In this document: positions 1-64,000 of the stretch, piece by piece | Layout of the letters: every line of letters starts with the position of its first letter | How positions within the stretch are numbered: the first letter of the stretch is position 1 | Assembly (NCBI RefSeq): GCF_026000115.1 | Contig: NZ_AP026867.1 | Coordinates: forward strand, 2,969,716-3,033,715 | Length of the DNA: 64,000 bases | Reading direction: 5' to 3' | Source of the DNA: Aureispira anguillae | GTDB taxonomy: Bacteria; Bacteroidota; Bacteroidia; Chitinophagales; Saprospiraceae | Translations under genes and position numbers: made by a program | Notes under the pieces: model-generated | Database searches by the model: none | What the model was told of the DNA's origin: nothing | The model's input: the letters and a program-made list of their open reading frames with translations, nothing else

Positions 1-119
1 GAAGACAACGCTGATCAGGCTTAGTCTAAAATTGTTACTTAATTTAATATTAAGAACAACTAAAAAAGCGAAATTCATTTTCATGAATTTCGCTTTTATA
101 TTTTTTATACCATTGGTAG

Positions 120-503
120 TTACTCTTCTTCAAATCGCATTTCCTGAATCAAATAGTTTCCTCCAACCTTCTTAAAAAAGATGTATACTCGGTACTTATT
201 GCCTCCCGCAGATAAATTACCAATACAATAATAAGAAGCTCCATCTCTCGCCGAACCACTATGCACCAAACTACAACTATTGGGAGCATTTTTTTGAAAA
301 AAACTGCTAATTACGGAAATGGCTTGCCCTTTGTCATAACTGCCGTCGTTGTCCTCCACAGTTACTTCTACATTTGCATCCATGTAGTTCGAAATTTCCA
401 TTGTATTCCCTGCCTTTATAGCTGTTACCACAGCACTAAAATTAGGCTGTGCATAAAGAGTGGCAGTGGTTGCAGTTAATAAGATTAGTAGTATTGTTCT
501 CAT
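120..503 (-). CDS. Small secreted protein with a DUF4783-like pattern
   Basis: 127-aa ORF with an N-terminal signal peptide (MRTILLILLTATTATLYAQ). Its size and motif pattern resemble the Bacteroidota DUF4783 family. Family assignment is from memory, not searched. Confidence 0.5.
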   Translation of the reverse strand: MRTILLILLTATTATLYAQPNFSAVVTAIKAGNTMEISNYMDANVEVTVEDNDGSYDKGQAISVISSFFQKNAPNSCSLVHSGSARDGASYYCIGNLSAGGNKYRVYIFFKKVGGNYLIQEMRFEEE

Positions 504-928
504 AATTGTTTTCTTTGATTTATCCTTTTTAGATAACTTATTAGTTTATTATCATGCAATAACAACATTGTTAAATAAGCTATACCATAGATAAAATGGA
601 CTACTTTTTAGGTTATAAGTTTTAGCTTGCTAAGTTCAAGCCATTCACCCTAAAAAAACACCACTTTAATCGTTCTATTTAAAGTCATTTTTTTAGGTCT
701 TCACGGTTTCTGTCAAAGCATATAGTCTCTAGCGTTACTAAGATAACGATAAATATAAATTTTTATTGTTTTACTCAAAGATAGATATCTCATTTATAAG
801 ATCTTTCTAGCTCTTTTAAATGTACAATCAAATAGGCAAAATTCATAAAATATTCAATGTTTTTTTCTACCTTTGCCCTCTTTATTATATCTAAATTTGT
901 TCTACAACCTCTAAATAAAGATCCCATT

Positions 929-1327
929 ATGTTTGGAAAAAATGGTAATGCTCCTAAGCCCAATGCTAGTGTTAATAACAGTGCTCTTGAAGTGTGTAAT
1001 ATCGGCTTAGGTACTACAATTAATGGTACTTTCAAAGCAGATTCTAACATAAGGCTAGAAGGTAGTATATACGGTTCTGTTACTTGTGCAGGTCGTATTG
1101 TAATGTCCAAAAATGCCTATATCAAAGGAGATATTGTTTGTCAAAATATTGTATCGGAAGGAAAAGTAGAAGGTGACATTGTAGCCAAAGAAAAAATTCA
1201 TTTACAAGCAACGGCTATTGTAGAAGGAAACCTAAAGTATGCTACTTTGGAAATTGATTCAGGGGCAATATTTAATGGTCAAGCAGTATCGGCTAAAAGT
1301 AATTCGGCTCCCAAACTAGAAAAATAA
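929..1327 (+). CDS. Bactofilin family cytoskeletal protein
   Basis: Beta-helical bactofilin (DUF583) repeat pattern: IRLEGSIYGSVTCAGRIVMSKNAYIKGDIVCQNIVSEGKVEGDIVAKEKIHLQATAIVEGNL. The ORF track starts at 857, but an internal ATG at 929 (MFGKNG...) is the more likely start. Confidence 0.65.
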   Translation: MFGKNGNAPKPNASVNNSALEVCNIGLGTTINGTFKADSNIRLEGSIYGSVTCAGRIVMSKNAYIKGDIVCQNIVSEGKVEGDIVAKEKIHLQATAIVEGNLKYATLEIDSGAIFNGQAVSAKSNSAPKLEK

Positions 1328-1336
1328 TCTTAGAAA

Positions 1337-2359
1337 ATGCTTAAACAGGCACTGATTCAAAGTTTACACACTTTTTCTAGTTTTATTCCCCTAAGTTGGC
1401 TTCAACGACTTAGTCGCCAATCCTTATTTTCTTTGTTTTATCATACGGTTAGCGACCAAGATCTACCCCACATCAAGCATTTGTATAAGGTGCGGAATTC
1501 CCAATTATTTGAAGCTGACTTAGATTTTCTATTGCAACATTTTAGCCCAATTAGCTTAGAGCAGCTCATTGATCATGTTCAGAACGGGAAAACGCTTCCT
1601 CCCAATGCTTTTTTACTAACCTTTGATGATGGATTAGCAGAATGTTACCACCTTATTGCTCCCCTGCTCAAACAAAAGGGTATTCCAGCTACTTTTTTTC
1701 TTAACTCTGACTTTGTTGATAATAAAGCATTAATGTTTCGCTATAAAGCTAGCTATCTGATTGAGCAATTAAAGACTCGCTCCAATGCCACAAAAATAGC
1801 CGCCCAATATTTTGAGCAATATCAACTTCCTTTTGACAGTCTTAAAAAAAGCTTATTAGCCGTTCGGTGGCCTGAACAAGCCCTCTTAGATGATTTAGCG
1901 GTGGCTTTTGATATTGATTTTGAAGCATTTCTACAAGAACAAAAACCTTATTTAACCCAAGAGCAAATTCGTGCAATGCTGAAGGATGGCTTTACCTTTG
2001 GTAGTCATAGTCAAAACCATCCTACCTACAATAAGCTCAACTTAAACGATCAAATTCAGCAAACTATTCGCTGTCAGCATTATTTGGACCTACACTTTGA
2101 TTTGCCTTATAAAACCTTTGCCTTTCCCTTTACTGATTATGGTGTTTCTGCTGCTTTTTTTCATCAAATTCTAGGCAAAGAAAACTTTCAGCTCACCTTT
2201 GGTGGAGCAGGATTAAAACAGGAACAAATCAAAGGACAACTACAACGTTTTGGAATGGAAACCCAAGCACTAACCTCTGCAAAACGGCTTATTCATACAG
2301 AGTATTCTTACTATATTATAAAATCTATTTTCAAAAAAAATACGATTCATAGAAATTAG
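1337..2359 (+). CDS. Polysaccharide deacetylase (NodB-homology) family protein
   Basis: The LTFDDGLAECYHLIAPLLKQKGIPATFF motif and His-containing motifs are typical of the NodB/CE4 deacetylase fold. Confidence 0.65.
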   Translation: MLKQALIQSLHTFSSFIPLSWLQRLSRQSLFSLFYHTVSDQDLPHIKHLYKVRNSQLFEADLDFLLQHFSPISLEQLIDHVQNGKTLPPNAFLLTFDDGLAECYHLIAPLLKQKGIPATFFLNSDFVDNKALMFRYKASYLIEQLKTRSNATKIAAQYFEQYQLPFDSLKKSLLAVRWPEQALLDDLAVAFDIDFEAFLQEQKPYLTQEQIRAMLKDGFTFGSHSQNHPTYNKLNLNDQIQQTIRCQHYLDLHFDLPYKTFAFPFTDYGVSAAFFHQILGKENFQLTFGGAGLKQEQIKGQLQRFGMETQALTSAKRLIHTEYSYYIIKSIFKKNTIHRN

Positions 2360-2360
2360 A

Positions 2361-3149
2361 ATGAAATCAAAAATTACGATTATAGGTGCGGGAAATGTAG
2401 GCACACATCTCGCTCAACGCCTGTATAAATGTGGTCATCAAATTTGTCAAATTTTCAGTCGTACTCCAAGCAAAGCAACTGCTTTAGCAAACCGTGTTAA
2501 CAGTCAAGGAATCAACCAACTAAAAGAACTATCACTTGATGCCGATATTTATATCTTAGCAATCAAAGATGATGCAACAAAAACTATAGCGGAGGAAGTT
2601 TCTTTTTTAAATAAGTATCAAAAAATTATTGCGCACACCTCTGGTTCTGTTCCGAGTACCGTTTTTAAAAATCACTTTGAGCATTATGGTGTTTTTTATC
2701 CATTGCAAACTTTTTCTAGTGCCCAAACGGTAGATTTTGAGCAGCTTCCTTTTTGCATTTATGGCAATAGTCCTCAAACCCAAACAATTCTAAAAAAACT
2801 CGCAGAGAGCATCTGCCCCAATGTATATCTAATCAATGATGAACAACGGGCAATACTGCATGTTACAGCAGTTATTGTTAATAATTTTAGCAATTATTTA
2901 TACCATATCGCTCATGATATTTGCACAGACAATAAGGTTTCTTTTGACATTCTAAAACCATTGATTCAAGAAACCGTTCGAAAAATCAGTCTAGCTTCCC
3001 CCAAAGAAGTACAAACAGGCCCAGCAGTTCGAGGAGATGCCAACACCATTGCTCGACATTTAGCGTTTTTAGCTCAATATCCTGAGTATCAAAAGCTATA
3101 TAAAATACTGAGTTCTAATATAGAGCAACAATTTAATAAAGACAGCTAA
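2361..3149 (+). CDS. Rossmann-fold NAD(P)-binding protein (DUF2520 / F420-dependent NADP oxidoreductase-like)
   Basis: N-terminal GxGxxG dinucleotide-binding motif (ITIIGAGNVGTHLAQRL). Length 262 aa. Overall pattern is that of the DUF2520 family. Confidence 0.55.
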   Translation: MKSKITIIGAGNVGTHLAQRLYKCGHQICQIFSRTPSKATALANRVNSQGINQLKELSLDADIYILAIKDDATKTIAEEVSFLNKYQKIIAHTSGSVPSTVFKNHFEHYGVFYPLQTFSSAQTVDFEQLPFCIYGNSPQTQTILKKLAESICPNVYLINDEQRAILHVTAVIVNNFSNYLYHIAHDICTDNKVSFDILKPLIQETVRKISLASPKEVQTGPAVRGDANTIARHLAFLAQYPEYQKLYKILSSNIEQQFNKDS

Positions 3150-3256
3150 TTTTGTATCTTTACCTAGATAAACTCCAGCCCTTTAACTATTTTGGTTCTT
3201 TTTATTCAAATTTTGGTTCTTTGATAAATGTCAAAGAACGCAAATTCTTACTTTAC

Positions 3257-4243
3257 ATGAAAAAGATCTACTTATTAGGCTTGTTATCTACGTTGCTATT
3301 TTTGGTCATTTCCTGTGAAAAAGAAATTGATCTGAAAGCTCAAACTCCTCCAGGGCAGCTATATGCCAATTGCATTCTGAATCCAGACAGTATATTTCGA
3401 GTATATATTGGTTACTCTACTCCTATTACTGCGCCGCCAGATGTGATTCAAGATCGTTTATACGATGCCATGAGTGCATTGGTATTGATAAAAGATGCCA
3501 ACGATTATATTATTGATACCTTACAACTTACAGGGGTGCTTTATCACAATACCCAATCGCTTATTTTTGAATCAATCATTGGTCAAAAACCACTGCCAAA
3601 TACAAGTTACCAATTAGAAATATCAGAACCCTTTGTTCATCATAGCAAAGAGATTCAAGCAGAAACCACTTTGCCCGTTTCAATTCAGCCTATTCGAGCA
3701 AGAAAAGCATTTCCTTCACGAGAAATTACAGGAGAAGATGAAACGTTTGGTATTCATTTGACTTGGGAAGATCCTAACCCACAAGAAGAAAATCTATTTA
3801 TTATAGAAACAATTTGCAGAAATATCGATTACTCTTTCTTTTATCCCACACAATTGATTCGAAGTGAATTTTATGCGATGGGTTCAGAGAATGACAATCA
3901 AGAAATTGGGAAAAATACAGATAAATTTCTATATATATTTATCAACGATTCTAAGATTCCAGCACGACAAGATCCAGATAGTATTCACACCAAAATAGCG
4001 GTCGTCAGTAGTACGTTGGATCAATGGCCAGTAGGGCCTAATATTAGCAACGAAATTCTTGTCAATATTCATCATGTCAATCGGGAACAGTATGAATATT
4101 ATAAAGATGTAGAAAAATATCGTATCAACACCAATGGCAATGACATCTTTGCACAACCCATTCCCGTTCGTGGCAATATGCAAGGTGGTTTAGGTTTTTT
4201 TGGAGGTGAAACAAGCCAACAAGCTGTATTAAGTTATTACTAA
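3257..4243 (+). CDS. Lipoprotein, DUF4249-like
   Basis: Internal start MKKIYLLGLLSTLLFLVISCEK gives a lipoprotein signal with a lipobox Cys. The remainder resembles DUF4249 (family from memory). Confidence 0.45.
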   Translation: MKKIYLLGLLSTLLFLVISCEKEIDLKAQTPPGQLYANCILNPDSIFRVYIGYSTPITAPPDVIQDRLYDAMSALVLIKDANDYIIDTLQLTGVLYHNTQSLIFESIIGQKPLPNTSYQLEISEPFVHHSKEIQAETTLPVSIQPIRARKAFPSREITGEDETFGIHLTWEDPNPQEENLFIIETICRNIDYSFFYPTQLIRSEFYAMGSENDNQEIGKNTDKFLYIFINDSKIPARQDPDSIHTKIAVVSSTLDQWPVGPNISNEILVNIHHVNREQYEYYKDVEKYRINTNGNDIFAQPIPVRGNMQGGLGFFGGETSQQAVLSYY

Positions 4244-4247
4244 CCCC

Positions 4248-5075
4248 TTACAACAATCGAATACCTTTATCCTCTAATTGTATCCTTTTCTGTTTGTATA
4301 AGGTACCAATTGACTTTTTAAACGTTTTTTTGCTCATTCCCAATTGTTTTTTAATCAATTCTGGAGAACTTTTATCGGTTAATAAAAGATAGCCATCTCT
4401 TTTCTTTAATAGGTCTAGAATGCGTTGTGCGTTATCCTCCACCTTGGCGTAGCCATCTTTTTGCAATCGAACATCAATTTTTCCATCTTCACGAACATGG
4501 TGAATATAAGCCGTTTTGACCATTCCTACCCTTACTTCTTCAAACAGTTCATTGGTATAAATTAGCCCCTTATATTGGTTATTAATAATAACATTAACGC
4601 CCAAATCTGTTTTGGTCCAAATCGTCACTAGCACTTCATCTCCTTTTTGAAAGGTTGCCTCTTCATTGTCCAAAAATTGATCAATTTTTGTAGAACCTGC
4701 CAATCGATCTGTTTGACCATCCAAATACATATAAACCAAATACGATTTGCCAATTTCCATAGGGCTTTTTTGCTCTCTAAATGGAACAAACAAATCTTTA
4801 CCTACTCCATAATCAACAAATGCACCATGCTGATTCACATCCGAGACCTTTAGGCAGGCAAATTCGTACAAGGTCAACTTAGGCTCCTCAGTAGTGGCTA
4901 CCAAGCGTTCCTCATTATCCCTATAAATATAAACTTCTAGATAATCTCCTACTGCCGTTCCTTCAGGAATAAATTTCCCTGGCAATAAAATGCTATCTCC
5001 TTCTTTATTTTCCAAAAATAAACCATGTGGCGTACTACGAGCCACTTCTAACAAATTGTATTTTCCTAATTCCAT
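4248..5075 (-). CDS. cvfB: CvfB-family S1-like RNA-binding protein
   Basis: Tandem S1-like domains plus a C-terminal winged-helix region. The MELGKYNLLEV...GLFLE...ILLPGKFIP pattern is typical of CvfB/YitL. Start taken at internal Met (MELGKYN). Confidence 0.65.
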   Translation of the reverse strand: MELGKYNLLEVARSTPHGLFLENKEGDSILLPGKFIPEGTAVGDYLEVYIYRDNEERLVATTEEPKLTLYEFACLKVSDVNQHGAFVDYGVGKDLFVPFREQKSPMEIGKSYLVYMYLDGQTDRLAGSTKIDQFLDNEEATFQKGDEVLVTIWTKTDLGVNVIINNQYKGLIYTNELFEEVRVGMVKTAYIHHVREDGKIDVRLQKDGYAKVEDNAQRILDLLKKRDGYLLLTDKSSPELIKKQLGMSKKTFKKSIGTLYKQKRIQLEDKGIRLL

Positions 5076-5102
5076 GCTATTATATTTAGAGGGCAAAAGT
5101 AC

Positions 5103-5135
5103 AAAAAAAGAGCCTCCTTATTCAGGAAGCTCCAT
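5103..5135 (-). terminator. Putative rho-independent terminator
   Basis: Imperfect 8-bp stem hairpin (gagcctcc / ggaagctc) followed on the minus strand by a T-run (A-run 5103-5109 on plus). Lies downstream of the T9SS cargo gene ending at 5209. Confidence 0.4.
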
Positions 5136-5208
5136 TCTATTTTTCAACTAGTTTTTAGATCAAGAAAACCAAATCATTTAGAAGTGCACTATCGCCCTCC
5201 AAATCTGT

Positions 5209-6060
5209 CTATTCTATCCTTATTTCAACAACTTCTTTTTGCCCTTCTTTGCTCATTTCTACCCAATAGATCCCTCTTACAAGATTCTCCAACATTAAAT
5301 GGTGTCTTTTAAACGGTTCGAGGTAAGCATCCTCTTGATAAACCAACTGCCCGTGCAGATTTATCACACGAATTTTCCAACGGGCACTTTCGCTTTGACT
5401 TTCAACAAAAAAAGCACCTTTACTGGGGTTTGGGAAAACCTGAATAACAGTACCTTTAGCTTCTATTTCATCAATTTGACTAGCAATTGATTCGGTCAAC
5501 ACAAAGGAAGCTGTTGCACTAAAATCATCCCCTTGTGTAGACCCTGAACCATTAGAAGCTAATCCTACCCCACTAATCGTAATCACTCCTGTTCCTGCAA
5601 CTGGTGCTCTCCACGATGCACGAAATAGCCCCAAGTCATTCAATCCTTTGTGTTCAACAAACGACCTGCCATTTGAAATCGTTGTAATCTGCGTGCTGTC
5701 GGTAGCAACAGCCAATAAAGTTCCTGCATTGGCGTTTAGTCCGTCCAGCAATACTGCCTGCATCCCATAACCACTAGGACTTCCATCGCTACTAACCGTA
5801 AATTCCAATGTATAAACCTGCCCTGGTATATAAGAAGTTACCCCAAGACCTGTAGCATCCTTAACTTCAATACTCAGCTGAGGATTAGGAAATAACCCTG
5901 CACTCGTATGACAATATCCTCCACAGGTTCCCGATGATCCTGGCGTTCCCGTACAGTCCATTTCACCATTGGCAGCACGACCACCAGAAGCGCTTTGCAA
6001 AATAAGCATTGAACTCGCTACCATCAATATGGCAATTATTATTTTTATCTTCATCTTCAC
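5209..6060 (-). CDS. Secreted protein with T9SS C-terminal sorting domain (paralog 1)
   Basis: Signal peptide MKMKIKIIIAILMVASSMLILQSASG. C-terminal ~80 aa (VFPNPSKGAFFVE...IYWVEM...) matches the Por_Secre_tail pattern. N-terminal region carries TCGGYCH (a CxxxCH motif). Confidence 0.65.
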   Translation of the reverse strand: MKMKIKIIIAILMVASSMLILQSASGGRAANGEMDCTGTPGSSGTCGGYCHTSAGLFPNPQLSIEVKDATGLGVTSYIPGQVYTLEFTVSSDGSPSGYGMQAVLLDGLNANAGTLLAVATDSTQITTISNGRSFVEHKGLNDLGLFRASWRAPVAGTGVITISGVGLASNGSGSTQGDDFSATASFVLTESIASQIDEIEAKGTVIQVFPNPSKGAFFVESQSESARWKIRVINLHGQLVYQEDAYLEPFKRHHLMLENLVRGIYWVEMSKEGQKEVVEIRIE

Positions 6061-6118
6061 TATTTTATTCTTTTAGTTTATACTTCAAAGATATGGCTTG
6101 ATTGACAAATAGTCCATG

Positions 6119-6158
6119 CAAAAAAAATGCTTTGAATTGCAAAAACAACTCAAAGCAC
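6119..6158 (-). terminator. Rho-independent terminator
   Basis: Hairpin gctttgag..ttcaaagc followed by a T-run on the minus strand (A-run 6119-6127 on plus), directly downstream of the gene ending at 6196. Confidence 0.6.
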
Positions 6159-6195
6159 TGTATTTAAAATGTGGTTATCTATTTATGTTTTTTTT

Positions 6196-7038
6196 CTAAA
6201 AAACCATCATCTGTTGTGTTTGTTGTACACCATTACTTTTTATGGTTATCATATACGTTCCTGGTATCAAATTTTTGCAGTAAATAGAATGTGTACCAAA
6301 GCCATCTACCATAGCGGATTCTGAATAGACGGTTCTTCCCTGCAAATCCAATACATCAATGGTAATAGCACCAGCAGCTCCTCTATTTTTTACCTTAAAG
6401 CTACCGTCATTGGGAATTGGAAAAATATCAAAGTTATCTGTTTCTAAATCCAATAAATCAACAGAATTTGTAAAACTTTCTGTCAGAACCAGTTGGGTTG
6501 TTGGTGAAGTATTGTCTCCTGAAGTAGAAACGCCATCAACAGCTATTCCAATGCCATAAATGGTTACCGCTCCTGTCCCCAACATTGGAGCTTCCCAAGT
6601 AGTAACAAAACGCCCGTCCAAACTTGTCCCATCATGTTCTATAAATTCTCTACCGTTTGCAAGAGTTGCCAATTGAGTATTTGGGGTTGATGTGAGCACC
6701 ATATCCCCTGCATTATTATTAGAAGAATCTAGTACAACAGCTTGCATTCCATATCCCACAGGAGTCCCTCCACTACTTACAACAAATTCTAAAGTGTAAG
6801 TATTGCCAGGAATATAGCTGGAGACAACTGTTCCTAAATTATTCTTTACGATAATTTCAAGCTGAGGATTAGAAAAAGCTCCTTGATTAGGATGGCAAAG
6901 GGTACAATCTGAGGGCAAAACCCCTGGCGATCCAGTTCTATCCTTTCCTGTATACGTGGCTGGTCCTCCAGAAACACTCTGAAGCATAAACATTAGGGTA
7001 GCTCCAACAAATAGAGCTGCTAAAAACTTTGTTTTCAT
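6196..7038 (-). CDS. Secreted protein with T9SS C-terminal sorting domain (paralog 2)
   Basis: Signal peptide, a CTLCH motif near the N-terminus, and a C-terminal Por_Secre_tail-like domain (FPIPNDGSFKV...GTYMITIK). About 85% identical to the 7329-8171 product. Confidence 0.7.
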   Translation of the reverse strand: MKTKFLAALFVGATLMFMLQSVSGGPATYTGKDRTGSPGVLPSDCTLCHPNQGAFSNPQLEIIVKNNLGTVVSSYIPGNTYTLEFVVSSGGTPVGYGMQAVVLDSSNNNAGDMVLTSTPNTQLATLANGREFIEHDGTSLDGRFVTTWEAPMLGTGAVTIYGIGIAVDGVSTSGDNTSPTTQLVLTESFTNSVDLLDLETDNFDIFPIPNDGSFKVKNRGAAGAITIDVLDLQGRTVYSESAMVDGFGTHSIYCKNLIPGTYMITIKSNGVQQTQQMMVF

Positions 7039-7239
7039 AATTTTGAGTTTATAATCAAGCCAAGATGTTAAATTGGGTCTAACATATCAGCTGCCTTGGC
7101 AATTGCCAAAACGCCGCAAAACTATAGAAAATTATGACAGAAAACAATGCTTTTTTTTTATTCTTCTTATTCTTATAATAGATCTTTTTACCTTAACCAA
7201 AGAGTTAGAACTAATTGATAATCAACCATCAAATATCCA

Positions 7240-7279
7240 CAAAAAAAAATGCTTTGAATTTTAAAAATTCAAAGCACTC
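7240..7279 (-). terminator. Rho-independent terminator
   Basis: Perfect hairpin gctttgaattt/aaattcaaagc followed by a T9 run on the minus strand, downstream of the gene ending at 7329. It is a near-copy of the 6119-6158 terminator. Confidence 0.65.
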
Positions 7280-7328
7280 CATTTAAGATACGGCTATCTA
7301 TTCATGGCATTATTTTTATGTTTTTTTT

Positions 7329-8171
7329 CTAAAAAACCATCATTTGTTGTGTTTGTTGTACACCATTACTTTTTACAGTTATAATATACGTTCCTGGTAT
7401 TAAATTTTTGCAGTAAATAGAATGTGTCCCAAAGCCATCTACCATAGCGGATTCTGAATAGACGGTTCTTCCCTGCAAATCCAATACATCAATGGTAATA
7501 GAACCAGCAGCTCCTCTATTTTTTACCTTAAAACTACCGTCATTGGGAATTGGAAAAATATCAAAGTTATCGGTTTCTAAATCCAATAAATCAACACCAC
7601 TAGCAGGGCTTTCAGTCAAAACGAATTGGGTTGTTGGAGAGGTGTTATCGCCCGAAGTAGATGCGCCATTAACAGCCATTCCAACACCATAAATGGTTAC
7701 ATCTCCTGTCCCCGTAACAGGTGCTTCCCAAGTCGTCTTAAAAATCCCATTGCTACTTCTTCCACTATGCTCTATAAACTCTCTACCATTTCCAATAGTT
7801 GACAATTGAGTATTTGAGGTGGAAGTAGCAATCATATCTCCTGCATTATTATTAGAAGCATCTAAAGCAACGGCTTGCATTCCATACCCTACTGGGGTAC
7901 CTCCACTTGTTACCGCAAATTCTAGCGTGTAAATGTCACCAGGAACATAACTGGTAACCACTGTCCCTGAAGCATCTTTTACCGTAATCCCAATTTGAGG
8001 ATTAGAAAAAGACCCTTGGCTAGAATGACAAAGCGTACAATCTGAGGATAAGGCCCCTGGTGCCCCCGTTCTATCCTGTCCTCCCAATGCTGCTCGCCCT
8101 CCAGAAACACTCTGAAGGGTAAACATCAACGTTGCTCCAGCAAATAAGACTCCTAATAATTGTGTTTTCAT
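7329..8171 (-). CDS. Secreted protein with T9SS C-terminal sorting domain (paralog 3)
   Basis: Tandem duplicate of the 6196-7038 gene. Has a signal peptide, a CTLCH motif and an identical C-terminal sorting domain. Confidence 0.7.
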   Translation of the reverse strand: MKTQLLGVLFAGATLMFTLQSVSGGRAALGGQDRTGAPGALSSDCTLCHSSQGSFSNPQIGITVKDASGTVVTSYVPGDIYTLEFAVTSGGTPVGYGMQAVALDASNNNAGDMIATSTSNTQLSTIGNGREFIEHSGRSSNGIFKTTWEAPVTGTGDVTIYGVGMAVNGASTSGDNTSPTTQFVLTESPASGVDLLDLETDNFDIFPIPNDGSFKVKNRGAAGSITIDVLDLQGRTVYSESAMVDGFGTHSIYCKNLIPGTYIITVKSNGVQQTQQMMVF

Positions 8172-8325
8172 TTTTTTTAGTTTAAACGTTTTGAATAATT
8201 AATGTACTGTATGGAGAGAAATTCACCCTCTTTTAACTTGATTTGACTAAAAACAAAGGTAAGTCTACTCCTGTACAATTAAAATGCAAAAAGTTGTCGT
8301 TCTATTGCAAAAAATGATGTTCCAA

Positions 8326-10599
8326 CTATTTTATCTCCTTCTGCATGGCAGAATTCACAAACAATATATTGCCAATGTCATCATAACCTTCAAAAAGTTC
8401 TTTTCCTCGATTAGCAACTAACTCAGAACGGAATCCCATAATCGTCAGGTCTGCCCCTGCTGATTTTTCGGCAACAATATTTTTGACATCGGTATCTACT
8501 CTATGGTTGATGAGCTCAATATTGTGAGAAGAAATTGGCAAGCGTCCTGTTTCTATCAACATTAAGAGTCTATTTTTTTCATTTTCTAACTCTTCATCTG
8601 GGTATAAAGCCATAATCTTAATATGGGCATCCTCCCAGTCTGAATGTCCTACAATAATATAGGCAATCAAAATCATCAAATTGGCATTTTCATAATCGTT
8701 GGAGGTAATCCAGATGTGAATTTCTTTGCGATGCCCAAAACCTCTTTCAGAAGTAGCCAAGATCATTAGATCAAAATCAATCGCTTTAATCAATTTAAAG
8801 TTTGCCACAATATCATCTAAGTTATCAGGGTGTAATTTCGCATACTCCAAGAATAACAAGTTATTGGGCTTCCCTGATATCCCAGGGAACTGCATCACCT
8901 GTGCAATAGCAGAAGTCATGGAAGGCGTTACCATGGTATCGATATAAACATTAGATTTTGATTTTTCTGCATCTCGAATGAGTCGTTCTTTCATTTTGGT
9001 TGCTCGATCTCCAGACTCTCTAGACAAATAGCCCTCTACTTGGTGTATATAGGTTCCAAAGCCGTATTTTTGAGACATCCATCTCAATAAATCAAAGGCT
9101 GCAATACGCTCAAAAGAATCTTTGGAAATACAAATAATGGAAGGTCGCCAACTGGTGCTTTGTTCCTTTTCTGCCTTTTGCAAAAACACTTGCAATTGAC
9201 GAGAAGTTTGAAAAATTACCCCCTGAAAAATCTCTGCTAGGTTTCGCTTGTCTCCATTGGTAATATTCACCCACAAGTAAACAATCACCAACATAACGAC
9301 TGCAATAATTGCATAACCTGGGTCCATCAAAAACATCAAACCAAAACACATCAACGCTCCTAATAAAGAAAGGTACCACTTAGATCTAAAAGAAGGACGA
9401 TAGGCTGGATCTGCTGCGAAATGCTGTAAAAAAGAAATCAAACACAACGAACCATAGGTTACCATAAAGAACATAGAAATAATCTTTGCCACAAAATCAA
9501 TTTCGCCCATTCCAATAAAGATAATAGCAATTCCGATGGTAATTAGAGAAGAATTGAAGGGTTCATCGTTTGCTCCTCGTCCTCTTGATAACCATTTGTT
9601 GACCGTTGCATTGGGCAAAATATTATCTCTAGCTATCGCCTGCAAGGTTCTAGGCGCCACCATTAGTGACCCTAACGCAGAGGATATAGTAGCCGCAGCC
9701 AAGCCGACAGGAATCAACCAGTAGCCCTGCCATGCGACATCCCCCATCACCAAACGAGAGGTATCCGCCAAAGCCTCTGGCGTAGCAGAAGAAGTCAATT
9801 TCCAAGCAATAAATACATAAATAATCATTCCTGAAACGGTTCCTGCCATCGTTCCTAAAGGAATAGATCGACTTGGGTTCTTTAAATCTCCCGATAAGCC
9901 TACTCCCGCTGTCATTCCCGTAAAGGCAGGGAATATAATTGCAAATACCGTAAAAAAAGCTTCGCTGTTCTCTATTTTACTCATAAAATTAAACTCCGTG
10001 GGGGCTGTGGTTATTACCCCTCCAACATCAACATAACTTCCCCCAATAAAAAAGGCTAGCATAACTAAAAATAGAATAAAAACAACTGCATAAAGCATTT
10101 TCACTCCTAAATCAGCTCCTTTGGTCAAAACAACGGCAGTCAACAAAAACAGAGCGGGTATACTCACAGTTTGCTTGTATCCCAAGAGTGTCTCAATAAT
10201 CTCTGGCACATAATAAGTGTTTAATATCCAATCAAACAAACTATTAAAAGCTTCAGCAAATGCCATAATATAAAACGCCACACTAACAGCCTGAGACATG
10301 TACAACGTAATCCCTATGGTAGATCCTATCACCAATCCAAAAGAACGAGAAATAATGTAATACTCTCCCCCTCCTTCTACTTTTTGGTTGGTTGCAATTT
10401 CGGCTATTGCCATAGCCGTAGGAATGGTCACCAAATGACCAATTAATATAATACCCAAGGTTCCCAGAAAACCAACATTACCAACCGCATAACCAAATCG
10501 CAAAAACATAATGGCTCCTAAAATGGTTGAAATGGCGGTAAAAAATACAGGGGCAGTTCCAAATCCAGCATTTTTTTCTTGTAATGACTTACTACTCAT
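8326..10599 (-). CDS. APC-superfamily permease with large C-terminal cytoplasmic domain (SLC12 cation-chloride cotransporter-like / amino acid permease)
   Basis: 757 aa. About 12 predicted TM helices in the first ~480 aa with an APC-like glycine-rich pattern, then a ~270-aa soluble C-terminal domain as in SLC12-type transporters. Confidence 0.6.
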   Translation of the reverse strand: MSSKSLQEKNAGFGTAPVFFTAISTILGAIMFLRFGYAVGNVGFLGTLGIILIGHLVTIPTAMAIAEIATNQKVEGGGEYYIISRSFGLVIGSTIGITLYMSQAVSVAFYIMAFAEAFNSLFDWILNTYYVPEIIETLLGYKQTVSIPALFLLTAVVLTKGADLGVKMLYAVVFILFLVMLAFFIGGSYVDVGGVITTAPTEFNFMSKIENSEAFFTVFAIIFPAFTGMTAGVGLSGDLKNPSRSIPLGTMAGTVSGMIIYVFIAWKLTSSATPEALADTSRLVMGDVAWQGYWLIPVGLAAATISSALGSLMVAPRTLQAIARDNILPNATVNKWLSRGRGANDEPFNSSLITIGIAIIFIGMGEIDFVAKIISMFFMVTYGSLCLISFLQHFAADPAYRPSFRSKWYLSLLGALMCFGLMFLMDPGYAIIAVVMLVIVYLWVNITNGDKRNLAEIFQGVIFQTSRQLQVFLQKAEKEQSTSWRPSIICISKDSFERIAAFDLLRWMSQKYGFGTYIHQVEGYLSRESGDRATKMKERLIRDAEKSKSNVYIDTMVTPSMTSAIAQVMQFPGISGKPNNLLFLEYAKLHPDNLDDIVANFKLIKAIDFDLMILATSERGFGHRKEIHIWITSNDYENANLMILIAYIIVGHSDWEDAHIKIMALYPDEELENEKNRLLMLIETGRLPISSHNIELINHRVDTDVKNIVAEKSAGADLTIMGFRSELVANRGKELFEGYDDIGNILFVNSAMQKEIK

Positions 10600-10908
10600 A
10601 CTTATCTTCTATTAGTTTATTTTTAGGTATCAACAAATTAACCAATCTAAAATTGTCTATTATCAAATATTTGGGTTCAAGATACAAATATGTTTGATAA
10701 GGTTGGTGGTTGGTTAAAAACAATTGTCTGACGATCCTAAAGTTGAAATCCAAAATCTGCCTTGAATGGGCTTTTTTTCAGTAGATAAGCCTAGAAAGTT
10801 GTTTTTTTTGAGAGAAATTGTTTTTTTTGAGAAAAATGAATCTCTACTCTTATCTTAATCATAAAACTAGCCAGAATATTTGCGCTTCTTTCTAGACCAC
10901 GACACACT

Positions 10909-12627
10909 ATGAAAACGTCCTTTTTTTTCGCTGATCATGCTTTATATTTTTTATTTTTTATAATTGGCTTTTTTCCGCAAAGCTTATATGGGCAACAACC
11001 TGCATCAACGCAACATTGCCCAGTTCACTTACTTCAGTCCTTTCCTAAAGATGTCACCTGCTTTCAGAAAAGTGATGGAGAAATAGCACTAAGCTACGAT
11101 AGTAGTTCTCATATTAATTGTGTAAAACTGATTAAACAAATTGGCAATACCAATGAATACGAAGGCATACGTAGTTTTACGCCTGAGAAAAAGTTTAACT
11201 CTTTAGCATCGGGTTCCTATCGTATTATTTGCCAACTCCTTGACTCTTCCCTCTGCCATATTGAGACAAATATAAAAGCAAAAAAAGAGGTGCAGATCAA
11301 AAACTTTCATATTGAAAAAGCGCCTAATTCTGTCACCAACGAAAAAGGGACTATTACGATTGAAGTTGATGGAGGAACCAAGCCCTATACACTCTATTTG
11401 GAAAATACAAGAATACAAGAAAATACAACTCACCAATTTTCTCTGGGAGCCTCCAAAAAGAATATCTCCAGAATTACTTCTGGTACTCAAATATTACGTG
11501 TTTCGGATACCCATGGCTGTGGTAATGTCGATACTGTTGTTCATATAAAAGATGCTCTGAATTTTTATTCTAAAAAGGGCTCTAATCAAAGAGCAACCTG
11601 TAATGCTAAAGCAAACTTTAGTGTCGTATTTAACAATAACAACCCATCTGAAACGAATAATTTTGTTATCACTACCGTTAGAATTGATCAAAATAAGCTA
11701 GAACATATTGTTGAGTCCAGAAAAATTTTCCCTCCAACTGGAGGTACTTATTTTGTCCCTGTTCAAGAAATTGGACGTTATCATGTTTCTATTCGACAAG
11801 GAGCCATGGTAGAGGTGCATACCTTTGATCATAAATTAGCCAAAAAGCCACAATTGGATGTACAGATTATAGACCACCCAAAATTGCAAGACCTTAGTGG
11901 TGGAAAAATCAAAATTGAAATCAAAAACCCTGAATCTAAAAAGTACACCTATGCCATCCATCAACAAAATACCATTGTTTTTAATCAAACCCTAGAAACA
12001 ACAGCGCATACGGTTCAGGATCTCCAAGCGGGATTTTATTCCATTACGGTTAGTGATGAAAATGGTTGTAAGGCAATAGCGTCTAGCAATCAAGTGAAAT
12101 ATTTGACAACATTATCAAGAGCAACTGCGCAGGAGAATTTCAAAAAAGATATGGAGCAAAATCAAGTAGACTTTGTGACTTGCCAATGCCATAGAGATCG
12201 TTTAGAAAGGAGTCGGCAAATTATATCTATTACACTTGCTTCTATTGGTGTTACAACATCTGTCCTTGCTGCTGCCTTGACAGCAGGAGCTTTAACCGCC
12301 CCTTCTACCATAGCTGTTATCGGAATTGTTGGAGGCAGTTCTACTTTAGCCTCTCCTATTGTCAGAGAAGCTGGGCTAAAAGCTAAAGTTGCGTTATATG
12401 AAGAAAAATTGAATAAAATTGCTGAGATCAAAACCTTATACAACAAACTCGATACCAAGGTATTCGCCCACGGTCATTGGGGCAGCAAAGAAGAAGCTAC
12501 TTACAATAAACTGATTGAGGAAATTAGCGTCAAAACAAGTGCCCTAACCAGCGATAAAAAGTTAAGTCAATTGCGCTTAAAATGTCCTCGCTTAGCCAAA
12601 AAACTAGCAGAAGCAAAACAAAAATAA
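10909..12627 (+). CDS. SprB-repeat-like surface protein with C-terminal TM anchor and coiled coil
   Basis: Two modules match the SprB repeat signature: GTITIEVDGGTKPYTLYL...VSDTHGCG and GGKIKIEIKNPESKKYTYAI...TVSDENGCKA. A hydrophobic Gly/Ala-rich segment (ITLASIGVTTSVLAAALTAGALTAPSTIAVIGIVGG) precedes a Lys-rich coiled-coil tail. No T9SS CTD. Confidence 0.5.
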   Translation: MKTSFFFADHALYFLFFIIGFFPQSLYGQQPASTQHCPVHLLQSFPKDVTCFQKSDGEIALSYDSSSHINCVKLIKQIGNTNEYEGIRSFTPEKKFNSLASGSYRIICQLLDSSLCHIETNIKAKKEVQIKNFHIEKAPNSVTNEKGTITIEVDGGTKPYTLYLENTRIQENTTHQFSLGASKKNISRITSGTQILRVSDTHGCGNVDTVVHIKDALNFYSKKGSNQRATCNAKANFSVVFNNNNPSETNNFVITTVRIDQNKLEHIVESRKIFPPTGGTYFVPVQEIGRYHVSIRQGAMVEVHTFDHKLAKKPQLDVQIIDHPKLQDLSGGKIKIEIKNPESKKYTYAIHQQNTIVFNQTLETTAHTVQDLQAGFYSITVSDENGCKAIASSNQVKYLTTLSRATAQENFKKDMEQNQVDFVTCQCHRDRLERSRQIISITLASIGVTTSVLAAALTAGALTAPSTIAVIGIVGGSSTLASPIVREAGLKAKVALYEEKLNKIAEIKTLYNKLDTKVFAHGHWGSKEEATYNKLIEEISVKTSALTSDKKLSQLRLKCPRLAKKLAEAKQK

Positions 12628-12639
12628 ACCACCTTTCCC

Positions 12640-13563
12640 ATGAATCGACTTGCTTGTGTGCTGAGTTTTTTGGGCTGTTTATGGCTCTCTGGTAAGCCTT
12701 TTGCTCAAAATATAAAAACGGCTAAAGACAGTATCATTTATATAGATTGTGCCCCTATTCCAATGCTGTCTAATCAATATTTTATGCACATTCATCCATT
12801 GAGCATCTTAGCATCAAGCTCTTTGTCCTTATTAAGTGCTGGAGATAGCAGCAATTTTATGGCAATTTACAATAAAGTGGGGCTAGCACTTGCTCAAAAA
12901 CAACTTGAACGAAATTTTATGGCGATTTCCCTTAATTCTTCGGACAAGCAGACATTAAAAAGAATCAAAAGAAACCTAAAAAAACAAGGGCGTTTTAAGT
13001 CCAAGTACTCGCCCGTTGTATCCTCCTTATGTTGTGCCATTGAACTCTTGCAAAACCATAAAAAAAAAGCCCTGCATTATTGGAACCTTACCCCCAATTC
13101 TAATCCTGATTTATTGCGTTTAATTTCTTTTTTTTTTTACTTAAAACAGGATTACCTCAAGGCGCTATTTTATTTAAAACAAATACCTCCTTCTGAACAA
13201 AGCACTAAGGATCAATATCTATTAGGCTGGTTAACCGCTTATCAACAAAATTGGCAAAAAGCATATGCTATCTTTGATAATAATTCCTCTTTAAATTCAA
13301 AAGATGATCGGATACAATGTGCTAAAATGTCGATTCTCATTCATCAACATCAATTTGAAAAAGCTTTTCAACTCATTCAAAACTATCCTAGCAGCATTAC
13401 AGACAATATATATGCCTTTCACATCAATTACTATACAGCCTTAGCCACGCTAGCTCAGGGAGATATGAATGATGCCTTCAAACGGCTTAAATCCATACAC
13501 GCACAAAGCCAATACAAAACTTGCGCAGATCGCTTGCTGACTCACTTTTTTTTAACCAATTAG
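12640..13563 (+). CDS. Hypothetical secreted protein (signal peptide, helical repeat-like)
   Basis: 307-aa ORF with an N-terminal hydrophobic signal (MNRLACVLSFLGCLWLSG). It immediately follows the previous gene. No recognisable catalytic motifs. Confidence 0.4.
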   Translation: MNRLACVLSFLGCLWLSGKPFAQNIKTAKDSIIYIDCAPIPMLSNQYFMHIHPLSILASSSLSLLSAGDSSNFMAIYNKVGLALAQKQLERNFMAISLNSSDKQTLKRIKRNLKKQGRFKSKYSPVVSSLCCAIELLQNHKKKALHYWNLTPNSNPDLLRLISFFFYLKQDYLKALFYLKQIPPSEQSTKDQYLLGWLTAYQQNWQKAYAIFDNNSSLNSKDDRIQCAKMSILIHQHQFEKAFQLIQNYPSSITDNIYAFHINYYTALATLAQGDMNDAFKRLKSIHAQSQYKTCADRLLTHFFLTN

Positions 13564-13657
13564 TTTCACTACTTTTGCAAGGATTGAAGTTCTAAATACA
13601 GGGTAAAAATTATCCATAACTTTTGTTACCCTGTACTAAAAGTAAGCTCTACTCTAA

Positions 13658-14449
13658 ATGAAATTTTTTGTTATCTCTTGGTGCGTCTTCTTTATGCATT
13701 GTTCCTTATCTGCTCAGATTCTAAATGCAGATCGATATGGTTCAAAAGTAGACTCTGTACAAACCTTTAAGGCGCTGTTTGACATTGGCTTTAGCATTCG
13801 CAAACAAGTCGATCTTTTGTTTTCTCTTGACAGTCGATTGGATCTATCCTATTATTATAAGCGAAGTCTTTTTGTGGTAGTTGGAAATTTTAAATTATTT
13901 AGAAGCGGTAGCACCAATATCCTAAATGGAGGTTTTGCGCACACTCGCATTCGCTTGTTGAAAGACAACTGGATACATCCCGAATTTTTTGGACAATACC
14001 AACTGGATGGAATTCGAGGAATGGAAAATCGAGTTTTGGGAGGTGGCAACTTAAGGTTTATTCTCACCAAATACGATGAGGGGCATTTGCATTGTGGACT
14101 TGGAGCAATGTATGAATTTGAACGTTGGAATTATAAGGCTGTCCCAGCTGCCTCTCGTCCTATTGATCAAATTCCTATCGAAAATCATTTTCTCAAACTC
14201 AATTTTTATATTTCATACACCCAAAAAATTAAGCAAATTGCCTACTTGCAGATAACCGCTTATTTTCAAACTCGCCCTGATGCTTATTTTATTCATCCTA
14301 GAGTTTCTATCAATGGTAAAATGACTTTTAAATTTACCAAAAACATTCACTTTGCGATTCTCTACAATTTGTTTTATGATAACCTACCTCCTGTTCCTAT
14401 AGACGAACTCTATTTTTCGGTTGTCAATAAATTGACGTTCACCTTTTAA
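13658..14449 (+). CDS. Hypothetical outer-membrane beta-barrel protein
   Basis: Signal peptide. Alternating hydrophobic pattern. C-terminal aromatic residue (…KLTFTF) as in OM beta-barrels. Confidence 0.4.
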   Translation: MKFFVISWCVFFMHCSLSAQILNADRYGSKVDSVQTFKALFDIGFSIRKQVDLLFSLDSRLDLSYYYKRSLFVVVGNFKLFRSGSTNILNGGFAHTRIRLLKDNWIHPEFFGQYQLDGIRGMENRVLGGGNLRFILTKYDEGHLHCGLGAMYEFERWNYKAVPAASRPIDQIPIENHFLKLNFYISYTQKIKQIAYLQITAYFQTRPDAYFIHPRVSINGKMTFKFTKNIHFAILYNLFYDNLPPVPIDELYFSVVNKLTFTF

Positions 14450-14912
14450 TAATTTTGTTGTTTTATAAAAAAACTGTTTATCAACCTACGACAACAAACA
14501 TAATTGTTTCTTTTTAATAAAGTAAAGATTAGAAGTTTTAATCTAGCCCCCATTTTAGAGGAAAAATAGCAAAAAGCGGGGGAATCAATACCTGTTGTTC
14601 TTTTTGCATTGCCCAAAAAGAACCAAAAACGCTAGGACTGGATGACTTCTTGGACAAAGTATCTTCTTGAAAGCTTAGGCTTTCAGAAACTCGCTTCGCT
14701 CAAACACCTGAAAACCTTATTTTTCTTACAGAAAAATAGCAGCTTTCTGCGGCGTACTTTGTTCCCAATCAGTCATATGCCCACCAAAAAACACTTGGAG
14801 CAATACATTTGTTTTACTCCTAAAAGTCCCAACATTATAAGGTTGCCGTTAAAATAAAAATTCGGAAATGAGCAACTATTCCCCATTCCCGAATTTTAGA
14901 TTAAAGTCATAT

Positions 14913-15422
14913 TTAAGCCACAAAAGCAACCGTATAAGTCGTTTCTGTTGCTGTGTCTTTAATAACTAACTGTACTTGATTACCAACTTTTCCTCCACTA
15001 TAAGTATAGGCATTTCCAGCAGAAGTTGTGGTACTATCAGCTATAATTACATCATGATTTGAATCACTAATTTTAAAAGAAATATCGTTCTTTATTAAGC
15101 CATTAAAACTCACTAAAGTAAAAACATAAGGATCTGTTGTTGATGCATTTAATGTATACCCTACATTATTAGTGGTATTAGAGTTTCCATTCACATCAAC
15201 AGCTACTAGTGTTGCAGTAACTGTCCCTGTTCCTACATAAAATTGATTAACAGCGATACAATTAGAATTATTCCGCTCATAGCCTGGCTCACAAACACAA
15301 GTTCCATTGCTACAAGTTCCATTGGTACATATAACACCTGAACAAGGATCACAAGAAGTCATGGCAATTGCTCCTAATATAATAAGCGTAAATCTTTTAA
15401 AAGAATTCATTAATGTTTGCAT
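14913..15422 (-). CDS. Cys-rich lipoprotein (EGF-like module plus beta-rich domain)
   Basis: Lipoprotein signal (AIAMTSC). Cys-rich segment CDPCSGVICTNGTCSNGTCVCEPGYERNNSNC resembles an EGF-like module. The remainder is Thr/Asn/Val-rich. Confidence 0.45.
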   Translation of the reverse strand: MQTLMNSFKRFTLIILGAIAMTSCDPCSGVICTNGTCSNGTCVCEPGYERNNSNCIAVNQFYVGTGTVTATLVAVDVNGNSNTTNNVGYTLNASTTDPYVFTLVSFNGLIKNDISFKISDSNHDVIIADSTTTSAGNAYTYSGGKVGNQVQLVIKDTATETTYTVAFVA

Positions 15423-15557
15423 AATTTTATTTTAGTAATTCTTAAATATAAACCCTCTTAACGAAGTTGTCAAAGAAATATAAAAACAAAAAACCAGCTC
15501 TAAAAATTGAAGTACTTTTTTTTGTATCTTCTACAAGATGAATTGATCCGCTCTTTC

Positions 15558-17405
15558 CTATTGCTTAATTAACTTGCGTTGAATACGCCTGCCATTTAAC
15601 GTCAAAGAAATTACATAAGTAGCACTTGGTAAATCTTCTAAAGATAACTCTATTTTATTTACCCCTAAACTAGTTTCTCTTGTTCCTTTCTTGATAAGTT
15701 GCCCAACAATGTCTTGAATTTCATAAGCTAATTCCGTTGTTGAAGATGCGTAAAACTCGGCATAAAACGTATTGTTAACTGGATTAGGATAAACTCGAAC
15801 CGTTCCTAAACCATCTCCCTCACGAAACAAAGCAACCACCTTAGAATATTCAAACTGCCCATCTTTGTATACTGTTCTTAATCGATAATATTTTGTCCCT
15901 AATCCAGGCAGCAGATCTCTATATTCATAATTAGTTGGTGACAAACTGGTTATATGGACAGGCAAAATAGACAGTTCGCTAAAATCAATCCCATTTATGG
16001 AACGTTCTAATACATAATAATCGGTATCTTCTTCGTTGGCAACCTCCCAAGTTAGCAGGTTATTTTGTTCTTCTTTATGCCCTTCAAAGGCGACCAAGTG
16101 CGTAGATAATAAAATAGTAGTGGAGCTAATTCTAAATTGATCTGCTCCTTCTGTATCAACAATCACCAAATAAACCTCTCCTGGATTAGCTGCTGTTGTT
16201 AACATAATATCTCCCATCGGAAGACCAGAAATAGCATTATTGCCCGCATCGTTACAATCGACAAAAGTTCCTCCCGTAAAACTTGGGCAGGAAGGGTCAA
16301 CAGGACCATAAAGTGCCGCTTCTACCCTACTTATATTTGCCCCAGCATTAGAAACGGCAACATTTAAAATAGATGCCCCTCCAGAATCGCATTCAACGGT
16401 GTAAAAAATGGGCTGTTGGGTTAAATCCATTCCTCCTGAACAGGCAAAACGCCCATGAGATATGCTTACTGCATACTGCTGCAAATGATCTCCTCCCCCC
16501 ACAGGACGAGCATTAATTGGGGCAGGATTGTAACTTGGCACACAAGTGTTATCCACCCACTCTGAAAAAGGCTCTCCTTCATTAGTAGCCGTTTGCGCTC
16601 CTACACATCCTCCGCTTGTAGTCCACCAATCAACCGTAGTACTAATTCCGTTGCCCGAAGGTTGTGAAATTGGAGTAATATTCAGATCCATTCCTATAAA
16701 ATCAATGCAATTATTGGCACATTCTGCATCCATAGTAGTAGTCCAAATGTCGCCAACTGCTAGTGGATTTCCGTTTACAGTATTAAAATTTACCCCAAAC
16801 AATTGACAATTAGCTCCTGTTATGGCTCTAGGGTAATCTTGTAAGGGAAAAATTCCCGTAGACTCCATTCCTACAATTAGGTCATTACAAACCAAACAGT
16901 AAGTTTGACTATGGTTTGTTACATTATAGGCAATTGCGGGGTTATTTAAGGTGTCTACTTCGCAAATTGTCAAAGCATCACAAACAACAATTGGGCAACC
17001 AGAGCCGTACGGCAAACTATAATCTAAGCAAAAATTAGCATCATCATTCCCATAGGTTTCCACATTAAACCAAGCTTGTCCAGCCGCTAATAATGGCAGC
17101 ACTGCTGCCGCTTCTGCATTACTATAATTAACAGCATAAAGATTATAAAAGCCAGCGGGAACGCCTATAAAATCAGGTGTATTATTGGTGGCAAAAATAT
17201 TACCTTGATTATCGACCAATACATAAATATGGGTATATAAAGCAGGATTAGCAGCATTCCCAACAGGCAATGTTCCCTGTACAATCCCTGTTATATCGTT
17301 AATAAAATCGCACTGTGCTTCAACTGACGAACCAAAAAGTCCGCATAGAGTTAATAATGTCCCTACGGCAAACAGTTGACAATGCTTTGTTATATCGCTA
17401 GTCAT
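15558..17405 (-). CDS. Large secreted protein with type-A T9SS C-terminal sorting domain
   Basis: C-terminus VRVYPNPVNNTFYAEF...ATYVISLTLNGRRIQRKL matches the T9SS CTD pattern. Likely start at internal Met (MTSDITKHCQLFAVGTLLTLCGLFGSSVEAQ signal peptide). The ORF track extends to 17462. Confidence 0.6.
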   Translation of the reverse strand: MTSDITKHCQLFAVGTLLTLCGLFGSSVEAQCDFINDITGIVQGTLPVGNAANPALYTHIYVLVDNQGNIFATNNTPDFIGVPAGFYNLYAVNYSNAEAAAVLPLLAAGQAWFNVETYGNDDANFCLDYSLPYGSGCPIVVCDALTICEVDTLNNPAIAYNVTNHSQTYCLVCNDLIVGMESTGIFPLQDYPRAITGANCQLFGVNFNTVNGNPLAVGDIWTTTMDAECANNCIDFIGMDLNITPISQPSGNGISTTVDWWTTSGGCVGAQTATNEGEPFSEWVDNTCVPSYNPAPINARPVGGGDHLQQYAVSISHGRFACSGGMDLTQQPIFYTVECDSGGASILNVAVSNAGANISRVEAALYGPVDPSCPSFTGGTFVDCNDAGNNAISGLPMGDIMLTTAANPGEVYLVIVDTEGADQFRISSTTILLSTHLVAFEGHKEEQNNLLTWEVANEEDTDYYVLERSINGIDFSELSILPVHITSLSPTNYEYRDLLPGLGTKYYRLRTVYKDGQFEYSKVVALFREGDGLGTVRVYPNPVNNTFYAEFYASSTTELAYEIQDIVGQLIKKGTRETSLGVNKIELSLEDLPSATYVISLTLNGRRIQRKLIKQ

Positions 17406-17436
17406 AATTGTTTTTTTATCTTGAACAGTATTAAAA

Positions 17437-18408
17437 TTACCAACTTCCTGCATCTGCTGCACAGGCTGTAGGGTTTACAATAGCACAATTTGTAGCAGCC
17501 GTATTTCCCGTTGCAGCATTCAAGGTTATATCTTGTACTACATTGGCATAATTGGTTACCACCAACACATATATTTCTCCTACATTCACCCCTGTAAGAT
17601 TAACCTGCTCGGTAGGAGCCGTACTAAAACTACAATCAATAGGTGCTGGCAAAGCTCCACAAGCAGCGGTTGCAGCAGCAGTATTGGCATAAGGTCCCCA
17701 AACTGCAAAATCAATATCTGATCCAGCTGCCATATCAAAAATTAAGTTTCCAGCAGTAGAGATTTCAAAGAAATACCAAGATGGATTGGGTTGCGTCAAC
17801 AAACAGCCATAATTATTTCCCGTAGAGGCTGTTGAGCCAATTCCTGCGGTGTAACAATAGGTATTATCGGTACAAATTGCTTGCATTTGGCTACAATCAT
17901 TTCCTCCTGCTCCCCCTGCACAAGGGCCACTAACGCTTGGGTTTCCATCATAAACACAAATATCAAACGTCCCTGGATTGTCATCGCCATATTCCCAAAA
18001 ACGAATCCAAACTGTTGCTCCTGGGGTTAGCGTTGTGTTATCAATCAATGGCATCAGACCGTTTGCGCTACCATCATCATTGCATTCAACCAATGTTAAT
18101 GCATTACAACTTCCCGTATAAATAGCCATTCCGCCATCTGTTATAACTCCTGCATTGCAATCTACAATTAGATGCCCCGAAGCAGGGACAGTTGCCGTAA
18201 ACCAAACATCGCCAGATACATAATTGGCACATCCTGGAGCAGGTGCCCCTAATGTTCCCGTTGCTCCTGCTGTCGTAAAGGTATTAAAGGAACATGTGGT
18301 GCTTACACTTAGGGCTGAAGCCGTACAGGGCTCGTCTGATTGTCCAAAAGTAAGATTGGAAATCCATAAAAATACAAAAGCACAATAAGTAAAAATTTTA
18401 TAGTTCAT
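17437..18408 (-). CDS. Secreted adhesin-like protein (N-terminal domains typical of large T9SS/gliding cargo, no CTD)
   Basis: Signal peptide. Two Cys-containing beta-rich domains with patterns (…LTQPNPSWYFFEI…DIDFAVWGPY…GEIYVLVVTNYAN…) seen at the N-termini of large Bacteroidota surface proteins. Lacks a C-terminal sorting domain. Confidence 0.5.
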   Translation of the reverse strand: MNYKIFTYCAFVFLWISNLTFGQSDEPCTASALSVSTTCSFNTFTTAGATGTLGAPAPGCANYVSGDVWFTATVPASGHLIVDCNAGVITDGGMAIYTGSCNALTLVECNDDGSANGLMPLIDNTTLTPGATVWIRFWEYGDDNPGTFDICVYDGNPSVSGPCAGGAGGNDCSQMQAICTDNTYCYTAGIGSTASTGNNYGCLLTQPNPSWYFFEISTAGNLIFDMAAGSDIDFAVWGPYANTAAATAACGALPAPIDCSFSTAPTEQVNLTGVNVGEIYVLVVTNYANVVQDITLNAATGNTAATNCAIVNPTACAADAGSW

Positions 18409-18446
18409 AACATTAAAATCATTTCAAATTAAAAAATTTAATCGCA

Positions 18447-18959
18447 TTATTTTGACTGCTCAAACTCCTCAATGTCTCCCCATTCTAGGGTCTCTCCCTT
18501 GTAAATAATTTTATCAACAAGTTGATCGATATAAGCACGTTCCTTACTCGAACGGCTTTTGTAATTTTGATATGAAATGATTTTTATATTTCGGCGTTTA
18601 TTGCTTTCAAGCCATTTAGCTACTTTGTCTTGATTTGAATGCCCCTGTTCTTCCCGAACTAATTGCCCTTGAAATGGCACATAATCCATTGAAGTGTTTT
18701 TTGCTTCAAAAGCACTGATGTCTGCAAGGGTTACTTCTTGGTCATAAATAAGAGAGCGTTTGTCTACATCTAGAATACCTTTTACTGAAGGGGATAATTT
18801 TTGATATTCGTCAGAAGATAATAGGGTTAGATGTTCTTGATTGGCAATGAGCCATTCCTTTATAGCTGCTCTTTCAGATACTGTCTGTGCCTTTAGGTTG
18901 GCTAAATTTAATGTTGCGAATAAGAGAACAAGAATAATTGGTAGTGTAAACCGTTTCAT
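18447..18959 (-). CDS. Hypothetical secreted protein
   Basis: 170 aa with signal peptide MKRFTLPIILVLLFATLNLANLKAQ. No recognised motifs. Confidence 0.45.
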   Translation of the reverse strand: MKRFTLPIILVLLFATLNLANLKAQTVSERAAIKEWLIANQEHLTLLSSDEYQKLSPSVKGILDVDKRSLIYDQEVTLADISAFEAKNTSMDYVPFQGQLVREEQGHSNQDKVAKWLESNKRRNIKIISYQNYKSRSSKERAYIDQLVDKIIYKGETLEWGDIEEFEQSK

Positions 18960-19916
18960 TACTGTAAGTTTTAAATTTAAGTGTTAATTAAAAACAAAAT
19001 AAGTATTGCTTTCGTGGGTGATTTTCGAATTTTAAATTGGTAATTTCCTAAAATTCGATACAAAACAAAGTCTTAACATTTAAATATCAGAATAATACGA
19101 CTTTACATATTCACTTTTTTTCTTTTTTAAAAAGTGTTCTTAGCCACCTCCAAATTGTTTTTTTTAAATCATTCGTTCTTATTCACTTGTCTTTATTTAT
19201 CCTTGGATTTCTTAAAAAATTCGCAGCTTACGATTTGGAATTTATTGGGTAGGATTTATCACTTAACTAAATGAGCGTTTGGCTAAAAATTTCTCACTTC
19301 ATTAAAAAACAATAATTCGTATTTTTTTATTCAAAAAATCGATACAGTTGGTTCTATTCAAAATAGGCTCAATAGTCGGTATATTTTGACTCCAACTCTA
19401 AAAAGCCCGTTTATTTTTTTTTATTTTAAAACGAATGTTCTACGCCATTTCATCCAGCTATTTAGCCCTCATCTAATGGCACCCATATCTTATTGAATTG
19501 TAACCGATAAATTATCTAGAAATGTATCTTTTTTTTTCATTTTAAGGTGGATATTTTGCCCAAATCAAAAACTTCCCTACCAACTTAATTGACAAAAAAA
19601 CAATATGTTATTAATTCAAATTAATGCTTTTAGCATTTTACTTTTTATTAAAAAAAAGTTTTCTAGTCCTAAATCATAAAAAATATAAACTGCATAAAAT
19701 GAGCAAAAAAAACATTTTTTTTGTTCTAATTTCTACTAGCCTTATCCTTCTAAGTTGTCTTCTCTAGCACTAATAGGGTAAAAACCTACCATCTTAAAAT
19801 AGCTCGATTAAACCCTTACTTTATTTAAATTGTTTTGTCCTCTACCTATCCTTTATTTTAAAATAACTTACATATTTCACAAAATTACTGTATTTTACGT
19901 AGTCTTTTTATAGCGG

Positions 19917-20160
19917 TAAGTAGATGGACAAAATTAGTAGTTTAAAAATTGGAGTATATTTTTTTCGCTAACGACTTGCAAAATGTAGCTTTAGCGGGCT
20001 AACTAAGCCTGCGACTTCACGCAGCGAGGCAAGTAAAGCGAGGCTTTTCAAGGAAGCCTAGCGGACAAAAGATGCTCACCACGTAGTCTCAGCACAGCTA
20101 ACTGATCTCACGAGCACTGCGAGTAATTTAATGTTAATTACTTTTGTCCATCTACTTATA
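19917..20160. repeat. MITE-like element with 17-21 bp terminal inverted repeats
   Basis: Left end gtaagtagatggacaaaattagtag (19917-19941). Right end acttttgtccatctacttat (20141-20160). The core taagtagatggacaaaa / ttttgtccatctactta is a perfect 17-bp inverted repeat. The ~200-bp GC-richer core sits inside 1.3 kb of AT-rich non-coding DNA. Confidence 0.55.
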
Positions 20161-20270
20161 AATCCCAATATTTCTCTTTTGATAAGAATCCCCCCCCTAA
20201 GCACTCAGTAATTATCAATAATTAGTATCACCAGAGATTCCTATGCATCTCACAATCAAGAACAAAAGCT

Positions 20271-22277
20271 ATGAAAACAATACTAACGATTATCTGTTTG
20301 TTATTTGTTGTTACACAAATTTATTCCCAAGGAGTCGGTATTGGAACAGTACCCAATGCTTCTGCCATGTTGGACGTAAGTGCTACCAATAGAGGCTTAT
20401 TAATTCCTAGAATAGCCCTGCTAAACACCTTAGATGGCAGTACCATTAGCAATGGTAATATTACCTCTTTATTGGTCTACAATACGGCTACGGTTGCTGA
20501 TGTTGTGCCTGGTTATTACTATTGGACGGGTGCAGTTTGGCAGCCCCTAGGGAATGATGCGGACCACGACATTACCAATGAAATTCAAGACTTATCTTAT
20601 GACCCTAATACAAACATCCTATCCTTAACCAATGATGCGAGCCCTGTTGATTTAACTGCTCTAAAAGATCAGGATTGGTACGAAGTGGGAGGCACCACTC
20701 AAGCCAACCATATCAACGATAACATATACACACAAGGCAATGTAGGAATTGGAACAACTAGTCCCTCCACCAAACTACAAATTGGTTCTGGCGCAGGTAC
20801 TTATAGAACTTGGATGGATTATGGAATCTATCTAGGAGATGATACAGATGGAATTTATGTTGGGGTAAAAGATGAAGGAGCAGATAGAGAAGATGCGATT
20901 ATTGCATGGGGAGATAACCCTGACGAAAGTTTACGTTTTTTATACAATCAAACTGGCTTGACCACTTCAGAGGAGCACATGAGAATCCAAGGCGGTTCTG
21001 GAAATGTAGGAATTGGTACGGCGATTCCAGCCACTAAATTACATGTTTATGATGAAGTAAATGGCGTGTTTACAGGAGCAATAATAGACAATAGAAAAAC
21101 CTATGGTGTAGGGACTGGCATTGATGAAGTAAGTAGATTGTCTCTTGCTCTTAGTGAAGCAGGAACCCCCAACCCACTTAATCGGGTCATGGGTTATATA
21201 GAAGCAGGAACGCATTCAGAAACCAACTCAACGGAAGGTTGGCTTAGCTTGGGAACAAGATCTGCAACTGTTGTAAGTGAGCGATTGCGGATTATTAATA
21301 ATGGTAATGTAGGAATTGGTACCCCAACTCCTAGCCAAAAATTACATCTAGAAGGCAATCAATACATGCATGATGCCAATCAAAGTGAACTTCATTTGGC
21401 TTCCGAAAACAATAGTTCTAACCACAGTGCCGATATTAGAATGTCTAATTTAACCTCTGGTAACGGCTGGTTAATTACAGAAGGAGCTTTAAATGCCAAC
21501 GATAATTTTACCATTCAATCTTTTAATAGTGCCAATCAGTACCATCAAAGGTTATACATCGATCACGCCACAGGCAATACAGGAATTGGTACCAATACCC
21601 CAACCAGCAAACTTACGGTAAATGGCGTACTAGAAATCAATAAAGTGAGTGATGTTAGTACGATTTATTTTACCAGCAGTGCCACTGAACCAGGTTATAT
21701 CCGACATAGTGGAAATAGCAACAATGCAGAAATGCGATTTGTTGCTTCTGACGACTTTGATGCAGGAAGTCCTGGTGATAAGTTTACCTTTGGGGGGGAA
21801 ACAGGAAATGTCTTTACTGAAGTAATGAGAATCCAAGGCAATGGAAGTGTAGGAATTGGTACTACTGCGCCTGCTCAACGCTTACACGTTGCTGGGAATA
21901 TTTTAGTATCTGGAACGATTAGTAGTTCAGACAAGAGATATAAAACGGGCATTACAAAACTAGAACATAGCACAGCCTTATTGGCACAAATTAATCCTGT
22001 TTCTTATCATTTTAATACTGCTGCGTTCAAACAAGGTCAATTCGATGACAAATTGCATTTTGGTGTAATTGCACAAGAGTTAGAAACAATTTTACCTAAT
22101 TTAGTTTATACAGATGAAGAAGGCTACAAAGCTGTTAATTACACCGATTTGATTCCTCTACTCATCAAAAGCAATCAAGAACAACAGGCTCAAATCAAAA
22201 AACAAGAGAAAAGATTAGCCCAACAAGAAGCTCAGATGGAGAAATTACTTCAAATGCTCAACGCTTTAAAGCAATAA
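20271..22277 (+). CDS. Tail-fibre-like secreted protein with C-terminal peptidase S74 intramolecular-chaperone (auto-processing) domain
   Basis: Signal peptide. Five copies of a ~90-aa repeat, each containing GN(V/T)GIGT..P..KL. C-terminal ...SSDKRYKTGITKLEHSTALLAQINPVSYHF...HFGVIAQELETILPNLV... followed by a coiled coil is characteristic of S74 chaperone domains of phage tail fibres and endosialidases. Confidence 0.6.
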   Translation: MKTILTIICLLFVVTQIYSQGVGIGTVPNASAMLDVSATNRGLLIPRIALLNTLDGSTISNGNITSLLVYNTATVADVVPGYYYWTGAVWQPLGNDADHDITNEIQDLSYDPNTNILSLTNDASPVDLTALKDQDWYEVGGTTQANHINDNIYTQGNVGIGTTSPSTKLQIGSGAGTYRTWMDYGIYLGDDTDGIYVGVKDEGADREDAIIAWGDNPDESLRFLYNQTGLTTSEEHMRIQGGSGNVGIGTAIPATKLHVYDEVNGVFTGAIIDNRKTYGVGTGIDEVSRLSLALSEAGTPNPLNRVMGYIEAGTHSETNSTEGWLSLGTRSATVVSERLRIINNGNVGIGTPTPSQKLHLEGNQYMHDANQSELHLASENNSSNHSADIRMSNLTSGNGWLITEGALNANDNFTIQSFNSANQYHQRLYIDHATGNTGIGTNTPTSKLTVNGVLEINKVSDVSTIYFTSSATEPGYIRHSGNSNNAEMRFVASDDFDAGSPGDKFTFGGETGNVFTEVMRIQGNGSVGIGTTAPAQRLHVAGNILVSGTISSSDKRYKTGITKLEHSTALLAQINPVSYHFNTAAFKQGQFDDKLHFGVIAQELETILPNLVYTDEEGYKAVNYTDLIPLLIKSNQEQQAQIKKQEKRLAQQEAQMEKLLQMLNALKQ

Positions 22278-22330
22278 TTTATATGAACGACTATCACGAA
22301 TTATTATTCAAAGATTAAATCAATCAAATA

Positions 22331-23536
22331 ATGGAAGCATATATTTATGATGCCCTACGAACCCCAAGAGGACGAGGAAATAAAAAAGGCGCTTTGGTTG
22401 GAACAACAGCAACACAACTCGTTGTAACGGTTATGGATGCCCTACGCCAACGCCATCAATTGGACACCACCCAAGTAGAAGACATGATCTTAGGTTGTGT
22501 AACGCAAATTATGGATCAAGGGGCCAATGTTGCCAAAACAGCTGCCCAACATTCGGGGTATGGCGAACACCTTACTGCTGTTACCCTAAATCGCTTTTGT
22601 GGATCGGGGTTAGAAGCTGTCAACCAAGCCGCTGCCTATATCAAATCGGGTTTTAACGACTTGATGTTAGCAGGTGGTGTAGAATCAATGTCTAGAGTAA
22701 AAATTGGATTAGATGGCGGTGCCATTGCAATGGATCCTTCTGTTGCTATGCCTGGGCACTTTGTTCCGCAAGGTATTTCTGCCGATTTAATCGCTACTAA
22801 ATATGGTTACTCTCGTAATGATGTTGATTTATTTGCCTTAGAATCTCAAAAACGTGCCGCTAAAGCTTGGGCTGAAAATGCCTTCGAAAAATCAGTTATT
22901 GCCGTTAAGGATATCAATGATTTCTTGGTATTAGATAAAGATGAAAATGTTCGCCCAAGTACCACCCTAGAAGGACTTAGCAACTTAAAGCCAGCTTTTG
23001 AAAAACTGGGTGCAATGGGTGGCTTTGATGCTGTTGCCATTGATCGTTATCCCGAAGTTGAAGCAATTAATCACGTTCATCATGCAGGAAATTCCTCTGC
23101 TATTGTAGATGGTGCGGCCTTGGCATTGATTGGCAGTAAAGCAGCAGGCGAACGACTTGGTCTACAGCCTAGAGCAAGGATTCGTTCGGTTGCCACGTAT
23201 GGTACAGATCCTACCATTATGTTAGTGGGGCCAGCTCCTGCTAGTAGACGTGCGCTAAAAAAAGCAGGGATGTCCAAAACCGATATTGACCTATATGAAG
23301 TCAACGAAGCCTTTGCTTCTGTTTCTTTGCGCTTCATGGATGACCTTGGGGTTGACCACAACAAAGTTAATGTCAATGGAGGAGCAATTGCCTTGGGACA
23401 TCCTCTAGGAGCTACAGGGTGCATGTTAATGGGTACGGCATTAGACGAGTTAGAAAGACGAGGATTGAGTACCGCACTAATTACACTCTGTATTGGAGGA
23501 GGTATGGGAATTGCGACTATTATAGAACGAGTATAA
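22331..23536 (+). CDS. fadA: Acetyl-CoA C-acyltransferase (3-ketoacyl-CoA thiolase)
   Basis: Thiolase signatures: active-site Cys region [12 protein letters not shown]-terminal [14 protein letters not shown] and CIGGGMG. Confidence 0.9.
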
Positions 23537-23633
23537 GCGATCTTTAAATCCTTATTAGTTCGCTCAAAAATTCTTAACTCATTTCTATGGCATTTTCAAC
23601 CAATAAGTCATTTGCATTCGTAATTTTTTAACT

Positions 23634-24056
23634 ATGATACAAAAACTAATAGCAGGATTTTTAGGCGGTTTGTTTTACATTCTTATTACTTGGTTAGCAA
23701 CCCTGAGCGGAATTTTGGAATGGTACAAAAATTTTGATCCGAATCATATTACGGAGCTGGTTTCTATTTTTGCCCCCTTCTCGCTCATGGCCATGTTTAT
23801 ATTTGCGAGTATATATGCATACCACAAATGGCAGCCCCAAGAAAAAAGGAAAAAAACATTTAGAAAGTTAATGATAATCGGTTGTGGGTTTGCCTTTGGT
23901 GCTACCGTCACACAATTATTATTGATGCAAATAGATGGTACTCCAATTGGTAATTCACTGATTATTGCAGGCTTATTTTTTGCGAGTAGTCTATTTCTTT
24001 CATTACTCATTTCTACCTTTTATTTATTTATCAAAAATATCAATCAAGAAGATTAA
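23634..24056 (+). CDS. Small integral membrane protein (about 4 TM helices)
   Basis: 140-aa ORF with four hydrophobic segments, tightly packed between the thiolase and FadB-like genes. Confidence 0.4.
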   Translation: MIQKLIAGFLGGLFYILITWLATLSGILEWYKNFDPNHITELVSIFAPFSLMAMFIFASIYAYHKWQPQEKRKKTFRKLMIIGCGFAFGATVTQLLLMQIDGTPIGNSLIIAGLFFASSLFLSLLISTFYLFIKNINQED

Positions 24057-24062
24057 ATTATA

Positions 24063-26207
24063 ATGGAACATACAGCAATAAAAAATGACCTCCTTGAATA
24101 TGTAATTGATAGCGATGGATTCGCCACGATTACAATCAATATGGTCAAGGAACCAACCAATCTATTTAGCATTGATTTTATCAAGTACTATCTAGAAATT
24201 GCGCAACAAATTGTAGAAAAGCCACTGGTTAAAGGAATTATTCTAACTTCTGCCCATCGTGACTTTATGGCTGGTGCCGATCTTAAATTTATTAGTAAAC
24301 CACCAGAAGATAAAGCAGGGCTTTTTCGAGAAATCATAGAAGTGCATAAGGGCTTTCGTGCCCTCGAACAGTCAGGCAAACCCTTTGTTGCTGCGATCAA
24401 TGGAACTGCTTTAGGAGGAGGTTATGAACTTGCGTTGACTTGCCATCATAGAATTGCACTGAATAGCTCCAAGATAAAGATTGGCTTGCCAGAAGTGCAA
24501 CTGGGGCTATTGCCTGGTGGCGGTGGCACACAACGTCTTAGTTATCTAATTGGTATTCCTAAAGCGACTGCTTATATTCTTCAAGCCAAGCAATTTAGAC
24601 CCGTTCAAGCTTTAGCAGAAGGCTTAGTTGATCAAATTGCTGACGATCAAGATGCCCTTTTAGCCAAAGCTAAACAATGGATTTTGGAGCATGAATCAGT
24701 GCAGCAACCTTGGGACAGCAAAAACTATAAAATCCCACAAGGGGGCTTGATGTCCAAAACTGGCTCCGATACCATGATAGGAGGAATTGGAAATTTGCGT
24801 AAAAAAACACATGGAAATTACCCTGGCGCACAATACGCTATGGCAGCTATCCACGATGGAATGTTATTGCCTATTGATCGAGGCTTAGAAGTTGAAGCTC
24901 GCTATTTTATTAAAGCCTTTTATTCTAAAGAAGCACAAAACATCATTCGTACTGGATTTTTTGCCATCAATGAAGCTAAAAAGGGAAAACTAAAACCCAA
25001 AGGGTTTGATTTTTTCAACGTCAATAAAGTGGGCATCTTGGGTGCGGGAATGATGGGAGCAGGAATTGCTTATGTGTCTGCTAAGGCTGGGATGCAAGTT
25101 GTACTCAAAGATGTAAGTCTTGAACAAGCAACGAAAGGCAAGGAATATTCTACTCATCTCCTACAAAAAAGCGTTGCTAAAGGTCGCTTATCTACTGAAG
25201 CCATGCAAGATACGCTTCATAGAATAACACCAACCCAAGAAGCAGCAAGCTTAGAAGGCTGTGATTTGATTATAGAGGCTGTTTTTGAAGATCCAGCGTT
25301 AAAAGCTAAAGTAACTCAAGAAGCAGAACCTAAAATTGCAGCCAATAAAATCTACGCTTCCAATACTTCTACCATTCCGATTAGTTCGTTGGCAAAAGCT
25401 GCCGAGCGACCTCAAAATTTTATTGGGATGCACTTCTTTTCTCCCGTTGATAAAATGCCGCTCGTTGAATTGATTGTTGGTCAACAAACATCCGATTATG
25501 CTGTGGCTGCTGCCATTGATTATGTCACTCAAATTGGTAAAATTCCAATTGTTGTAAATGATAGTAGAGGATTTTTTACTTCTAGGGTATTTTCTATGTT
25601 TACTCGTGAAGGAATTCTTTTACTAAAAGAAGGAGTGCCTGCTCCTATGATCGAAAATATAGCTCGACGAATAGGGATGCCTGTTGGTCCTTTAGCGGTT
25701 ACGGACGAAGTTTCTCTTACGCTAATGCTTCACGTAATGGACGCAGATGGTGGGGAAAAGAATCCAGTTCATCAAGAATTGTATGCCACGATCAAAAAAT
25801 TAGCCATTGACCTTGATCGACCAGGCAAAAAAGCGGGAAGAGGATTTTATGAATACCCAGAACAGGGCAAAAAGCATTTGTGGTCGGGTTTAACGGAACA
25901 CTTTCCTAATAATATTGATTATTTAGAGGCCAATATCATTGGCAAGCGCATTTTGCATATTATGGCACTAGAATCTTATAAGTGCTTGGAAGAAGGCGTG
26001 TTAAATTCTCCGACAGATGGCGATGTTGGTTCTTTAACTGGCTTTGGCTTTCCTGCTTATACTGGTGGCGTTTTTTCTTACATCGATTATGTAGGCGTTC
26101 AAAATTTTGTGGCAGATTGTGATCAATTTGCAGCGGCTTATGGTTCTAGATTTGAAGTTCCTGCTTCACTTCGCCAAATGGCTGTGGCTGGCAAAACTTT
26201 TTACTAG
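24063..26207 (+). CDS. fadB: Fatty-acid oxidation multifunctional protein: enoyl-CoA hydratase / 3-hydroxyacyl-CoA dehydrogenase
   Basis: N-terminal crotonase fold (…FVAAINGTALGGGYELALTCHHRIA…). Central NAD-binding GxGxxG (VGILGAGMMGAGIAYVSA). 714 aa, typical of FadB/FadJ. Confidence 0.9.
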   Translation: MEHTAIKNDLLEYVIDSDGFATITINMVKEPTNLFSIDFIKYYLEIAQQIVEKPLVKGIILTSAHRDFMAGADLKFISKPPEDKAGLFREIIEVHKGFRALEQSGKPFVAAINGTALGGGYELALTCHHRIALNSSKIKIGLPEVQLGLLPGGGGTQRLSYLIGIPKATAYILQAKQFRPVQALAEGLVDQIADDQDALLAKAKQWILEHESVQQPWDSKNYKIPQGGLMSKTGSDTMIGGIGNLRKKTHGNYPGAQYAMAAIHDGMLLPIDRGLEVEARYFIKAFYSKEAQNIIRTGFFAINEAKKGKLKPKGFDFFNVNKVGILGAGMMGAGIAYVSAKAGMQVVLKDVSLEQATKGKEYSTHLLQKSVAKGRLSTEAMQDTLHRITPTQEAASLEGCDLIIEAVFEDPALKAKVTQEAEPKIAANKIYASNTSTIPISSLAKAAERPQNFIGMHFFSPVDKMPLVELIVGQQTSDYAVAAAIDYVTQIGKIPIVVNDSRGFFTSRVFSMFTREGILLLKEGVPAPMIENIARRIGMPVGPLAVTDEVSLTLMLHVMDADGGEKNPVHQELYATIKKLAIDLDRPGKKAGRGFYEYPEQGKKHLWSGLTEHFPNNIDYLEANIIGKRILHIMALESYKCLEEGVLNSPTDGDVGSLTGFGFPAYTGGVFSYIDYVGVQNFVADCDQFAAAYGSRFEVPASLRQMAVAGKTFY

Positions 26208-26287
26208 GCTACGGTTTAAATAAGTAGTAGCTCGTATACACTCCCCTATAAAGACGGAATGTACGAACTACTACTTATAATTTTTTA

Positions 26288-27100
26288 CTACCTTCCATTC
26301 AATGCTTGCTCTATATCTTCCAAATAAATTTTATCTGGATAATGGGTATAGTGATTAAACATTTTAGAGCCTTTTAAATAAAGTGCTTTGGCGATTTCCA
26401 ACTCCTTCTCTCGCTCTTGTGGGCTATCTAAAGCTTCCAAAGCCAGTGCTTTATAATAATGACTATCGGCAATATTATTCCAAGCTTCTTGCTTTTCAAA
26501 TGCAGCAATTGCGGCTTGGTATTTACCTTGTTCAAAATACAACACTCCCAAATGCAAGTAGTCATAAATTCCCGCAGCATTTTCGCTATTCTCCAAATAA
26601 CCTTCTATCAAATCTAAGGCTTTGAGGGACCTTCCAATTGCTTTATACCACAAGGCCTTGGCTACTGTCAAATGATAATCACCATTAACAGAATGCCCAA
26701 TATCATAATCAACCAATTTTTCCAAGGCTTCTATATCTTCAATAGCCCCTTTATAATCGCCAAAAAATTGGTATCTGCACCAGCCCCTATAAGCTAAATT
26801 ATCTTTGGGGTTATAATAGACTGCCTTATCGACCAACTCCTTCCAAGTTATAAAATCGCCACTCTTCAAATAAGCAACAGATTTCTCTCGATAAGCATAG
26901 GCAAAAGTCGAATCTATGGCAATTGCTTCATCGTGCACTTCTTGAAATTTTTTGGTAAATTGATAATGCCCTTTTGCTTTTTCCAATGTTTCGCACGCTT
27001 GGCATTTTAAGCTATCCCCATAATATTTAAATGCAAGGCAATTAGGTTGGGCATAACTATAGGTCACAGATGCCAATATAAAAATTATAGTTTTTATCAT
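26288..27100 (-). CDS. TPR-repeat protein, secreted
   Basis: Signal peptide. Multiple 34-residue helical repeats with the W/LG/Y..A...Y..A TPR pattern. Confidence 0.5.
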   Translation of the reverse strand: MIKTIIFILASVTYSYAQPNCLAFKYYGDSLKCQACETLEKAKGHYQFTKKFQEVHDEAIAIDSTFAYAYREKSVAYLKSGDFITWKELVDKAVYYNPKDNLAYRGWCRYQFFGDYKGAIEDIEALEKLVDYDIGHSVNGDYHLTVAKALWYKAIGRSLKALDLIEGYLENSENAAGIYDYLHLGVLYFEQGKYQAAIAAFEKQEAWNNIADSHYYKALALEALDSPQEREKELEIAKALYLKGSKMFNHYTHYPDKIYLEDIEQALNGR

Positions 27101-27618
27101 GGTAAAATTTCTTTAATCCTCCCCTCTTCTATTATAAAAGTAAGATAGAGATAGTAATCAATAGGTGTTCCTTCATAGCGTTGAGGCACCCAGCCGTCAA
27201 GGTCTTTTGTAATGGTTAATAATTGCTCAACAATTCGAGCATCAAATTTTTTTGCTTGATAATTGGCATCTGCTTCCATTAATCTAAAACGCCCTGCTTT
27301 TCCTTCGCAATTTACAATAAAACGGATGCGAATCATCCCATTTTGGTCTTCAGCTTTTACGGTCTGGTATCGCTGTTTAAACTGCCGAACCAGTTCTTTT
27401 TTCTCTCCCTTGTATTGAAATCCATTGGAGGTATTAAAATATTGATAAACCCTTTCTTCTCCATAGCAAAGTTTAAAGTTTTTATCGTCTACCTTGGGAT
27501 TGGCAACAAGGTCTCCTACCCATCGAAGATAGCCCTGTTTTTCGACAGGAATTTTTTTGTCAATGGTACAACTACTAATGGTTGTTAACAATACGATTAT
27601 AAGTATTAGGTGCTTCAT
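27097..27618 (-). CDS. Hypothetical lipoprotein
   Basis: Lipoprotein signal MKHLILIIVLLTTISSCT. 173 aa. Overlaps the downstream TPR gene by 4 nt, consistent with an operon. Confidence 0.45.
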   Translation of the reverse strand: MKHLILIIVLLTTISSCTIDKKIPVEKQGYLRWVGDLVANPKVDDKNFKLCYGEERVYQYFNTSNGFQYKGEKKELVRQFKQRYQTVKAEDQNGMIRIRFIVNCEGKAGRFRLMEADANYQAKKFDARIVEQLLTITKDLDGWVPQRYEGTPIDYYLYLTFIIEEGRIKEILP

Positions 27619-27795
27619 TTGATTAGATTGTTTAGACGCAATATCTAAAATCTAAAGCAAGATTTACCATATTGCAAAGAATTTAATATTTCTATAACTA
27701 AAACTATAGTTAAACAACATTAATCCTACAAAAAGCCCTGCGACCTATAATGCCGCAGGGCTATAAACATAAAATACTAACCTTATTAGTTTCTT

Positions 27796-28653
27796 TTATT
27801 GTAGGATCAACTCTTTGAAAATTTGATCTATTTTGCCCTCTGTAACAGAAGCGTACACCATCTCATAATTAATATCTTTAATTTCTTCGGTAATTTCAGT
27901 GGGTTCAAAATCTACCTCGCTGTATTGATAGATCGACCATTTTTTGTCCACATATTCTAAGGCGGTCAAGTTTTCAATCCAATCTCCTGAGTTTAAATAA
28001 GTAGTTTGCCCTTTATGGGTTGCAATCGACCTAATTTGCGGTTGATGAATGTGCCCTAACACTACATAATCATAACTTTTTTCAATGGCTAATTCTGCTG
28101 CAACTGTTTCAAAATCCTTAACGTATTTCACGGCTCTTTTCACACTATCTTTTACTTTTTTAGACAAAGACATTCTAGGTTTCCCTACCGATTTTAGCAC
28201 ATAATTCACCCCTAAATTAATCGCCACCAAAGCATCATACCCTGCTCCCCCCAATTTGGCCAACCACTTGGCACAGGTAACAGAAGTATCAAATACATCG
28301 CCATGAAAAAACCAAGCAACTTTTCCATCCAGTTCCAACAACAATTTGTTGTCCATATAAAAATTCCCCATTTGCATTGGAACAAATTTACGAAGCATTT
28401 CATCGTGGTTGCCTGTCAAATAATAAACTTTTGTTCCTTTAGAAGCCATTTTTACAATTTGACTAATCACCGCCAAATGTGGTTTAGGAAAATAGCTTTT
28501 TTTGAATTGCCAAATATCAATAATATCACCATTCAGCACCAATATTTTAGGTTTGACGGACTTTAGATAGTTTACCAATTCTGTTGCATGGCAGCCATAA
28601 GTTCCCAAATGAATGTCAGAAAGTACCAGAACGTCTAATTTTCGCTTTGCCAT
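27796..28653 (-). CDS. Calcineurin-like metallophosphoesterase, PlcP-like (alternative: LpxH-like)
   Basis: Metallophosphoesterase motifs: LSDIHLG (DxH), LNGDIIDIW (GDxxD), LTGNHDEM (GNHD/E). Start taken at MAKRKLDV. Sits immediately downstream of the BtaA/BtaB-like genes. Confidence 0.6.
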   Translation of the reverse strand: MAKRKLDVLVLSDIHLGTYGCHATELVNYLKSVKPKILVLNGDIIDIWQFKKSYFPKPHLAVISQIVKMASKGTKVYYLTGNHDEMLRKFVPMQMGNFYMDNKLLLELDGKVAWFFHGDVFDTSVTCAKWLAKLGGAGYDALVAINLGVNYVLKSVGKPRMSLSKKVKDSVKRAVKYVKDFETVAAELAIEKSYDYVVLGHIHQPQIRSIATHKGQTTYLNSGDWIENLTALEYVDKKWSIYQYSEVDFEPTEITEEIKDINYEMVYASVTEGKIDQIFKELILQ

Positions 28654-28655
28654 TG

Positions 28656-29303
28656 CTATCGATAAGGTTTTATGCCAACAAATGAAAAATATTCCCACAG
28701 TCCCCAATAAGCCCTCTGCACATCTGAAGATAAGGTCGAAAACTTATTTTCTAAAACAGGCAATAAATGCCCGTCCATTCGAACATGATTGTTCTTCATA
28801 TGCATTTTGAACAACGGATTTCCACTGTTGTGAAAATCAACAACGGCAATGATTCCTCCTGGTTTAATATCTTTATAAGCTTGTTCAATTAAGTTCTCCC
28901 ACTGAGGATTTATCATTGTCAACGCATAAGAAAATACCACTACATCAAAGCTTTCCTCCCGCAGCAAAGGTCTTTCCCCATAAGCCTGAGGCAATAAATC
29001 TACTCGATTGCTATAGGGCTCCATCTTTTTCTGCGACAAAGCAATCATATCTTCTGAGACATCCATTCCTACTAATTGTGCATTTACAAAATAAGAAGCA
29101 AAATTATGTAAATTATACCCTGTACCACAGCCCACTTCCAGAATTCGAATAGCAGCATCTCGCGCTATAGGCAGTTGGTGCACCAAATTAGTTCTACCAA
29201 AAAGAAATGCCCACCTCGTTTTGTCATAAATTTTGGATTGGAACTTATAATATCTCTTCATCGCATGATTTTGCGAAGTAATGTCTTGGAATGCTGGAAT
29301 CAT
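28656..29303 (-). CDS. Class I SAM-dependent methyltransferase, BtaB-like
   Basis: SAM-binding motif I ILEVGCGTGYNL. About 215 aa. Co-directional with and adjacent to the DUF3419 gene, as in the btaA-btaB operon. Confidence 0.55.
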   Translation of the reverse strand: MIPAFQDITSQNHAMKRYYKFQSKIYDKTRWAFLFGRTNLVHQLPIARDAAIRILEVGCGTGYNLHNFASYFVNAQLVGMDVSEDMIALSQKKMEPYSNRVDLLPQAYGERPLLREESFDVVVFSYALTMINPQWENLIEQAYKDIKPGGIIAVVDFHNSGNPLFKMHMKNNHVRMDGHLLPVLENKFSTLSSDVQRAYWGLWEYFSFVGIKPYR

Positions 29304-29420
29304 AATTTAATGTTATTTTATATGGTTCTTTGATGACCACAAATTATTCTTATAATAAAAATAAAGGCGTAAGTAGCTCTCTCGTTCGTGTGATTGGGAA
29401 AGACAATACGAGTCTGAATT

Positions 29421-30590
29421 TTACGATTGTACCACACCACAATAAACGCTACCATAGGTGCCTACTCGATCTTGAAGGTGTTGTGCTTTTGTAACTTGAT
29501 CATCAAAATTGACCTTTCTTCTTACAAAATCAGGAAAGAAATCTATTTTTACTGCTCCTGATCGTAGTAGTATTTTAGTGCCAGGTCGGCTATTTTTGAG
29601 GATTAAATCCCACTCCTCTTCCAAGGCAGGGACATCGTTGGCAGCCAACCAGTCTTGATGATCCAACAAGACAAAATGACTGTATGAATTAGGATTGTCT
29701 TTGAGAAATTGTGAAATGGTGGTTGTATGGGTCTGTATTTTTTCCTGTTCTTTTTTTAGGGTATCAAAGTGTTCTTTTTTCAGATAATTAGGGCAGCATT
29801 CTGGAGTATATTTTCCATTGATATAAAGCTGCCAAAAATAATTATCACGAATTGGTAATTTGGTAAAAATATAGCGCAATGAATCTTGAATAAAACGAAT
29901 CACACCACCAATATATTCCTCCTCTACCAACTTAGATTGGGATCTTGGTATACCCAATAAACTTAGCGTAACAGGCTGTTTCATTGCCCATTGAATAAAA
30001 TTCCCAATGATCTTTTTTTCAATGATATTGTACCAATAAGTCTGAATTTCTAAGGTAGGAGCATTCAACAACTGTTGAACATTGGAGTACAAGGATTTTC
30101 GCAGGCGCATATAATAACCAAACAACCAAGCAAAAGTCCCCGCTGTACCATAAAAATAAAAACTGGGACGAAAACGATTAGCACCAAAGTAAGGTTCTAC
30201 TTTTTTGTCCCAAAATTTTTGAGCAAAATCAGGCAAATGCTCCCTTAGATAGCGCTCATAACAATAGATTGGCGTTTCGTGCTTCCCCTCTCCAAAAAAT
30301 TGAAACAACTGGCTGTGGGCATCTATCTTGTAAAAGGCTTTTTTTAGTTCTAACAACGAATTTTGGCGGTAATTGACATCTACACAGTGAATTGCAGCAG
30401 GTTTATCCAGCGCATAGTCCAAGGCATTGCAACCCGCACTTGTAATCATAACCAGTTCACTGGCTTCGTCAATTTCAAGTAATGCTCGATCACATTTGGG
30501 ATCTTCCCAACAAGTGTTGTAAATTAGATTATTACCATGGATTTTGCCAAACATCCAATCTTTTGCCTTATTTGTAGCAGCTTGAATCAT
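29421..30590 (-). CDS. DUF3419 / BtaA-like S-adenosylmethionine:diacylglycerol 3-amino-3-carboxypropyltransferase
   Basis: 389 aa. N-terminal pattern …NTCWEDP…DRALLEIDEASELVMITSAGCNALDY… is characteristic of the BtaA (DUF3419) family. Confidence 0.6.
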   Translation of the reverse strand: MIQAATNKAKDWMFGKIHGNNLIYNTCWEDPKCDRALLEIDEASELVMITSAGCNALDYALDKPAAIHCVDVNYRQNSLLELKKAFYKIDAHSQLFQFFGEGKHETPIYCYERYLREHLPDFAQKFWDKKVEPYFGANRFRPSFYFYGTAGTFAWLFGYYMRLRKSLYSNVQQLLNAPTLEIQTYWYNIIEKKIIGNFIQWAMKQPVTLSLLGIPRSQSKLVEEEYIGGVIRFIQDSLRYIFTKLPIRDNYFWQLYINGKYTPECCPNYLKKEHFDTLKKEQEKIQTHTTTISQFLKDNPNSYSHFVLLDHQDWLAANDVPALEEEWDLILKNSRPGTKILLRSGAVKIDFFPDFVRRKVNFDDQVTKAQHLQDRVGTYGSVYCGVVQS

Positions 30591-30752
30591 ACTTATTTTT
30601 GTTGTAATTAAATAAAGTATTTTACGTTGCTACAAATAAACAGCATTTGGCTCAAACCCTAACCAATATAAAGTTTAAGGATATAAAAAATCCTTTTAAT
30701 CATTTATTTACAAAGCCATCTAAAAATTAAGCTTTTGTAAAATCGCCTCTTT

Positions 30753-31802
30753 TTAATCTTTTAACTGCTGCATAATTTCTGTACAAGTTTTCTGTTTGTC
30801 CTTGGCATTTGTAATTAAACCAGAAGCTGCAATTCCCCAAACACCTGTGCTTAAAATTGCCTTAATATCAGATGGATTAATTCCTCCAATAGCCAATACA
30901 GGAATATCTATTTCTTGTGCTTTCATTTGGTCGATAATTCTAGTATAACCGTCTATTCCCAAAACAGGGCTTATTTTTTTCTTTGTTGTTGTATACCGAA
31001 AAGGCCCCAAGCCAATATAATCCACTTGCTCCTTAGACAGTCGTTGTACATCTTCCCAAGTATTGGCTGTTCCACCAATTATTATATCTCCTACTATTTT
31101 CCTAGCTTCTAACGGAGACATATCTTCCTTGCCTAGATGCAATCCATCTGCTTGGACAGCCTTGGCAACAGCTGCATTGTCATTGATGGTTAACTTAACC
31201 TGATAGTTTTGGCAAATTGTTTTGGCAGCCATAGCCGTATCCAAGTACTCTTGAAAGGTTACTTCCTTCATCCTTAACTGCACCCATTTACAACCTGCTT
31301 GGCAGGCTTCTTTAATCGCTTCTAAATGCGTTAATCCTACCTTAGATTGAGAAACATAATGCAATCGTGGAATCTCTTTTTTTATCATTGTCAATTCTTT
31401 TTTTAGGACTTGAACATAGTCCTCCATAAATCGGTATTCTTTGGTTTTTAATCGTTTTCTAATCGCAGAAATAGGAAAGCTAATAATGCCAGAAGCTTGA
31501 TGTTTTACGGCTATATCTTTCCCTTGATAATCCTTATAAGCAATCCATTCAAAGCCCAGTTGGTCTACTAAATATTGTCCCAAAGCATAGCCCAACCCTG
31601 TTGCTATCATAAATTTACGAGGACGTTTCCACCAAGTCGTTTGCATTGCATTTTCAAAGGCATCATCCAATAAGGAAATCGTCAAAGTAGCAATTTCCTT
31701 CCCACTGTATTTTTCAATTAGCCCCTCTCCCAATTCCAGCGCATCTTTTTTCCAAGCCAATTCCTTTTTGTTTAATGTTTTTTCTTCGTATTGCCCCATC
31801 AA
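30753..31802 (-). CDS. thiE: Thiamine-phosphate synthase (ThiE domain) with ~140-aa N-terminal extension
   Basis: The C-terminal ~200 aa carry ThiE motifs (…ADGLHLGKEDM…IIGGTANTWEDV…DYIGLGPFRYTTTKK…IPVLAIGGI). The N-terminal 140 aa are unassigned. Confidence 0.6.
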   Translation of the reverse strand: MMGQYEEKTLNKKELAWKKDALELGEGLIEKYSGKEIATLTISLLDDAFENAMQTTWWKRPRKFMIATGLGYALGQYLVDQLGFEWIAYKDYQGKDIAVKHQASGIISFPISAIRKRLKTKEYRFMEDYVQVLKKELTMIKKEIPRLHYVSQSKVGLTHLEAIKEACQAGCKWVQLRMKEVTFQEYLDTAMAAKTICQNYQVKLTINDNAAVAKAVQADGLHLGKEDMSPLEARKIVGDIIIGGTANTWEDVQRLSKEQVDYIGLGPFRYTTTKKKISPVLGIDGYTRIIDQMKAQEIDIPVLAIGGINPSDIKAILSTGVWGIAASGLITNAKDKQKTCTEIMQQLKD

Positions 31803-31808
31803 TTTATA

Positions 31809-32579
31809 CTACTTATGTTTATAATGATACCCCAATAAAGTGTTATTAGAATTTAAAAATGCCGTGATATAACTTTTGGCCTGTTGGCAAGCTTCTAATA
31901 AATCATAACCCAAGGCTAGGTTTGCTACAATTGCCGCAGAGAGCACACAACCAGAGCCATGTTTCTCATAATATACTTTTTGTTGAGGCGCTAAGGTATG
32001 TATTGTATTATCTTCTAATAAAAAATCCGTTCCTTTTTGCACCTCGTTATGCCCGCCTTTGTATAACACATTGCAGTAATCCGCTAAGGCTTTGGCAACA
32101 GCCATTAGAGCTTGTCCCTCTGTTCCTATCTTTTTCAATTCTTGTGCATTGGGAGTCAGTAAATAAACATTCGAAAGCCATTGTTTTAATGTTTCTAAGC
32201 TTACTTCTTCATGGAAATTAAATCCTGCGCTTGCTCTAAAAATCGGATCGACAACAATCTTTAAAGAAGGATTTAACCTTAGCAAATGTTTGGTGATAGC
32301 CGCTAAAACTTCCCAATTTTGAATCAAACCTATTTTACAAAAATGAATGGGGTATTCTTGAAACAATATGCTTATTTGTGCCTTTATCAAGTCTTGATCG
32401 ACCCAGTCTACCCGCCTAAAAACAGACTCATGCTGAACCGTTATGGCAGTAGCAACTGTCAGCCCATAAACCCCCTGCGCTTCCATTGTTTTGGCATCTG
32501 CAACCAAACCTGCACCACCACTAGGGTCAAAGCCTGCAATGCTCAACGCATAGGGTCTATTGCTTGTATTTTTTTGCAT
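31809..32579 (-). CDS. thiD: Hydroxymethylpyrimidine / phosphomethylpyrimidine kinase
   Basis: ThiD motifs: ALSIAGFDPSGGAGLVADAKT near the N-terminus and the C-terminal GSGC. Start taken at internal Met. Confidence 0.8.
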   Translation of the reverse strand: MQKNTSNRPYALSIAGFDPSGGAGLVADAKTMEAQGVYGLTVATAITVQHESVFRRVDWVDQDLIKAQISILFQEYPIHFCKIGLIQNWEVLAAITKHLLRLNPSLKIVVDPIFRASAGFNFHEEVSLETLKQWLSNVYLLTPNAQELKKIGTEGQALMAVAKALADYCNVLYKGGHNEVQKGTDFLLEDNTIHTLAPQQKVYYEKHGSGCVLSAAIVANLALGYDLLEACQQAKSYITAFLNSNNTLLGYHYKHK

Positions 32580-33166
32580 AATTTCTGGTAATTTTCTAGT
32601 GCTGAAGCCTTGCCATTCCACACTGCCCCCAAAAAAGCAACCGCTTTGAACCCACGCTCATAAGCAGCTGCTAAAGTTCTCGCATTAACTCCTCCCAAAG
32701 CGATCAATTGGAACGGGAAAGACAAATCATGTATGCTCCAATTTTCTGTTGGTTGATAATTGGGTTTAGAAATACTTGGAAAAACAGGGCTCAACGTCAC
32801 ATAATCCAATTGCTTTGGTAAGGTTAAAAGATCTATTCTTTGGTGAATTGCTGTGCCTATTATTCGGTCTTTAGCATGACACGTTTCTATTAGTTGTTTT
32901 AATGCCTCAGAAGATAGCGCTCTACGAGCAGACTCTGTTAAGTGTACCCCCAATAAATTAAATTCTTCGACCAGTTCTAAATGCTGATGAAGGATAATTC
33001 TAGCATAAAATTTAGCATTAATTTTTTTTAGTAAGTCAACACAATCTGCCTTAGTTGCCATTGGTTTTCTAAGATGCAAGCAAGGTAAACCATTTTCAAA
33101 TAAATGATTCAGGATAAGTGCTTCTTCTTGAAAAAAAATAGGCGTTGAGTACAATCTATGCTCCAT
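32543..33166 (-). CDS. ThiE/TenI-family protein (second thiamine-phosphate synthase or thiazole tautomerase)
   Basis: 207-aa TIM-barrel ThiE/TenI-like pattern (…LHLRKP…HLELVEEFNLLGVHLTE…IALGGV…). It is clearly distinct from the ThiE domain at 30753-31802. Confidence 0.5.
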   Translation of the reverse strand: MEHRLYSTPIFFQEEALILNHLFENGLPCLHLRKPMATKADCVDLLKKINAKFYARIILHQHLELVEEFNLLGVHLTESARRALSSEALKQLIETCHAKDRIIGTAIHQRIDLLTLPKQLDYVTLSPVFPSISKPNYQPTENWSIHDLSFPFQLIALGGVNARTLAAAYERGFKAVAFLGAVWNGKASALENYQKLCKKIQAIDPMR

Positions 33167-33180
33167 ATTTTAGCGTAAAT

Positions 33181-33993
33181 TTAAATGACACCTAAGTCGC
33201 CCAAAACTTTACCAACAATGGTCTTTCTACACATCATAAAATCATTGTCTTTGATAGCTCCCACTGCCGCTTCTATATTATTAACAAAAACAAAACGCTC
33301 TCCATCAGGACGTTCTATATACCCCACAAACCAGCCAATATTTCTATTGCCATCAATCGCCCAACCCGTCTTGCCTCTCATAACCATTCCAGAAGAATCA
33401 GAAGCAATCACCATAATGTCCCTCATTTTTTGCTGAGTAGAGGGCTTGATCGGTAACTCATTATTTGCCAACCGCTCTATAAAATCAAGCTGTTGATAGG
33501 GCGTTACCGTAGATTTCCCTTTCAACCAAAAATCAGAAATGGTTTCTTTTCTAATGTCCATTTTGCCAAACTGCAATTTATTAACCCATTCTTGCATCCG
33601 TAAAGGTCCTATACGCCTAGCAATCTCTTGATAATAAGGTACACAAGAAACCTTAAAAGCCGTTTTCATAGTATGATCCTGATTCCAAACTGCAATTTGA
33701 CGAACAACAGAGTCCCATTTAATTAACATATTTTCGTCTGTTGCAACCCCTGTCTCTAAAGCAGTTATAGAATTGACAATTTTAAAAGTAGATGCAGGCA
33801 AGAAGCCCTGTAAACAACGGTTCGAATTGTAAACATACAGCTGTTTACTATTTAATGATTTTAACAAAAAACAACCTTCCACAGCATATTCTTTGTACAA
33901 AGCATCCAAGTCTAACTTGGCAGATTCATTCGTTTCGGTACAACTAACACAGATACAAATGAACGGAATTAATAACAATAAAAATGGTTTCAT
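33181..33993 (-). CDS. Class D (OXA-type) beta-lactamase
   Basis: Lipoprotein-type signal (MKPFLLLLIPFICICVSC). Active-site S-T-F-K tetrad (PASTFKIVNSI), KTG (GKTGWA) and W-x-x-G (GWFVGY) motifs. Length ~270 aa. No TM or metalloprotease region, so it is not BlaR1. Confidence 0.7.
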   Translation of the reverse strand: MKPFLLLLIPFICICVSCTETNESAKLDLDALYKEYAVEGCFLLKSLNSKQLYVYNSNRCLQGFLPASTFKIVNSITALETGVATDENMLIKWDSVVRQIAVWNQDHTMKTAFKVSCVPYYQEIARRIGPLRMQEWVNKLQFGKMDIRKETISDFWLKGKSTVTPYQQLDFIERLANNELPIKPSTQQKMRDIMVIASDSSGMVMRGKTGWAIDGNRNIGWFVGYIERPDGERFVFVNNIEAAVGAIKDNDFMMCRKTIVGKVLGDLGVI

Positions 33994-34241
33994 AATTTGA
34001 ATTTTAAATAACTCTAGCAATAAAAATTACACCTTTGTTAGGTTAGACTTCTCCTTCAATTAATTCCCTCTCCTTTGCCACCAAAATAAACAATTGCTCA
34101 ATTAATTTATATCATTCTACCCAATAGTTCATTGATTTTTTGTTTTTTTGCTGACCAAATACAAAGTAAACGAACAATAAGACCATGAAATAAAAATATT
34201 AAAATCGTTTCTCCCAATCGTCCCAATATCAACCAAGTAAT

Positions 34242-35213
34242 ATGATGCAGCACAAAAAGAAGTTTTTATTTATTCTAGCGGTCGCTCTTTTTTTCTTTTT
34301 GGAAGCTTGCCAGAAAGAATATTCCTTTGACCCGAAGTACTTTCCTGAACAACTTTCTGATACAGATATTTTCAGTGGAAATATCGCTAATTTAACCCCT
34401 TCCCCCAACTATCATTTGTATGAATTATCTTCTGGGCTTTTTTCTGATTATTCGGAAAAACAACGATTAATTAAACTGCCTACAGGCACTCAATTGACCC
34501 AAACAGGTTATGCCCTGCCTGATTTCCCCGATGGCACTACTCTTGTCAAGACGTTTTATTATTGGAATGACGAAAGAGACACTACTCAAGGAAAAAAGAT
34601 TGTTGAAACAAGGCTTTTAGTCCTAAATGAAGGAGAATGGCAAACGGCCGTCTATCAATGGAATACGGCTCAAACCGAAGCCTATTTATTAAGTAGTGGC
34701 GCTAATTTACCTATCCATTGGATCAATAAAAAAGGAGAGCCACAAATAACAACCTACCATATTCCCAATTTACAGGAGTGCCTTACTTGCCATCAAGTAG
34801 ATGAACAAATGGAACCCACTGGTTTTAAACTGCACAATTTAAATAGACTGGTCAAAAAAGGAGGACAAAACGTTAACCAATTGGCTTATTTCCAAACAAT
34901 TAATTTAATCAACCAGTTTGATTGGAATAATTTAGAAAAATTACCCAGTTACAAGGATCATAGCCTGCCTGATGCCGAAAGAAGTCGGGCTTATATGGAT
35001 ATTAATTGCGCTCATTGTCATTCTCCTGCGGGTATGATGGGGGACATGGATTTAGACTTAAGATACTATACTCCTATTGAACATACAGGAATTCTTAGCC
35101 GCAAGGACAAAATGCTCGACCAAATGGCATCGGGGTATATGCCACTGATAGGAACAAGCCTAGTAGACCAAGAATACATCGATCAAACCATTCAATATTT
35201 AAATAGTTTATAA
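34242..35213 (+). CDS. Putative di-haem c-type cytochrome lipoprotein
   Basis: Lipoprotein signal (…FFFLEACQ). Two CxxCH motifs: CLTCHQ and CAHCHSP. Confidence 0.45.
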   Translation: MMQHKKKFLFILAVALFFFLEACQKEYSFDPKYFPEQLSDTDIFSGNIANLTPSPNYHLYELSSGLFSDYSEKQRLIKLPTGTQLTQTGYALPDFPDGTTLVKTFYYWNDERDTTQGKKIVETRLLVLNEGEWQTAVYQWNTAQTEAYLLSSGANLPIHWINKKGEPQITTYHIPNLQECLTCHQVDEQMEPTGFKLHNLNRLVKKGGQNVNQLAYFQTINLINQFDWNNLEKLPSYKDHSLPDAERSRAYMDINCAHCHSPAGMMGDMDLDLRYYTPIEHTGILSRKDKMLDQMASGYMPLIGTSLVDQEYIDQTIQYLNSL

Positions 35214-35214
35214 C

Positions 35215-35943
35215 ATGAGATATTTAGTTTTAATCGTTATCCTCTTGTACACTGTTTATCAAGGGCAAGCACAAGAAACAGCTACCTTAAATAGCAAATG
35301 GTCTTTGGAAGCGCTATTTTCTCCTAATTTTTCTTATCGGATATTGACCAATTCGGGCAGCGAGAAATGGCTAAAAGAAGAACGAGAACGCACAGAAATT
35401 GGTCGTTTAGGTTATAGTGCCAGATTTATGATCAACTATCATTTGCACGAGCGCTGGCACCTTGGATTTGGCGCAGCTTATTCTAGTATTGGTTACAATA
35501 CTCGCCCAACCTCCATTGCGTGGAACGCTTCTATTAATAATGCTCCCACAACGCTACGAATGTCAAACCGTTATTCTTATGTAGGGATTTATCTCTTAGG
35601 GAATTACCAACTGATTCAACACAAAAGATGGGGTGGTTATCTAACTTTTGGTGCGATTATGAATACTTATTTAGATAAAAATTTATTGACCGAAATCCAA
35701 ACCAATGGTCAATGGACCAGTAGCGATAACTGGGGATTTGAATACGATCGACACAGTCTATTTGTCCTTGCAGGTATTGGTGGAAGCTATCGGTTGATTC
35801 AAGGCTTGCACTTAGTGGTTAATCTTAATTTTTCTCAGGCGCTAATGCCCAACAGCAGTAGTTCGAGAACTCAGGAGTTTTTGAATTCCTTGAATTTGGA
35901 CTTGGGGCTTAATTATCGATTTCAAGGTAAAAAAAAGGAATAA
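35215..35943 (+). CDS. Outer-membrane beta-barrel protein (OmpW/porin-like small barrel)
   Basis: Signal peptide and alternating beta-strand pattern. Immediately follows the cytochrome-like gene with a 1-nt gap. Confidence 0.45.
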   Translation: MRYLVLIVILLYTVYQGQAQETATLNSKWSLEALFSPNFSYRILTNSGSEKWLKEERERTEIGRLGYSARFMINYHLHERWHLGFGAAYSSIGYNTRPTSIAWNASINNAPTTLRMSNRYSYVGIYLLGNYQLIQHKRWGGYLTFGAIMNTYLDKNLLTEIQTNGQWTSSDNWGFEYDRHSLFVLAGIGGSYRLIQGLHLVVNLNFSQALMPNSSSSRTQEFLNSLNLDLGLNYRFQGKKKE

Positions 35944-36172
35944 AACATCCCCTTTCCCTAGCTTTTTGAAAAATCGTGTGGGGTATTAAACAATCCTGCT
36001 CTCTTATTACTACTTTGGTTATAGGTCGTAAATCGTATGTTCTGTATTTACAGAAACTAAGCATACGACTTACGATCTATATTTTTTAAAAGTAGTAAAA
36101 GCCTTACCCGCAAAACTTATTAATTAAGCCTTTTTTTGCAGAACATTTTATAACACGACTCCGTGAAGAATT

Positions 36173-37519
36173 CTAAGATAAAACAAGCTGCCCTTGATTA
36201 GGATTGATTAATTTACCTGCTGACCAAACCCTTACTCCATTTACAAAAGTATGTTTAACAAGCCCCTGTAATTGTCTACCTTCATAAGGCGAAACTTTGT
36301 GTTTTGCTTCAATTTTTTGCCGAGTAATGGTGTCCCATTCTTCAGGATTCCAAACGACTAAATCAGCATCATAACCCAGCTTAATTTTTCCTTTTTGCTG
36401 CTCCAAACCAATAAATTGGGCAGGTGCTTCGCAAAGAATTGTACGAATCCGCTCCAACGTCAGACCATGCGCTTGTCCCTTGGTCCACAAAGCAGGCAAA
36501 GTAAACTGAATACCAGAGATTCCCCCCCATGCTTTTTGGTAATTTCCAGTATCTAATTCTTTGATACGTGGCGGTGCTGGAGAGTGATCTGAACCTATAA
36601 AATCAAGCGTTCCATCCATCAAAGCTTCCCATAACAAAACATTGTTTGCTTGTTCTCGAATGGGTGGTGCACATTTATAACGAGTATCTCCATTGGGAAT
36701 GGTTTCTGCATCAAAGAAAATATAATGGGGACAAGTTTCTACGGTTACAGGCACCCCCCGTTTTTTTGCTGCTCGGATGGCTGGCAAACTATCGGAAGAA
36801 GACAAATGGACAATATGAGTAGAATGTTGGTATTCTTCAGCCAATTGCAACATCAATGCAACCGCATCATTTTCCCATTTTCGAGGTCTTGATGCCAAAT
36901 AGGCTAGATAATTTGTTGGGTTTTGGGTCAATTGGGCATCAAAAGCCCCTGAAGCCAATTCACAATGCACCAAAATTGGTAAATTAGTTCCTTTTAAGGC
37001 CTCATAAGCCGCTCGCAAAGTGGCTTCATCAGCATTGGGGAATTCGTCAATGCCACTATGGGTCAAAAATGCCTTAAAGCCCAATACACCTCGTTTTGCT
37101 AAAGGGGCTAAACTGGTCGTATTTCCAGGAATAATTCCTCCCCAAAAGCCACTATTTACGTGTAATTTACCTTTTGTAGCAGCCAATTTATGATCTAATT
37201 CTTTTACATTAACCGTAACAGGAGAAGAATTTAGTGGCATATCAACCAAAGTAGTTACTCCCCCAGCAGCAGCAGCAGTTGTCCCTGTGTAAAAGCCCTC
37301 CCATTCTGTCCGCCCAGGCTCATTGATGTGTACATGAGGGTCTATAATTCCAGGCATCAACACCTCATTTTCAAAATTATAAAAAGGAATAGATGCCGTA
37401 GTCTTGATACAACCTTTCTGAATTTTTTCAATCTTACCTTGATTGATCCAGATGGTGTATTCTCCAATGGTATCGGGCAACATGACCCGCTTACTATAAA
37501 TGATTAGTTGCTCGTTCAT
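36173..37519 (-). CDS. allB: Allantoinase (cyclic amidohydrolase)
   Basis: Metal-dependent amidohydrolase motifs (PGIIDPHVHINEPG, carbamylated-Lys region, HxH). 448 aa. Allantoinase is favoured over dihydroorotase or dihydropyrimidinase because it is adjacent to xdh and puuD. Confidence 0.65.
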   Translation of the reverse strand: MNEQLIIYSKRVMLPDTIGEYTIWINQGKIEKIQKGCIKTTASIPFYNFENEVLMPGIIDPHVHINEPGRTEWEGFYTGTTAAAAGGVTTLVDMPLNSSPVTVNVKELDHKLAATKGKLHVNSGFWGGIIPGNTTSLAPLAKRGVLGFKAFLTHSGIDEFPNADEATLRAAYEALKGTNLPILVHCELASGAFDAQLTQNPTNYLAYLASRPRKWENDAVALMLQLAEEYQHSTHIVHLSSSDSLPAIRAAKKRGVPVTVETCPHYIFFDAETIPNGDTRYKCAPPIREQANNVLLWEALMDGTLDFIGSDHSPAPPRIKELDTGNYQKAWGGISGIQFTLPALWTKGQAHGLTLERIRTILCEAPAQFIGLEQQKGKIKLGYDADLVVWNPEEWDTITRQKIEAKHKVSPYEGRQLQGLVKHTFVNGVRVWSAGKLINPNQGQLVLS

Positions 37520-37523
37520 TTGC

Positions 37524-38945
37524 TTAATCTTCTAATTTAGCCCCTTGCATAATCCAAGTCTCAATTTTGGTTCGTTCCTCCATGGTCATTTTTGTTTTAT
37601 TTCCCTGAGGCATTGTTTTCGTGATCACAGCACGATTCATTATTTTATCTTTACTGGCAACAATTTGTTCGGGGGTATCAAACATCATCCCACCTTGCGC
37701 CACAATAAAGACATCATCTGTTGGTGTTTTGGAATGGCAGGGTCTACAACGCTGCCCAATTATTGCCTCCACTTCTGTAAAAGGAACTTTGTCGGCATTT
37801 GCCAATTCTTCTCTAGATTTGGGAGCCGTTAAATAAATGGTGAGCACGAGTAGCACAAGGCTAATGGGCACAATCCACCGATTGAGTTCTCCCCTTTCCC
37901 ATTGATTATGAAAATGCTTGATGCCTGCTCCTGCCAAAGAAATTAGTAACAAAATTAAGACACTGTGCTCGTTCCCAAACGTGCTTGGGAAATGATTGCT
38001 AATCATAATAAAAAGCACTGGTAAGGTAAAATAATTGTTGTGATAAGAACGCCATCCTGCTCGTTTACCCAACTCCCCATTAGGCGCTCTCCCTTCCTTA
38101 GCGGCAAATACCATTTCTTTTTGAGCAGGTATAATTACAAAAAATACATTTCCTGCCATCATGGTTCCCATAATAGCTCCCATGTGAATATAAGCTGCCC
38201 TAGGATTAAATACAATGGACAAACAATAGGCTACCGCTAATAAATAAAGCACCATGATCAAAAAGAAAATAGGGCGTTTTTCTGGTGCCAATAAAGAGGT
38301 TTGAGACAACAGTTCATAAAAAACCCACGAAAATACAATCGATGATACGCCTATCATTACCCCCAAAACGGGAGAAAGCTGTGTTATTTCAGGGTTTAAC
38401 AGAAATGATTCTGCATTAAAATAATAAACGATTGTCAGCAGACAAGTCCCTGTTAACCAAGTAAAATAAGCTTCATATTTGAACCAATGTAAGTGTTTAG
38501 GAATTTGTTTGGGGGCGATTTTATATTTTTCCAAAAAATAAAATCCTCCACCATGAATTGCCCAAAGATTCCCAGCCAATTCATCTCGAATTTCTTCTGT
38601 TCGATTTAAGGAATTTTCTAAAAAGACAAAATAGAAAGAAGCTCCCACCCAAGAAATACCAAAAATAATATGCAACCAACGGAAAATTAGATCCAACCAC
38701 TCTTGCAAATGCGCCTGCCAAGGGGTTCCTGCTACTTGGTTATAAATAATATAGGCTCCTGAAAAAAAGGCGGCAATAAAAAACAACCATTTCCTAAAGA
38801 AGCGCATATTGGCGGCAAAATCTTTATCTTTTTCATTCTGACGGTTAGGGTCTTCTGCATATTGTTGTACCAATTTCTGGATCACTACGGTTCCCGAAAG
38901 GCAAATACAAACAACAATCCCTATCATCGTTTCCACTACTCCCAT
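37524..38945 (-). CDS. puuD: Membrane-bound urate hydroxylase PuuD-like (multi-TM domain plus C-terminal cytochrome c)
   Basis: About 9 TM helices followed by a soluble C-terminal domain with CRPCHS (CxxCH). This architecture and the gene neighbourhood match the PuuD urate oxidase family. Confidence 0.65.
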   Translation of the reverse strand: MGVVETMIGIVVCICLSGTVVIQKLVQQYAEDPNRQNEKDKDFAANMRFFRKWLFFIAAFFSGAYIIYNQVAGTPWQAHLQEWLDLIFRWLHIIFGISWVGASFYFVFLENSLNRTEEIRDELAGNLWAIHGGGFYFLEKYKIAPKQIPKHLHWFKYEAYFTWLTGTCLLTIVYYFNAESFLLNPEITQLSPVLGVMIGVSSIVFSWVFYELLSQTSLLAPEKRPIFFLIMVLYLLAVAYCLSIVFNPRAAYIHMGAIMGTMMAGNVFFVIIPAQKEMVFAAKEGRAPNGELGKRAGWRSYHNNYFTLPVLFIMISNHFPSTFGNEHSVLILLLISLAGAGIKHFHNQWERGELNRWIVPISLVLLVLTIYLTAPKSREELANADKVPFTEVEAIIGQRCRPCHSKTPTDDVFIVAQGGMMFDTPEQIVASKDKIMNRAVITKTMPQGNKTKMTMEERTKIETWIMQGAKLED

Positions 38946-39077
38946 AATCTTATATACTTATCGTTTTATTTTGTGTTTTAATTCCTTTCATCGCTACCCT
39001 AAAAAGGAATTTTAGCTTCAAAGAAGCGAGTAAGATAGTAGAAAAAAATCAATTTTTCTAACAAAATTCTGAGTACA

Positions 39078-39133
39078 GAACAAAATTAGTAGGTTAAAAA
39101 TTACTCGCAATGCTCGTGAGATCAGTTAACTGT
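39078..39133. repeat. Partial, inverted copy of the MITE-like element at 19917-20160
   Basis: acaaaattagtaggttaaaaatt (matches 19929-19951) is fused to ttactcgcaatgctcgtgagatcagttaactgtgctg, which is the reverse complement of 20088-20125 (cagcacagctaactgatctcacgagcactgcgagtaa) with 2 mismatches. Confidence 0.55.
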
Positions 39134-39151
39134 GCTGCTGCCTTATAATAC

Positions 39152-39625
39152 CTAGCGATTAAGCTGCTGCCTCAAAAAATTCACAACCTGCCGTCTATGT
39201 CTTAAAATATGAACAATAGCATGTTCCATCAATTGTTCAAAATCATAAGTCACCCCCCATCTTGTTTCAAATTTCCACACTTCGATTGCTTCATTAGACT
39301 TATAATAAATATCCTTAAAAACTAGCTCGGTATAGTCCAACATCGCATCAATTTCTACCATTCCCTCTTCAGGATCTTCTATTTTTTGGTCGTATTCCAA
39401 CCATTTGTCAGAACGAATAGACTGAATGTAATTCGCATAGGTATACCCCGACTGCACGATATGGAAGGTAAGACTTTGTATTGACCGACAATCCACATCC
39501 TTTGTTTCTTTGTCTACCACCTCAACAAACTGAGGCAGCGACAAACCACTTAATATTTCTTTGTATTCAAGCGCCGCTTTCTGATATTCATCCATTAGCG
39601 CTACCAACATTCCATTTTTTTTCAT
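39152..39625 (-). CDS. DinB/YfiT-like metal-dependent hydrolase-fold protein
   Basis: About 160 aa, four-helix-bundle DinB_2-like pattern with conserved His residues near the C-terminus (HAIVHILRHRRQ). Confidence 0.45.
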   Translation of the reverse strand: MKKNGMLVALMDEYQKAALEYKEILSGLSLPQFVEVVDKETKDVDCRSIQSLTFHIVQSGYTYANYIQSIRSDKWLEYDQKIEDPEEGMVEIDAMLDYTELVFKDIYYKSNEAIEVWKFETRWGVTYDFEQLMEHAIVHILRHRRQVVNFLRQQLNR

Positions 39626-39641
39626 CGTAAAAATTAAGGTT

Positions 39642-41906
39642 CTATTGTTCAAAGGAATCATACAAAGCCATCAAGACCCGTTCATGTGTCATGGGTGTAC
39701 TTAATAATCCTTTTGCATTGGGGTTAAACGCCTTAATGGCATCCGTAATGGCAAAATGCGCCCCAATTCCGTACATTAAAGGTGGTTCTCCAACTGCTTT
39801 TGATTTTAGAATTGCCAAATTAGAATGGTTGGTTTCTAAAAATTTAACATTAATTACTTTAGGAACTGAAAATACATCTGGCACCTTGTAAGTAGATAAA
39901 GCAGAAGACAATAAACGCCCCTCTTGATTGTAGCTCAATTCTTCCATGGTCACCCAACCCATCCCTTGAACCAAACCACCTTCTATTTGTCCTTTATCGA
40001 TCATTTTATTCATGCTCTGCCCAAAATCATGTACAATATCCACTCGATCAAATTCATAAATTCCTCGAATACAATCTACCGTTACTTCTGTAATTGCAGT
40101 ACCGTAAACATGATAAGCAAAAGGATGTCCCTTTTCTGTTGTTTTGTCAAACTTAACTCTAGGCGTTGCATAATGTCCCTTCTCTGACAACTGTATACGA
40201 GCGACAAAGGCATTGGTCACCAATTGTTGCCAAGACCAATCTGTCTTTTGACCATCAATATAGACCCATTCATCGTGAAGGCTGATCGTTTCAAGCTGTT
40301 CTAACTTAAATTGCTGTTGAACAAAAGTTTTTAATCGCAACAAAATAGCAGAACAAGCAATTTGGAGTGCCTTACCATTTAAATCTGCCCCTGCACTTGC
40401 TGCTGTAGGTGATGTATTGGCAACACGAGTGGTATTCGTAGTTTCAATTTTTATTCTTTCAGGTGCTATGGCAAAAGTTTGCGCTACAATCTGAAGCATT
40501 TTAGTATTTACGCCCTGTCCCATTTCCACCGCTCCAGTACTTACTCCAACACTTCCATCTTGATAAACATGAACCAAAGCACGAGCATGATTCATAGGGG
40601 TATTGGTAAAGGAAATACCAAAACAAATTGGCATAACAGCCAGTCCTTTTTTGAGCGTTGTATGTTGAGCATTAAAAGCCGTAACACGGTCACGCATTCC
40701 CTGAAGATCAAAATCAGCGGCTGCTTGTTCCCATGTTTTTAGTGCCTCACAATTTTCTACAATTTGCCCATAGGAAAATTCATCTCCATCTTGTAATAAA
40801 TTTGCCTTTTGAATCAGGGCTCTATCTACTCCTATTTGCTCCGCAGCTAGTGTAATTGCCGCTTCCATAACAAATTTTCCTTGGGGGCCTCCAAAACCTC
40901 GAAAAGCAGTATTGGGAGGCAAATTAGTTCGACAGCTTCTAGCTGTCAACCGAGCATTGGGTACAAAATAAGCATTGGTAGCATGAAACAAGGTGCGCTC
41001 CAATACCGCAGGCGACAAATCTGCTGCAGCTCCTGCATTTTGATAAAAATCGGCTTCATAAGCAATAATTTTAAGTTGCTCGTCCAAACCAATTTTAAAA
41101 TCAGAAGTATAGGGGTGTCGTTTGCCTGTCATGCGCAGATCTTCTTCCCTATCCAATATCAATTTAACGGGCTTTTTGCTCAAAAACGCCCCCAAAGCAG
41201 CCAAAACCGCAAAGGGAGTTGCTTGATCTTCCTTTCCTCCAAATCCACCACCTAAACGCCGAACATCTACTTCTATTTTGTGCATCGCCAAGCCCAAAAC
41301 CCTAGCAATTCCCCGTTGAACCTGTGTTGGTCCTTGCGTAGAAGAAACCACCCTGATGCAATCATTTTCAACAGGAAAAGCATACGCCCCCTGTCCCTCT
41401 ATATATAAATGTTCTTGACCATTGCAATCCGCTCTTCCTTCCACAATATGAGCACATTGCTCCCAAGCCTTATCTACTTCACCAATTTTGAAGGTTCTAA
41501 CAGGGCCAATAAGTTCCCCCTTTTCTGCTGCCTCCCTAGGATCTACAATAACAGGTAATTCCGAGGCTTCCATCACAATTGCCTTTATGGCTTCATGCGC
41601 TATTTTTTTAGAAGTCGCCAAGACCAAAGCAATCGGTTGTCCTCTAAAATGTATGTCCCCGTCAGACAAAGCAGGTTCATCAGGGAAAATTCCTCCAATT
41701 TGATTTTCTCCAGGAATATCCTTATGCGTAATAATATGTTTTACTCCAGCTATTGCTTTAGCTTTGGTTAAATCTAATTTTGTAATTTTTCCATGTGCCA
41801 ATGGAGCATCAAAAATTGCGGCGAACAATGTCCCCCCTAAAATTGGCAAATCATCCACATAAATGGATTCGCCACGAGTATGTGTATAAGAATCTATATT
41901 TTTCAT
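39642..41906 (-). CDS. xdhB: Xanthine dehydrogenase molybdopterin-binding subunit
   Basis: 754 aa. Aldehyde oxidase / xanthine dehydrogenase a/b-hammerhead and Moco-binding motifs (…GGGFGGKE…, …RGFGGPQG…, …AVGEPP…). Confidence 0.85.
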   Translation of the reverse strand: MKNIDSYTHTRGESIYVDDLPILGGTLFAAIFDAPLAHGKITKLDLTKAKAIAGVKHIITHKDIPGENQIGGIFPDEPALSDGDIHFRGQPIALVLATSKKIAHEAIKAIVMEASELPVIVDPREAAEKGELIGPVRTFKIGEVDKAWEQCAHIVEGRADCNGQEHLYIEGQGAYAFPVENDCIRVVSSTQGPTQVQRGIARVLGLAMHKIEVDVRRLGGGFGGKEDQATPFAVLAALGAFLSKKPVKLILDREEDLRMTGKRHPYTSDFKIGLDEQLKIIAYEADFYQNAGAAADLSPAVLERTLFHATNAYFVPNARLTARSCRTNLPPNTAFRGFGGPQGKFVMEAAITLAAEQIGVDRALIQKANLLQDGDEFSYGQIVENCEALKTWEQAAADFDLQGMRDRVTAFNAQHTTLKKGLAVMPICFGISFTNTPMNHARALVHVYQDGSVGVSTGAVEMGQGVNTKMLQIVAQTFAIAPERIKIETTNTTRVANTSPTAASAGADLNGKALQIACSAILLRLKTFVQQQFKLEQLETISLHDEWVYIDGQKTDWSWQQLVTNAFVARIQLSEKGHYATPRVKFDKTTEKGHPFAYHVYGTAITEVTVDCIRGIYEFDRVDIVHDFGQSMNKMIDKGQIEGGLVQGMGWVTMEELSYNQEGRLLSSALSTYKVPDVFSVPKVINVKFLETNHSNLAILKSKAVGEPPLMYGIGAHFAITDAIKAFNPNAKGLLSTPMTHERVLMALYDSFEQ

Positions 41907-42266
41907 TCCATTAATTGGTTGGTTGCTGCGAATAAAATCAGTTGCAGCAAATTAATTCGACATTCAACGAATAGAGTTGTATAAGCGAAAATGCAAGTTT
42001 TTTTTTGAAGATCAAGGAAAAACAGAAACTCATAGCTGTAAGCTATGATGTTGAGCATTTGACGATGAGATTCAGGAAAAAATAAATTGGCAGCCATACC
42101 TTTTCATTATTTATTTCCTTGGGTCATGATATAGTTCATGAACTTCATTTCGCAATAACTTCTAATATACTTACAAATTTGTTGGTAAAAAATAAAAATG
42201 TAAAAAATCCTATTAATACTAGTTGTTCCAATAGGATTTTAGTTCTTAACATTAACGGAGTAATGA

Positions 42267-43661
42267 TTAATCAAATAAGGTAGGAAAAAAGCTTCTATAA
42301 TGTGCGATCATCAATTGACGTAACAATAGACGTTTGTAAGCTACAGAGCCCCTAACATCTGCAATGGGGCTTATTTCTTTTTGGGCAATTTCCAAAGATT
42401 CGTCTAATACTGATTTACTAATTGTTTTTCCAATAAAAAATTGGGCTGTTTTGGCAAGGTATTTTGGTACAGGAGCCACCCCACCAGCAGAAATTCCAGC
42501 TTTGATGACTTCTCCTCTAGTATTGCATTCTATGCGTATAGCAGAATTAACAGAAGCAATATCCAGATAAGTTCGTTTACAAACTTTTTCAAAATTAAAA
42601 TAATGAGTTGATCGTGGCAATTCAAAATTTACTTCTTGCACAAATTCATCTGCTTTTAAATCTAGGGTTTTGTACCCCTTAAAAAACTGCTCTAGCGGCA
42701 ATTCACGTAGGGCACCATTGGCATTCAAAACAATATTAGCATTTAAAGCCAAAAGAAAAACCGCTAAATCACCAATAGGAGACGCATTAACCAAATTGCC
42801 TGCAATTGTCGCCATATTGCGAATTTGAAGGGATGAGATCAAATTAAAAAAATGATCTGTATTAGGGCTTAAGGATTGAATTATCTCAGATTGTTTGAGT
42901 GCTTCGGTAGCGGTTGAAGCGCCAATATGGCAATAGCCGCTCGCCTTCCAGATTCCCTTTAAGTCATTTCTGTTGTAAGCATGAACAATGTCTTCTGAAA
43001 ACATTTTTTGGGGGCGTTGAACATACAAATCTGTTCCTCCTCCTACCCAAATCGCTGACGCAGGAATTGCATCAGGCTTGGTTATAGGACTAGAATCTTT
43101 TAACTTTTTTGCTATTTCTAAAAAATAATTGGGTAAGAACCGATGTTCGACCAACCAACCTAATTTATCTTTATGATTTTTTGCAACCAACTGTTGAACA
43201 ACATATTCTGCGGCTCTTTCGATTGATTTGTATCCCGTACAACGGCAAATGTTGCCAGCAATAGCCAATATTGCTTGATCCTTTGTTATTTTTCCTTCAG
43301 ACAACGCCAGTCCACAAAGAGACATAATAAAGCCTGGTGTACAAAAACCACATTGTGTTCCTCCTTCGTCTGCCATAGCTTGCTGCACCACATTTAGCCC
43401 TTCAATATTGACTCCCTCTATGGTAACAATATGCCGACCTTCTACATTTCCTAAGGGCATAAGACAGGAAGTTACTGATTCATAGATTACTTTATCATTT
43501 TTTAAGGTCCCAATCAAGACAGTGCAAGCACCACAATCCCCTTCTCTACATCCCAGCTTAGTCCCTGTAAGACATTGTTGATACCGTATAAAATCCGCCA
43601 AGATCATCCCTGAGGGCAAATCTGTCTCTATAAGTTCCTGATTCAAAACAAATTTCATCAT
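42267..43661 (-). CDS. xdhA: Xanthine dehydrogenase small subunit (2Fe-2S plus FAD-binding)
   Basis: N-terminal plant-type and second [2Fe-2S] cysteine clusters (CREGDCGACTV, CGFCTPG, CRCTGY). The FAD-binding CO-dehydrogenase flavoprotein domain follows. 464 aa, as in two-subunit bacterial XDH. Confidence 0.85.
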   Translation of the reverse strand: MMKFVLNQELIETDLPSGMILADFIRYQQCLTGTKLGCREGDCGACTVLIGTLKNDKVIYESVTSCLMPLGNVEGRHIVTIEGVNIEGLNVVQQAMADEGGTQCGFCTPGFIMSLCGLALSEGKITKDQAILAIAGNICRCTGYKSIERAAEYVVQQLVAKNHKDKLGWLVEHRFLPNYFLEIAKKLKDSSPITKPDAIPASAIWVGGGTDLYVQRPQKMFSEDIVHAYNRNDLKGIWKASGYCHIGASTATEALKQSEIIQSLSPNTDHFFNLISSLQIRNMATIAGNLVNASPIGDLAVFLLALNANIVLNANGALRELPLEQFFKGYKTLDLKADEFVQEVNFELPRSTHYFNFEKVCKRTYLDIASVNSAIRIECNTRGEVIKAGISAGGVAPVPKYLAKTAQFFIGKTISKSVLDESLEIAQKEISPIADVRGSVAYKRLLLRQLMIAHYRSFFPTLFD

Positions 43662-43889
43662 ACTATATATATATCTTTATTTTTTTTCGTAAAAATTATA
43701 ATAAAAAAAACAATTCTAACGTTTGTTATAATATAGTTAATAAAATCATAAATTGTATTTTTAAAACTATATTATTTGTAATATTCATTTTTTTTTTGTA
43801 GATTAGTAGTATACGATTACCCAAGTATATTAAATAACTAATTAAAGTAAATTCAACTAATAAAATATGTCCCTTTAAGTCTAAAACTC

Positions 43890-44000
43890 ATTTTCTCCAT
43901 TCTCAAGAACTTCTCTATACTGAACTTTTCATCTTGAATCGTCATTAAATATTCCCTCATCTTATAATGAGCATTTGTAATATCTGAAGTGTCCTACCCC
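43890..44000. repeat. Direct repeat copy A (~110 bp) in AT-rich intergenic island
   Basis: Shares ttctccattct.a.aacttctctatactg…aatgag…ttgtaa.atctga.gt with copy B. About 75% identity. Confidence 0.5.
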
Positions 44001-44254
44001 TAGATACTAGTGTATTCTAGCACATGCAACCGAACAATTGTATTTTACATTCTCCATGAATTCTAATGATTCACTAAATTATATTTTTTTACATTATATT
44101 TTTTGTGATATTATTATTTTTTAATTACATTAGCATTATCTTAATATTCTGATCAGATATTGAAATACTACTATAAAACACTAAAAAACTAATTCAATGG
44201 AAAATATTATACGACAAAACTACACATTAGCAAAATTTACTTTTGACTAATTCC

Positions 44255-44352
44255 AACTTTCTCCATTCTTATAACTTCTCTATACTGTATATTTTCGCTG
44301 TACATTACTACTCATTTTCAATGAGTTACTTGTAACATCTGACGTACTTTAC
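44255..44352. repeat. Direct repeat copy B
   Basis: See copy A. Same orientation, ~365 bp downstream. Confidence 0.5.
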
Positions 44353-44808
44353 AAAAATAAAAACCACCTATTTTTTACATTTTACACTTTTGTTACTAAA
44401 AAGTTTGTGTTATAACCTCTAACAAAATATTTTTTGTACAGGTTGTTTTCACTTGGCTTTTATAACATAGGATGATTGTTCCCACAACGATCACTAGGGA
44501 TTGTTATATCAAAAAATAAATCTAATTGGGTTTATTTTCAGATGATGGTCACTAATAGATTATACTTTCTCCTTTGTGTATTTAAGTCACGGTGAGCATA
44601 AGGTTTTCATTTAACTTAAAAGATTTACTCTTAACATATTATAGCATTAATTTTCTGAAAACCAGAAAATTAAAACCGTCCCGTAATGCCTATAGGTAAG
44701 TATCTATGGCTGTATAATAAAACCAAGAGTTCTTTAAAAGTAAATAAAAATTGGATAATCACACAATCTTATTTTTTTACAACCCCCTTTTTTAAAGAAA
44801 ATTGCACC

Positions 44809-45930
44809 ATGAAAGAAAGAAATCAAAAAAGTCCCAGTTCCCAAGGAAACTCAAAAGCAAACCATTTGGAAGTATCTAAAAATTTGCAGCATTATCCTAA
44901 GGTAACATTCCCCATTAGTCCTTTTCATTCCCAACAGTTAACGATTTCAACATTAAAGTTAGATCATCATCCAGCAATTAATGATATTTTATCGGCAACC
45001 TCTAGGTTGTCAAAAGAATTTGGAATTCAGTTAGAGCAATCGTATGCCTCACATACTAGTATGACGGCATTCTTGTATCCCAAATCTGGTAAATACAGAA
45101 TAGTAATTGTAAATATTTTATACGACTTACTTTACTATATTGATGATCTATTCGGAGAAGACATAAGTACTGCCAATAATGAAGAAAAGCCTTCATTATC
45201 TGAAATAATGAACATCTGGAAAACAGGAAAAATTAATCCAGAGTATTATAACAACTTGACCAATCAAAAGATCAAGAATGTTTGTGATGCGATGCAATGG
45301 GTCAGAACTAAATTATTCCAAAGTTGTGAACCTGCCTTTTTCAAGAAAATATCTAAGTTGTTGTTTGAACATCTAAGAGATCAATTGAAACCGAATGCAT
45401 ACCAAAATATTGAAGAATATATTCACTTGAGAAGAAACTTTTCAGGCATGTATGTTGCAATCTATCTTATAGAATATTGCTACAGCAGGTATTTGACGCC
45501 TGAAATTTTAGAAAAAGTACCTAGTTTACAGAAAGCTATTGATTTGTGTGCTGATATTGGAGGATTATCTAATGATATTTTCTCTTATCCTAAAGAAAGT
45601 CACAGCAAATTTAACTTAGTCAACAGTTTTAGCGTTTTGAATGATTCCATTTCATTGGGGCAAGCTATCCAAAAATCAATTGATTTGGTTAACAATTGCC
45701 ACGCTGATTTTAATGCTGCAATCAAACAAATACATACTGAAATAGTTGGGTTAGAAATAGATCAGAAAGCAACTGTCTTGCATTTTGCTGACGGATTAAA
45801 ATCTATTTTATCCGCAACTTACCACTGGCAGTTGGTTACTCAACGCTATAGACATGACAACCACATATTAGAAGATCTTAAGTATCAGTCTGATTATACC
45901 TTTGATATTGATATCAAAGATGCTAGCTAA
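44809..45930 (+). CDS. Class I terpene synthase (terpene cyclase)
   Basis: Asp-rich motif YYIDDLFGED (DDxxD/E-type). NSE/DTE triad NDIFSYPKE (NDxxSxxxE) lies ~146 aa downstream. An RY pair (VTQRYRHD) lies ~90 aa after NSE. Size ~373 aa from MKERNQ. All of these are hallmarks of bacterial class I terpene cyclases. Confidence 0.7.
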   Translation: MKERNQKSPSSQGNSKANHLEVSKNLQHYPKVTFPISPFHSQQLTISTLKLDHHPAINDILSATSRLSKEFGIQLEQSYASHTSMTAFLYPKSGKYRIVIVNILYDLLYYIDDLFGEDISTANNEEKPSLSEIMNIWKTGKINPEYYNNLTNQKIKNVCDAMQWVRTKLFQSCEPAFFKKISKLLFEHLRDQLKPNAYQNIEEYIHLRRNFSGMYVAIYLIEYCYSRYLTPEILEKVPSLQKAIDLCADIGGLSNDIFSYPKESHSKFNLVNSFSVLNDSISLGQAIQKSIDLVNNCHADFNAAIKQIHTEIVGLEIDQKATVLHFADGLKSILSATYHWQLVTQRYRHDNHILEDLKYQSDYTFDIDIKDAS

Positions 45931-45993
45931 TAATAGTCATCGATAACAAAACTAGAACGGCTCTATCCTAAAAAGATAGAGCCGTTTTTTTCT

Positions 45994-46407
45994 TTAGTGT
46001 TCAGCCTTTGCTATTTGTTCTAGCAACCAAGCGACTGCATCTTCCCTTTCTGTAAAAATTTTAACAGGTGCCTGTCCTTTTACTTTATTGGACGAAGCAG
46101 ATTTTCCCGTTAACTTCAGATAAAGATTTCCTACTACCCTTGAACCAAATGAGGTAGTCAATAAAGCACTAGCTACTTCCCCTATTTCAGATTTTTCATA
46201 ACATTCTAAGACTTCTTTACTGATATAGTTGCTAGGCATGTTACTCAACATAGCTCTAGGTTTCCCATCTACAGCTTTTTTTAACATTGCTATATTTTCC
46301 TGAGCTATCTCTACCGTATCTGCTTCCTTCCAATCTTTATTATTTTCTAGTTCTACAATACCATTTGAGTTAACAGTAATTGTTAGCGCCCTTGTTTTGA
46401 ATTGCAT
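45994..46407 (-). CDS. Small conserved protein, paralog 1 (possible STAS-like fold)
   Basis: 137 aa. About 75% identical to the neighbouring 46573-46983 product. The C-terminal ...KGQAPVKIFTEREDAVAWL pattern is reminiscent of STAS/SpoIIAA-like domains (weak). Confidence 0.45.
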   Translation of the reverse strand: MQFKTRALTITVNSNGIVELENNKDWKEADTVEIAQENIAMLKKAVDGKPRAMLSNMPSNYISKEVLECYEKSEIGEVASALLTTSFGSRVVGNLYLKLTGKSASSNKVKGQAPVKIFTEREDAVAWLLEQIAKAEH

Positions 46408-46572
46408 TATGTGTTTTTAATATTAAAAAGTGTGTATAAAAAAAGAAATGCTTATTTTTGGGAACCCAAGTTAATTAAAATTATATATTTTTTAATGGTG
46501 GATTCTTTCTTTCTTTTTAATATTATTTACACTTATTTAAAAATAAAAAATACATAAAATCGTTTCACCTGC

Positions 46573-46983
46573 TTATCTACTACTTGCAATCTGCTCCAAA
46601 AGCCACTCAACAGCATCCTCCTTCTTCGTAAAAATTTTAACAGGTGCCTGTCCTTTTACCTCACTAGATTTGGCTGACTTTCCTGTTAATTTTAAATAAA
46701 CATTTCCTACCACTTTGGAACCAAAGGAAGTAGTCAATAGAGCACTAGCGACTTCACCAATCTCAGCTTTATTATAGCATTCTAGCACATCCTTGCTCAT
46801 ATAAGTGCTAGGCATGTAACTCAACATAGCTCTAGTTTTTCCTGCTACAGCTTTCTTGATCATAGCGACATTCTCCTGAGCGATCTCTACCGTGTCTGGT
46901 TGTTTCCACTCTGGGTTTGTCACCAGTTCTATAATATCATCTGGTCTAACAATAATCGTCAAAGCTCTCGTTTTGTATTGCAT
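46573..46983 (-). CDS. Small conserved protein, paralog 2
   Basis: 136 aa, tandem duplicate of the 45994-46407 gene. Confidence 0.45.
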   Translation of the reverse strand: MQYKTRALTIIVRPDDIIELVTNPEWKQPDTVEIAQENVAMIKKAVAGKTRAMLSYMPSTYMSKDVLECYNKAEIGEVASALLTTSFGSKVVGNVYLKLTGKSAKSSEVKGQAPVKIFTKKEDAVEWLLEQIASSR

Positions 46984-47183
46984 AATATCAAATTTTAATA
47001 AAAAAAAACAATCAATTAGTTAAAATAATTAATATTGTTTAATTATTAATGTAATAAACAAAATAAAAGCCTACTTATTACAAGAAAAAATCAAATGAGT
47101 AAATCTTTTCATTCACAAAACAAAGCATTTTGATATTAATGTAAAATAAAGTATCTTCACGTATTACCCACAAAAGAAGAATT

Positions 47184-47903
47184 ATGAAAAAACAAAGTAT
47201 CAATAGAGAGTACAATTTTCCAGATGCTAGTTTGTATTCTCAATGCAAAGAGCGTATTCAATACATCAAACGGGACCAAAAAGAATTTGAAAGCTATGCC
47301 TATACCAATGGTAAAATTGAAAATTTCGAATTGCTTTGTAAAAAGTTCTCTGATCAACCCGATGATGATGAACTGATTGGCAATCAAATGGAGGCAACCA
47401 ATAAAAAAAATGAAGCTAAAGAAAAGCTAAAAACAGCAATCCGCTCTGTCATGACACGAGTCGCCAGCAAGTACAATACTCGTTCTGGGCATTATCGAAA
47501 ATTTGGTACGGTTAAAATGAATGACATGAGTGACCCTAAGTTATTATTGTGTGGTCGTCGAGTCGTACGAGTTTCTAATAAATTGCTAGACTTTTTAGCC
47601 GAAACTGGCCTTCGCCAATCCCACATTGATATCATACAACAAGCTGCCTCTGCTTTTGAAAATGCCATTCATATACAACAAGACAAGATTTCAGATCGAG
47701 ATATTTTTGTAGAAAAGCGTATTGAATTGGGCAATGAGTTATATCGTGAATTAGTATTGGTTTGTAACATAGGAAAAGATATTTGGGCAGAAAACAACAA
47801 AGCCAAATACGAGAACTATACGATCTACGAAAGCAATAACGACCAGAAAAAAGCACGTAAACAACGCCTTAAAGAAGAGGAAATGACCAAAAAGAAAAAT
47901 TAA
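47184..47903 (+). CDS. Hypothetical Lys/Glu-rich protein
   Basis: 239-aa ORF, no signal peptide, charged C-terminus. No recognised motifs. Confidence 0.35.
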   Translation: MKKQSINREYNFPDASLYSQCKERIQYIKRDQKEFESYAYTNGKIENFELLCKKFSDQPDDDELIGNQMEATNKKNEAKEKLKTAIRSVMTRVASKYNTRSGHYRKFGTVKMNDMSDPKLLLCGRRVVRVSNKLLDFLAETGLRQSHIDIIQQAASAFENAIHIQQDKISDRDIFVEKRIELGNELYRELVLVCNIGKDIWAENNKAKYENYTIYESNNDQKKARKQRLKEEEMTKKKN

Positions 47904-47927
47904 TTTTTTATTCTCGGTCAACAAACT

Positions 47928-47972
47928 GAAGCATAGAAAACAGCTCGCTATTAGCTGTATTTTCTATGCTTC
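47928..47972. terminator. Bidirectional rho-independent terminator hairpin
   Basis: 17-bp stem gaagcatagaaaacagc / gctgtattttctatgcttc, flanked by T-rich runs on both strands. Lies between convergent genes (47184-47903 on + and hisIE on -). Confidence 0.55.
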
Positions 47973-47981
47973 AATTAACTT

Positions 47982-48578
47982 TTATTGGTGCCGCTGTTCT
48001 AATACCGCCAGCACCTCATCCAAACTATAATCTTTAGCTGCCAAAAGAACCAAATAGTGATACAGCAAATCGGCAGCTTCTCCCAAAAACAATTTCTTAT
48101 TATCGTCTTTGGCTTCAATGATTAGCTCAACTGCTTCCTCTCCAACTTTCTGAGCCACCTTATTTATTCCCTTTTCCAACAATTGCGCCGTATAAGATTC
48201 GGAGTGCGCATTATTTTTTCGGTCATTAATAATGGTTGCTAAATAATTTAAATCAAATTTAGAATTGTTTGCTGTACCAAAGCAAGTTCCTGTCCCCTTA
48301 TGGCAAGTATTTCCTTTGGGGTTTACCCTTATTAACAACGCATCATGATCACAATCCTTTTGCCATTTGACCAATTCTAAATAATTGCCAGAAGTTTCGC
48401 CTTTTACCCACAAACGCTGCTTAGATCGGCTATAAAATGTAACCAAGCCAGTCTCTAAGGTTTGTGCAAGCGCCTCTTCGTTCATATACCCCAACATTAA
48501 CACATTTTGGGTTCTTTCATCTTGTATAATAGCAGGAACTAACCCTCCCATTTTTTTATAATCTAGTGCTATACTCAT
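47982..48578 (-). CDS. hisIE: Bifunctional phosphoribosyl-AMP cyclohydrolase / phosphoribosyl-ATP pyrophosphatase
   Basis: HisI motifs (…[18 protein letters not shown]…) followed by the HisE helical domain. Last gene of the his operon. Confidence 0.9.
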
Positions 48579-49330
48579 AATCTTACTAATATATTATTCT
48601 TATCTAAATAGTTTTTTAAAGCTGGGATAGCAATTTCTTTGAAATGAAAAACGCTTGCCGCCAAAGCTGCGTCGGCTTGTCCCAATTCAAAAACATCCTT
48701 AAAATGAGATTTTTTTCCTGCTCCTCCAGATGCAATGATTGGGATTGACAATTGCTTGGACATTAGGGCTAATATTGAATTCGCAAAACCATCCTTGGTA
48801 CCATCATGGTCCATTGATGTAAACAAAATCTCTCCAGCCCCTAGTTCCGCTGCCTTCTTTGCCCATTCTAGCAATCTCCATTCACTTTTTATACGCCCAC
48901 CACTTGTATAAACCATCCACTCACCATTTTCCAACTTTGCATCTATCGCCACCACTACACACTGACTTCCAAATTTACTAGCCAGTTCTCTTATCAATTG
49001 AGGTTGGCGTACCGCAGCTGAATTGATGGCAATTTTATCGGCTCCTGCCCTTAAGAGCCTAGCGACATCTTCTACCGTAGAAATTCCCCCTCCTACTGTA
49101 AAAGGAATTGAAAGGCATCGAGCAATTTTTTCAACCAGCTCAATCCATGTTTTTCGCTTTTCATGACTAGCAGTAATATCCAAAAACACCAGTTCGTCTG
49201 CCCCCATCTTAGTATATAATTGAGCCAATTCAATAGGGTCTCCCGCATCTTTGAGCCCAACAAAATTCACCCCCTTTACTGTTCTCCCCTCTTTTATATC
49301 CAAGCAAGGAATAATTCGTTTGGTTAACAT
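48575..49330 (-). CDS. hisF: Imidazole glycerol phosphate synthase cyclase subunit
   Basis: [20 protein letters not shown]… (beta/alpha)8 HisF signature. Confidence 0.9.
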
Positions 49331-50052
49331 GATACAATGAATTTTTCAACTTCTTTTAATTTAATTTTTCCTTCATAGAATGCTTTGCCAATAACAACTC
49401 CATGACAACCTATTTCATCCAATTTTTTTATCTCATCAATAGAAGATACCCCACCACTAGCCATCAACTTTAAGTTGGGGAATTCGTTCAAAATAGATTT
49501 ATAAAGTGCTATAGAAGCTCCTTGTAAGAGGCCATCTTTGGCAATATCGGTGCAAATACAAGATTCAATCCCTCGCTCTAAATAATTCTCCAAGAAAGGA
49601 AACAATTCAATTTCACTGACCTCTTTCCAACCGTTAACAGCAATTTGCAAACCTTTGACATCTGCTCCTAGTATAATTTTAGAACTGCCATACGTTGCGA
49701 TCCATTCATAAACTAAGGGGGCATTGGCTACAGCGATACTCCCAGCCGTAACTTGGTTTGCCCCTGAGTTAAATGCTATTTCAAGATCTTTAATCGATTT
49801 TACTCCTCCTCCAAAATCAATCCTTAAATTGGTTCCTTGCGCAATGCTTTCCAACACGTCATAATTAACAATATACTTAGCTTTGGCTCCATCCAAATCT
49901 ACCAAATGCAACTGCTCTAAGCCAGCATCTTCAAACGATTGAGCCACCTCTAGCGGTTTGCTACTATAAATTTTCTTCTGTGTATAATTTCCCTGCGTTA
50001 GACGAACGCATTGCCCGTCTATAATGTCAATTGCTGGTATTATCTTGATCAT
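49324..50052 (-). CDS. hisA: ProFAR isomerase
   Basis: [21 protein letters not shown]… HisA signature. Overlaps hisF by 7 nt. Confidence 0.9.
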
Positions 50053-50063
50053 TTTTTACTGAT

Positions 50064-50651
50064 TTATAAGGCTAAGAAGTTTTTTAAAATTTGCATTCCA
50101 ATCTGATTCGATTTTTCAGGGTGAAATTGTGTTGCATAAAAGTTATCCTTTTGTAATGCTGCACTAAAATTCCCTCCATAAGAACAAGTAGCAATGGTAT
50201 AAGCTCCCAATTCTACATAATAACTATGAACAAAGTAAGCGTAACTATCCATTGGTATCCCTGCTAATAAAGGTACCGAATTGCAGGTAAGCGTATTCCA
50301 TCCTATATGGGGAACCTTTAAATTGGGATGGGGAATGAATCGCTTGACCCTTGCAGGAAAAATATTCAATCCCTCTACATTGCCTTCTTCTGAAAAAGCG
50401 CACAGCAGTTGCATTCCTAAACAAATTCCCAATACGGGTTGTACAAGATTTTTTATGGCAAGATCCAAACCTTCTTTTTTTAGATAAGTCATGGCAGAGC
50501 GAGCCTCGCCCACTCCTGGAAAAATTACCTTATCGGCAGCAGCCAATAACGTTGGGTCTTTGGTTAACACTGCTGATACGCCTAGTCGCTCTAGCGCAAA
50601 CTGCACTGAACGGGTGTTCCCTGCCTTGTAATCTATAATTGCTATTTTCAT
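50064..50651 (-). CDS. hisH: Imidazole glycerol phosphate synthase glutamine amidotransferase subunit
   Basis: Class I GATase with catalytic Cys in GICLGMQLL and an HPEKS motif. Confidence 0.9.
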   Translation of the reverse strand: MKIAIIDYKAGNTRSVQFALERLGVSAVLTKDPTLLAAADKVIFPGVGEARSAMTYLKKEGLDLAIKNLVQPVLGICLGMQLLCAFSEEGNVEGLNIFPARVKRFIPHPNLKVPHIGWNTLTCNSVPLLAGIPMDSYAYFVHSYYVELGAYTIATCSYGGNFSAALQKDNFYATQFHPEKSNQIGMQILKNFLAL

Positions 50652-50704
50652 ATTAGCTCCTTTTTATTTGGTGCTTTGACAACTCACTCATCAAAACATA
50701 ACAT

Positions 50705-51838
50705 TTATAACAGTCCTTTAGTAGAAGGCAATAATTGATGCTTAGGGTCTCGTTTGATTGCCTGTTTGATACTCTTAGCCCAAGCTTTAAAAATCGCTTC
50801 AATCTTATGATGTTCATTTTTGCCCTTGGCTTGAATATTTAAATTGCACAAAGCAGCATCTGAAAAAGACTTAAAAAAATGAAAGAACATTTCTGTTGGC
50901 ATTTTTCCAATCATTTCACGTTTAAATTCAGCCTCCCAAACCATCCAATTTCGCCCCCCAAAATCCAAGGCAACTTGTGCCAAACAATCGTCCATTGGCA
51001 AACAAAACCCATAGCGCTCTATTCCTTTTTTGTTCCCTAGGGCTTGACGAAAGGCAGCCCCCAAAGCAATAGCTGTATCTTCAATGGTATGGTGCTCATC
51101 TACCTCCAAATCTCCTTGGGTCAACACCTCCAAATCAATACCTGAATGGCGGGCTAACTGATCTAGCATATGGTCAAAAAAAGGAATTCCTGTATTAATA
51201 TTTGCCTTGGCTGTTCCATCCAAATTCAATCGAATTTTAATCTTTGTCTCTTTGGTATTTCGCTCGATTTCAGTAATTCTAGGCGGCAACTTTAACAACT
51301 GATAAATAGCTGCCCAATCCTTAGTCGCTAGAGCTATCGTTGACATCAATTCTTTGGTTTGCATTGCACAGGCTTCCTGTTTTGGATCAGAATTGATCCA
51401 AATCCCTTGCGCCCCTAAATTTTTTGCCAATTCCATATCCGTAAGTCGATCGCCAATTACATAAGAATTAGCCAGATCATAATCCCCCTCTATGTATTTT
51501 GTTAATAAGCCCGTCCTTGGCTTTCGAGTAGGTGCATTTTCCTCAGGAAAAGAACGATCTATATATACTTCATCAAACGCAACTCCCTCCTGTTCAAACG
51601 CCTGTATAATTTTATGGTGAGCAGGCCAAAACGTTTCTTCAGGAAAAGCACTCGTTCCTAATCCATCCTGATTGGTAATCATAACCAATTCATACTCTAG
51701 TTCTTGAGCTATTTTTGATAAATATTGAAATACCCTAGGATAATAAACCAACTTCTCCAAACTATCCAGTTGATAATCAATAGGAGGTTCTATAACCAAG
51801 GTTCCATCTCGATCTAAAAACAATACTTTTTTAGGCAT
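50705..51838 (-). CDS. hisB: Bifunctional histidinol-phosphatase / imidazoleglycerol-phosphate dehydratase
   Basis: N-terminal HAD motif [10 protein letters not shown]-terminal IGPD motifs (DxHH..E). Start taken at MPKKVLFLD. Confidence 0.9.
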
Positions 51839-52889
51839 TTTTATTTTTTTTATAGTTTGATAGATTAAAAAGCAATTGCTTATTCTCAGCAGCCGAACCA
51901 ATGGTTATTCGCAAGCAATTGTCACATAAAACCACTGCGTTTCTATTCCGCACAACAATCCCCTTTTCCACTAAATAGCGATAAAGTGCATCCGCTTGTT
52001 TTACTTTTACCAATAAAAAATTTGCAGCAGAAGGGTATACATGCACCACAAAAGGCAACTGGATTAATGCATTTTTTAACACTGTTCGTTCTGATAGAAT
52101 GGTTCGAATGGTTTGATACAAATCGTTAGCATTCTGTAGGCGTTCTAAGGCAAACGATTGGGTCAATTGATTAATATTGTAAGGAGGTTTTACCTTGTTA
52201 AAAAGAGCAACAATTGTAGGGCTGGCGATTGCCATTCCCAAGCGAATCCCCGCCATTCCCCAAGCCTTAGAAAACGTTTGCAGAATCACTAGATTAGGGT
52301 AAGTATCTAGCCATTTTAGGCAGCTTTCCTGAGCAGAAAAATGAATATAGGCTTCATCCACTACCACAATTCCATCAAATTCTTTGATCAATTGCTCGAT
52401 TTTAACCAATGAAATGTCATTGCCTGTAGGATTATTGGGACTACAAATAAACAAAATCTTGGTTTGTTCGTTCTGTGCTGCCAAAATTGCCTCTACATCA
52501 GGTTGAAAATTTTCTTGTAATGGAATTGTTATATTTTTCACCCGATTAATAGTTGCTGAAACCTCATACATGCCATAAGTAGGGGGCAACGTAATAATAG
52601 CATCCTGTCCTGATATGCAAAAAATACGCAATAACAAATCAATAGCTTCATCGCTACCATTCCCTAAAAAAATTTGTGCTGCATCAAGTTTTAAATAAGT
52701 CGCTATAGCCTTTTTTAAGTTCCCTTGTAAGGGATCTGGATAGCGATTGTAAGGGCTTGAAAGCGCATTTTCATTGGCATCCAAAAAAATTCTTGCGCTT
52801 CCCTTAAATTCTGATCGGGCAGAAGAATAAGCTTGTAGGCTAATTATGTGCGGATTAACGAGCGCTTCTATTGTTTTTGTTCTATTCAT
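51831..52889 (-). CDS. hisC: Histidinol-phosphate aminotransferase
   Basis: Class II aminotransferase with PLP-Lys region (…[14 protein letters not shown]…). Overlaps hisB by 8 nt. Confidence 0.85.
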
Positions 52890-54165
52890 CGTTCATACTT
52901 TTTAGTCGAATACTGATAGCATTTTTGTGTGCTTCTAAGGCTTCTGCTGCTGCCATTGTTTCTACCACCCAGCCAATATTTTTTAATCCTCTTTTGGTTG
53001 CTTTTTGGAACGTAATTTTCTTTACAAAAGAATCTAAAGACAGCCCACTATAGTTACAGGCAAAACCATTTGTGGGTAAGGTATGATTGGTTCCTGATGC
53101 ATAGTCTCCTAAAGATTCTGGTGTAAAATTTCCTAAAAATACAGAGCCTGCATTGATTACTTGATCGGCAACTTTTTCCGCATTCTTGATATTTAAAATC
53201 AAGTGTTCTGGTGCATATTCATTAATGAATTGAACAATTGTTTGCTCGTCTTTTAAGACAATTGCTCGACTATTATTTAAAGCAATTTGAGCCATATCCT
53301 TTCGAGGCAAACGAGCAATTTGTTGCTTAATCGCTGCTTGAACGTTTTCGACAACAAGCGAACTGCTACTGACCAAAATCACTTGGCTATCCGTTCCATG
53401 TTCTGCCTGAGATAATAAATCGGCTGCTACAAATGCTGGATTTGCACACTCATCTGCCCAAACCAATAGTTCAGAAGGCCCAGCGGGCATATCAATAGCA
53501 AGCCCTTCTTTAAGAATCAACTGCTTAGCACAGGTGATATATTGATTTCCTGGACCAAATATTTTATATACTTTGGGGATACACGCTGTTCCGTATGCCA
53601 TTGCTCCTATCGCTTGCACCCCACCAACTTTAAAGATTTTTGTGCAGCCCACCAAACTCGCTGCGTACAAAATAGCTGGGTGTATCTGCCCCTTTTGATT
53701 AGGAGGCGAACAAAGCACAATCTCTCTACAACCTGCTAATTTTGCAGGAATGCCCAACATCAAAACAGTAGAAAACAAGGGTGCGGTTCCAGCAGGGATA
53801 TATAAGCCTACCCGATCAATCCCCACTGATTTTCGCCAACAAGTAATTCCATCCATGGTTTCCACGTACTGGACGGCTTCTTTCTGGCTCTTATGAAATA
53901 CTTCTATGTTGTTTTTTGCTTGTTGAATGGCTCTTTTTAAGGGGCTAGAAACCGCTTCTATAGCGGCTTGAATCTCAGCTTTTGACACGCTAAAATCATC
54001 CAACTGAACCCGATCAAATTTAGAAGTGTATCTTCTTACAGCAACATCTCCATCCTGCTGAATATCCTTTAAAATTGATTGTACCACTGGTTCCAAGTCC
54101 TCTGTTCCAAGCCTTGAACGTTGGAGTAAGGTCGTCCATTCTTCTGGATTGATAAATGTTTTCAT
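52882..54165 (-). CDS. hisD: Histidinol dehydrogenase
   Basis: HisD signature regions (…AGPSE…, …EHL…). 427 aa. Overlaps hisC by 8 nt. Confidence 0.9.
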   Translation of the reverse strand: MKTFINPEEWTTLLQRSRLGTEDLEPVVQSILKDIQQDGDVAVRRYTSKFDRVQLDDFSVSKAEIQAAIEAVSSPLKRAIQQAKNNIEVFHKSQKEAVQYVETMDGITCWRKSVGIDRVGLYIPAGTAPLFSTVLMLGIPAKLAGCREIVLCSPPNQKGQIHPAILYAASLVGCTKIFKVGGVQAIGAMAYGTACIPKVYKIFGPGNQYITCAKQLILKEGLAIDMPAGPSELLVWADECANPAFVAADLLSQAEHGTDSQVILVSSSSLVVENVQAAIKQQIARLPRKDMAQIALNNSRAIVLKDEQTIVQFINEYAPEHLILNIKNAEKVADQVINAGSVFLGNFTPESLGDYASGTNHTLPTNGFACNYSGLSLDSFVKKITFQKATKRGLKNIGWVVETMAAAEALEAHKNAISIRLKSMNDE

Positions 54166-54185
54166 AATAAATTTATTGGTTTGTT

Positions 54186-55049
54186 TTATACAATCATTTT
54201 TTCAATTGGGATGACTAAAATCCCCTCTGCCCCAGCCATTTTTAGAGCATCTATACGCTCCCAAAATGCCGTTTCCTGAACAACAGAATGCAAAGAGCTC
54301 CACCCTTTGTCCTTCAAAGGCAAAATGCTAGGACTTTTCATGCCTGGCAACAAGGCGCAAATTTCATCCAACTTATGATTAGGCGCATTTAACAAAATGT
54401 ATTTGTTTTTGGCAGCAGCCTGTTTAGAACGAATTCTGAAAATCAGTTTTTCCAAAATCTGTTGCTTGATAGCGGATAATTTAGGATTGCCAATCAATAC
54501 AGCCTGAGATTTTAATAAGACTTCCACCTCCTTTAATCCATTGCTCAATAAAGTAGATCCAGAACTTACTAAATCGCAAATCCCCGCTGCTAAACCAATA
54601 CTAGGTGCTATTTCTACGGAACCACTAATGGCATGAATTTCAGCACTAATTCCATGCTTAGTCAGATACTCTTTTAAAATGTTAGAATAAGTTGTTGCAA
54701 TCTTTTTTCCATTCCAATAGTCTAATCCTGTGTAAGTTTCATTTTTAGGAATAGCCAAAGACAACCGACATTGAGCAAATCCTAGTGGTAAAAGAGTATC
54801 GACCCTTGCTTGTTCTTCTAGCAAAACATTCTCTCCTAAGATTCCAACATCTGCAACCCCATCTTCAACATACTGAGGAATATCGTCGTCTCTCAAAAAA
54901 TAAATTTCTAAAGGGAAATTGGTTGCTGGCGACAATAATTTTCGCTTGCCATTTCTCAATTCGATACCGCAATTGCTTAATAATTGCATTGATTTTTCCG
55001 TTAGTCTACCCGATTTTTGGATAGCAATACGAAGTCTCTCGTTCTTCAT
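54186..55049 (-). CDS. hisG: ATP phosphoribosyltransferase (long form)
   Basis: HisG catalytic domain plus C-terminal regulatory domain. 287 aa. Confidence 0.9.
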   Translation of the reverse strand: MKNERLRIAIQKSGRLTEKSMQLLSNCGIELRNGKRKLLSPATNFPLEIYFLRDDDIPQYVEDGVADVGILGENVLLEEQARVDTLLPLGFAQCRLSLAIPKNETYTGLDYWNGKKIATTYSNILKEYLTKHGISAEIHAISGSVEIAPSIGLAAGICDLVSSGSTLLSNGLKEVEVLLKSQAVLIGNPKLSAIKQQILEKLIFRIRSKQAAAKNKYILLNAPNHKLDEICALLPGMKSPSILPLKDKGWSSLHSVVQETAFWERIDALKMAGAEGILVIPIEKMIV

Positions 55050-55106
55050 AACCCTGTTTGATATTAGTAAAAAAAATAGATGTGCCTGAAAAGTATGGAG
55101 TAGGTC

Positions 55107-55138
55107 AAAAAAAAAGGCTTATCACCAAGTGATAAGCC
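55107..55138 (-). terminator. Attenuator terminator of the his operon leader
   Basis: On the minus strand: perfect 10-bp stem GGCTTATCAC-TTGG-GTGATAAGCC followed by a T9 run. Lies between the leader ORF and the hisG start codon. Confidence 0.7.
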
Positions 55139-55170
55139 TTTTTGTATTTTAAATTCTACTTATTTATTCG

Positions 55171-55284
55171 CTAGGAATGGAAATTATGAGGAGTAGAATG
55201 ATGAGCACATACATTAGCTTCACTTGACTGACCATGCAGTAAATGATGAAAATGATGATGTGTATGTGCGTTACTCAATAACAT
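55171..55284 (-). promoter_or_regulatory. hisL: his operon leader peptide ORF (37 codons, 11 His)
   Basis: Minus-strand ORF translated by hand: MLLSNAHTHHHFHHLLHGQSSEANVCAHHSTPHNFHS*. Includes the run H-T-H-H-H-F-H-H. It is shorter than the 60-aa cutoff of the ORF track. Confidence 0.7.
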
Positions 55285-55425
55285 AATTCAATAATAGAAG
55301 GATTGTTTTGATTTGTTAATACAAACCTAGGAGTTTTTATTTAAATAGTCCAAATTTTTGTTGCTATTTTTTTTATTTTTTTATCAAAACAAGAAAAGTT
55401 CACTCAAAAAAAAGCTAAAAATCAA

Positions 55426-57981
55426 CTACTTAAAAGATATTTTTCTTTTTCGTTCGTGCAAAGCTTTTAAGAATTGTTCCAGTTCTATTTCATCTTGGAT
55501 GTAGACCTGTCGTGCTTTAGAACCTTCATTCGGTCCCACAATTCCAGTATTTTCTAGCTGATCCATAATACGTCCTGCACGATTATAGCCTAGCTTTAAG
55601 CGACGTTGAATCATAGAAGTAGAACCTTGTTGATTCATCACTACCAATCGAGCAGCGTCATCAAAATGTTCGTCCAAATCATGCAAAACTTGATTTAGCT
55701 TTTGCTCGCTATCATTTCCACTGCCTCCGTCTTCGCCATAAGCAGGCAACAAAAAGGGCTCTGGATAACCAGGCTGAGATGCAATATGATTAATTACTCG
55801 ATCAACCTCTGGTGTATCAACAAAAGCACATTGAATTCGAATCAAGTTACCGCCTGAAGCCAACAACATATCCCCTCTACCAATTAATTGTTCAGCACCA
55901 CCACCATCTAAAATCGTACGAGAGTCAATTTTAGAAGTTACTTTAAAGGCTAAACGTGCAGGGAAGTTTGCTTTGATAATACCAGTAATAATATTTACCG
56001 ATGGACGCTGTGTAGCAATAATTAAATGAATTCCTACCGCACGTGCCAACTGTGCTAGACGACCAATCGGAAGCTCAACTTCTTTTCCCGCCGTCATAAT
56101 TAAATCGGCAAACTCATCAATCACCAACACAATAAAAGGCATAAAACGATGCCCCTTTTCAGGGTTTAATCGGCGAGCAACAAACTTTTTGTTGTATTCA
56201 TTGATATTACGAACGGACGCTTTTTTCAGCAAATTATAACGTTCATCCATTTCTACCGTCAAAGAATACAAGGTCTGAACTACCTTGGTTACATCGGTTA
56301 CAATCGCCTCTTCTTCATCTGGCAAATAGCCCAAATAATGCGCAGAGATACGGTTATACAAAGAAAGTTCTACTTTTTTGGGATCAATCAAGATCAACTT
56401 TAACTGAGAAGGGTGCTTCTTGTAAAGCAAACTCATAATAACTGTATTAATCCCTACTGACTTTCCTTGCCCCGTTGCTCCAGCAATCAGCAAATGCGGC
56501 ATCTTAGCCAAGTCAGCAATAAAGACCTCATCCGAAATTGTTTTCCCCAATGCAATTGGAAGATCCATTTTAGCTTCTTTAAACTTAGGAGAAGCCAACA
56601 CTTCTTTGAGCGATACAATTTGTTTGTTTCTATTCGGCACCTCAATACCAATGGTTCCTTTTCCTGGAATTGGAGCAATAATACGAATTCCTAAAGCGGC
56701 TAAACTCAAGGCAATATCGTCCTCCAAGCTCTTAATCTTAGAGATACGCACCCCTGGAGCTGGAATGATTTCGTATAAGGTTACCGTAGGACCAATGGTT
56801 GCTTTTATCTTAACAATCTCAATCTTATAATTGAGTAAAGTTTCTATAATTTGATCCTTGTTTGACTCCAGCTCTGCACGGTCAATAACAGGTTTTTGAT
56901 CGTCATAACTTTCTAACAAATCAATAACAGGATTCTCATACTTGGGTAGATCTAAAGTTGGGTCATACGGTTCAAAATGATCTTTATTTTCTTCAGCAAT
57001 CCCAATCTCAACTTGCTCTCCCTCTTTGCTAATTTCCATTGTTAAATCAGCATCTTCTTTCTCTGCCTCAGCTTTTTCTTTAGCTGCCTTTTCTAGATCT
57101 AAAGCCAATTGATTTTGGGTCAATTTTTTGACCTTATCTTCTAGCTCCTCCTTCGTAGATTGCTCAATAACCTTGGGCACTTCTAAAATTGTTTCCCTTT
57201 TATCTTCTGCTGATTGAGCAGGTGTTGGGCGATCAACAGCCTCTTCTGTATCCGTATCTCTAACATGCTCTGGTTTAAGCACATTATTCTTAGGTTTTAA
57301 AACGGTAACGGTCTTTGTTTCGGGTGCAGCAGGGAGTGGTTCGGGTTCTGGTGTCAATCGGAAAAGACTTCGAAAAGTTGCAGTAATGTTACTGATAGAA
57401 AATGCTGCTTTAATTTCATTTACGCTTAAGCCATCTTTAAAATTTGGATTCTTGTTCCAAATAACAAAACCTAAAAAGGCAAAGAGCAAGATTGCTATAA
57501 TTCCAACAGAGCCAACCAAACCATCTAAGAGGCTAATCAAGACTCCTCCAAAAGCTCCACCCCAAGGAAATTCATATCCTTGAAAAATAAATCCCAACAA
57601 AAAACTCGTCCAAAGCATGGTTAACAAAGAACGTTTATAAACAGGAATCAATTTCTTAAGAGGAGTTTCTACGATAAGACTCATGCCTGTTGTAAACAAC
57701 AAAAACACCAGAATAAAGGACGAAAAGCCAAATCCATAATAAAAGAATTGATGCGATAAAACGGCTCCTAAACGCCCTAACCAATTATCCATATCGTGCG
57801 GAGAAAGCAATACTGACCAGTTCGCTTTGTCCATATCTTCTTTCCATGTAAACAGATACGACGAAAATGCAATGAAAAGATATAAAGTAAAAAATAAGCA
57901 AAACAGCCCCACTAGTTTAGGAAAACGATCGTCTTGTACTCCGCCCTTAATGGAAACTTGTTTTTTCTTCTTTTTAGCCAT
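55426..57981 (-). CDS. ftsK: DNA translocase FtsK
   Basis: N-terminal TM segments and a Pro/Glu/Lys-rich linker. C-terminal motor domain with Walker A (GATGQGKS), and a C-terminal winged-helix gamma domain. Confidence 0.9.
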   Translation of the reverse strand: MAKKKKKQVSIKGGVQDDRFPKLVGLFCLFFTLYLFIAFSSYLFTWKEDMDKANWSVLLSPHDMDNWLGRLGAVLSHQFFYYGFGFSSFILVFLLFTTGMSLIVETPLKKLIPVYKRSLLTMLWTSFLLGFIFQGYEFPWGGAFGGVLISLLDGLVGSVGIIAILLFAFLGFVIWNKNPNFKDGLSVNEIKAAFSISNITATFRSLFRLTPEPEPLPAAPETKTVTVLKPKNNVLKPEHVRDTDTEEAVDRPTPAQSAEDKRETILEVPKVIEQSTKEELEDKVKKLTQNQLALDLEKAAKEKAEAEKEDADLTMEISKEGEQVEIGIAEENKDHFEPYDPTLDLPKYENPVIDLLESYDDQKPVIDRAELESNKDQIIETLLNYKIEIVKIKATIGPTVTLYEIIPAPGVRISKIKSLEDDIALSLAALGIRIIAPIPGKGTIGIEVPNRNKQIVSLKEVLASPKFKEAKMDLPIALGKTISDEVFIADLAKMPHLLIAGATGQGKSVGINTVIMSLLYKKHPSQLKLILIDPKKVELSLYNRISAHYLGYLPDEEEAIVTDVTKVVQTLYSLTVEMDERYNLLKKASVRNINEYNKKFVARRLNPEKGHRFMPFIVLVIDEFADLIMTAGKEVELPIGRLAQLARAVGIHLIIATQRPSVNIITGIIKANFPARLAFKVTSKIDSRTILDGGGAEQLIGRGDMLLASGGNLIRIQCAFVDTPEVDRVINHIASQPGYPEPFLLPAYGEDGGSGNDSEQKLNQVLHDLDEHFDDAARLVVMNQQGSTSMIQRRLKLGYNRAGRIMDQLENTGIVGPNEGSKARQVYIQDEIELEQFLKALHERKRKISFK

Positions 57982-58425
57982 TCTATTGTAAGATCAATGA
58001 TTTAAATTTACTTGTTTTTAATAGGCTTTATTGTGAATAAATGTAAAGTCTACTAATTGACAAAAATAAGGAATAATATTGATGTTTAAAGGATTTCGGG
58101 ACAAAAATGTCATGTTTTTGCTGATGTAGTGATTGAGTGTACGCAAATCTGTGTTGATTCTAATACTAACATTTTGATTTATAGGAACTAAAACCTCATA
58201 TATCATTATATCCCATTATAGAACCCTACACTTGTTTTTTCCTATTTCTCTTTTTCCTCTCCGCCACTCTCTCCCATTTTAGTACAATCTCTCCAACTGA
58301 GTCCTGTTTTAAAACTAATATTTCAACTACTGTTAACCTTTTCGCTAAAAAGCAGATTGATTGATATATAACTTTTTTAAGGTGCTTGTGGCCACTCCAC
58401 CGATTTAACTATCAAACTCAATATT

Positions 58426-58770
58426 ATGAATTTTAAATTAATTGGTATAGCAATGACTATGCTATTCGGAATGGTCTCTAATTTTTCAGCAACTACCCCA
58501 TTGCCTCCCCAAACATCCATCAATATGTTAAAAAACGGAGGAGTGCGAACCATTGTACAAGGTTATGCTTCTTTTGATGTAAAACAGAGTTCCTCACAAT
58601 CTTTATACATTAATGTATACGACAGCAACGGCTATCAAATTCTTTCCCTACACAGCCATGATTTGAGCACAACGGTGTCAACAGAAAATTGGGAAGCAGG
58701 ACAATATTTAATAAAAACACAAGCCAAGGGAGAATCCGCTTCACAGGATTTTGTACTTATTATCAGTTAA
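58426..58770 (+). CDS. Small secreted protein consisting essentially of a T9SS CTD-like domain
   Basis: 114 aa. N-terminal hydrophobic signal. C-terminal …LYINVYDSNGYQILSLHSHDL…AGQYLIKTQAKGESASQDFVLI resembles a Por_Secre_tail domain with no passenger domain. Confidence 0.35.
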   Translation: MNFKLIGIAMTMLFGMVSNFSATTPLPPQTSINMLKNGGVRTIVQGYASFDVKQSSSQSLYINVYDSNGYQILSLHSHDLSTTVSTENWEAGQYLIKTQAKGESASQDFVLIIS

Positions 58771-58809
58771 CTTTGTTATTTAAGAGGCTGTCTAAAAGGG
58801 CAGCCTCCT

Positions 58810-60312
58810 TTATTTTAATTTATTGAAGGCATCATTGTATAACTGTATCAACCAATTATAATACAATATTTCTTCATCAAGATCGTCCTTCCATTTACTT
58901 AAAGCAATCTTTTTTTCTTTTTTCCAATTTGTACTTATCAAAATTTTATAACAGGCACCTAGTTCTTTGATAAACTTTAAGTTAGCCTTCTCGGTAGAAA
59001 CTTCCTGAATTAATTTCCCCCTTATGTGTGCCTTATAAGCCTGAAGTATCAATTCTATTTCTATATTTTTGCCTTTAATCTTCAGATTATCTTGAAAGTT
59101 TTGGTTGATAAAATTTTCAAAAATTGCTTTGGTTTTTAATACATGAACTTGAGTTGCGTAATAAGCTCTTAAATTTAATTCTGGTTTTTTATTCTCTACT
59201 TTTTCATACTCAAAAAGTTTCAGCCATTTCTTTTGCAAATACAAATGAGCCATTTCACACAAATTTGCAATATAATATTGTTCTTTTTCTAAGGCATATT
59301 GATAACTATTTTCCTTAATTCGATTCAAAAAATCAGGATCTCTAAAATTAAGACAAGAAGCAATTGCATTGGCAAAATCTTCAAATCGTATTGCTCCATC
59401 TACCTGAATTAACCAATTGCTATCAAAGGCCATTTTATATAGATTGTATATGTATTCCCTCCAATTGGTTCCTCGCTCCACAGCAAGATAATTAATAAGA
59501 AAAATAACCATAAATTCTCGATCCTTATGCTCTATTTCAATCTTATTGGATTGTATAACGGCGTATAAATCGGCTAATAGCTTGGTGCAAATATCGCTAT
59601 CTCGCCCACTAGAACGAGTATATTGAACCACTAGATACAATCTTTCATACAGCTCTAAGGTTAGATTCTTATGCTCATTTATAATTGGCAATTGAAAATT
59701 AATCATTGGAAAAGCTTCTCCCAAAGAATAAAATCGACTGATTTTTTCTAAAGTGATGCGCAATTTATGAATTGAATAAAAAATATCTAACTGTACATCT
59801 GCCATCATTAAGGCCGTACTGGCCTCTTTTTCTTTTTTGGTTGGAAATTTAGAGGAAAAATAGAGTTTTTGATGTCCCCATGCGCTGTAATAATAGTCCG
59901 TTGATGTTTTAGGAGCTTTTAATTGTCGAACTAATTTCCCTAGAACAACTATATTCAATTCATTAATATCCAAGCTATTCTGAAGCAACTTATTTTTAAC
60001 ATAATAGCCCATAATTTGAGCTCGTATCTCCCATTTTAAATTTGTCTTTAGCTCCAATTCCCAATAACAAAAAGCATAGAACAAATCAATCAACTGATCG
60101 CTAGCATAATCCACTTTTTTGATGGTCTCTACCTTCATTTTTTTGAAAACCTCGTTCCGATCAATCTTTTGGTCGTTGTTCTTCCAGACTTCGAATACAG
60201 CAACATAAAATTTTTGAATGGGTGCTGTCGGTATAAAATTCTCAAATTTGGAGGCTTTTTTCAAAAGTGACAAAACGCTTAAGATTATTTCTATTTGCTC
60301 TAGCTTCTTCAT
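58810..60312 (-). CDS. Hypothetical protein (500 aa, Lys-rich, helical)
   Basis: Long ORF in an AT-rich segment. No signal peptide and no recognised motifs. Confidence 0.35.
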   Translation of the reverse strand: MKKLEQIEIILSVLSLLKKASKFENFIPTAPIQKFYVAVFEVWKNNDQKIDRNEVFKKMKVETIKKVDYASDQLIDLFYAFCYWELELKTNLKWEIRAQIMGYYVKNKLLQNSLDINELNIVVLGKLVRQLKAPKTSTDYYYSAWGHQKLYFSSKFPTKKEKEASTALMMADVQLDIFYSIHKLRITLEKISRFYSLGEAFPMINFQLPIINEHKNLTLELYERLYLVVQYTRSSGRDSDICTKLLADLYAVIQSNKIEIEHKDREFMVIFLINYLAVERGTNWREYIYNLYKMAFDSNWLIQVDGAIRFEDFANAIASCLNFRDPDFLNRIKENSYQYALEKEQYYIANLCEMAHLYLQKKWLKLFEYEKVENKKPELNLRAYYATQVHVLKTKAIFENFINQNFQDNLKIKGKNIEIELILQAYKAHIRGKLIQEVSTEKANLKFIKELGACYKILISTNWKKEKKIALSKWKDDLDEEILYYNWLIQLYNDAFNKLK

Positions 60313-60886
60313 GCTATTGTTTCATTAGTCGTTAAAATTTCCAAATTTCTCATACCATTTTCAGCTTATCTATTTGGAAAATATAAAATTTTCATCTTTG
60401 CCAATCACAGCACAATCGTTTATTATTACACTATAAATAAACAAGTTACAATAAATCAAACATAAGTATAATTAAAACAATTTTTAAATTTCCATTTTCT
60501 TTTTTTCAAACAAACTAAAAGGCACCCTATTCTATCACCAATTTAAAATTCATAAATATGAAACGATCATCATTTATTGAATTCTGGGACTGTGTATATT
60601 TGTTAATAGCTGCTCTAATCCTCGTTGTATTGGTCTGCGCCTAGTTTTGAATTCAAGTAAAGAAAGAGATTGTCAAGTACTTAAGTTGTACTTGACATTT
60701 TTTTATTAAAAAATTCATTTTCATTTGGAATAACTAACACAAAAAAGCTAAAAAAATAGCCATTTAAGCTTTTTACTTCTAATTCTCATTTGGAATTTTG
60801 ATTTTTCTTGTTTTGGGTTGGTTTTAAAGGTAGGGTATATTTGTGTTAGATAAGTCAAATACAAACGAATATAAATCCTTTATACA

Positions 60887-62338
60887 ATGCGGTTATTATT
60901 ATTATTCATTGCTTCTATACTCTGTTCTAATTTAAATGCACAAAAATGCAAAGGAATAAAAAAAGCGAAAGTAGTTCTTAGAAGGCAAATCATAGCTTTT
61001 AGTAATGGTTCTCTCCCCCAAAAGAAAAAAATTAGTGATCACTCTTGCTTTAACAAAAAAAGTAACAAAAAATTTAAAGCTTTCTATAAAATATTAAAAG
61101 CCTATCATTTATGCAACAGCTCAGATTCTAATTTGGAAACAATAACCTCTCTGTATAAAGAAGCTAATAAAATTATGGATAATATTCCTCCTCCTTTAAT
61201 AAACTTCAATACAAGACCAAGAATTGGCTTTCTCAAAGCCAAAGAATCAGTTGAAGAATGTATTAGCAACAAGTTTAAAGAAAGCTCAAAAGATGAAACT
61301 TCTCAACAAATTAAAGAATTCGGGAAAGGTTTAAAACCTTTATTACCTGAAGGCTGCCCATTACCAGATATTATCAGCAAACCAAGCAATGAAAATCTAG
61401 ATCAGGTTTTTTATCTAGATGTATATATGTGTGAAGACAACCTTACTTTTGGAGACCGCCTTCACTTAGGACAGATCGGACTTCCTTTAATGTATGATAC
61501 TTTTGCTGTTTTTATGAATAATGAGATTATAAATGACTACATAAGTAGACGATCATCCTCTCGAACTGAAGCTTTATCTAATATACACATCACTATTGAA
61601 GGGCATACAGATAAAGTAATAGCTCAACAGTTGAATTATTCGCCTAAATCTTTCAGCGTTCCCAAAGGAATAGAATACACTTATGAAGAATATAATCGTA
61701 CAATTAAAATTAAAGAGCAAAAAAAAACTCTCAAACAAGACTTAGTAGATAAATTATATGGTAATGAGCAATTGGGATTAGTAAGAGCTCATGTTGCAAA
61801 AAAAATAATAGCAGCTAGAAATATTACATCTAATCCAATTATCCTAAAATCAATCCATCATACCAAACAGAAAGGTAAGGAATTTCGAAAAGCTAAAATA
61901 ATTATAGAGATTGATAGCTTTTACATTAATACACAGTTAGATATTATTTATAAACTAGCAGATAAAATTGAGGACTCAGGAAATATAGTGGACATCAGGT
62001 TTCGCAATTCAAATAAGCTCCCTAATACTCTCTCCTTCATAAAAGATACAATTACCATTGATAAAAAAAACTATACCATTGAATTCGACTTCAAACATAG
62101 CTCTCCAGGAAAATTGTTGTCAACAATTATTCTAAAGCAAAATAAACGCAAAGTTTACAATTACACAATAAAATTAACAAACCAAGATGGCAAACTTCTA
62201 CGTAACTGTCAAGCCTCTAGAGGCATGGATTGCCAGTTAAATCTTTCACGAAAAGACATCAAAGATTGCTTGGTAAAATACACTATATATGTCAATGGAA
62301 CAAAGGAAGACAGTAGTATATATTTATGTAATCAATAA
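60887..62338 (+). CDS. Secreted protein with C-proximal OmpA-like peptidoglycan-binding motif
   Basis: Signal peptide MRLLLLFIASILCSNLNAQ. The segment …ITIEGHTDKV…NEQLGLVRAHVAKKII matches the core of the OmpA/MotB C-terminal domain (GHTD…N..LS..RA..V). Confidence 0.5.
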   Translation: MRLLLLFIASILCSNLNAQKCKGIKKAKVVLRRQIIAFSNGSLPQKKKISDHSCFNKKSNKKFKAFYKILKAYHLCNSSDSNLETITSLYKEANKIMDNIPPPLINFNTRPRIGFLKAKESVEECISNKFKESSKDETSQQIKEFGKGLKPLLPEGCPLPDIISKPSNENLDQVFYLDVYMCEDNLTFGDRLHLGQIGLPLMYDTFAVFMNNEIINDYISRRSSSRTEALSNIHITIEGHTDKVIAQQLNYSPKSFSVPKGIEYTYEEYNRTIKIKEQKKTLKQDLVDKLYGNEQLGLVRAHVAKKIIAARNITSNPIILKSIHHTKQKGKEFRKAKIIIEIDSFYINTQLDIIYKLADKIEDSGNIVDIRFRNSNKLPNTLSFIKDTITIDKKNYTIEFDFKHSSPGKLLSTIILKQNKRKVYNYTIKLTNQDGKLLRNCQASRGMDCQLNLSRKDIKDCLVKYTIYVNGTKEDSSIYLCNQ

Positions 62339-62348
62339 TGAATAAATA

Positions 62349-63017
62349 ATGAAAAAAACATTTATAATCTTTCTCTTTCCTACAACTCTAGCAATCATAT
62401 GCTTGCTGGTTTATTTTTTAGGAATAAAAATTATTCCAACTAATACTGTTTCATTAGGATATAGCACAGATGGACAAAAGCTATTATTTACAGATTACAA
62501 ACAATTTAAAGACATTTACCGATTTGCTATTTTTATCCAAAAAGTAGAGGACTCTTTTTATTCTCAAGATACTACTCCTTGTTACAATTCACCTCATTGT
62601 GTCAAACTAAAACAAAGAAATAATGCCATTCTGCTCAAACTTAAAAATAGATTTGATATTAGCCAATCCATGACAAAAGAAGAAATCATTAGCGAATTTT
62701 ATGAATTCTCTTTTTGGGGACTAAAGAACCTAACTGTATGGGAAGTTAGTTTTTTAGGAGCTTCACTTTGGCTATTCTTTGCTTTTATATTGACAGGATA
62801 TTTACACTGGCAGATCAATACGAATTATTTTTTATACTTCATGAGTTGGATAGGATTAGTGTTCACTTGTTTTATCCTCATTTTCACCTATAAAGCTCGA
62901 CCATTCTTAACCCCTTATTCTACCAATTTTATAACCCAAGGTATTATAATCGGCATAACTATTCCCCTATTAGTAGAAACCATTGCATATTCTTATTCTA
63001 AGTTAACGATCAATTAA
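62349..63017 (+). CDS. Hypothetical integral membrane protein
   Basis: 222 aa with about 4 TM helices. Starts 10 nt after the OmpA-like gene, consistent with an operon. Confidence 0.4.
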   Translation: MKKTFIIFLFPTTLAIICLLVYFLGIKIIPTNTVSLGYSTDGQKLLFTDYKQFKDIYRFAIFIQKVEDSFYSQDTTPCYNSPHCVKLKQRNNAILLKLKNRFDISQSMTKEEIISEFYEFSFWGLKNLTVWEVSFLGASLWLFFAFILTGYLHWQINTNYFLYFMSWIGLVFTCFILIFTYKARPFLTPYSTNFITQGIIIGITIPLLVETIAYSYSKLTIN

Positions 63018-63443
63018 TTTAGGATTAGCACAATTATATATTTTATAACATAAAACCTTCCTTATTATGAAAAAGCAAATAGTGTCTTTATTTTTTTTAC
63101 TATTGTTTTATTGCTAACCAGTTGTGATAAAAACGAGTAAATTAATCACATAGTTAACGGAGATGCCAATACAAATGCTATCCTTACGATTATATATGTG
63201 TATTAAAACCGTATAACACAAACACTACAAGAGAAATTGAAATATTTCATTCTCGAACTATCAACATTAAACAATAAACTTCAATATTTCACCTATATAT
63301 ATTATCGATCCCCTGAGGCATTAGTCTATTTGCCATAGAACTAAGTTAAATCGTGACTATTGATAGTTGTTTTTTAGCGTCCCAATATAGTTACTTTTCC
63401 CAAAGAATTTTCTTGGCAAAAACCTTTCCCCTGCATTTTTGTT

Positions 63444-64000
63444 ATATTTGCACTATGAAAGAATTAGCCTATTTAAATAAGTATTTCCTAAAGTACAAGG
63501 GACGTTTTTTGTTGGGAATTTTGTTTATTGCTATCTCTAATTATTTTAGAGTATGGCAACCTCAAATCATTCGTTACGCCTTGGATTTGGTGATTGAAAA
63601 CGTAACCTTATACCAATTATACAACAATTTTGAGGTACAAGAAGATCTACTCACTCGTATAGGGAGCACCCTTTTCTTTTTTATGATTTTGGTGATAAGT
63701 TTTGCCTTGTTGATGGGCTTTTTTATGTTCTTTATGCGTCAAACGCTTATTGTGATGTCCCGTCTCATTGAGTACGATTTGCGAAATGAGATTTATGCGC
63801 GTTACGAAAAATTGACCCTCTCTTTTTATAAGCGCAACAATACGGGAGATTTAATGGCACGAATTACAGAAGATGTCAATCATGTAAGAACCTATTTGGG
63901 GCCTGCGATCATGTACAGCATCAACTTGACCATACTTTGCACCATGGTTGTTTACTCCATGGTACAGGTGAGCCTTACCCTCACCCTATATGCTCTAATT
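63444..64000 (+). CDS. ABC transporter ATP-binding/permease (MsbA-like exporter), N-terminal fragment continuing beyond the window
   Basis: ATG at 63444. MKELAYLNKYFLKYKGRFLLGILFIAISNYFRVWQPQIIRYALD… is the typical start of the transmembrane domain of type I ABC exporters. The ORF is still open at the window end. Confidence 0.65.

Follow-up and report, generated by a model that had tools for sequence, protein, structure and literature searches.

Introduction

Tandem promoters that serve a single gene are familiar from the P1/P2 pairs of bacterial rRNA and other operons, and the serial arrangement of leader elements before one gene is known from tandem glycine aptamers and tandem T-boxes. Within the Bacteroidota, sigma-A promoters have been described for Bacteroides fragilis and Flavobacterium; they possess a TTG at position -33 and a TAnnTTTG box at position -7. 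To our knowledge, very little is known about the regulation of bacterial terpene synthase genes, and almost nothing about it in the Bacteroidota.

We analyzed the DNA upstream of a terpene synthase gene of Aureispira anguillae (Bacteroidota, Saprospiraceae) within a 64-kb stretch of its genome (referred to as the window, in which all positions are counted). An initial annotation had noted a pair of direct repeats of about 110 bp upstream of this gene and had offered three candidate explanations for them: duplicated sRNA genes, duplicated promoter/operator modules, or the decayed ends of a mobile element. We report that these repeats are parts of a larger unit, and we regard it as reasonably probable that the locus consists of tandem promoters, each of them followed by a copy of the first element of a structured 5' leader of the terpene synthase gene.

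The Terpene Synthase Locus of A. anguillae

The terpene synthase gene (44809-45930, + strand) encodes a class I enzyme of 373 amino acids (Pfam PF19086 and PF03936) that is 100% identical to the NCBI entry 'terpene synthase family protein [Aureispira anguillae]'. It contains the DDxxD-like motif DDLFGED and the NSE-like motif NDIFSYPKE; characterized sesquiterpene cyclases are only distant matches to it, and our literature search found no paper naming both Aureispira and terpene synthase. Upstream of the gene lies an intergenic gap of 1147 bp (43662-44808; about 25% G+C) that is home to both repeats and is bounded on its other side by the divergently oriented gene for a xanthine dehydrogenase (XDH) small subunit (42267-43661, - strand; Pfam Fer2_2, FAD_binding_5, and CO_deh_flav_C). 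The description of this region as AT-rich and free of open reading frames was borne out, with no frame of at least 40 amino acids present in the gap.

Several features of the surroundings were recorded along the way. The sequence TATAATAAAAAAAACAATTCTAACGTTTGTTAT is situated at 43697-43730, between the XDH start codon and the first repeat unit; it is almost identical in the related locus L004 and may be a promoter or operator of the divergent XDH gene. While only a 360-bp gap with a 64-aa ORF (41907-42266) separates the genes for the large and small XDH subunits in the window, one or two Peptidase_S74/Por_Secre_tail genes are found between them in relatives (L004 1549-3285; L026 930-2504). Genes for DUF7793-like proteins of 135-140 amino acids form tandem arrays that flank the terpene synthase gene; there are two copies in the window (45994-46983, - strand), three each in L007 (5768-7301) and L030, and three plus four in L009 (3628-5118 and 7145-9273). 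The arrays are always followed by a gene for a protein of 238-240 amino acids (47184-47903 in the window) without a Pfam or NCBIfam match. The window possesses a second long gap, located between divergent genes (18960-20270; 1311 bp), in which there are no ORFs of at least 100 amino acids and no Rfam match. Its + strand contains 13056 C versus 10317 G residues, and most genes reside on the - strand.

The Repeats Are the 3' Parts of a Tandem Unit

Two repeats in the same orientation are present with the positions and motifs reported by the initial annotation, and their exactly matching blocks are offset by 365-366 bp. The estimate of roughly 75% identity was a fair one: a global alignment of 43892-43994 with 44258-44349 contains 73 matches, corresponding to 81% identity over ungapped and 69.5% over all columns. 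Chance similarity of AT-rich DNA, below about 60% identity, had been named as an outcome that would undo the finding; the local alignment (43892-43990 with 44258-44345) scored 50, above every one of 500 shuffles (mean 18.8, standard deviation 2.9, maximum 34). The exact blocks TTTCTCCATTCT and AACTTCTCTATACTG occur in the two repeats and nowhere else in the window. CRISPR had been excluded from the outset, correctly so, given only two copies of at least 100 nt that are about 70-80% identical and are embedded in a unit of about 330 bp.

Self-comparison of the region uncovered a second, equally significant repeat pair that had been overlooked (43749-43812 versus 44075-44139; 75% identity, offset 326). 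In its full extent (43736-43811 and 44064-44138), this sequence, which we refer to as block A, opens each of two units of about 280-330 bp that are arranged head to tail: M1 (43736-44013) and M2 (44063-44374). When the window copies were combined with their orthologues into an nhmmer profile, the profile matched 43736-44008 and 44063-44366 from end to end. In each unit, the conserved AT-rich block A is followed by a variable stretch and then by a core of about 110 bp; the two repeats noted initially are these cores, the conserved 3' parts of the tandem unit. The variable AT-rich segment of M1 (43812-43871) carries CTAATT(C/A)A-like motifs and is 65% identical to that of L004 (over 43812-43880); the segment of M2 (44139-44237) is about 38 nt longer and 72% identical. 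In the metagenomic Aureispira locus L031, the corresponding stretch (about 1800-1930) contains several tandem copies of a unit of about 14-28 nt (ATCACTACTGCTTT / CACTACACTTGTA), and shorter CACTAC or CTAATTCA motifs are found at this place in other copies, including those of the window (about 43836-43862 and 44190-44200).

Core 1 (43872-44013, + strand; nhmmer match 43881-43994) is recovered by the covariance model R1 with 58.8 bits (E=6e-9) and core 2 (44238-44374, + strand), which is collinear into the leader that follows, with 91.8 bits (E=2e-15). M1, with its poorer fit to the family model, may have taken on a different role or kept only part of the original one.

The units do not code for protein. 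Owing to an indel of 1 nt between the exact blocks, the two window cores are out of frame with each other; they have stops in every frame on both strands, and no open frame runs across 15 copies of the core, which are separated by indels of 1-3 nt. Two short - strand ORFs (43853-43960, 35 aa; 44237-44305, 22 aa) share 'RMEK' solely through nucleotide identity and were dismissed as a small protein. A pseudogene of the DUF7793, terpene synthase, XDH, or 239-aa genes was likewise rejected, the best tblastn match within 43600-44900 having an E value of about 0.7 apart from the genes' own ends. With Rfam, nothing in the window reached the gathering score, nothing was found within 43600-44900 even at E≤10, and the better-conserved leader of L007 gave only two chance-level matches; a known RNA family was dismissed on these grounds.

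Both Units Are Conserved in Relatives

Related loci (given with the prefix L) were fetched by exact-protein look-ups and collection scans, and a total of 220 kb of Aureispira DNA was searched. With nhmmer and the covariance model, we found 15 copies of the core in this DNA, upstream of both terpene synthase paralogues, TS1 and TS2. Each of the 15 precedes the start codon of a terpene synthase gene by 290-510 nt and is on the same strand as that gene; none lies elsewhere. The proposal that the repeats are decayed ends of a mobile element fails on these data: neither the window nor the 220 kb contains further copies, many genomes have the unit at an orthologous position, conservation of both copies is strong, and no inverted repeats bound the units.

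Several genomes share the gene order XDH, unit and leader, TS1, P450, three DUF7793 genes, unit and leader, TS2, three to four DUF7793 genes, the 238-aa gene, and hisIE. A. anguillae, L004, L007, L030, and L034 possess only a TS2-like gene, located next to XDH. In more distant Aureispira, each terpene synthase gene is accompanied by a single unit. The closest relative sampled (L004-L006), whose terpene synthase is 83% identical to that of A. anguillae at the amino acid level, has both units at collinear positions. Absence of the repeats from related strains, which the initial annotation would have held against them, is thus not what we observed. At loci L011-L017, whose terpene synthases are 53-74% identical, the core and leader profiles no longer match; ORF-free upstream regions of 1.0-2.4 kb are present at all Aureispira and Saprospiraceae terpene synthase loci that we examined, including those without a profile match, and more divergent versions of the leader may exist.

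Comparison of A. anguillae with L004 gave a graded picture of conservation. Four-fold degenerate sites are 39.6% identical and hence saturated. Block A, in contrast to this background, is 85.5% (M1) and 92% (M2) identical, with a stretch of about 40 nt in M1 being the same in both genomes. For the core, identity amounts to 77% in M1 and 79.5% in M2; the M1/M2 junction (44014-44062) reaches 56% and the remaining leader 61%. Since both units are kept above the saturated four-fold background, neither copy is a decaying relic. Judged by these comparisons, both copies are under selection, and the 70-80% identity between M1 and M2 is best read as constraint and not as the mark of a recent duplication.

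These numbers bear on the idea that M1 is a functionless leftover and that M2 alone works, M1 having arisen through a local tandem duplication or through a TS1-P450-DUF7793 deletion that joined the upstream regions of the two paralogues. Loss of the middle part of the gene order found in other Aureispira would indeed give the observed layout, and M1 both scores below M2 on the family model and is not followed by the rest of the leader. A neutral relic, however, would have decayed to the background set by the four-fold sites and the junction, far below the values found for block A and the core of M1, and we consider this explanation highly unlikely.

The layout is compatible with an origin of the two units by local tandem duplication as well as by a TS1-P450-DUF7793 deletion. 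The units stand head to tail, and the DNA between them (about 50-70 nt; 43995-44062 in the homology test) has no significant homology to the flanks of the units or to TS2-type upstream DNA. Local alignments of the junction to all candidate source regions were non-significant (p 0.2-0.46), including those with the TS2-type upstream DNA of L026, with which it has one exact 10-mer (CTAGATACTA) in common. The tree of the units is weakly resolved and does not separate those of the TS1 type from those of the TS2 type.

Each Unit Opens with a Promoter-Like Block

Block A of M1 (43736-43811, + strand; nhmmer with the block A profile, E=1e-10) contains a -33-like TTG at 43776-43778 and the -7-like box TAGATTAG at 43799-43806, with a predicted transcription start at about 43812. 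In block A of M2 (44064-44138, + strand; E=5e-10), the TTG is at 44103-44105, the box TACATTAG at 44126-44133, and the predicted start at about 44139. The two copies are 327 bp apart, have the same 20-nt spacer, and are oriented toward the terpene synthase gene. The upstream part of the first copy is formed by an AT-rich half-palindrome (TTAAT-N10-ATTnn) and a T-run that follows it.

In 11 of 14 units, the pattern TTG-N20-TAnnTT[T/A]G occupies one and the same position of the alignment, always with a spacer of exactly 20 nt. This relaxed form of the -7 box was adopted because a scan of the intergenic regions for the canonical TTG-N17-21-TAnnTTTG on both strands had yielded nothing except two incidental - strand matches in L026. 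L031 and L035 have, in the aligned box, the Bacteroidota consensus without a mismatch (TATCTTTG); the window boxes agree with TAnnTTTG at five of the six specified positions and have TTAG in place of TTTG. Within the intergenic region of the window, the relaxed pattern occurs twice on the + strand, both times in block A, and not once on the - strand, as compared with 0.07 occurrences in shuffled sequences. Window-wide, 8 of its 16 occurrences are intergenic, whereas only 13% of the DNA is, and several of them are located 40-270 nt upstream of genes. A scan for E. coli-type sigma-70 promoters (8 found, 9.6 expected) was uninformative in such AT-rich DNA.

Block A thus resembles the sigma-A promoters of the Bacteroidota in its TTG-N20-TAnnTTxG arrangement, in the exact consensus of two Aureispira copies, and in the enrichment of the pattern in intergenic DNA of the window. 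It differs from them in the TTAG of the window copies and in a spacer and an upstream region that are far more conserved than is usual for promoters. We infer from this combination of motifs that block A fires as a promoter. The near-invariant spacer, together with the upstream half-palindrome TTAAT-N10-ATTAA, suggests an operator that overlaps the promoter; given a spacer conserved beyond the needs of a plain promoter, block A may be an operator in addition to a promoter, or in its place.

Among the three explanations of the initial annotation, duplicated promoter/operator modules came closest, with the correction that the 110-bp repeats themselves are not the promoter: they are situated about 60-200 nt (M1) and 100-235 nt (M2) downstream of block A. 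A weak blastn hint of a block-A-like promoter ahead of the DUF7793 genes (L007 7427-7370) did not hold up on inspection.

The Core Contains a Covarying Hairpin

Structure prediction on aligned copies had been proposed in the initial annotation as a check. When carried out with RNAalifold on the 15 copies of the core, it returned a single hairpin of 5 bp that is kept in all of them and shows compensatory changes in five of its five pairs. In core 1, it is formed by CTCAT (43956-43960) and ATGAG (43967-43971) and is flanked by the conserved motifs TCTCTATACTG and TTGTAATATCTGA; in core 2, by ACTCATT (44310-44316) and AATGAGT (44320-44326), and there it is present in the centroid fold. Elsewhere, the arms read GCTCC/GGAGC, ACTCC/GGAGT, GTTCC/GGAAC, or TTGCTCT/AGAGCAA. 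Pairing is possible in 87.7% of cases, compared with 32-58% in slid controls, and none of 500 shuffles reached the observed pairing or covariation score. The wobble pairs (9 G·U versus 2 C·A) favor an RNA of the + strand. On both of its sides, the hairpin is accompanied by invariant unpaired motifs (..TCTCTATACyGTA.. and ..GTAnnAnnTGA..), and motifs containing GTAC recur in the core and in the leader. Only these 5 bp are supported in the core, and the thermodynamic stability of the window cores on either strand is no different from that of shuffled sequences (z-scores of +0.5 and -1.1). We considered by eye whether the core motifs might pair with the region of the start codon and dropped the idea; the window copies show no covariation for it.

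Such strong conservation of primary sequence with so little structure invites the alternative that the conserved blocks act in DNA, with block A and the core motifs (ATACyGTA... and GTAnnAnnTGA) serving as operators for a transcription factor, the hairpin being an inverted-repeat site, and the duplication doubling the number of operators. The nearly invariant promoter spacer and the recurring GTAC-containing motifs would suit it, and the flanking motifs of the core could be DNA sites. The hairpin arms, however, vary freely and yet stay complementary, as expected of an RNA stem and not of a sequence-specific protein site; the wobble asymmetry in the core, and that in the leader described below, speaks for a + strand RNA, and operators are not usually located 60-235 bp downstream of a start site. 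All in all, we judge this alternative rather unlikely. From the covariation, we infer that the core acts in RNA, for instance as a binding or folding element for a regulator; it could be a platform for the binding of a protein or an RNA, or an element for folding or pausing.

Could transcription of the cores instead proceed on the - strand, giving an antisense RNA or part of an extended leader for the divergent XDH operon? An exact -7 consensus, TATTTTTG, is present on the - strand just to the right of core 2 (44359-44352), inspection of the alignments revealed TAATTTTG at the corresponding position in about half of the other copies, and - strand genes lie downstream in every context. This box is nonetheless absent from M1, shifted by 1 nt in several copies, and has no correctly spaced TTG; the wobble pairs of the hairpin favor the opposite strand. 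Moreover, the unit tracks the terpene synthase gene and not XDH, since TS2-type copies are not located beside XDH. Transcription of the cores from the - strand therefore strikes us as exceedingly unlikely.

A Structured Leader Connects the Second Unit to the Start Codon

The single-copy remainder of the leader (44375-44808, + strand) was analyzed with RNAalifold on 10 sequences, which revealed four helices with covariation. A long-range helix (44401-44418 with 44753-44770) begins about 27 nt after core 2, encloses about 330 nt, and ends about 38 nt before the ATG, which it leaves uncovered. The three others are local hairpins (44474-44478/44488-44492, 44648-44655/44665-44672, and 44677-44679/44688-44690). 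In total, 90.9% of the positions tallied are paired, and 13 of 31 pairs have changed on both sides, compared with 4.1±1.5 in shuffles (0 of 500 reaching the observed value) and 2-6 in slid controls. The wobble cells comprise 35 G·U versus 8 A·C, which places the leader RNA on the + strand, that of the terpene synthase gene. Since a + strand helix starts at 44401, the RNA has to begin upstream of this position, where block A provides the only promoter-like elements. No conserved ORF is present in the single-copy leader. The 430-500 nt or so between core and ATG are conserved at most of the terpene synthase loci that have a core.

About 40-60 nt downstream of the core, most Aureispira leaders (L007, L026, L028, L030, L031, and L035) also contain a small hairpin whose loop is GNRA-like and in which TCGC-AAGA-GTGA covaries with TCAC-GAAA-GTGA and TCAC-GGAA-GTGA; it has been deleted in the lineage of A. 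anguillae and L004.

Within one genome, the upstream regions of TS1 and TS2 (L026 4112-5003 versus 9279-10163; L028 2067-2776 versus 6617-8003, with TS1 of 376 and TS2 of 355 amino acids) are 82-86% identical, whereas the coding sequences are 73-75% identical at the nucleotide and about 60% at the amino acid level. This indicates a strong constraint on the leader or its gene conversion.

The leader data also bear on whether each unit is a separate sRNA gene, as the initial annotation had contemplated. In such a scheme, block A would drive an sRNA of about 200-240 nt terminating beyond the core, and the terpene synthase gene would rely on a promoter of its own farther downstream. In its favor, a promoter-like block is present in each unit, A. 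anguillae and L004 resemble one another more in the units than in the leader downstream of them, and an imperfect hairpin read from the sequence (CTAGATAC at 44000-44007 and GTATTCTAG at 44012-44020), with an equivalent in L004, bridges the boundary between core 1 and the junction. Against it, no terminator-like site was found in 43600-44900, no TTG-N17-21-TAnnTTTG is located between core and start codon in eight intergenic regions scanned, and the core is almost devoid of structure of its own. The + strand helices that run from the end of the unit to the start codon, the long-range one in need of a promoter farther upstream, fit poorly with RNAs ending after the core. We therefore consider separate sRNA genes unlikely.

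A Model for the Duplicated Unit and Comparison with Known Systems

The explanation that we favor, tandem promoters with a duplicated first leader element, can be laid out as follows. Each unit would start with a Bacteroidota-type sigma-A promoter (-33 TTG, 20-nt spacer, -7 TAnATTAG) that faces the terpene synthase gene and is preceded by an AT-rich, operator-like half-palindrome. The promoter would be followed by a variable AT-rich stretch and by the core, predicted to form a short hairpin between two conserved unpaired motifs. In most Aureispira, a single such unit would constitute the 5' end of a structured leader RNA of about 700 nt that extends to the start codon. In A. anguillae and the closest of the relatives sampled, promoter and first leader element would have been duplicated, so that the terpene synthase gene would be read from two tandem promoters, P1 (about 43812) and P2 (about 44139), and the transcripts from P1 would carry two copies of the core. 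Both units would contribute to expression.

The locus thereby offers a regulatory region that is concrete and testable. It comprises a pair of predicted promoters, a hairpin element that is conserved in the leader, and about 430 nt of leader with long-range pairing, and it is conserved across the genus and between two paralogous synthases more strongly than are the enzymes themselves. A bolder reading, which we deem quite unlikely, is that the leader of about 700 nt represents a new class of large regulatory RNA controlling the terpene synthases of Aureispira; it might sense a metabolite of the isoprenoid pathway or bind a dedicated regulator, and the A. anguillae lineage would possess a two-input version through duplication of the promoter and the first sensor element. 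If true, this would explain why the upstream regions of TS1 and TS2 are more alike than their coding sequences, and a sensor RNA of this kind would be the first known to be linked to terpenoid biosynthesis. Even otherwise, the duplicated unit is a natural experiment in the duplication of a promoter and a leader, kept by selection in two lineages.

The leader and its repeated element have no family in Rfam and no entry in the literature that we searched and are restricted to the genus, while their general type, tandem promoters combined with a structured 5' leader, is a familiar one. Like the P1/P2 promoters of rRNA operons, the locus has two same-orientation promoter-like blocks before one gene, with identical spacing in both; it differs from them in that the promoter has been duplicated together with the first 200 nt or so of the leader, with a repeated leader element in the longer predicted transcript as a result. 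With structured cis-regulatory 5' leaders and riboswitch-like RNAs of the kind collected in Rfam, the Aureispira leader shares its position upstream of the gene and on its strand, its conservation across species and paralogues, its covarying helices, and its non-coding nature. It departs from these RNAs in having no Rfam match even at E≤10 and no identified ligand, terminator, or platform sequestering the start codon, in its length of about 700 nt, far above that of a typical riboswitch, and in having been seen in one genus only. Tandem glycine aptamers and tandem T-boxes likewise repeat a leader element in series before one gene; in contrast to them, each Aureispira copy comes with its own promoter-like block and contains one small hairpin, with nothing to suggest the binding of a ligand.

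Follow-up and report, generated by a model that had tools for sequence, protein, structure and literature searches.

The region directly upstream of hisG in Aureispira anguillae holds a short His-rich ORF, an intrinsic terminator and a candidate promoter, all located on the minus strand of the 64,000-nucleotide (64-kb) stretch of DNA that was analysed as a whole and is referred to here as the window (Table 1). The operon behind these features is complete and displays the gene order hisG, hisD, hisC, hisB (HAD phosphatase plus IGPD), hisH, hisA, hisF and hisIE, with Pfam matches to HisG, Histidinol_dh, Aminotran_1_2, IGPD, GATase, His_biosynth (twice) and PRA-CH plus PRA-PH. The HisG sequence showed 100% identity with that of Aureispira anguillae (Bacteroidota, Saprospiria). 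The upstream neighbour is ftsK, with its stop at 55426.

Table 1. Features of the hisG leader region and the operon behind it, in window coordinates.
Feature	Positions	Strand	Details
Candidate Bacteroidota-type promoter	55322-55354	minus	exact motif match: TTTG (55354-55351), 21 nt, TAGGTTTG (55329-55322)
Leader ORF	55171-55284	minus	ATG at 55284, stop TAG 55173-55171; 37 codons + stop; peptide MLLSNAHTHHHFHHLLHGQSSEANVCAHHSTPHNFHS
First His cluster (region 1; putative sensing codons)	55243-55266	minus	HTHHHFHH, codons 7-14; kept in all clade members
Second His cluster	55192-55203	minus	HH at codons 28-29, then H33 and H36; overlaps P3 5' strand AUUCUAC (55199-55193)
P0 5' strand	55261-55269	minus	GCACAUACA; pairs with 55213-55205; outer stem of protector hairpin; codons 6-8
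P0 3' strand	55205-55213	minus	UGUAUGUGC; partner of GCACAUACA
P1 5' strand	55237-55246	minus	UCAUUUACUG (His13-His14-Leu15-Leu16); pairs with region 2 (CAGUcAAGUGA)
Region 2	55216-55230	minus	CAGUCAAGUGAAGCU; 5' part (55230-55220) in P1, 3' part (55227-55216) in antiterminator
P3 3' strand	55153-55159	minus	GUAGAAU; tentative hairpin with 55199-55193; closes enlarged antiterminator loop
Intrinsic terminator, whole	55107-55143	minus	hairpin + T9
Terminator 5' arm (region 3)	55143-55129	minus	AAAAAGGCUUAUCAC; core GGCTTATCAC at 55138-55129
Terminator loop	55128-55126	minus	TTG (UUG)
Terminator 3' arm (region 4)	55125-55111	minus	GUGAUAAGCCUUUUU; core partner strand GTGATAAGCC
T9 tract	55115-55107	minus	57 nt ahead of hisG ATG at 55049
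Operon hisGDCBHAF-IE, complete	47982-55049	minus	putatively regulated; hisG first (55049-54186)

The initial annotation had described a minus-strand ORF of 37 codons before hisG, with 11 His codons and the run HTHHHFHH, and all of these details were confirmed. Every one of the 11 His codons is CAT (CAU), and with its 37 codons the ORF stays below the usual gene-calling cut-off of 60 aa. If His occurred as often as in the neighbouring genes (1.4%), a stretch of 37 codons would contain 11 or more His with a probability of about 2e-12. The leader is the sole site in all six frames of the window with at least five His in eight codons (mean of 0.17 such stretches in shuffled sequence), and among the short intergenic ORFs of the window it alone revealed a strong enrichment of a single amino acid. 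In view of this probability and of its recurrence at 129 of 160 hisG loci of the phylum, the His-rich ORF cannot be due to chance. The peptide, which is presumably translated, gave no match to Pfam or NCBIfam at E-values up to 10, and a Shine-Dalgarno sequence is absent at the leader.

A perfect 10-bp stem about 30 nt after the ORF, with a T9 tract about 55 nt before hisG, had likewise been noted, and we measured 32 nt (30-32 nt) from the leader stop to the hairpin and 57 nt from the T9 tract to hisG. The stem is lengthened to 15 bp by A5/U5 pairing, the hairpin has a predicted energy of -18.7 kcal/mol (z = -6.3), and none of 200 shuffled sequences was equally stable. The core GGCTTATCAC is not a repeated element of the window, where it was found only at the two terminator arms. 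The 5' arm GGCUUAUCAC does not change across 13 aligned sequences of the Aureispira clade, and the 3' arm is variable, with G in place of A in four of them, a pattern which fits a region 3 that may be doubly constrained. On the other side of the ORF, the candidate promoter would place the transcription start near 55315, leaving a 5' UTR of about 30 nt. Taken alone, its motif TTTG-N21-TAGGTTTG is not enriched (8 matches in the window vs. 6.5 expected). It is kept at the same place in the clade relatives, and 67 of the 129 His-rich leaders of the phylum carry the exact motif ending 0-80 nt upstream of the leader ATG.

Folding of the leader RNA unveiled two mutually exclusive arrangements. In the free RNA, P0/P1 and P3 are formed and the terminator 5' arm stays unpaired; the protector hairpin (55269-55205) has an MFE of -15.8 kcal/mol and pairs His codons with the downstream segment CAGUCAAGUGA. 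RNA without region 1 folds as the antiterminator, with -17.0 kcal/mol. An alternative antiterminator involving the His-codon region, for which a search had been suggested, is thus present, as region 2 can pair either with the last His codons of the first cluster (UCAUUUACUG) or with the terminator 5' arm. Its complementarity extends over the 5' arm and the loop (GGCU..UCACUUG), CAAGUGA being the exact complement of UCACUUG. Of the 13 aligned clade sequences, 11 contain CAAGUGA, and it is recognisable in the other two, out of register in L178 and as CAAGUGG in L086; both of these have different loops, and their re-registered region 2 still forms 8-10 bp with the arm. All 11 clade sequences tested that carry GGCTTATCAC begin their best duplex with the 5' arm 14-18 nt past the last His codon of the first cluster, and in L180 it begins 20 nt past this codon. 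In energy, the antiterminator duplex surpasses dinucleotide shuffles only moderately (2-101 of 300 shuffles were as good), and it does so poorly in L090, L092 and L180. A second candidate antiterminator just upstream of the terminator (AUAAGU with GCUUAU) was rejected, being weak with 6 bp and, as judged by eye, not kept in L081 and L097.

The helices of the protector covary among the 13 clade sequences. Six of the nine pairs of P0 are changed on both sides; P1 is paired in 92% of its cells and shows double changes at 4 of 10 pairs, for example from ACUG/CAGU to GUUG/CAAC. P3 is paired in 77.5% of its cells, with double changes at three of seven pairs, and as it is also part of the MFE structure of both the free and the stalled-ribosome RNA, we regard it with moderate confidence as a real hairpin. 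All helices considered, 15 pairs carry double changes compared with 7.6 in shuffled alignments, none of 500 of which reached 15, and 90% of the helix cells are paired vs. 37-51% when the partners are slid by 1-3 columns. The antiterminator core displays little covariation of its own because it is invariant; an antiterminator pair with a terminator loop base does change (U.G, U-A or C-G). The sequence conservation of the 5' arm would be explained by its having two pairing partners.

How a ribosome on the leader might affect this choice was modelled with a footprint. With the full-length leader at equilibrium, the terminator had a probability of 0.997 at every ribosome position. Since this value is uninformative, pairing of the 5' arm was read in transcripts truncated before the terminator 3' arm; and since equilibrium always favours the terminator, antitermination is assumed to be kinetic. 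The footprint limits of -15/+14 were also assumed, and the sharp edges of the resulting profile depend on them: the probability of the 5' arm being paired upstream starts from 0.10 in free RNA, rises to 0.70-0.78 while codons 4-15 occupy the A site, and falls back to about 0.10 from codon 16 to the stop, save at codons 29-30. This later peak of modelled antitermination is transient and restricted to the window sequence. Ten of 11 clade relatives gave the same footprint profile, as did the published leader of F. psychrophilum; in L178, the modelled antiterminator forms even without a ribosome.

The clade relatives were gathered by exact-protein look-ups; among the matches listed in our collection scans, which were mostly of 60-67% identity, only L097 was close. 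It had been asked whether orthologous leaders keep a His-rich ORF, and such an ORF precedes hisG in all relatives of the Aureispira clade, retained at 33-39 codons where HisG is 72-86% identical. The upstream neighbours of these relatives differ (DJ-1/PfpI on the opposite strand, a nitroreductase and others), with promoter, leader and terminator unchanged, so that the element stays with hisG and not with the upstream gene. We also sampled 160 distinct hisG upstream regions of Bacteroidota, with at least four His in eight codons as criterion. A His-rich ORF was found in 129 of them (about 80% of the sampled Bacteroidota), in none of the 160 reverse complements and in 1 of 800 shuffled sequences. 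A terminator is present as well in 108 of these 129 leaders, at a median of 32 nt from the stop, and no hairpin plus T-run was found by the criteria used in the remaining 21. Modelled stalling raised antiterminator pairing in 96 of the 108, and in 86 of the 108 the result lay above that for shuffled spacers. Throughout the phylum, the leaders have in common an ORF that starts with ATG and a His run whose distance from the terminator is fixed, and the other sequence diverges. A stop codon whose position follows that of the terminator is not established for the phylum as a whole (r = 0.19, p = 0.06 outside the clade), and only the contrast of the clade with the rest stands. The initial annotation had implied that a Bacteroidota-like his operon is an unusual setting for such a device; it is less so, since a His leader is what most hisG loci of this phylum have, and earlier work had already described such leaders in it. 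In a comparative-genomics study of 2004, Vitreschak and co-workers reportedly predicted candidate leader-peptide attenuators for his and other amino-acid operons in some Bacteroidetes/Chlorobi, at a time when, to our knowledge, Aureispira genomes did not exist.

Several features that mark attenuators as a class were found here: a His-enriched ORF directly upstream of the operon, an intrinsic terminator, and conservation of both the ORF and the structures. The helices were found computationally, with a protector overlapping the His codons (P1 at codons 13-16, P0 at codons 6-8) and an antiterminator that excludes the terminator. We therefore consider it very probable, on the basis of these models, that the leader is a ribosome-mediated transcription attenuator controlling hisGDCBHAF-IE, and the proposal of such an architecture at this operon is supported by the helices, their covariation, the footprint model and conservation. 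What the analysis shows are the parts themselves and their conservation, a protector that covaries, a region 2 complementary to each of its two partners, and a thermodynamic switch. Transcription would begin from the Bacteroidota-type promoter, some 30 nt ahead of the leader ATG. With charged tRNA-His plentiful, the ribosome would run through the 37-codon leader, leaving region 2 either covered by the ribosome or back-paired with the His-codon segment in P0/P1; the free 5' arm would then enter the 15-bp hairpin with U9, and RNA polymerase would halt 57 nt short of hisG. With tRNA-His in short supply, the ribosome would stall at codons 7-14 (HTHHHFHH) and mask region 1. Region 2 begins about 15 nt beyond the final His codon of this run; it would stay free and, as long as the 3' arm has not been synthesised, could pair with the terminator 5' arm and loop (CAAGUGA-AGCU with GGCU-ua-UCACUUG), blocking the terminator so that the operon is transcribed. 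The competition between the two helices would accordingly be a kinetic one, and expression in vivo would be expected to depend on histidine.

The hairpin could instead belong to ftsK, or act as a terminator in both directions, with hisG transcribed from a promoter of its own behind it and the His ORF being accidental or untranslated. It does look bidirectional, flanked as it is by A5 and T9, and as there is no other terminator-like site between the ftsK stop and the leader, read-through from ftsK would end at this hairpin. However, leader and terminator remain with hisG in relatives that have another or a divergent upstream neighbour, the stretch from ftsK to the leader contains a conserved promoter motif, and His enrichment as improbable as calculated above recurs throughout the phylum. 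A separate hisG promoter downstream of the terminator was rejected, since the 57 nt there contain no exact promoter motif and are not conserved, and we regard the probability of this whole reading as close to negligible. The notion of a functional His-rich micropeptide, metal-binding for example, in place of a sensor might draw on the length of the ORF, which exceeds that of typical leaders, and on the fair conservation of the peptide within the clade. Yet the residues conserved there are those encoded by P0, P1 and region 2, which are paired in the RNA, the C-terminal half decays freely together with the second His cluster, only the His run and its spacing are kept in the phylum, and the peptide matches no protein family, all of which makes such a product extremely unlikely.

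Two further explanations accept the RNA but change how it is used. The same switch might be set by an RNA-binding protein, by uncharged tRNA-His in the manner of a T-box or by histidine itself as in a riboswitch; RNA structures alone cannot reveal what flips them, and the unusual conservation of the 5' arm could also reflect a binding factor. We judge this very unlikely, because the arm is already accounted for by its two pairing partners, because the phylum keeps an ATG-started ORF and a His run at a fixed terminator distance as the rest diverges, and because neither a T-box nor another Rfam family was matched, whether the region was scanned at E-values up to 10 or the window at gathering score. 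Stalling could also act by Rho-dependent termination, hisG translation or mRNA stability, with the hairpin as a constitutive partial terminator. This would agree with a terminator that is always favoured in equilibrium folding and with the 21 of 129 leaders in which no hairpin plus T-run was detected, for which reason some lineages may use another read-out. At the Aureispira locus, however, the intrinsic terminator is strong and canonical, its 5' arm and loop have a complement in region 2, whose position 14-18 nt past the His run is conserved, and the pairing switches with the modelled ribosome position in both the clade and the phylum, so that here a route of this kind also has a very low probability.

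The closest described relative of the proposed attenuator is the hisG leader of F. psychrophilum, a 19-aa leader with a mapped 5' transcript (PMC9723704; Guerin et al. 2021, ISME Commun, SI D9, Table S7), for which condition-dependent read-through and co-expression in low-nutrient media were reported (PMC9723704). Both organisms belong to the same phylum and have hisG as the head gene (PMC9723704), and both leaders reveal a modelled stall-dependent switch. The F. psychrophilum leader MSLNQLHHHHFHICSQAKC consists of a His-run ORF with region 2 in its tail, a stop and a terminator about 31 nt further on, compared with 30-32 nt in Aureispira. It has 19 codons vs. 37 in Aureispira, its sensing His cluster lies 55 nt from the terminator vs. 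102 nt, and its terminator stem reads CCCGUUUGA vs. GGCUUAUCAC. The antiterminator loop of Aureispira is about 50 nt larger, holding P3 and the second, poorly conserved His cluster, and the protector has P0 as an added outer stem. The compact geometry of F. psychrophilum, in which a leader of about 18 codons has the end of its His run some 55 nt from the terminator, is not found in Aureispira, where only the second cluster, at 57 nt, comes near it. The F. psychrophilum element is backed by transcript data, and that of Aureispira is predicted from sequence.

Searches of Rfam, performed permissively over 54900-55500 and at gathering scores over the window, yielded only sub-threshold, terminator-driven matches, with STnc370 at 33 bits vs. 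a gathering score of 54 and Bacteroid-trp (RF01692) at 21.7-22.9 vs. 49. The latter family comprises leader-peptide attenuators of amino-acid operons in Bacteroidota (Weinberg et al. 2010, PMC2864571). The 3' end of its model, AAAAAGGCUUGUC, resembles the start of the Aureispira terminator, AAAAAGGCUUAUC, but it uses Trp codons vs. His in Aureispira; as the score is below gathering and the terminator start alone is aligned, membership was rejected. Matches to a T-box or to the enterobacterial His_leader (RF00514) were absent from both searches, the first of which admitted E-values up to 10.

The hisL leader of enterobacteria has 16 codons, seven of which are consecutive His codons. It follows the same logic (RF00514 His_leader; Pfam His_leader), with a His-codon run and exclusive protector, antiterminator and terminator helices before hisG. 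In contrast, there is no detectable similarity in sequence or structure, and Aureispira displays an interrupted His run and a Bacteroidota-type promoter. The element has no curated family model in Rfam, Pfam or NCBIfam.

Within the phylum, the Aureispira clade has a long form: its ORFs comprise 33-39 codons, its antiterminator loop is enlarged and its second His cluster is poorly conserved. The distance of 102 nt from the first cluster to the terminator lies at the 95th percentile of the phylum, and the 57 nt from the end of the second cluster match the phylum-typical spacing. The second cluster is decayed in seven relatives (L096, L090, L092, L088, L179, L086 and L178), and L097, L081 and L094 retain its HH without a peak in the model, for which reason it was rejected as a conserved second sensor and probably does not have that role. 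It is conceivable, though on the whole unlikely, that the long form is an attenuator in turnover or a two-tier sensor. In the case of turnover, the ancestral sensor could be the second cluster (codons 28-36), which has the phylum-standard spacing of 57 nt, and the upstream cluster, the P0/P1 protector and P3 would be a later addition that now does the sensing. In the two-tier case both clusters could contribute in A. anguillae, with the model peak at codons 29-30 seen in this sequence only. Under either of them, the ORF could have been kept long so that its stop stays about 30 nt from the terminator.

The His leader of Aureispira is real and ordinary, the same device having already been described in one relative, F. 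psychrophilum, and the known mechanism of attenuation is left unchanged by our result. It supplies the his operon of Aureispira anguillae and its relatives with a correct regulatory annotation, their leader ORF lying below the usual gene-calling cut-offs. The His leaders found before hisG across the phylum share a strikingly fixed geometry, and the alignment and helices presented here could seed a family model. We know of no study of transcription-translation coupling in Bacteroidota, and these leaders offer a test case for the coupling of ribosome and RNA polymerase where initiation is not led by a Shine-Dalgarno sequence.

The window encodes a HisG 100% identical to that of Aureispira anguillae, placed in the class Saprospiria of the Bacteroidota. 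It carries a complete his operon extending to 47982 downstream of hisG (hisG, hisD, hisC, a bifunctional hisB combining HAD phosphatase and IGPD, hisH, hisA, hisF, and hisIE). The initial annotation had described, ahead of hisG, a 37-codon ORF with 11 His codons followed by a hairpin and a T9 tract; all of these were found, and every detail of that description holds. All His codons are CAU, and the hairpin, lengthened to 15 bp by flanking A5/U5, has an energy of -18.7 kcal/mol (z = -6.3 against dinucleotide shuffles). No Rfam gathering score was reached on either strand of the entire 64-kb window. The hisB ORF as listed (50705-51901, minus) has a TTG start and a 71-nt overlap with the end of hisC, its Pfam matches begin only at residue 25, and its true start is probably a codon further downstream.

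Features of the hisG upstream region, with two examples of close-set promoter motifs from other hisG loci
Feature	Sequence	Position	Strand	Remarks
ftsK		57981-55426	minus	upstream neighbour of hisG
ftsK-hisG intergenic region			minus	376 nt; contains leader ORF, hairpin, T9
Candidate Bacteroidota-type promoter motif	TTTG-N21-TAGGTTTG	55354-55322	minus	37 nt before leader ATG
Leader ORF	peptide MLLSNAHTHHHFHHLLHGQSSEANVCAHHSTPHNFHS	ATG 55284, TAG 55173-55171	minus	37 codons
P0	GCACAUACA / UGUAUGUGC	55269-61 / 55213-05	minus
P1	UCAUUUACUG / CAGUcAAGUGA	55246-37 / 55230-20	minus
Region 2	UCAAGUGAAGCU	55227-16	minus	overlaps P1 3' strand
P3	AUUCUAC / GUAGAAU	55199-93 / 55159-53	minus
Terminator helix (T)		55143-55111	minus
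Terminator hairpin	GGCTTATCAC-TTG-GTGATAAGCC		minus	~30-32 nt 3' of leader stop
T9 tract		55115-55107	minus	directly after hairpin, 57 nt before hisG ATG
hisG start		55049	minus
Close-set promoter motif, locus L010		2339-2373
Close-set promoter motif, locus L044		2339-2370

The His enrichment of the leader is not due to chance. Nowhere else in the six frames of the window do 8 codons include 5 or more His (mean of 0.17 sites in shuffled windows), 11 His among 37 residues has a P of about 2e-12 given 1.4% His in the neighbouring genes, and no other short intergenic ORF of the window displayed strong single-residue enrichment. CAU makes up 83% of the His codons of leaders (564/677) versus 54% in the adjacent hisG genes, its fraction being higher in the leader than in its own hisG at 93 of 128 loci; this bias could be sensitivity tuning via a wobble-read codon or a pairing constraint (UCAUUU).

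P0 and P1 form one long hairpin (-15.8 kcal/mol) with the first His cluster (region 1, codons 7-14) in its 5' strand, and region 2 is complementary to the terminator 5' arm (region 3) and loop (CAAGUGA/UCACUUG, then AGCU/GGCU across a 2-nt bulge). With region 1 present, P0/P1 and P3 fold and the 5' arm is left unpaired; with region 1 deleted, mimicking a stalled ribosome, the MFE structure is an antiterminator enclosing P3 in its loop (-17.0 kcal/mol). The computed folds include, as an attenuator would have it, an antiterminator exclusive with the terminator and a protector overlapping the His codons. AAGUGA has two partners: UCAUUU of the His-Leu codons in P1, with one G.U pair, and UCACUU in the antiterminator, where every pair is Watson-Crick. 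This makes region 3 a mimic of region 1, as in the classic model. A ribosome stalled on the His codons would mask region 1, so that region 2 pairs with the 5' arm as antiterminator; were region 1 available, the P0/P1 protector would form and leave the 5' arm free for the terminator.

This switch was modelled with 30 nt masked by the ribosome (A site -15 to +14) and the transcript folded up to before the terminator 3' arm, the read-out being the probability of the 5' arm pairing upstream. It was 0.10 in free RNA, 0.70-0.78 with the A site at codons 4-15, about 0.10 at codons 16-28, and 0.12 with the ribosome at the stop codon. The same modelled profile appeared in 10 of 11 clade relatives, the exception being locus L178, in which the antiterminator forms without a ribosome, and the published Flavobacterium psychrophilum leader goes from 0.38 to about 0.8. 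Among 108 phylum leaders, a modelled stall at His codons raised pairing over free RNA in 96, over the ribosome at stop in 103, and over shuffled spacers in 86 (each comparison at Wilcoxon p below 1e-12). A second modelled peak, at codons 29-30, was confined to the window sequence, so that the second His cluster (codons 28-36) is probably not a conserved sensor. Because the full transcript at equilibrium always folded into the terminator (P = 0.997), antitermination would have to be kinetic.

The Aureispira clade was sampled at 12 distinct loci, obtained by exact-protein look-ups of HisG homologues with 68-86% identity and, for L097, by a collection scan. The gene next upstream differs between loci (ftsK, a divergent DJ-1/PfpI gene, a nitroreductase, and others), but hisG, the terminator (GGCTTATCAC...GTG(A/G)TAAGCC), and the promoter motif are kept throughout, so the element goes with hisG rather than with ftsK. 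Every clade member has the first His cluster; the second survives in the window, L081-85, L097, and L094/L177 alone, having decayed elsewhere. Leader ORFs have 33-39 codons, except in L180, whose leader has 23 aa and whose stem differs slightly (GGCTTATC...GATAAGCC).

In alignment A2 of 13 clade sequences, scored on the terminated-state structure, 90.2% of cells are paired versus 37-51% with partners slid by 1-3 columns, and 15 double-change pairs were observed versus 7.6 in shuffles (0/500 reaching 15) and 0-5 with slid partners. Because shuffling ignores relatedness, sliding gives the safer comparison, and against it the covariation signal is equally clear. Double changes fell in 6/9 pairs of P0 and 4/10 of P1 (e.g., ACUG/CAGU to GCUG/CAGU to GUUG/CAAC). 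The antiterminator helix covaries little because it is mostly invariant; three details nevertheless suggest that it is under selection. Region 2 and a terminator loop base form its first pair, which varies as U.G, U-A, or C-G; the U-A variant (L096) costs the terminator its own top pair. The terminator 5' arm is invariant in 13/13 sequences and the 3' arm of four carries A to G changes, as would follow from a 5' arm with two partners. In L178 and L086, with different terminator loops (AAUU and AACA), region 2 is re-registered (GUGAUAAG; GUGGUAG-GCU), retaining 8-10 bp with the arm. The best arm duplex begins 14-18 nt past the last His codon of the first cluster in 11/11 tested GGCTTATCAC clade sequences and 20 nt past it in L180, its energy being only moderately better than shuffles in single sequences (2-101 of 300 as good).

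Two collection scans across Bacteroidota contributed 160 loci among the matches listed, and deduplication left 160 distinct hisG upstream regions. In 129 of them, an ORF opening with ATG has 4 or more His within 8 codons (0/160 on the reverse complement, 1/800 in shuffles), and 108 of these 129 also have a hairpin and T-run. The geometry is tight, with a median leader of 18 aa, a stop codon 32 nt (median) before the terminator, and 55 nt (IQR 52-60) from His run to terminator. In comparison, the window leader is a long form (37 aa, first His cluster 102 nt from the terminator), differing mainly in that regions 2 and 3 lie ~50 nt further apart, with the added stretch holding the P0 3' strand, P3, and what is left of the ORF; as the ORF lengthens with it, the stop codon stays at the usual ~30 nt from the terminator. 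Outside the clade, stop-terminator tracking (r = 0.19, p = 0.06) does not establish selection on that distance.

About a fifth of the sampled regions (31/160) have no His-rich ORF, and 21/129 His-rich leaders, such as L014 with MNYTVRQHHHHHHHCA, have no hairpin and T-run by the criteria used (listed together: L014, L020, L034, L057, L066, L073, L076, and others); some may be detection failures, others may have different control. Across orders, the terminator stems fall into few sequence-conserved types (e.g., L100, L102, L001 versus L110, L121, L159), namely AAGGCTTACC...GGTAAGCCTT, AACCCGTCTGA...TCAGACGGGTT, AAGGTTTGCA...TGCAAACCTT, and, in Aureispira, AAGGCTTATCAC. Every type has its own characteristic leader tail (LLPNG, HTCSQAR, etc.), a pattern that suggests an old, vertically inherited element in which region 2 constrains region 3. 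A similar AAAAAGGCUUGUC closes the Rfam Bacteroid-trp consensus.

The helices, the clade covariation, and the modelled ribosome-dependent switch all support the attenuator reading of the initial annotation, and classical ribosome-mediated attenuation, the best-supported explanation, is very probably the mechanism predicted for this locus. The enterobacterial his leader shares the working principle but no detectable similarity; RF00514 gave no match at E up to 10, nor did Pfam or NCBIfam. Vitreschak et al. reportedly predicted such attenuators in some Bacteroidetes/Chlorobi in 2004. According to Naville and Gautheret (2010), leader-peptide systems were at that time known in Proteobacteria and Actinobacteria only, to which they added Bacilli. 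Among described elements, the hisG leader of F. psychrophilum comes closest, with a mapped 129-nt 5' transcript, a 19-aa His leader, read-through and co-expression highest in minimal-nutrient media, and, per its authors, no Rfam match (PMC9723704).

The promoter motif by itself shows no enrichment across the window (8 matches versus 6.5 expected), and it is kept at the same position in clade relatives. In 67 of 129 phylum leaders among the matches listed, the end of an exact motif is 0-80 nt from the leader ATG, on its upstream side; in these, TTTG-N17-23-TAnnTTTG ends a median of 10 nt (IQR 7-18) before the ATG, unlike the 37 nt of the window. The mapped F. psychrophilum hisG start lies ~6 nt after the motif (PMC9723704); if starts generally lie there, the 5' UTR of many of these leaders would be a few nt long, and the sensing ribosome would load on near-leaderless RNA. 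No terminator-like hairpin was found between the ftsK stop and the his leader (55285-55425, minus); ftsK read-through would enter the leader, where the terminator of the attenuator would stop or regulate it. The window element is real, a new member, in a long-form lineage version, of an already known kind, which is widespread in Bacteroidota but curated in no family database.
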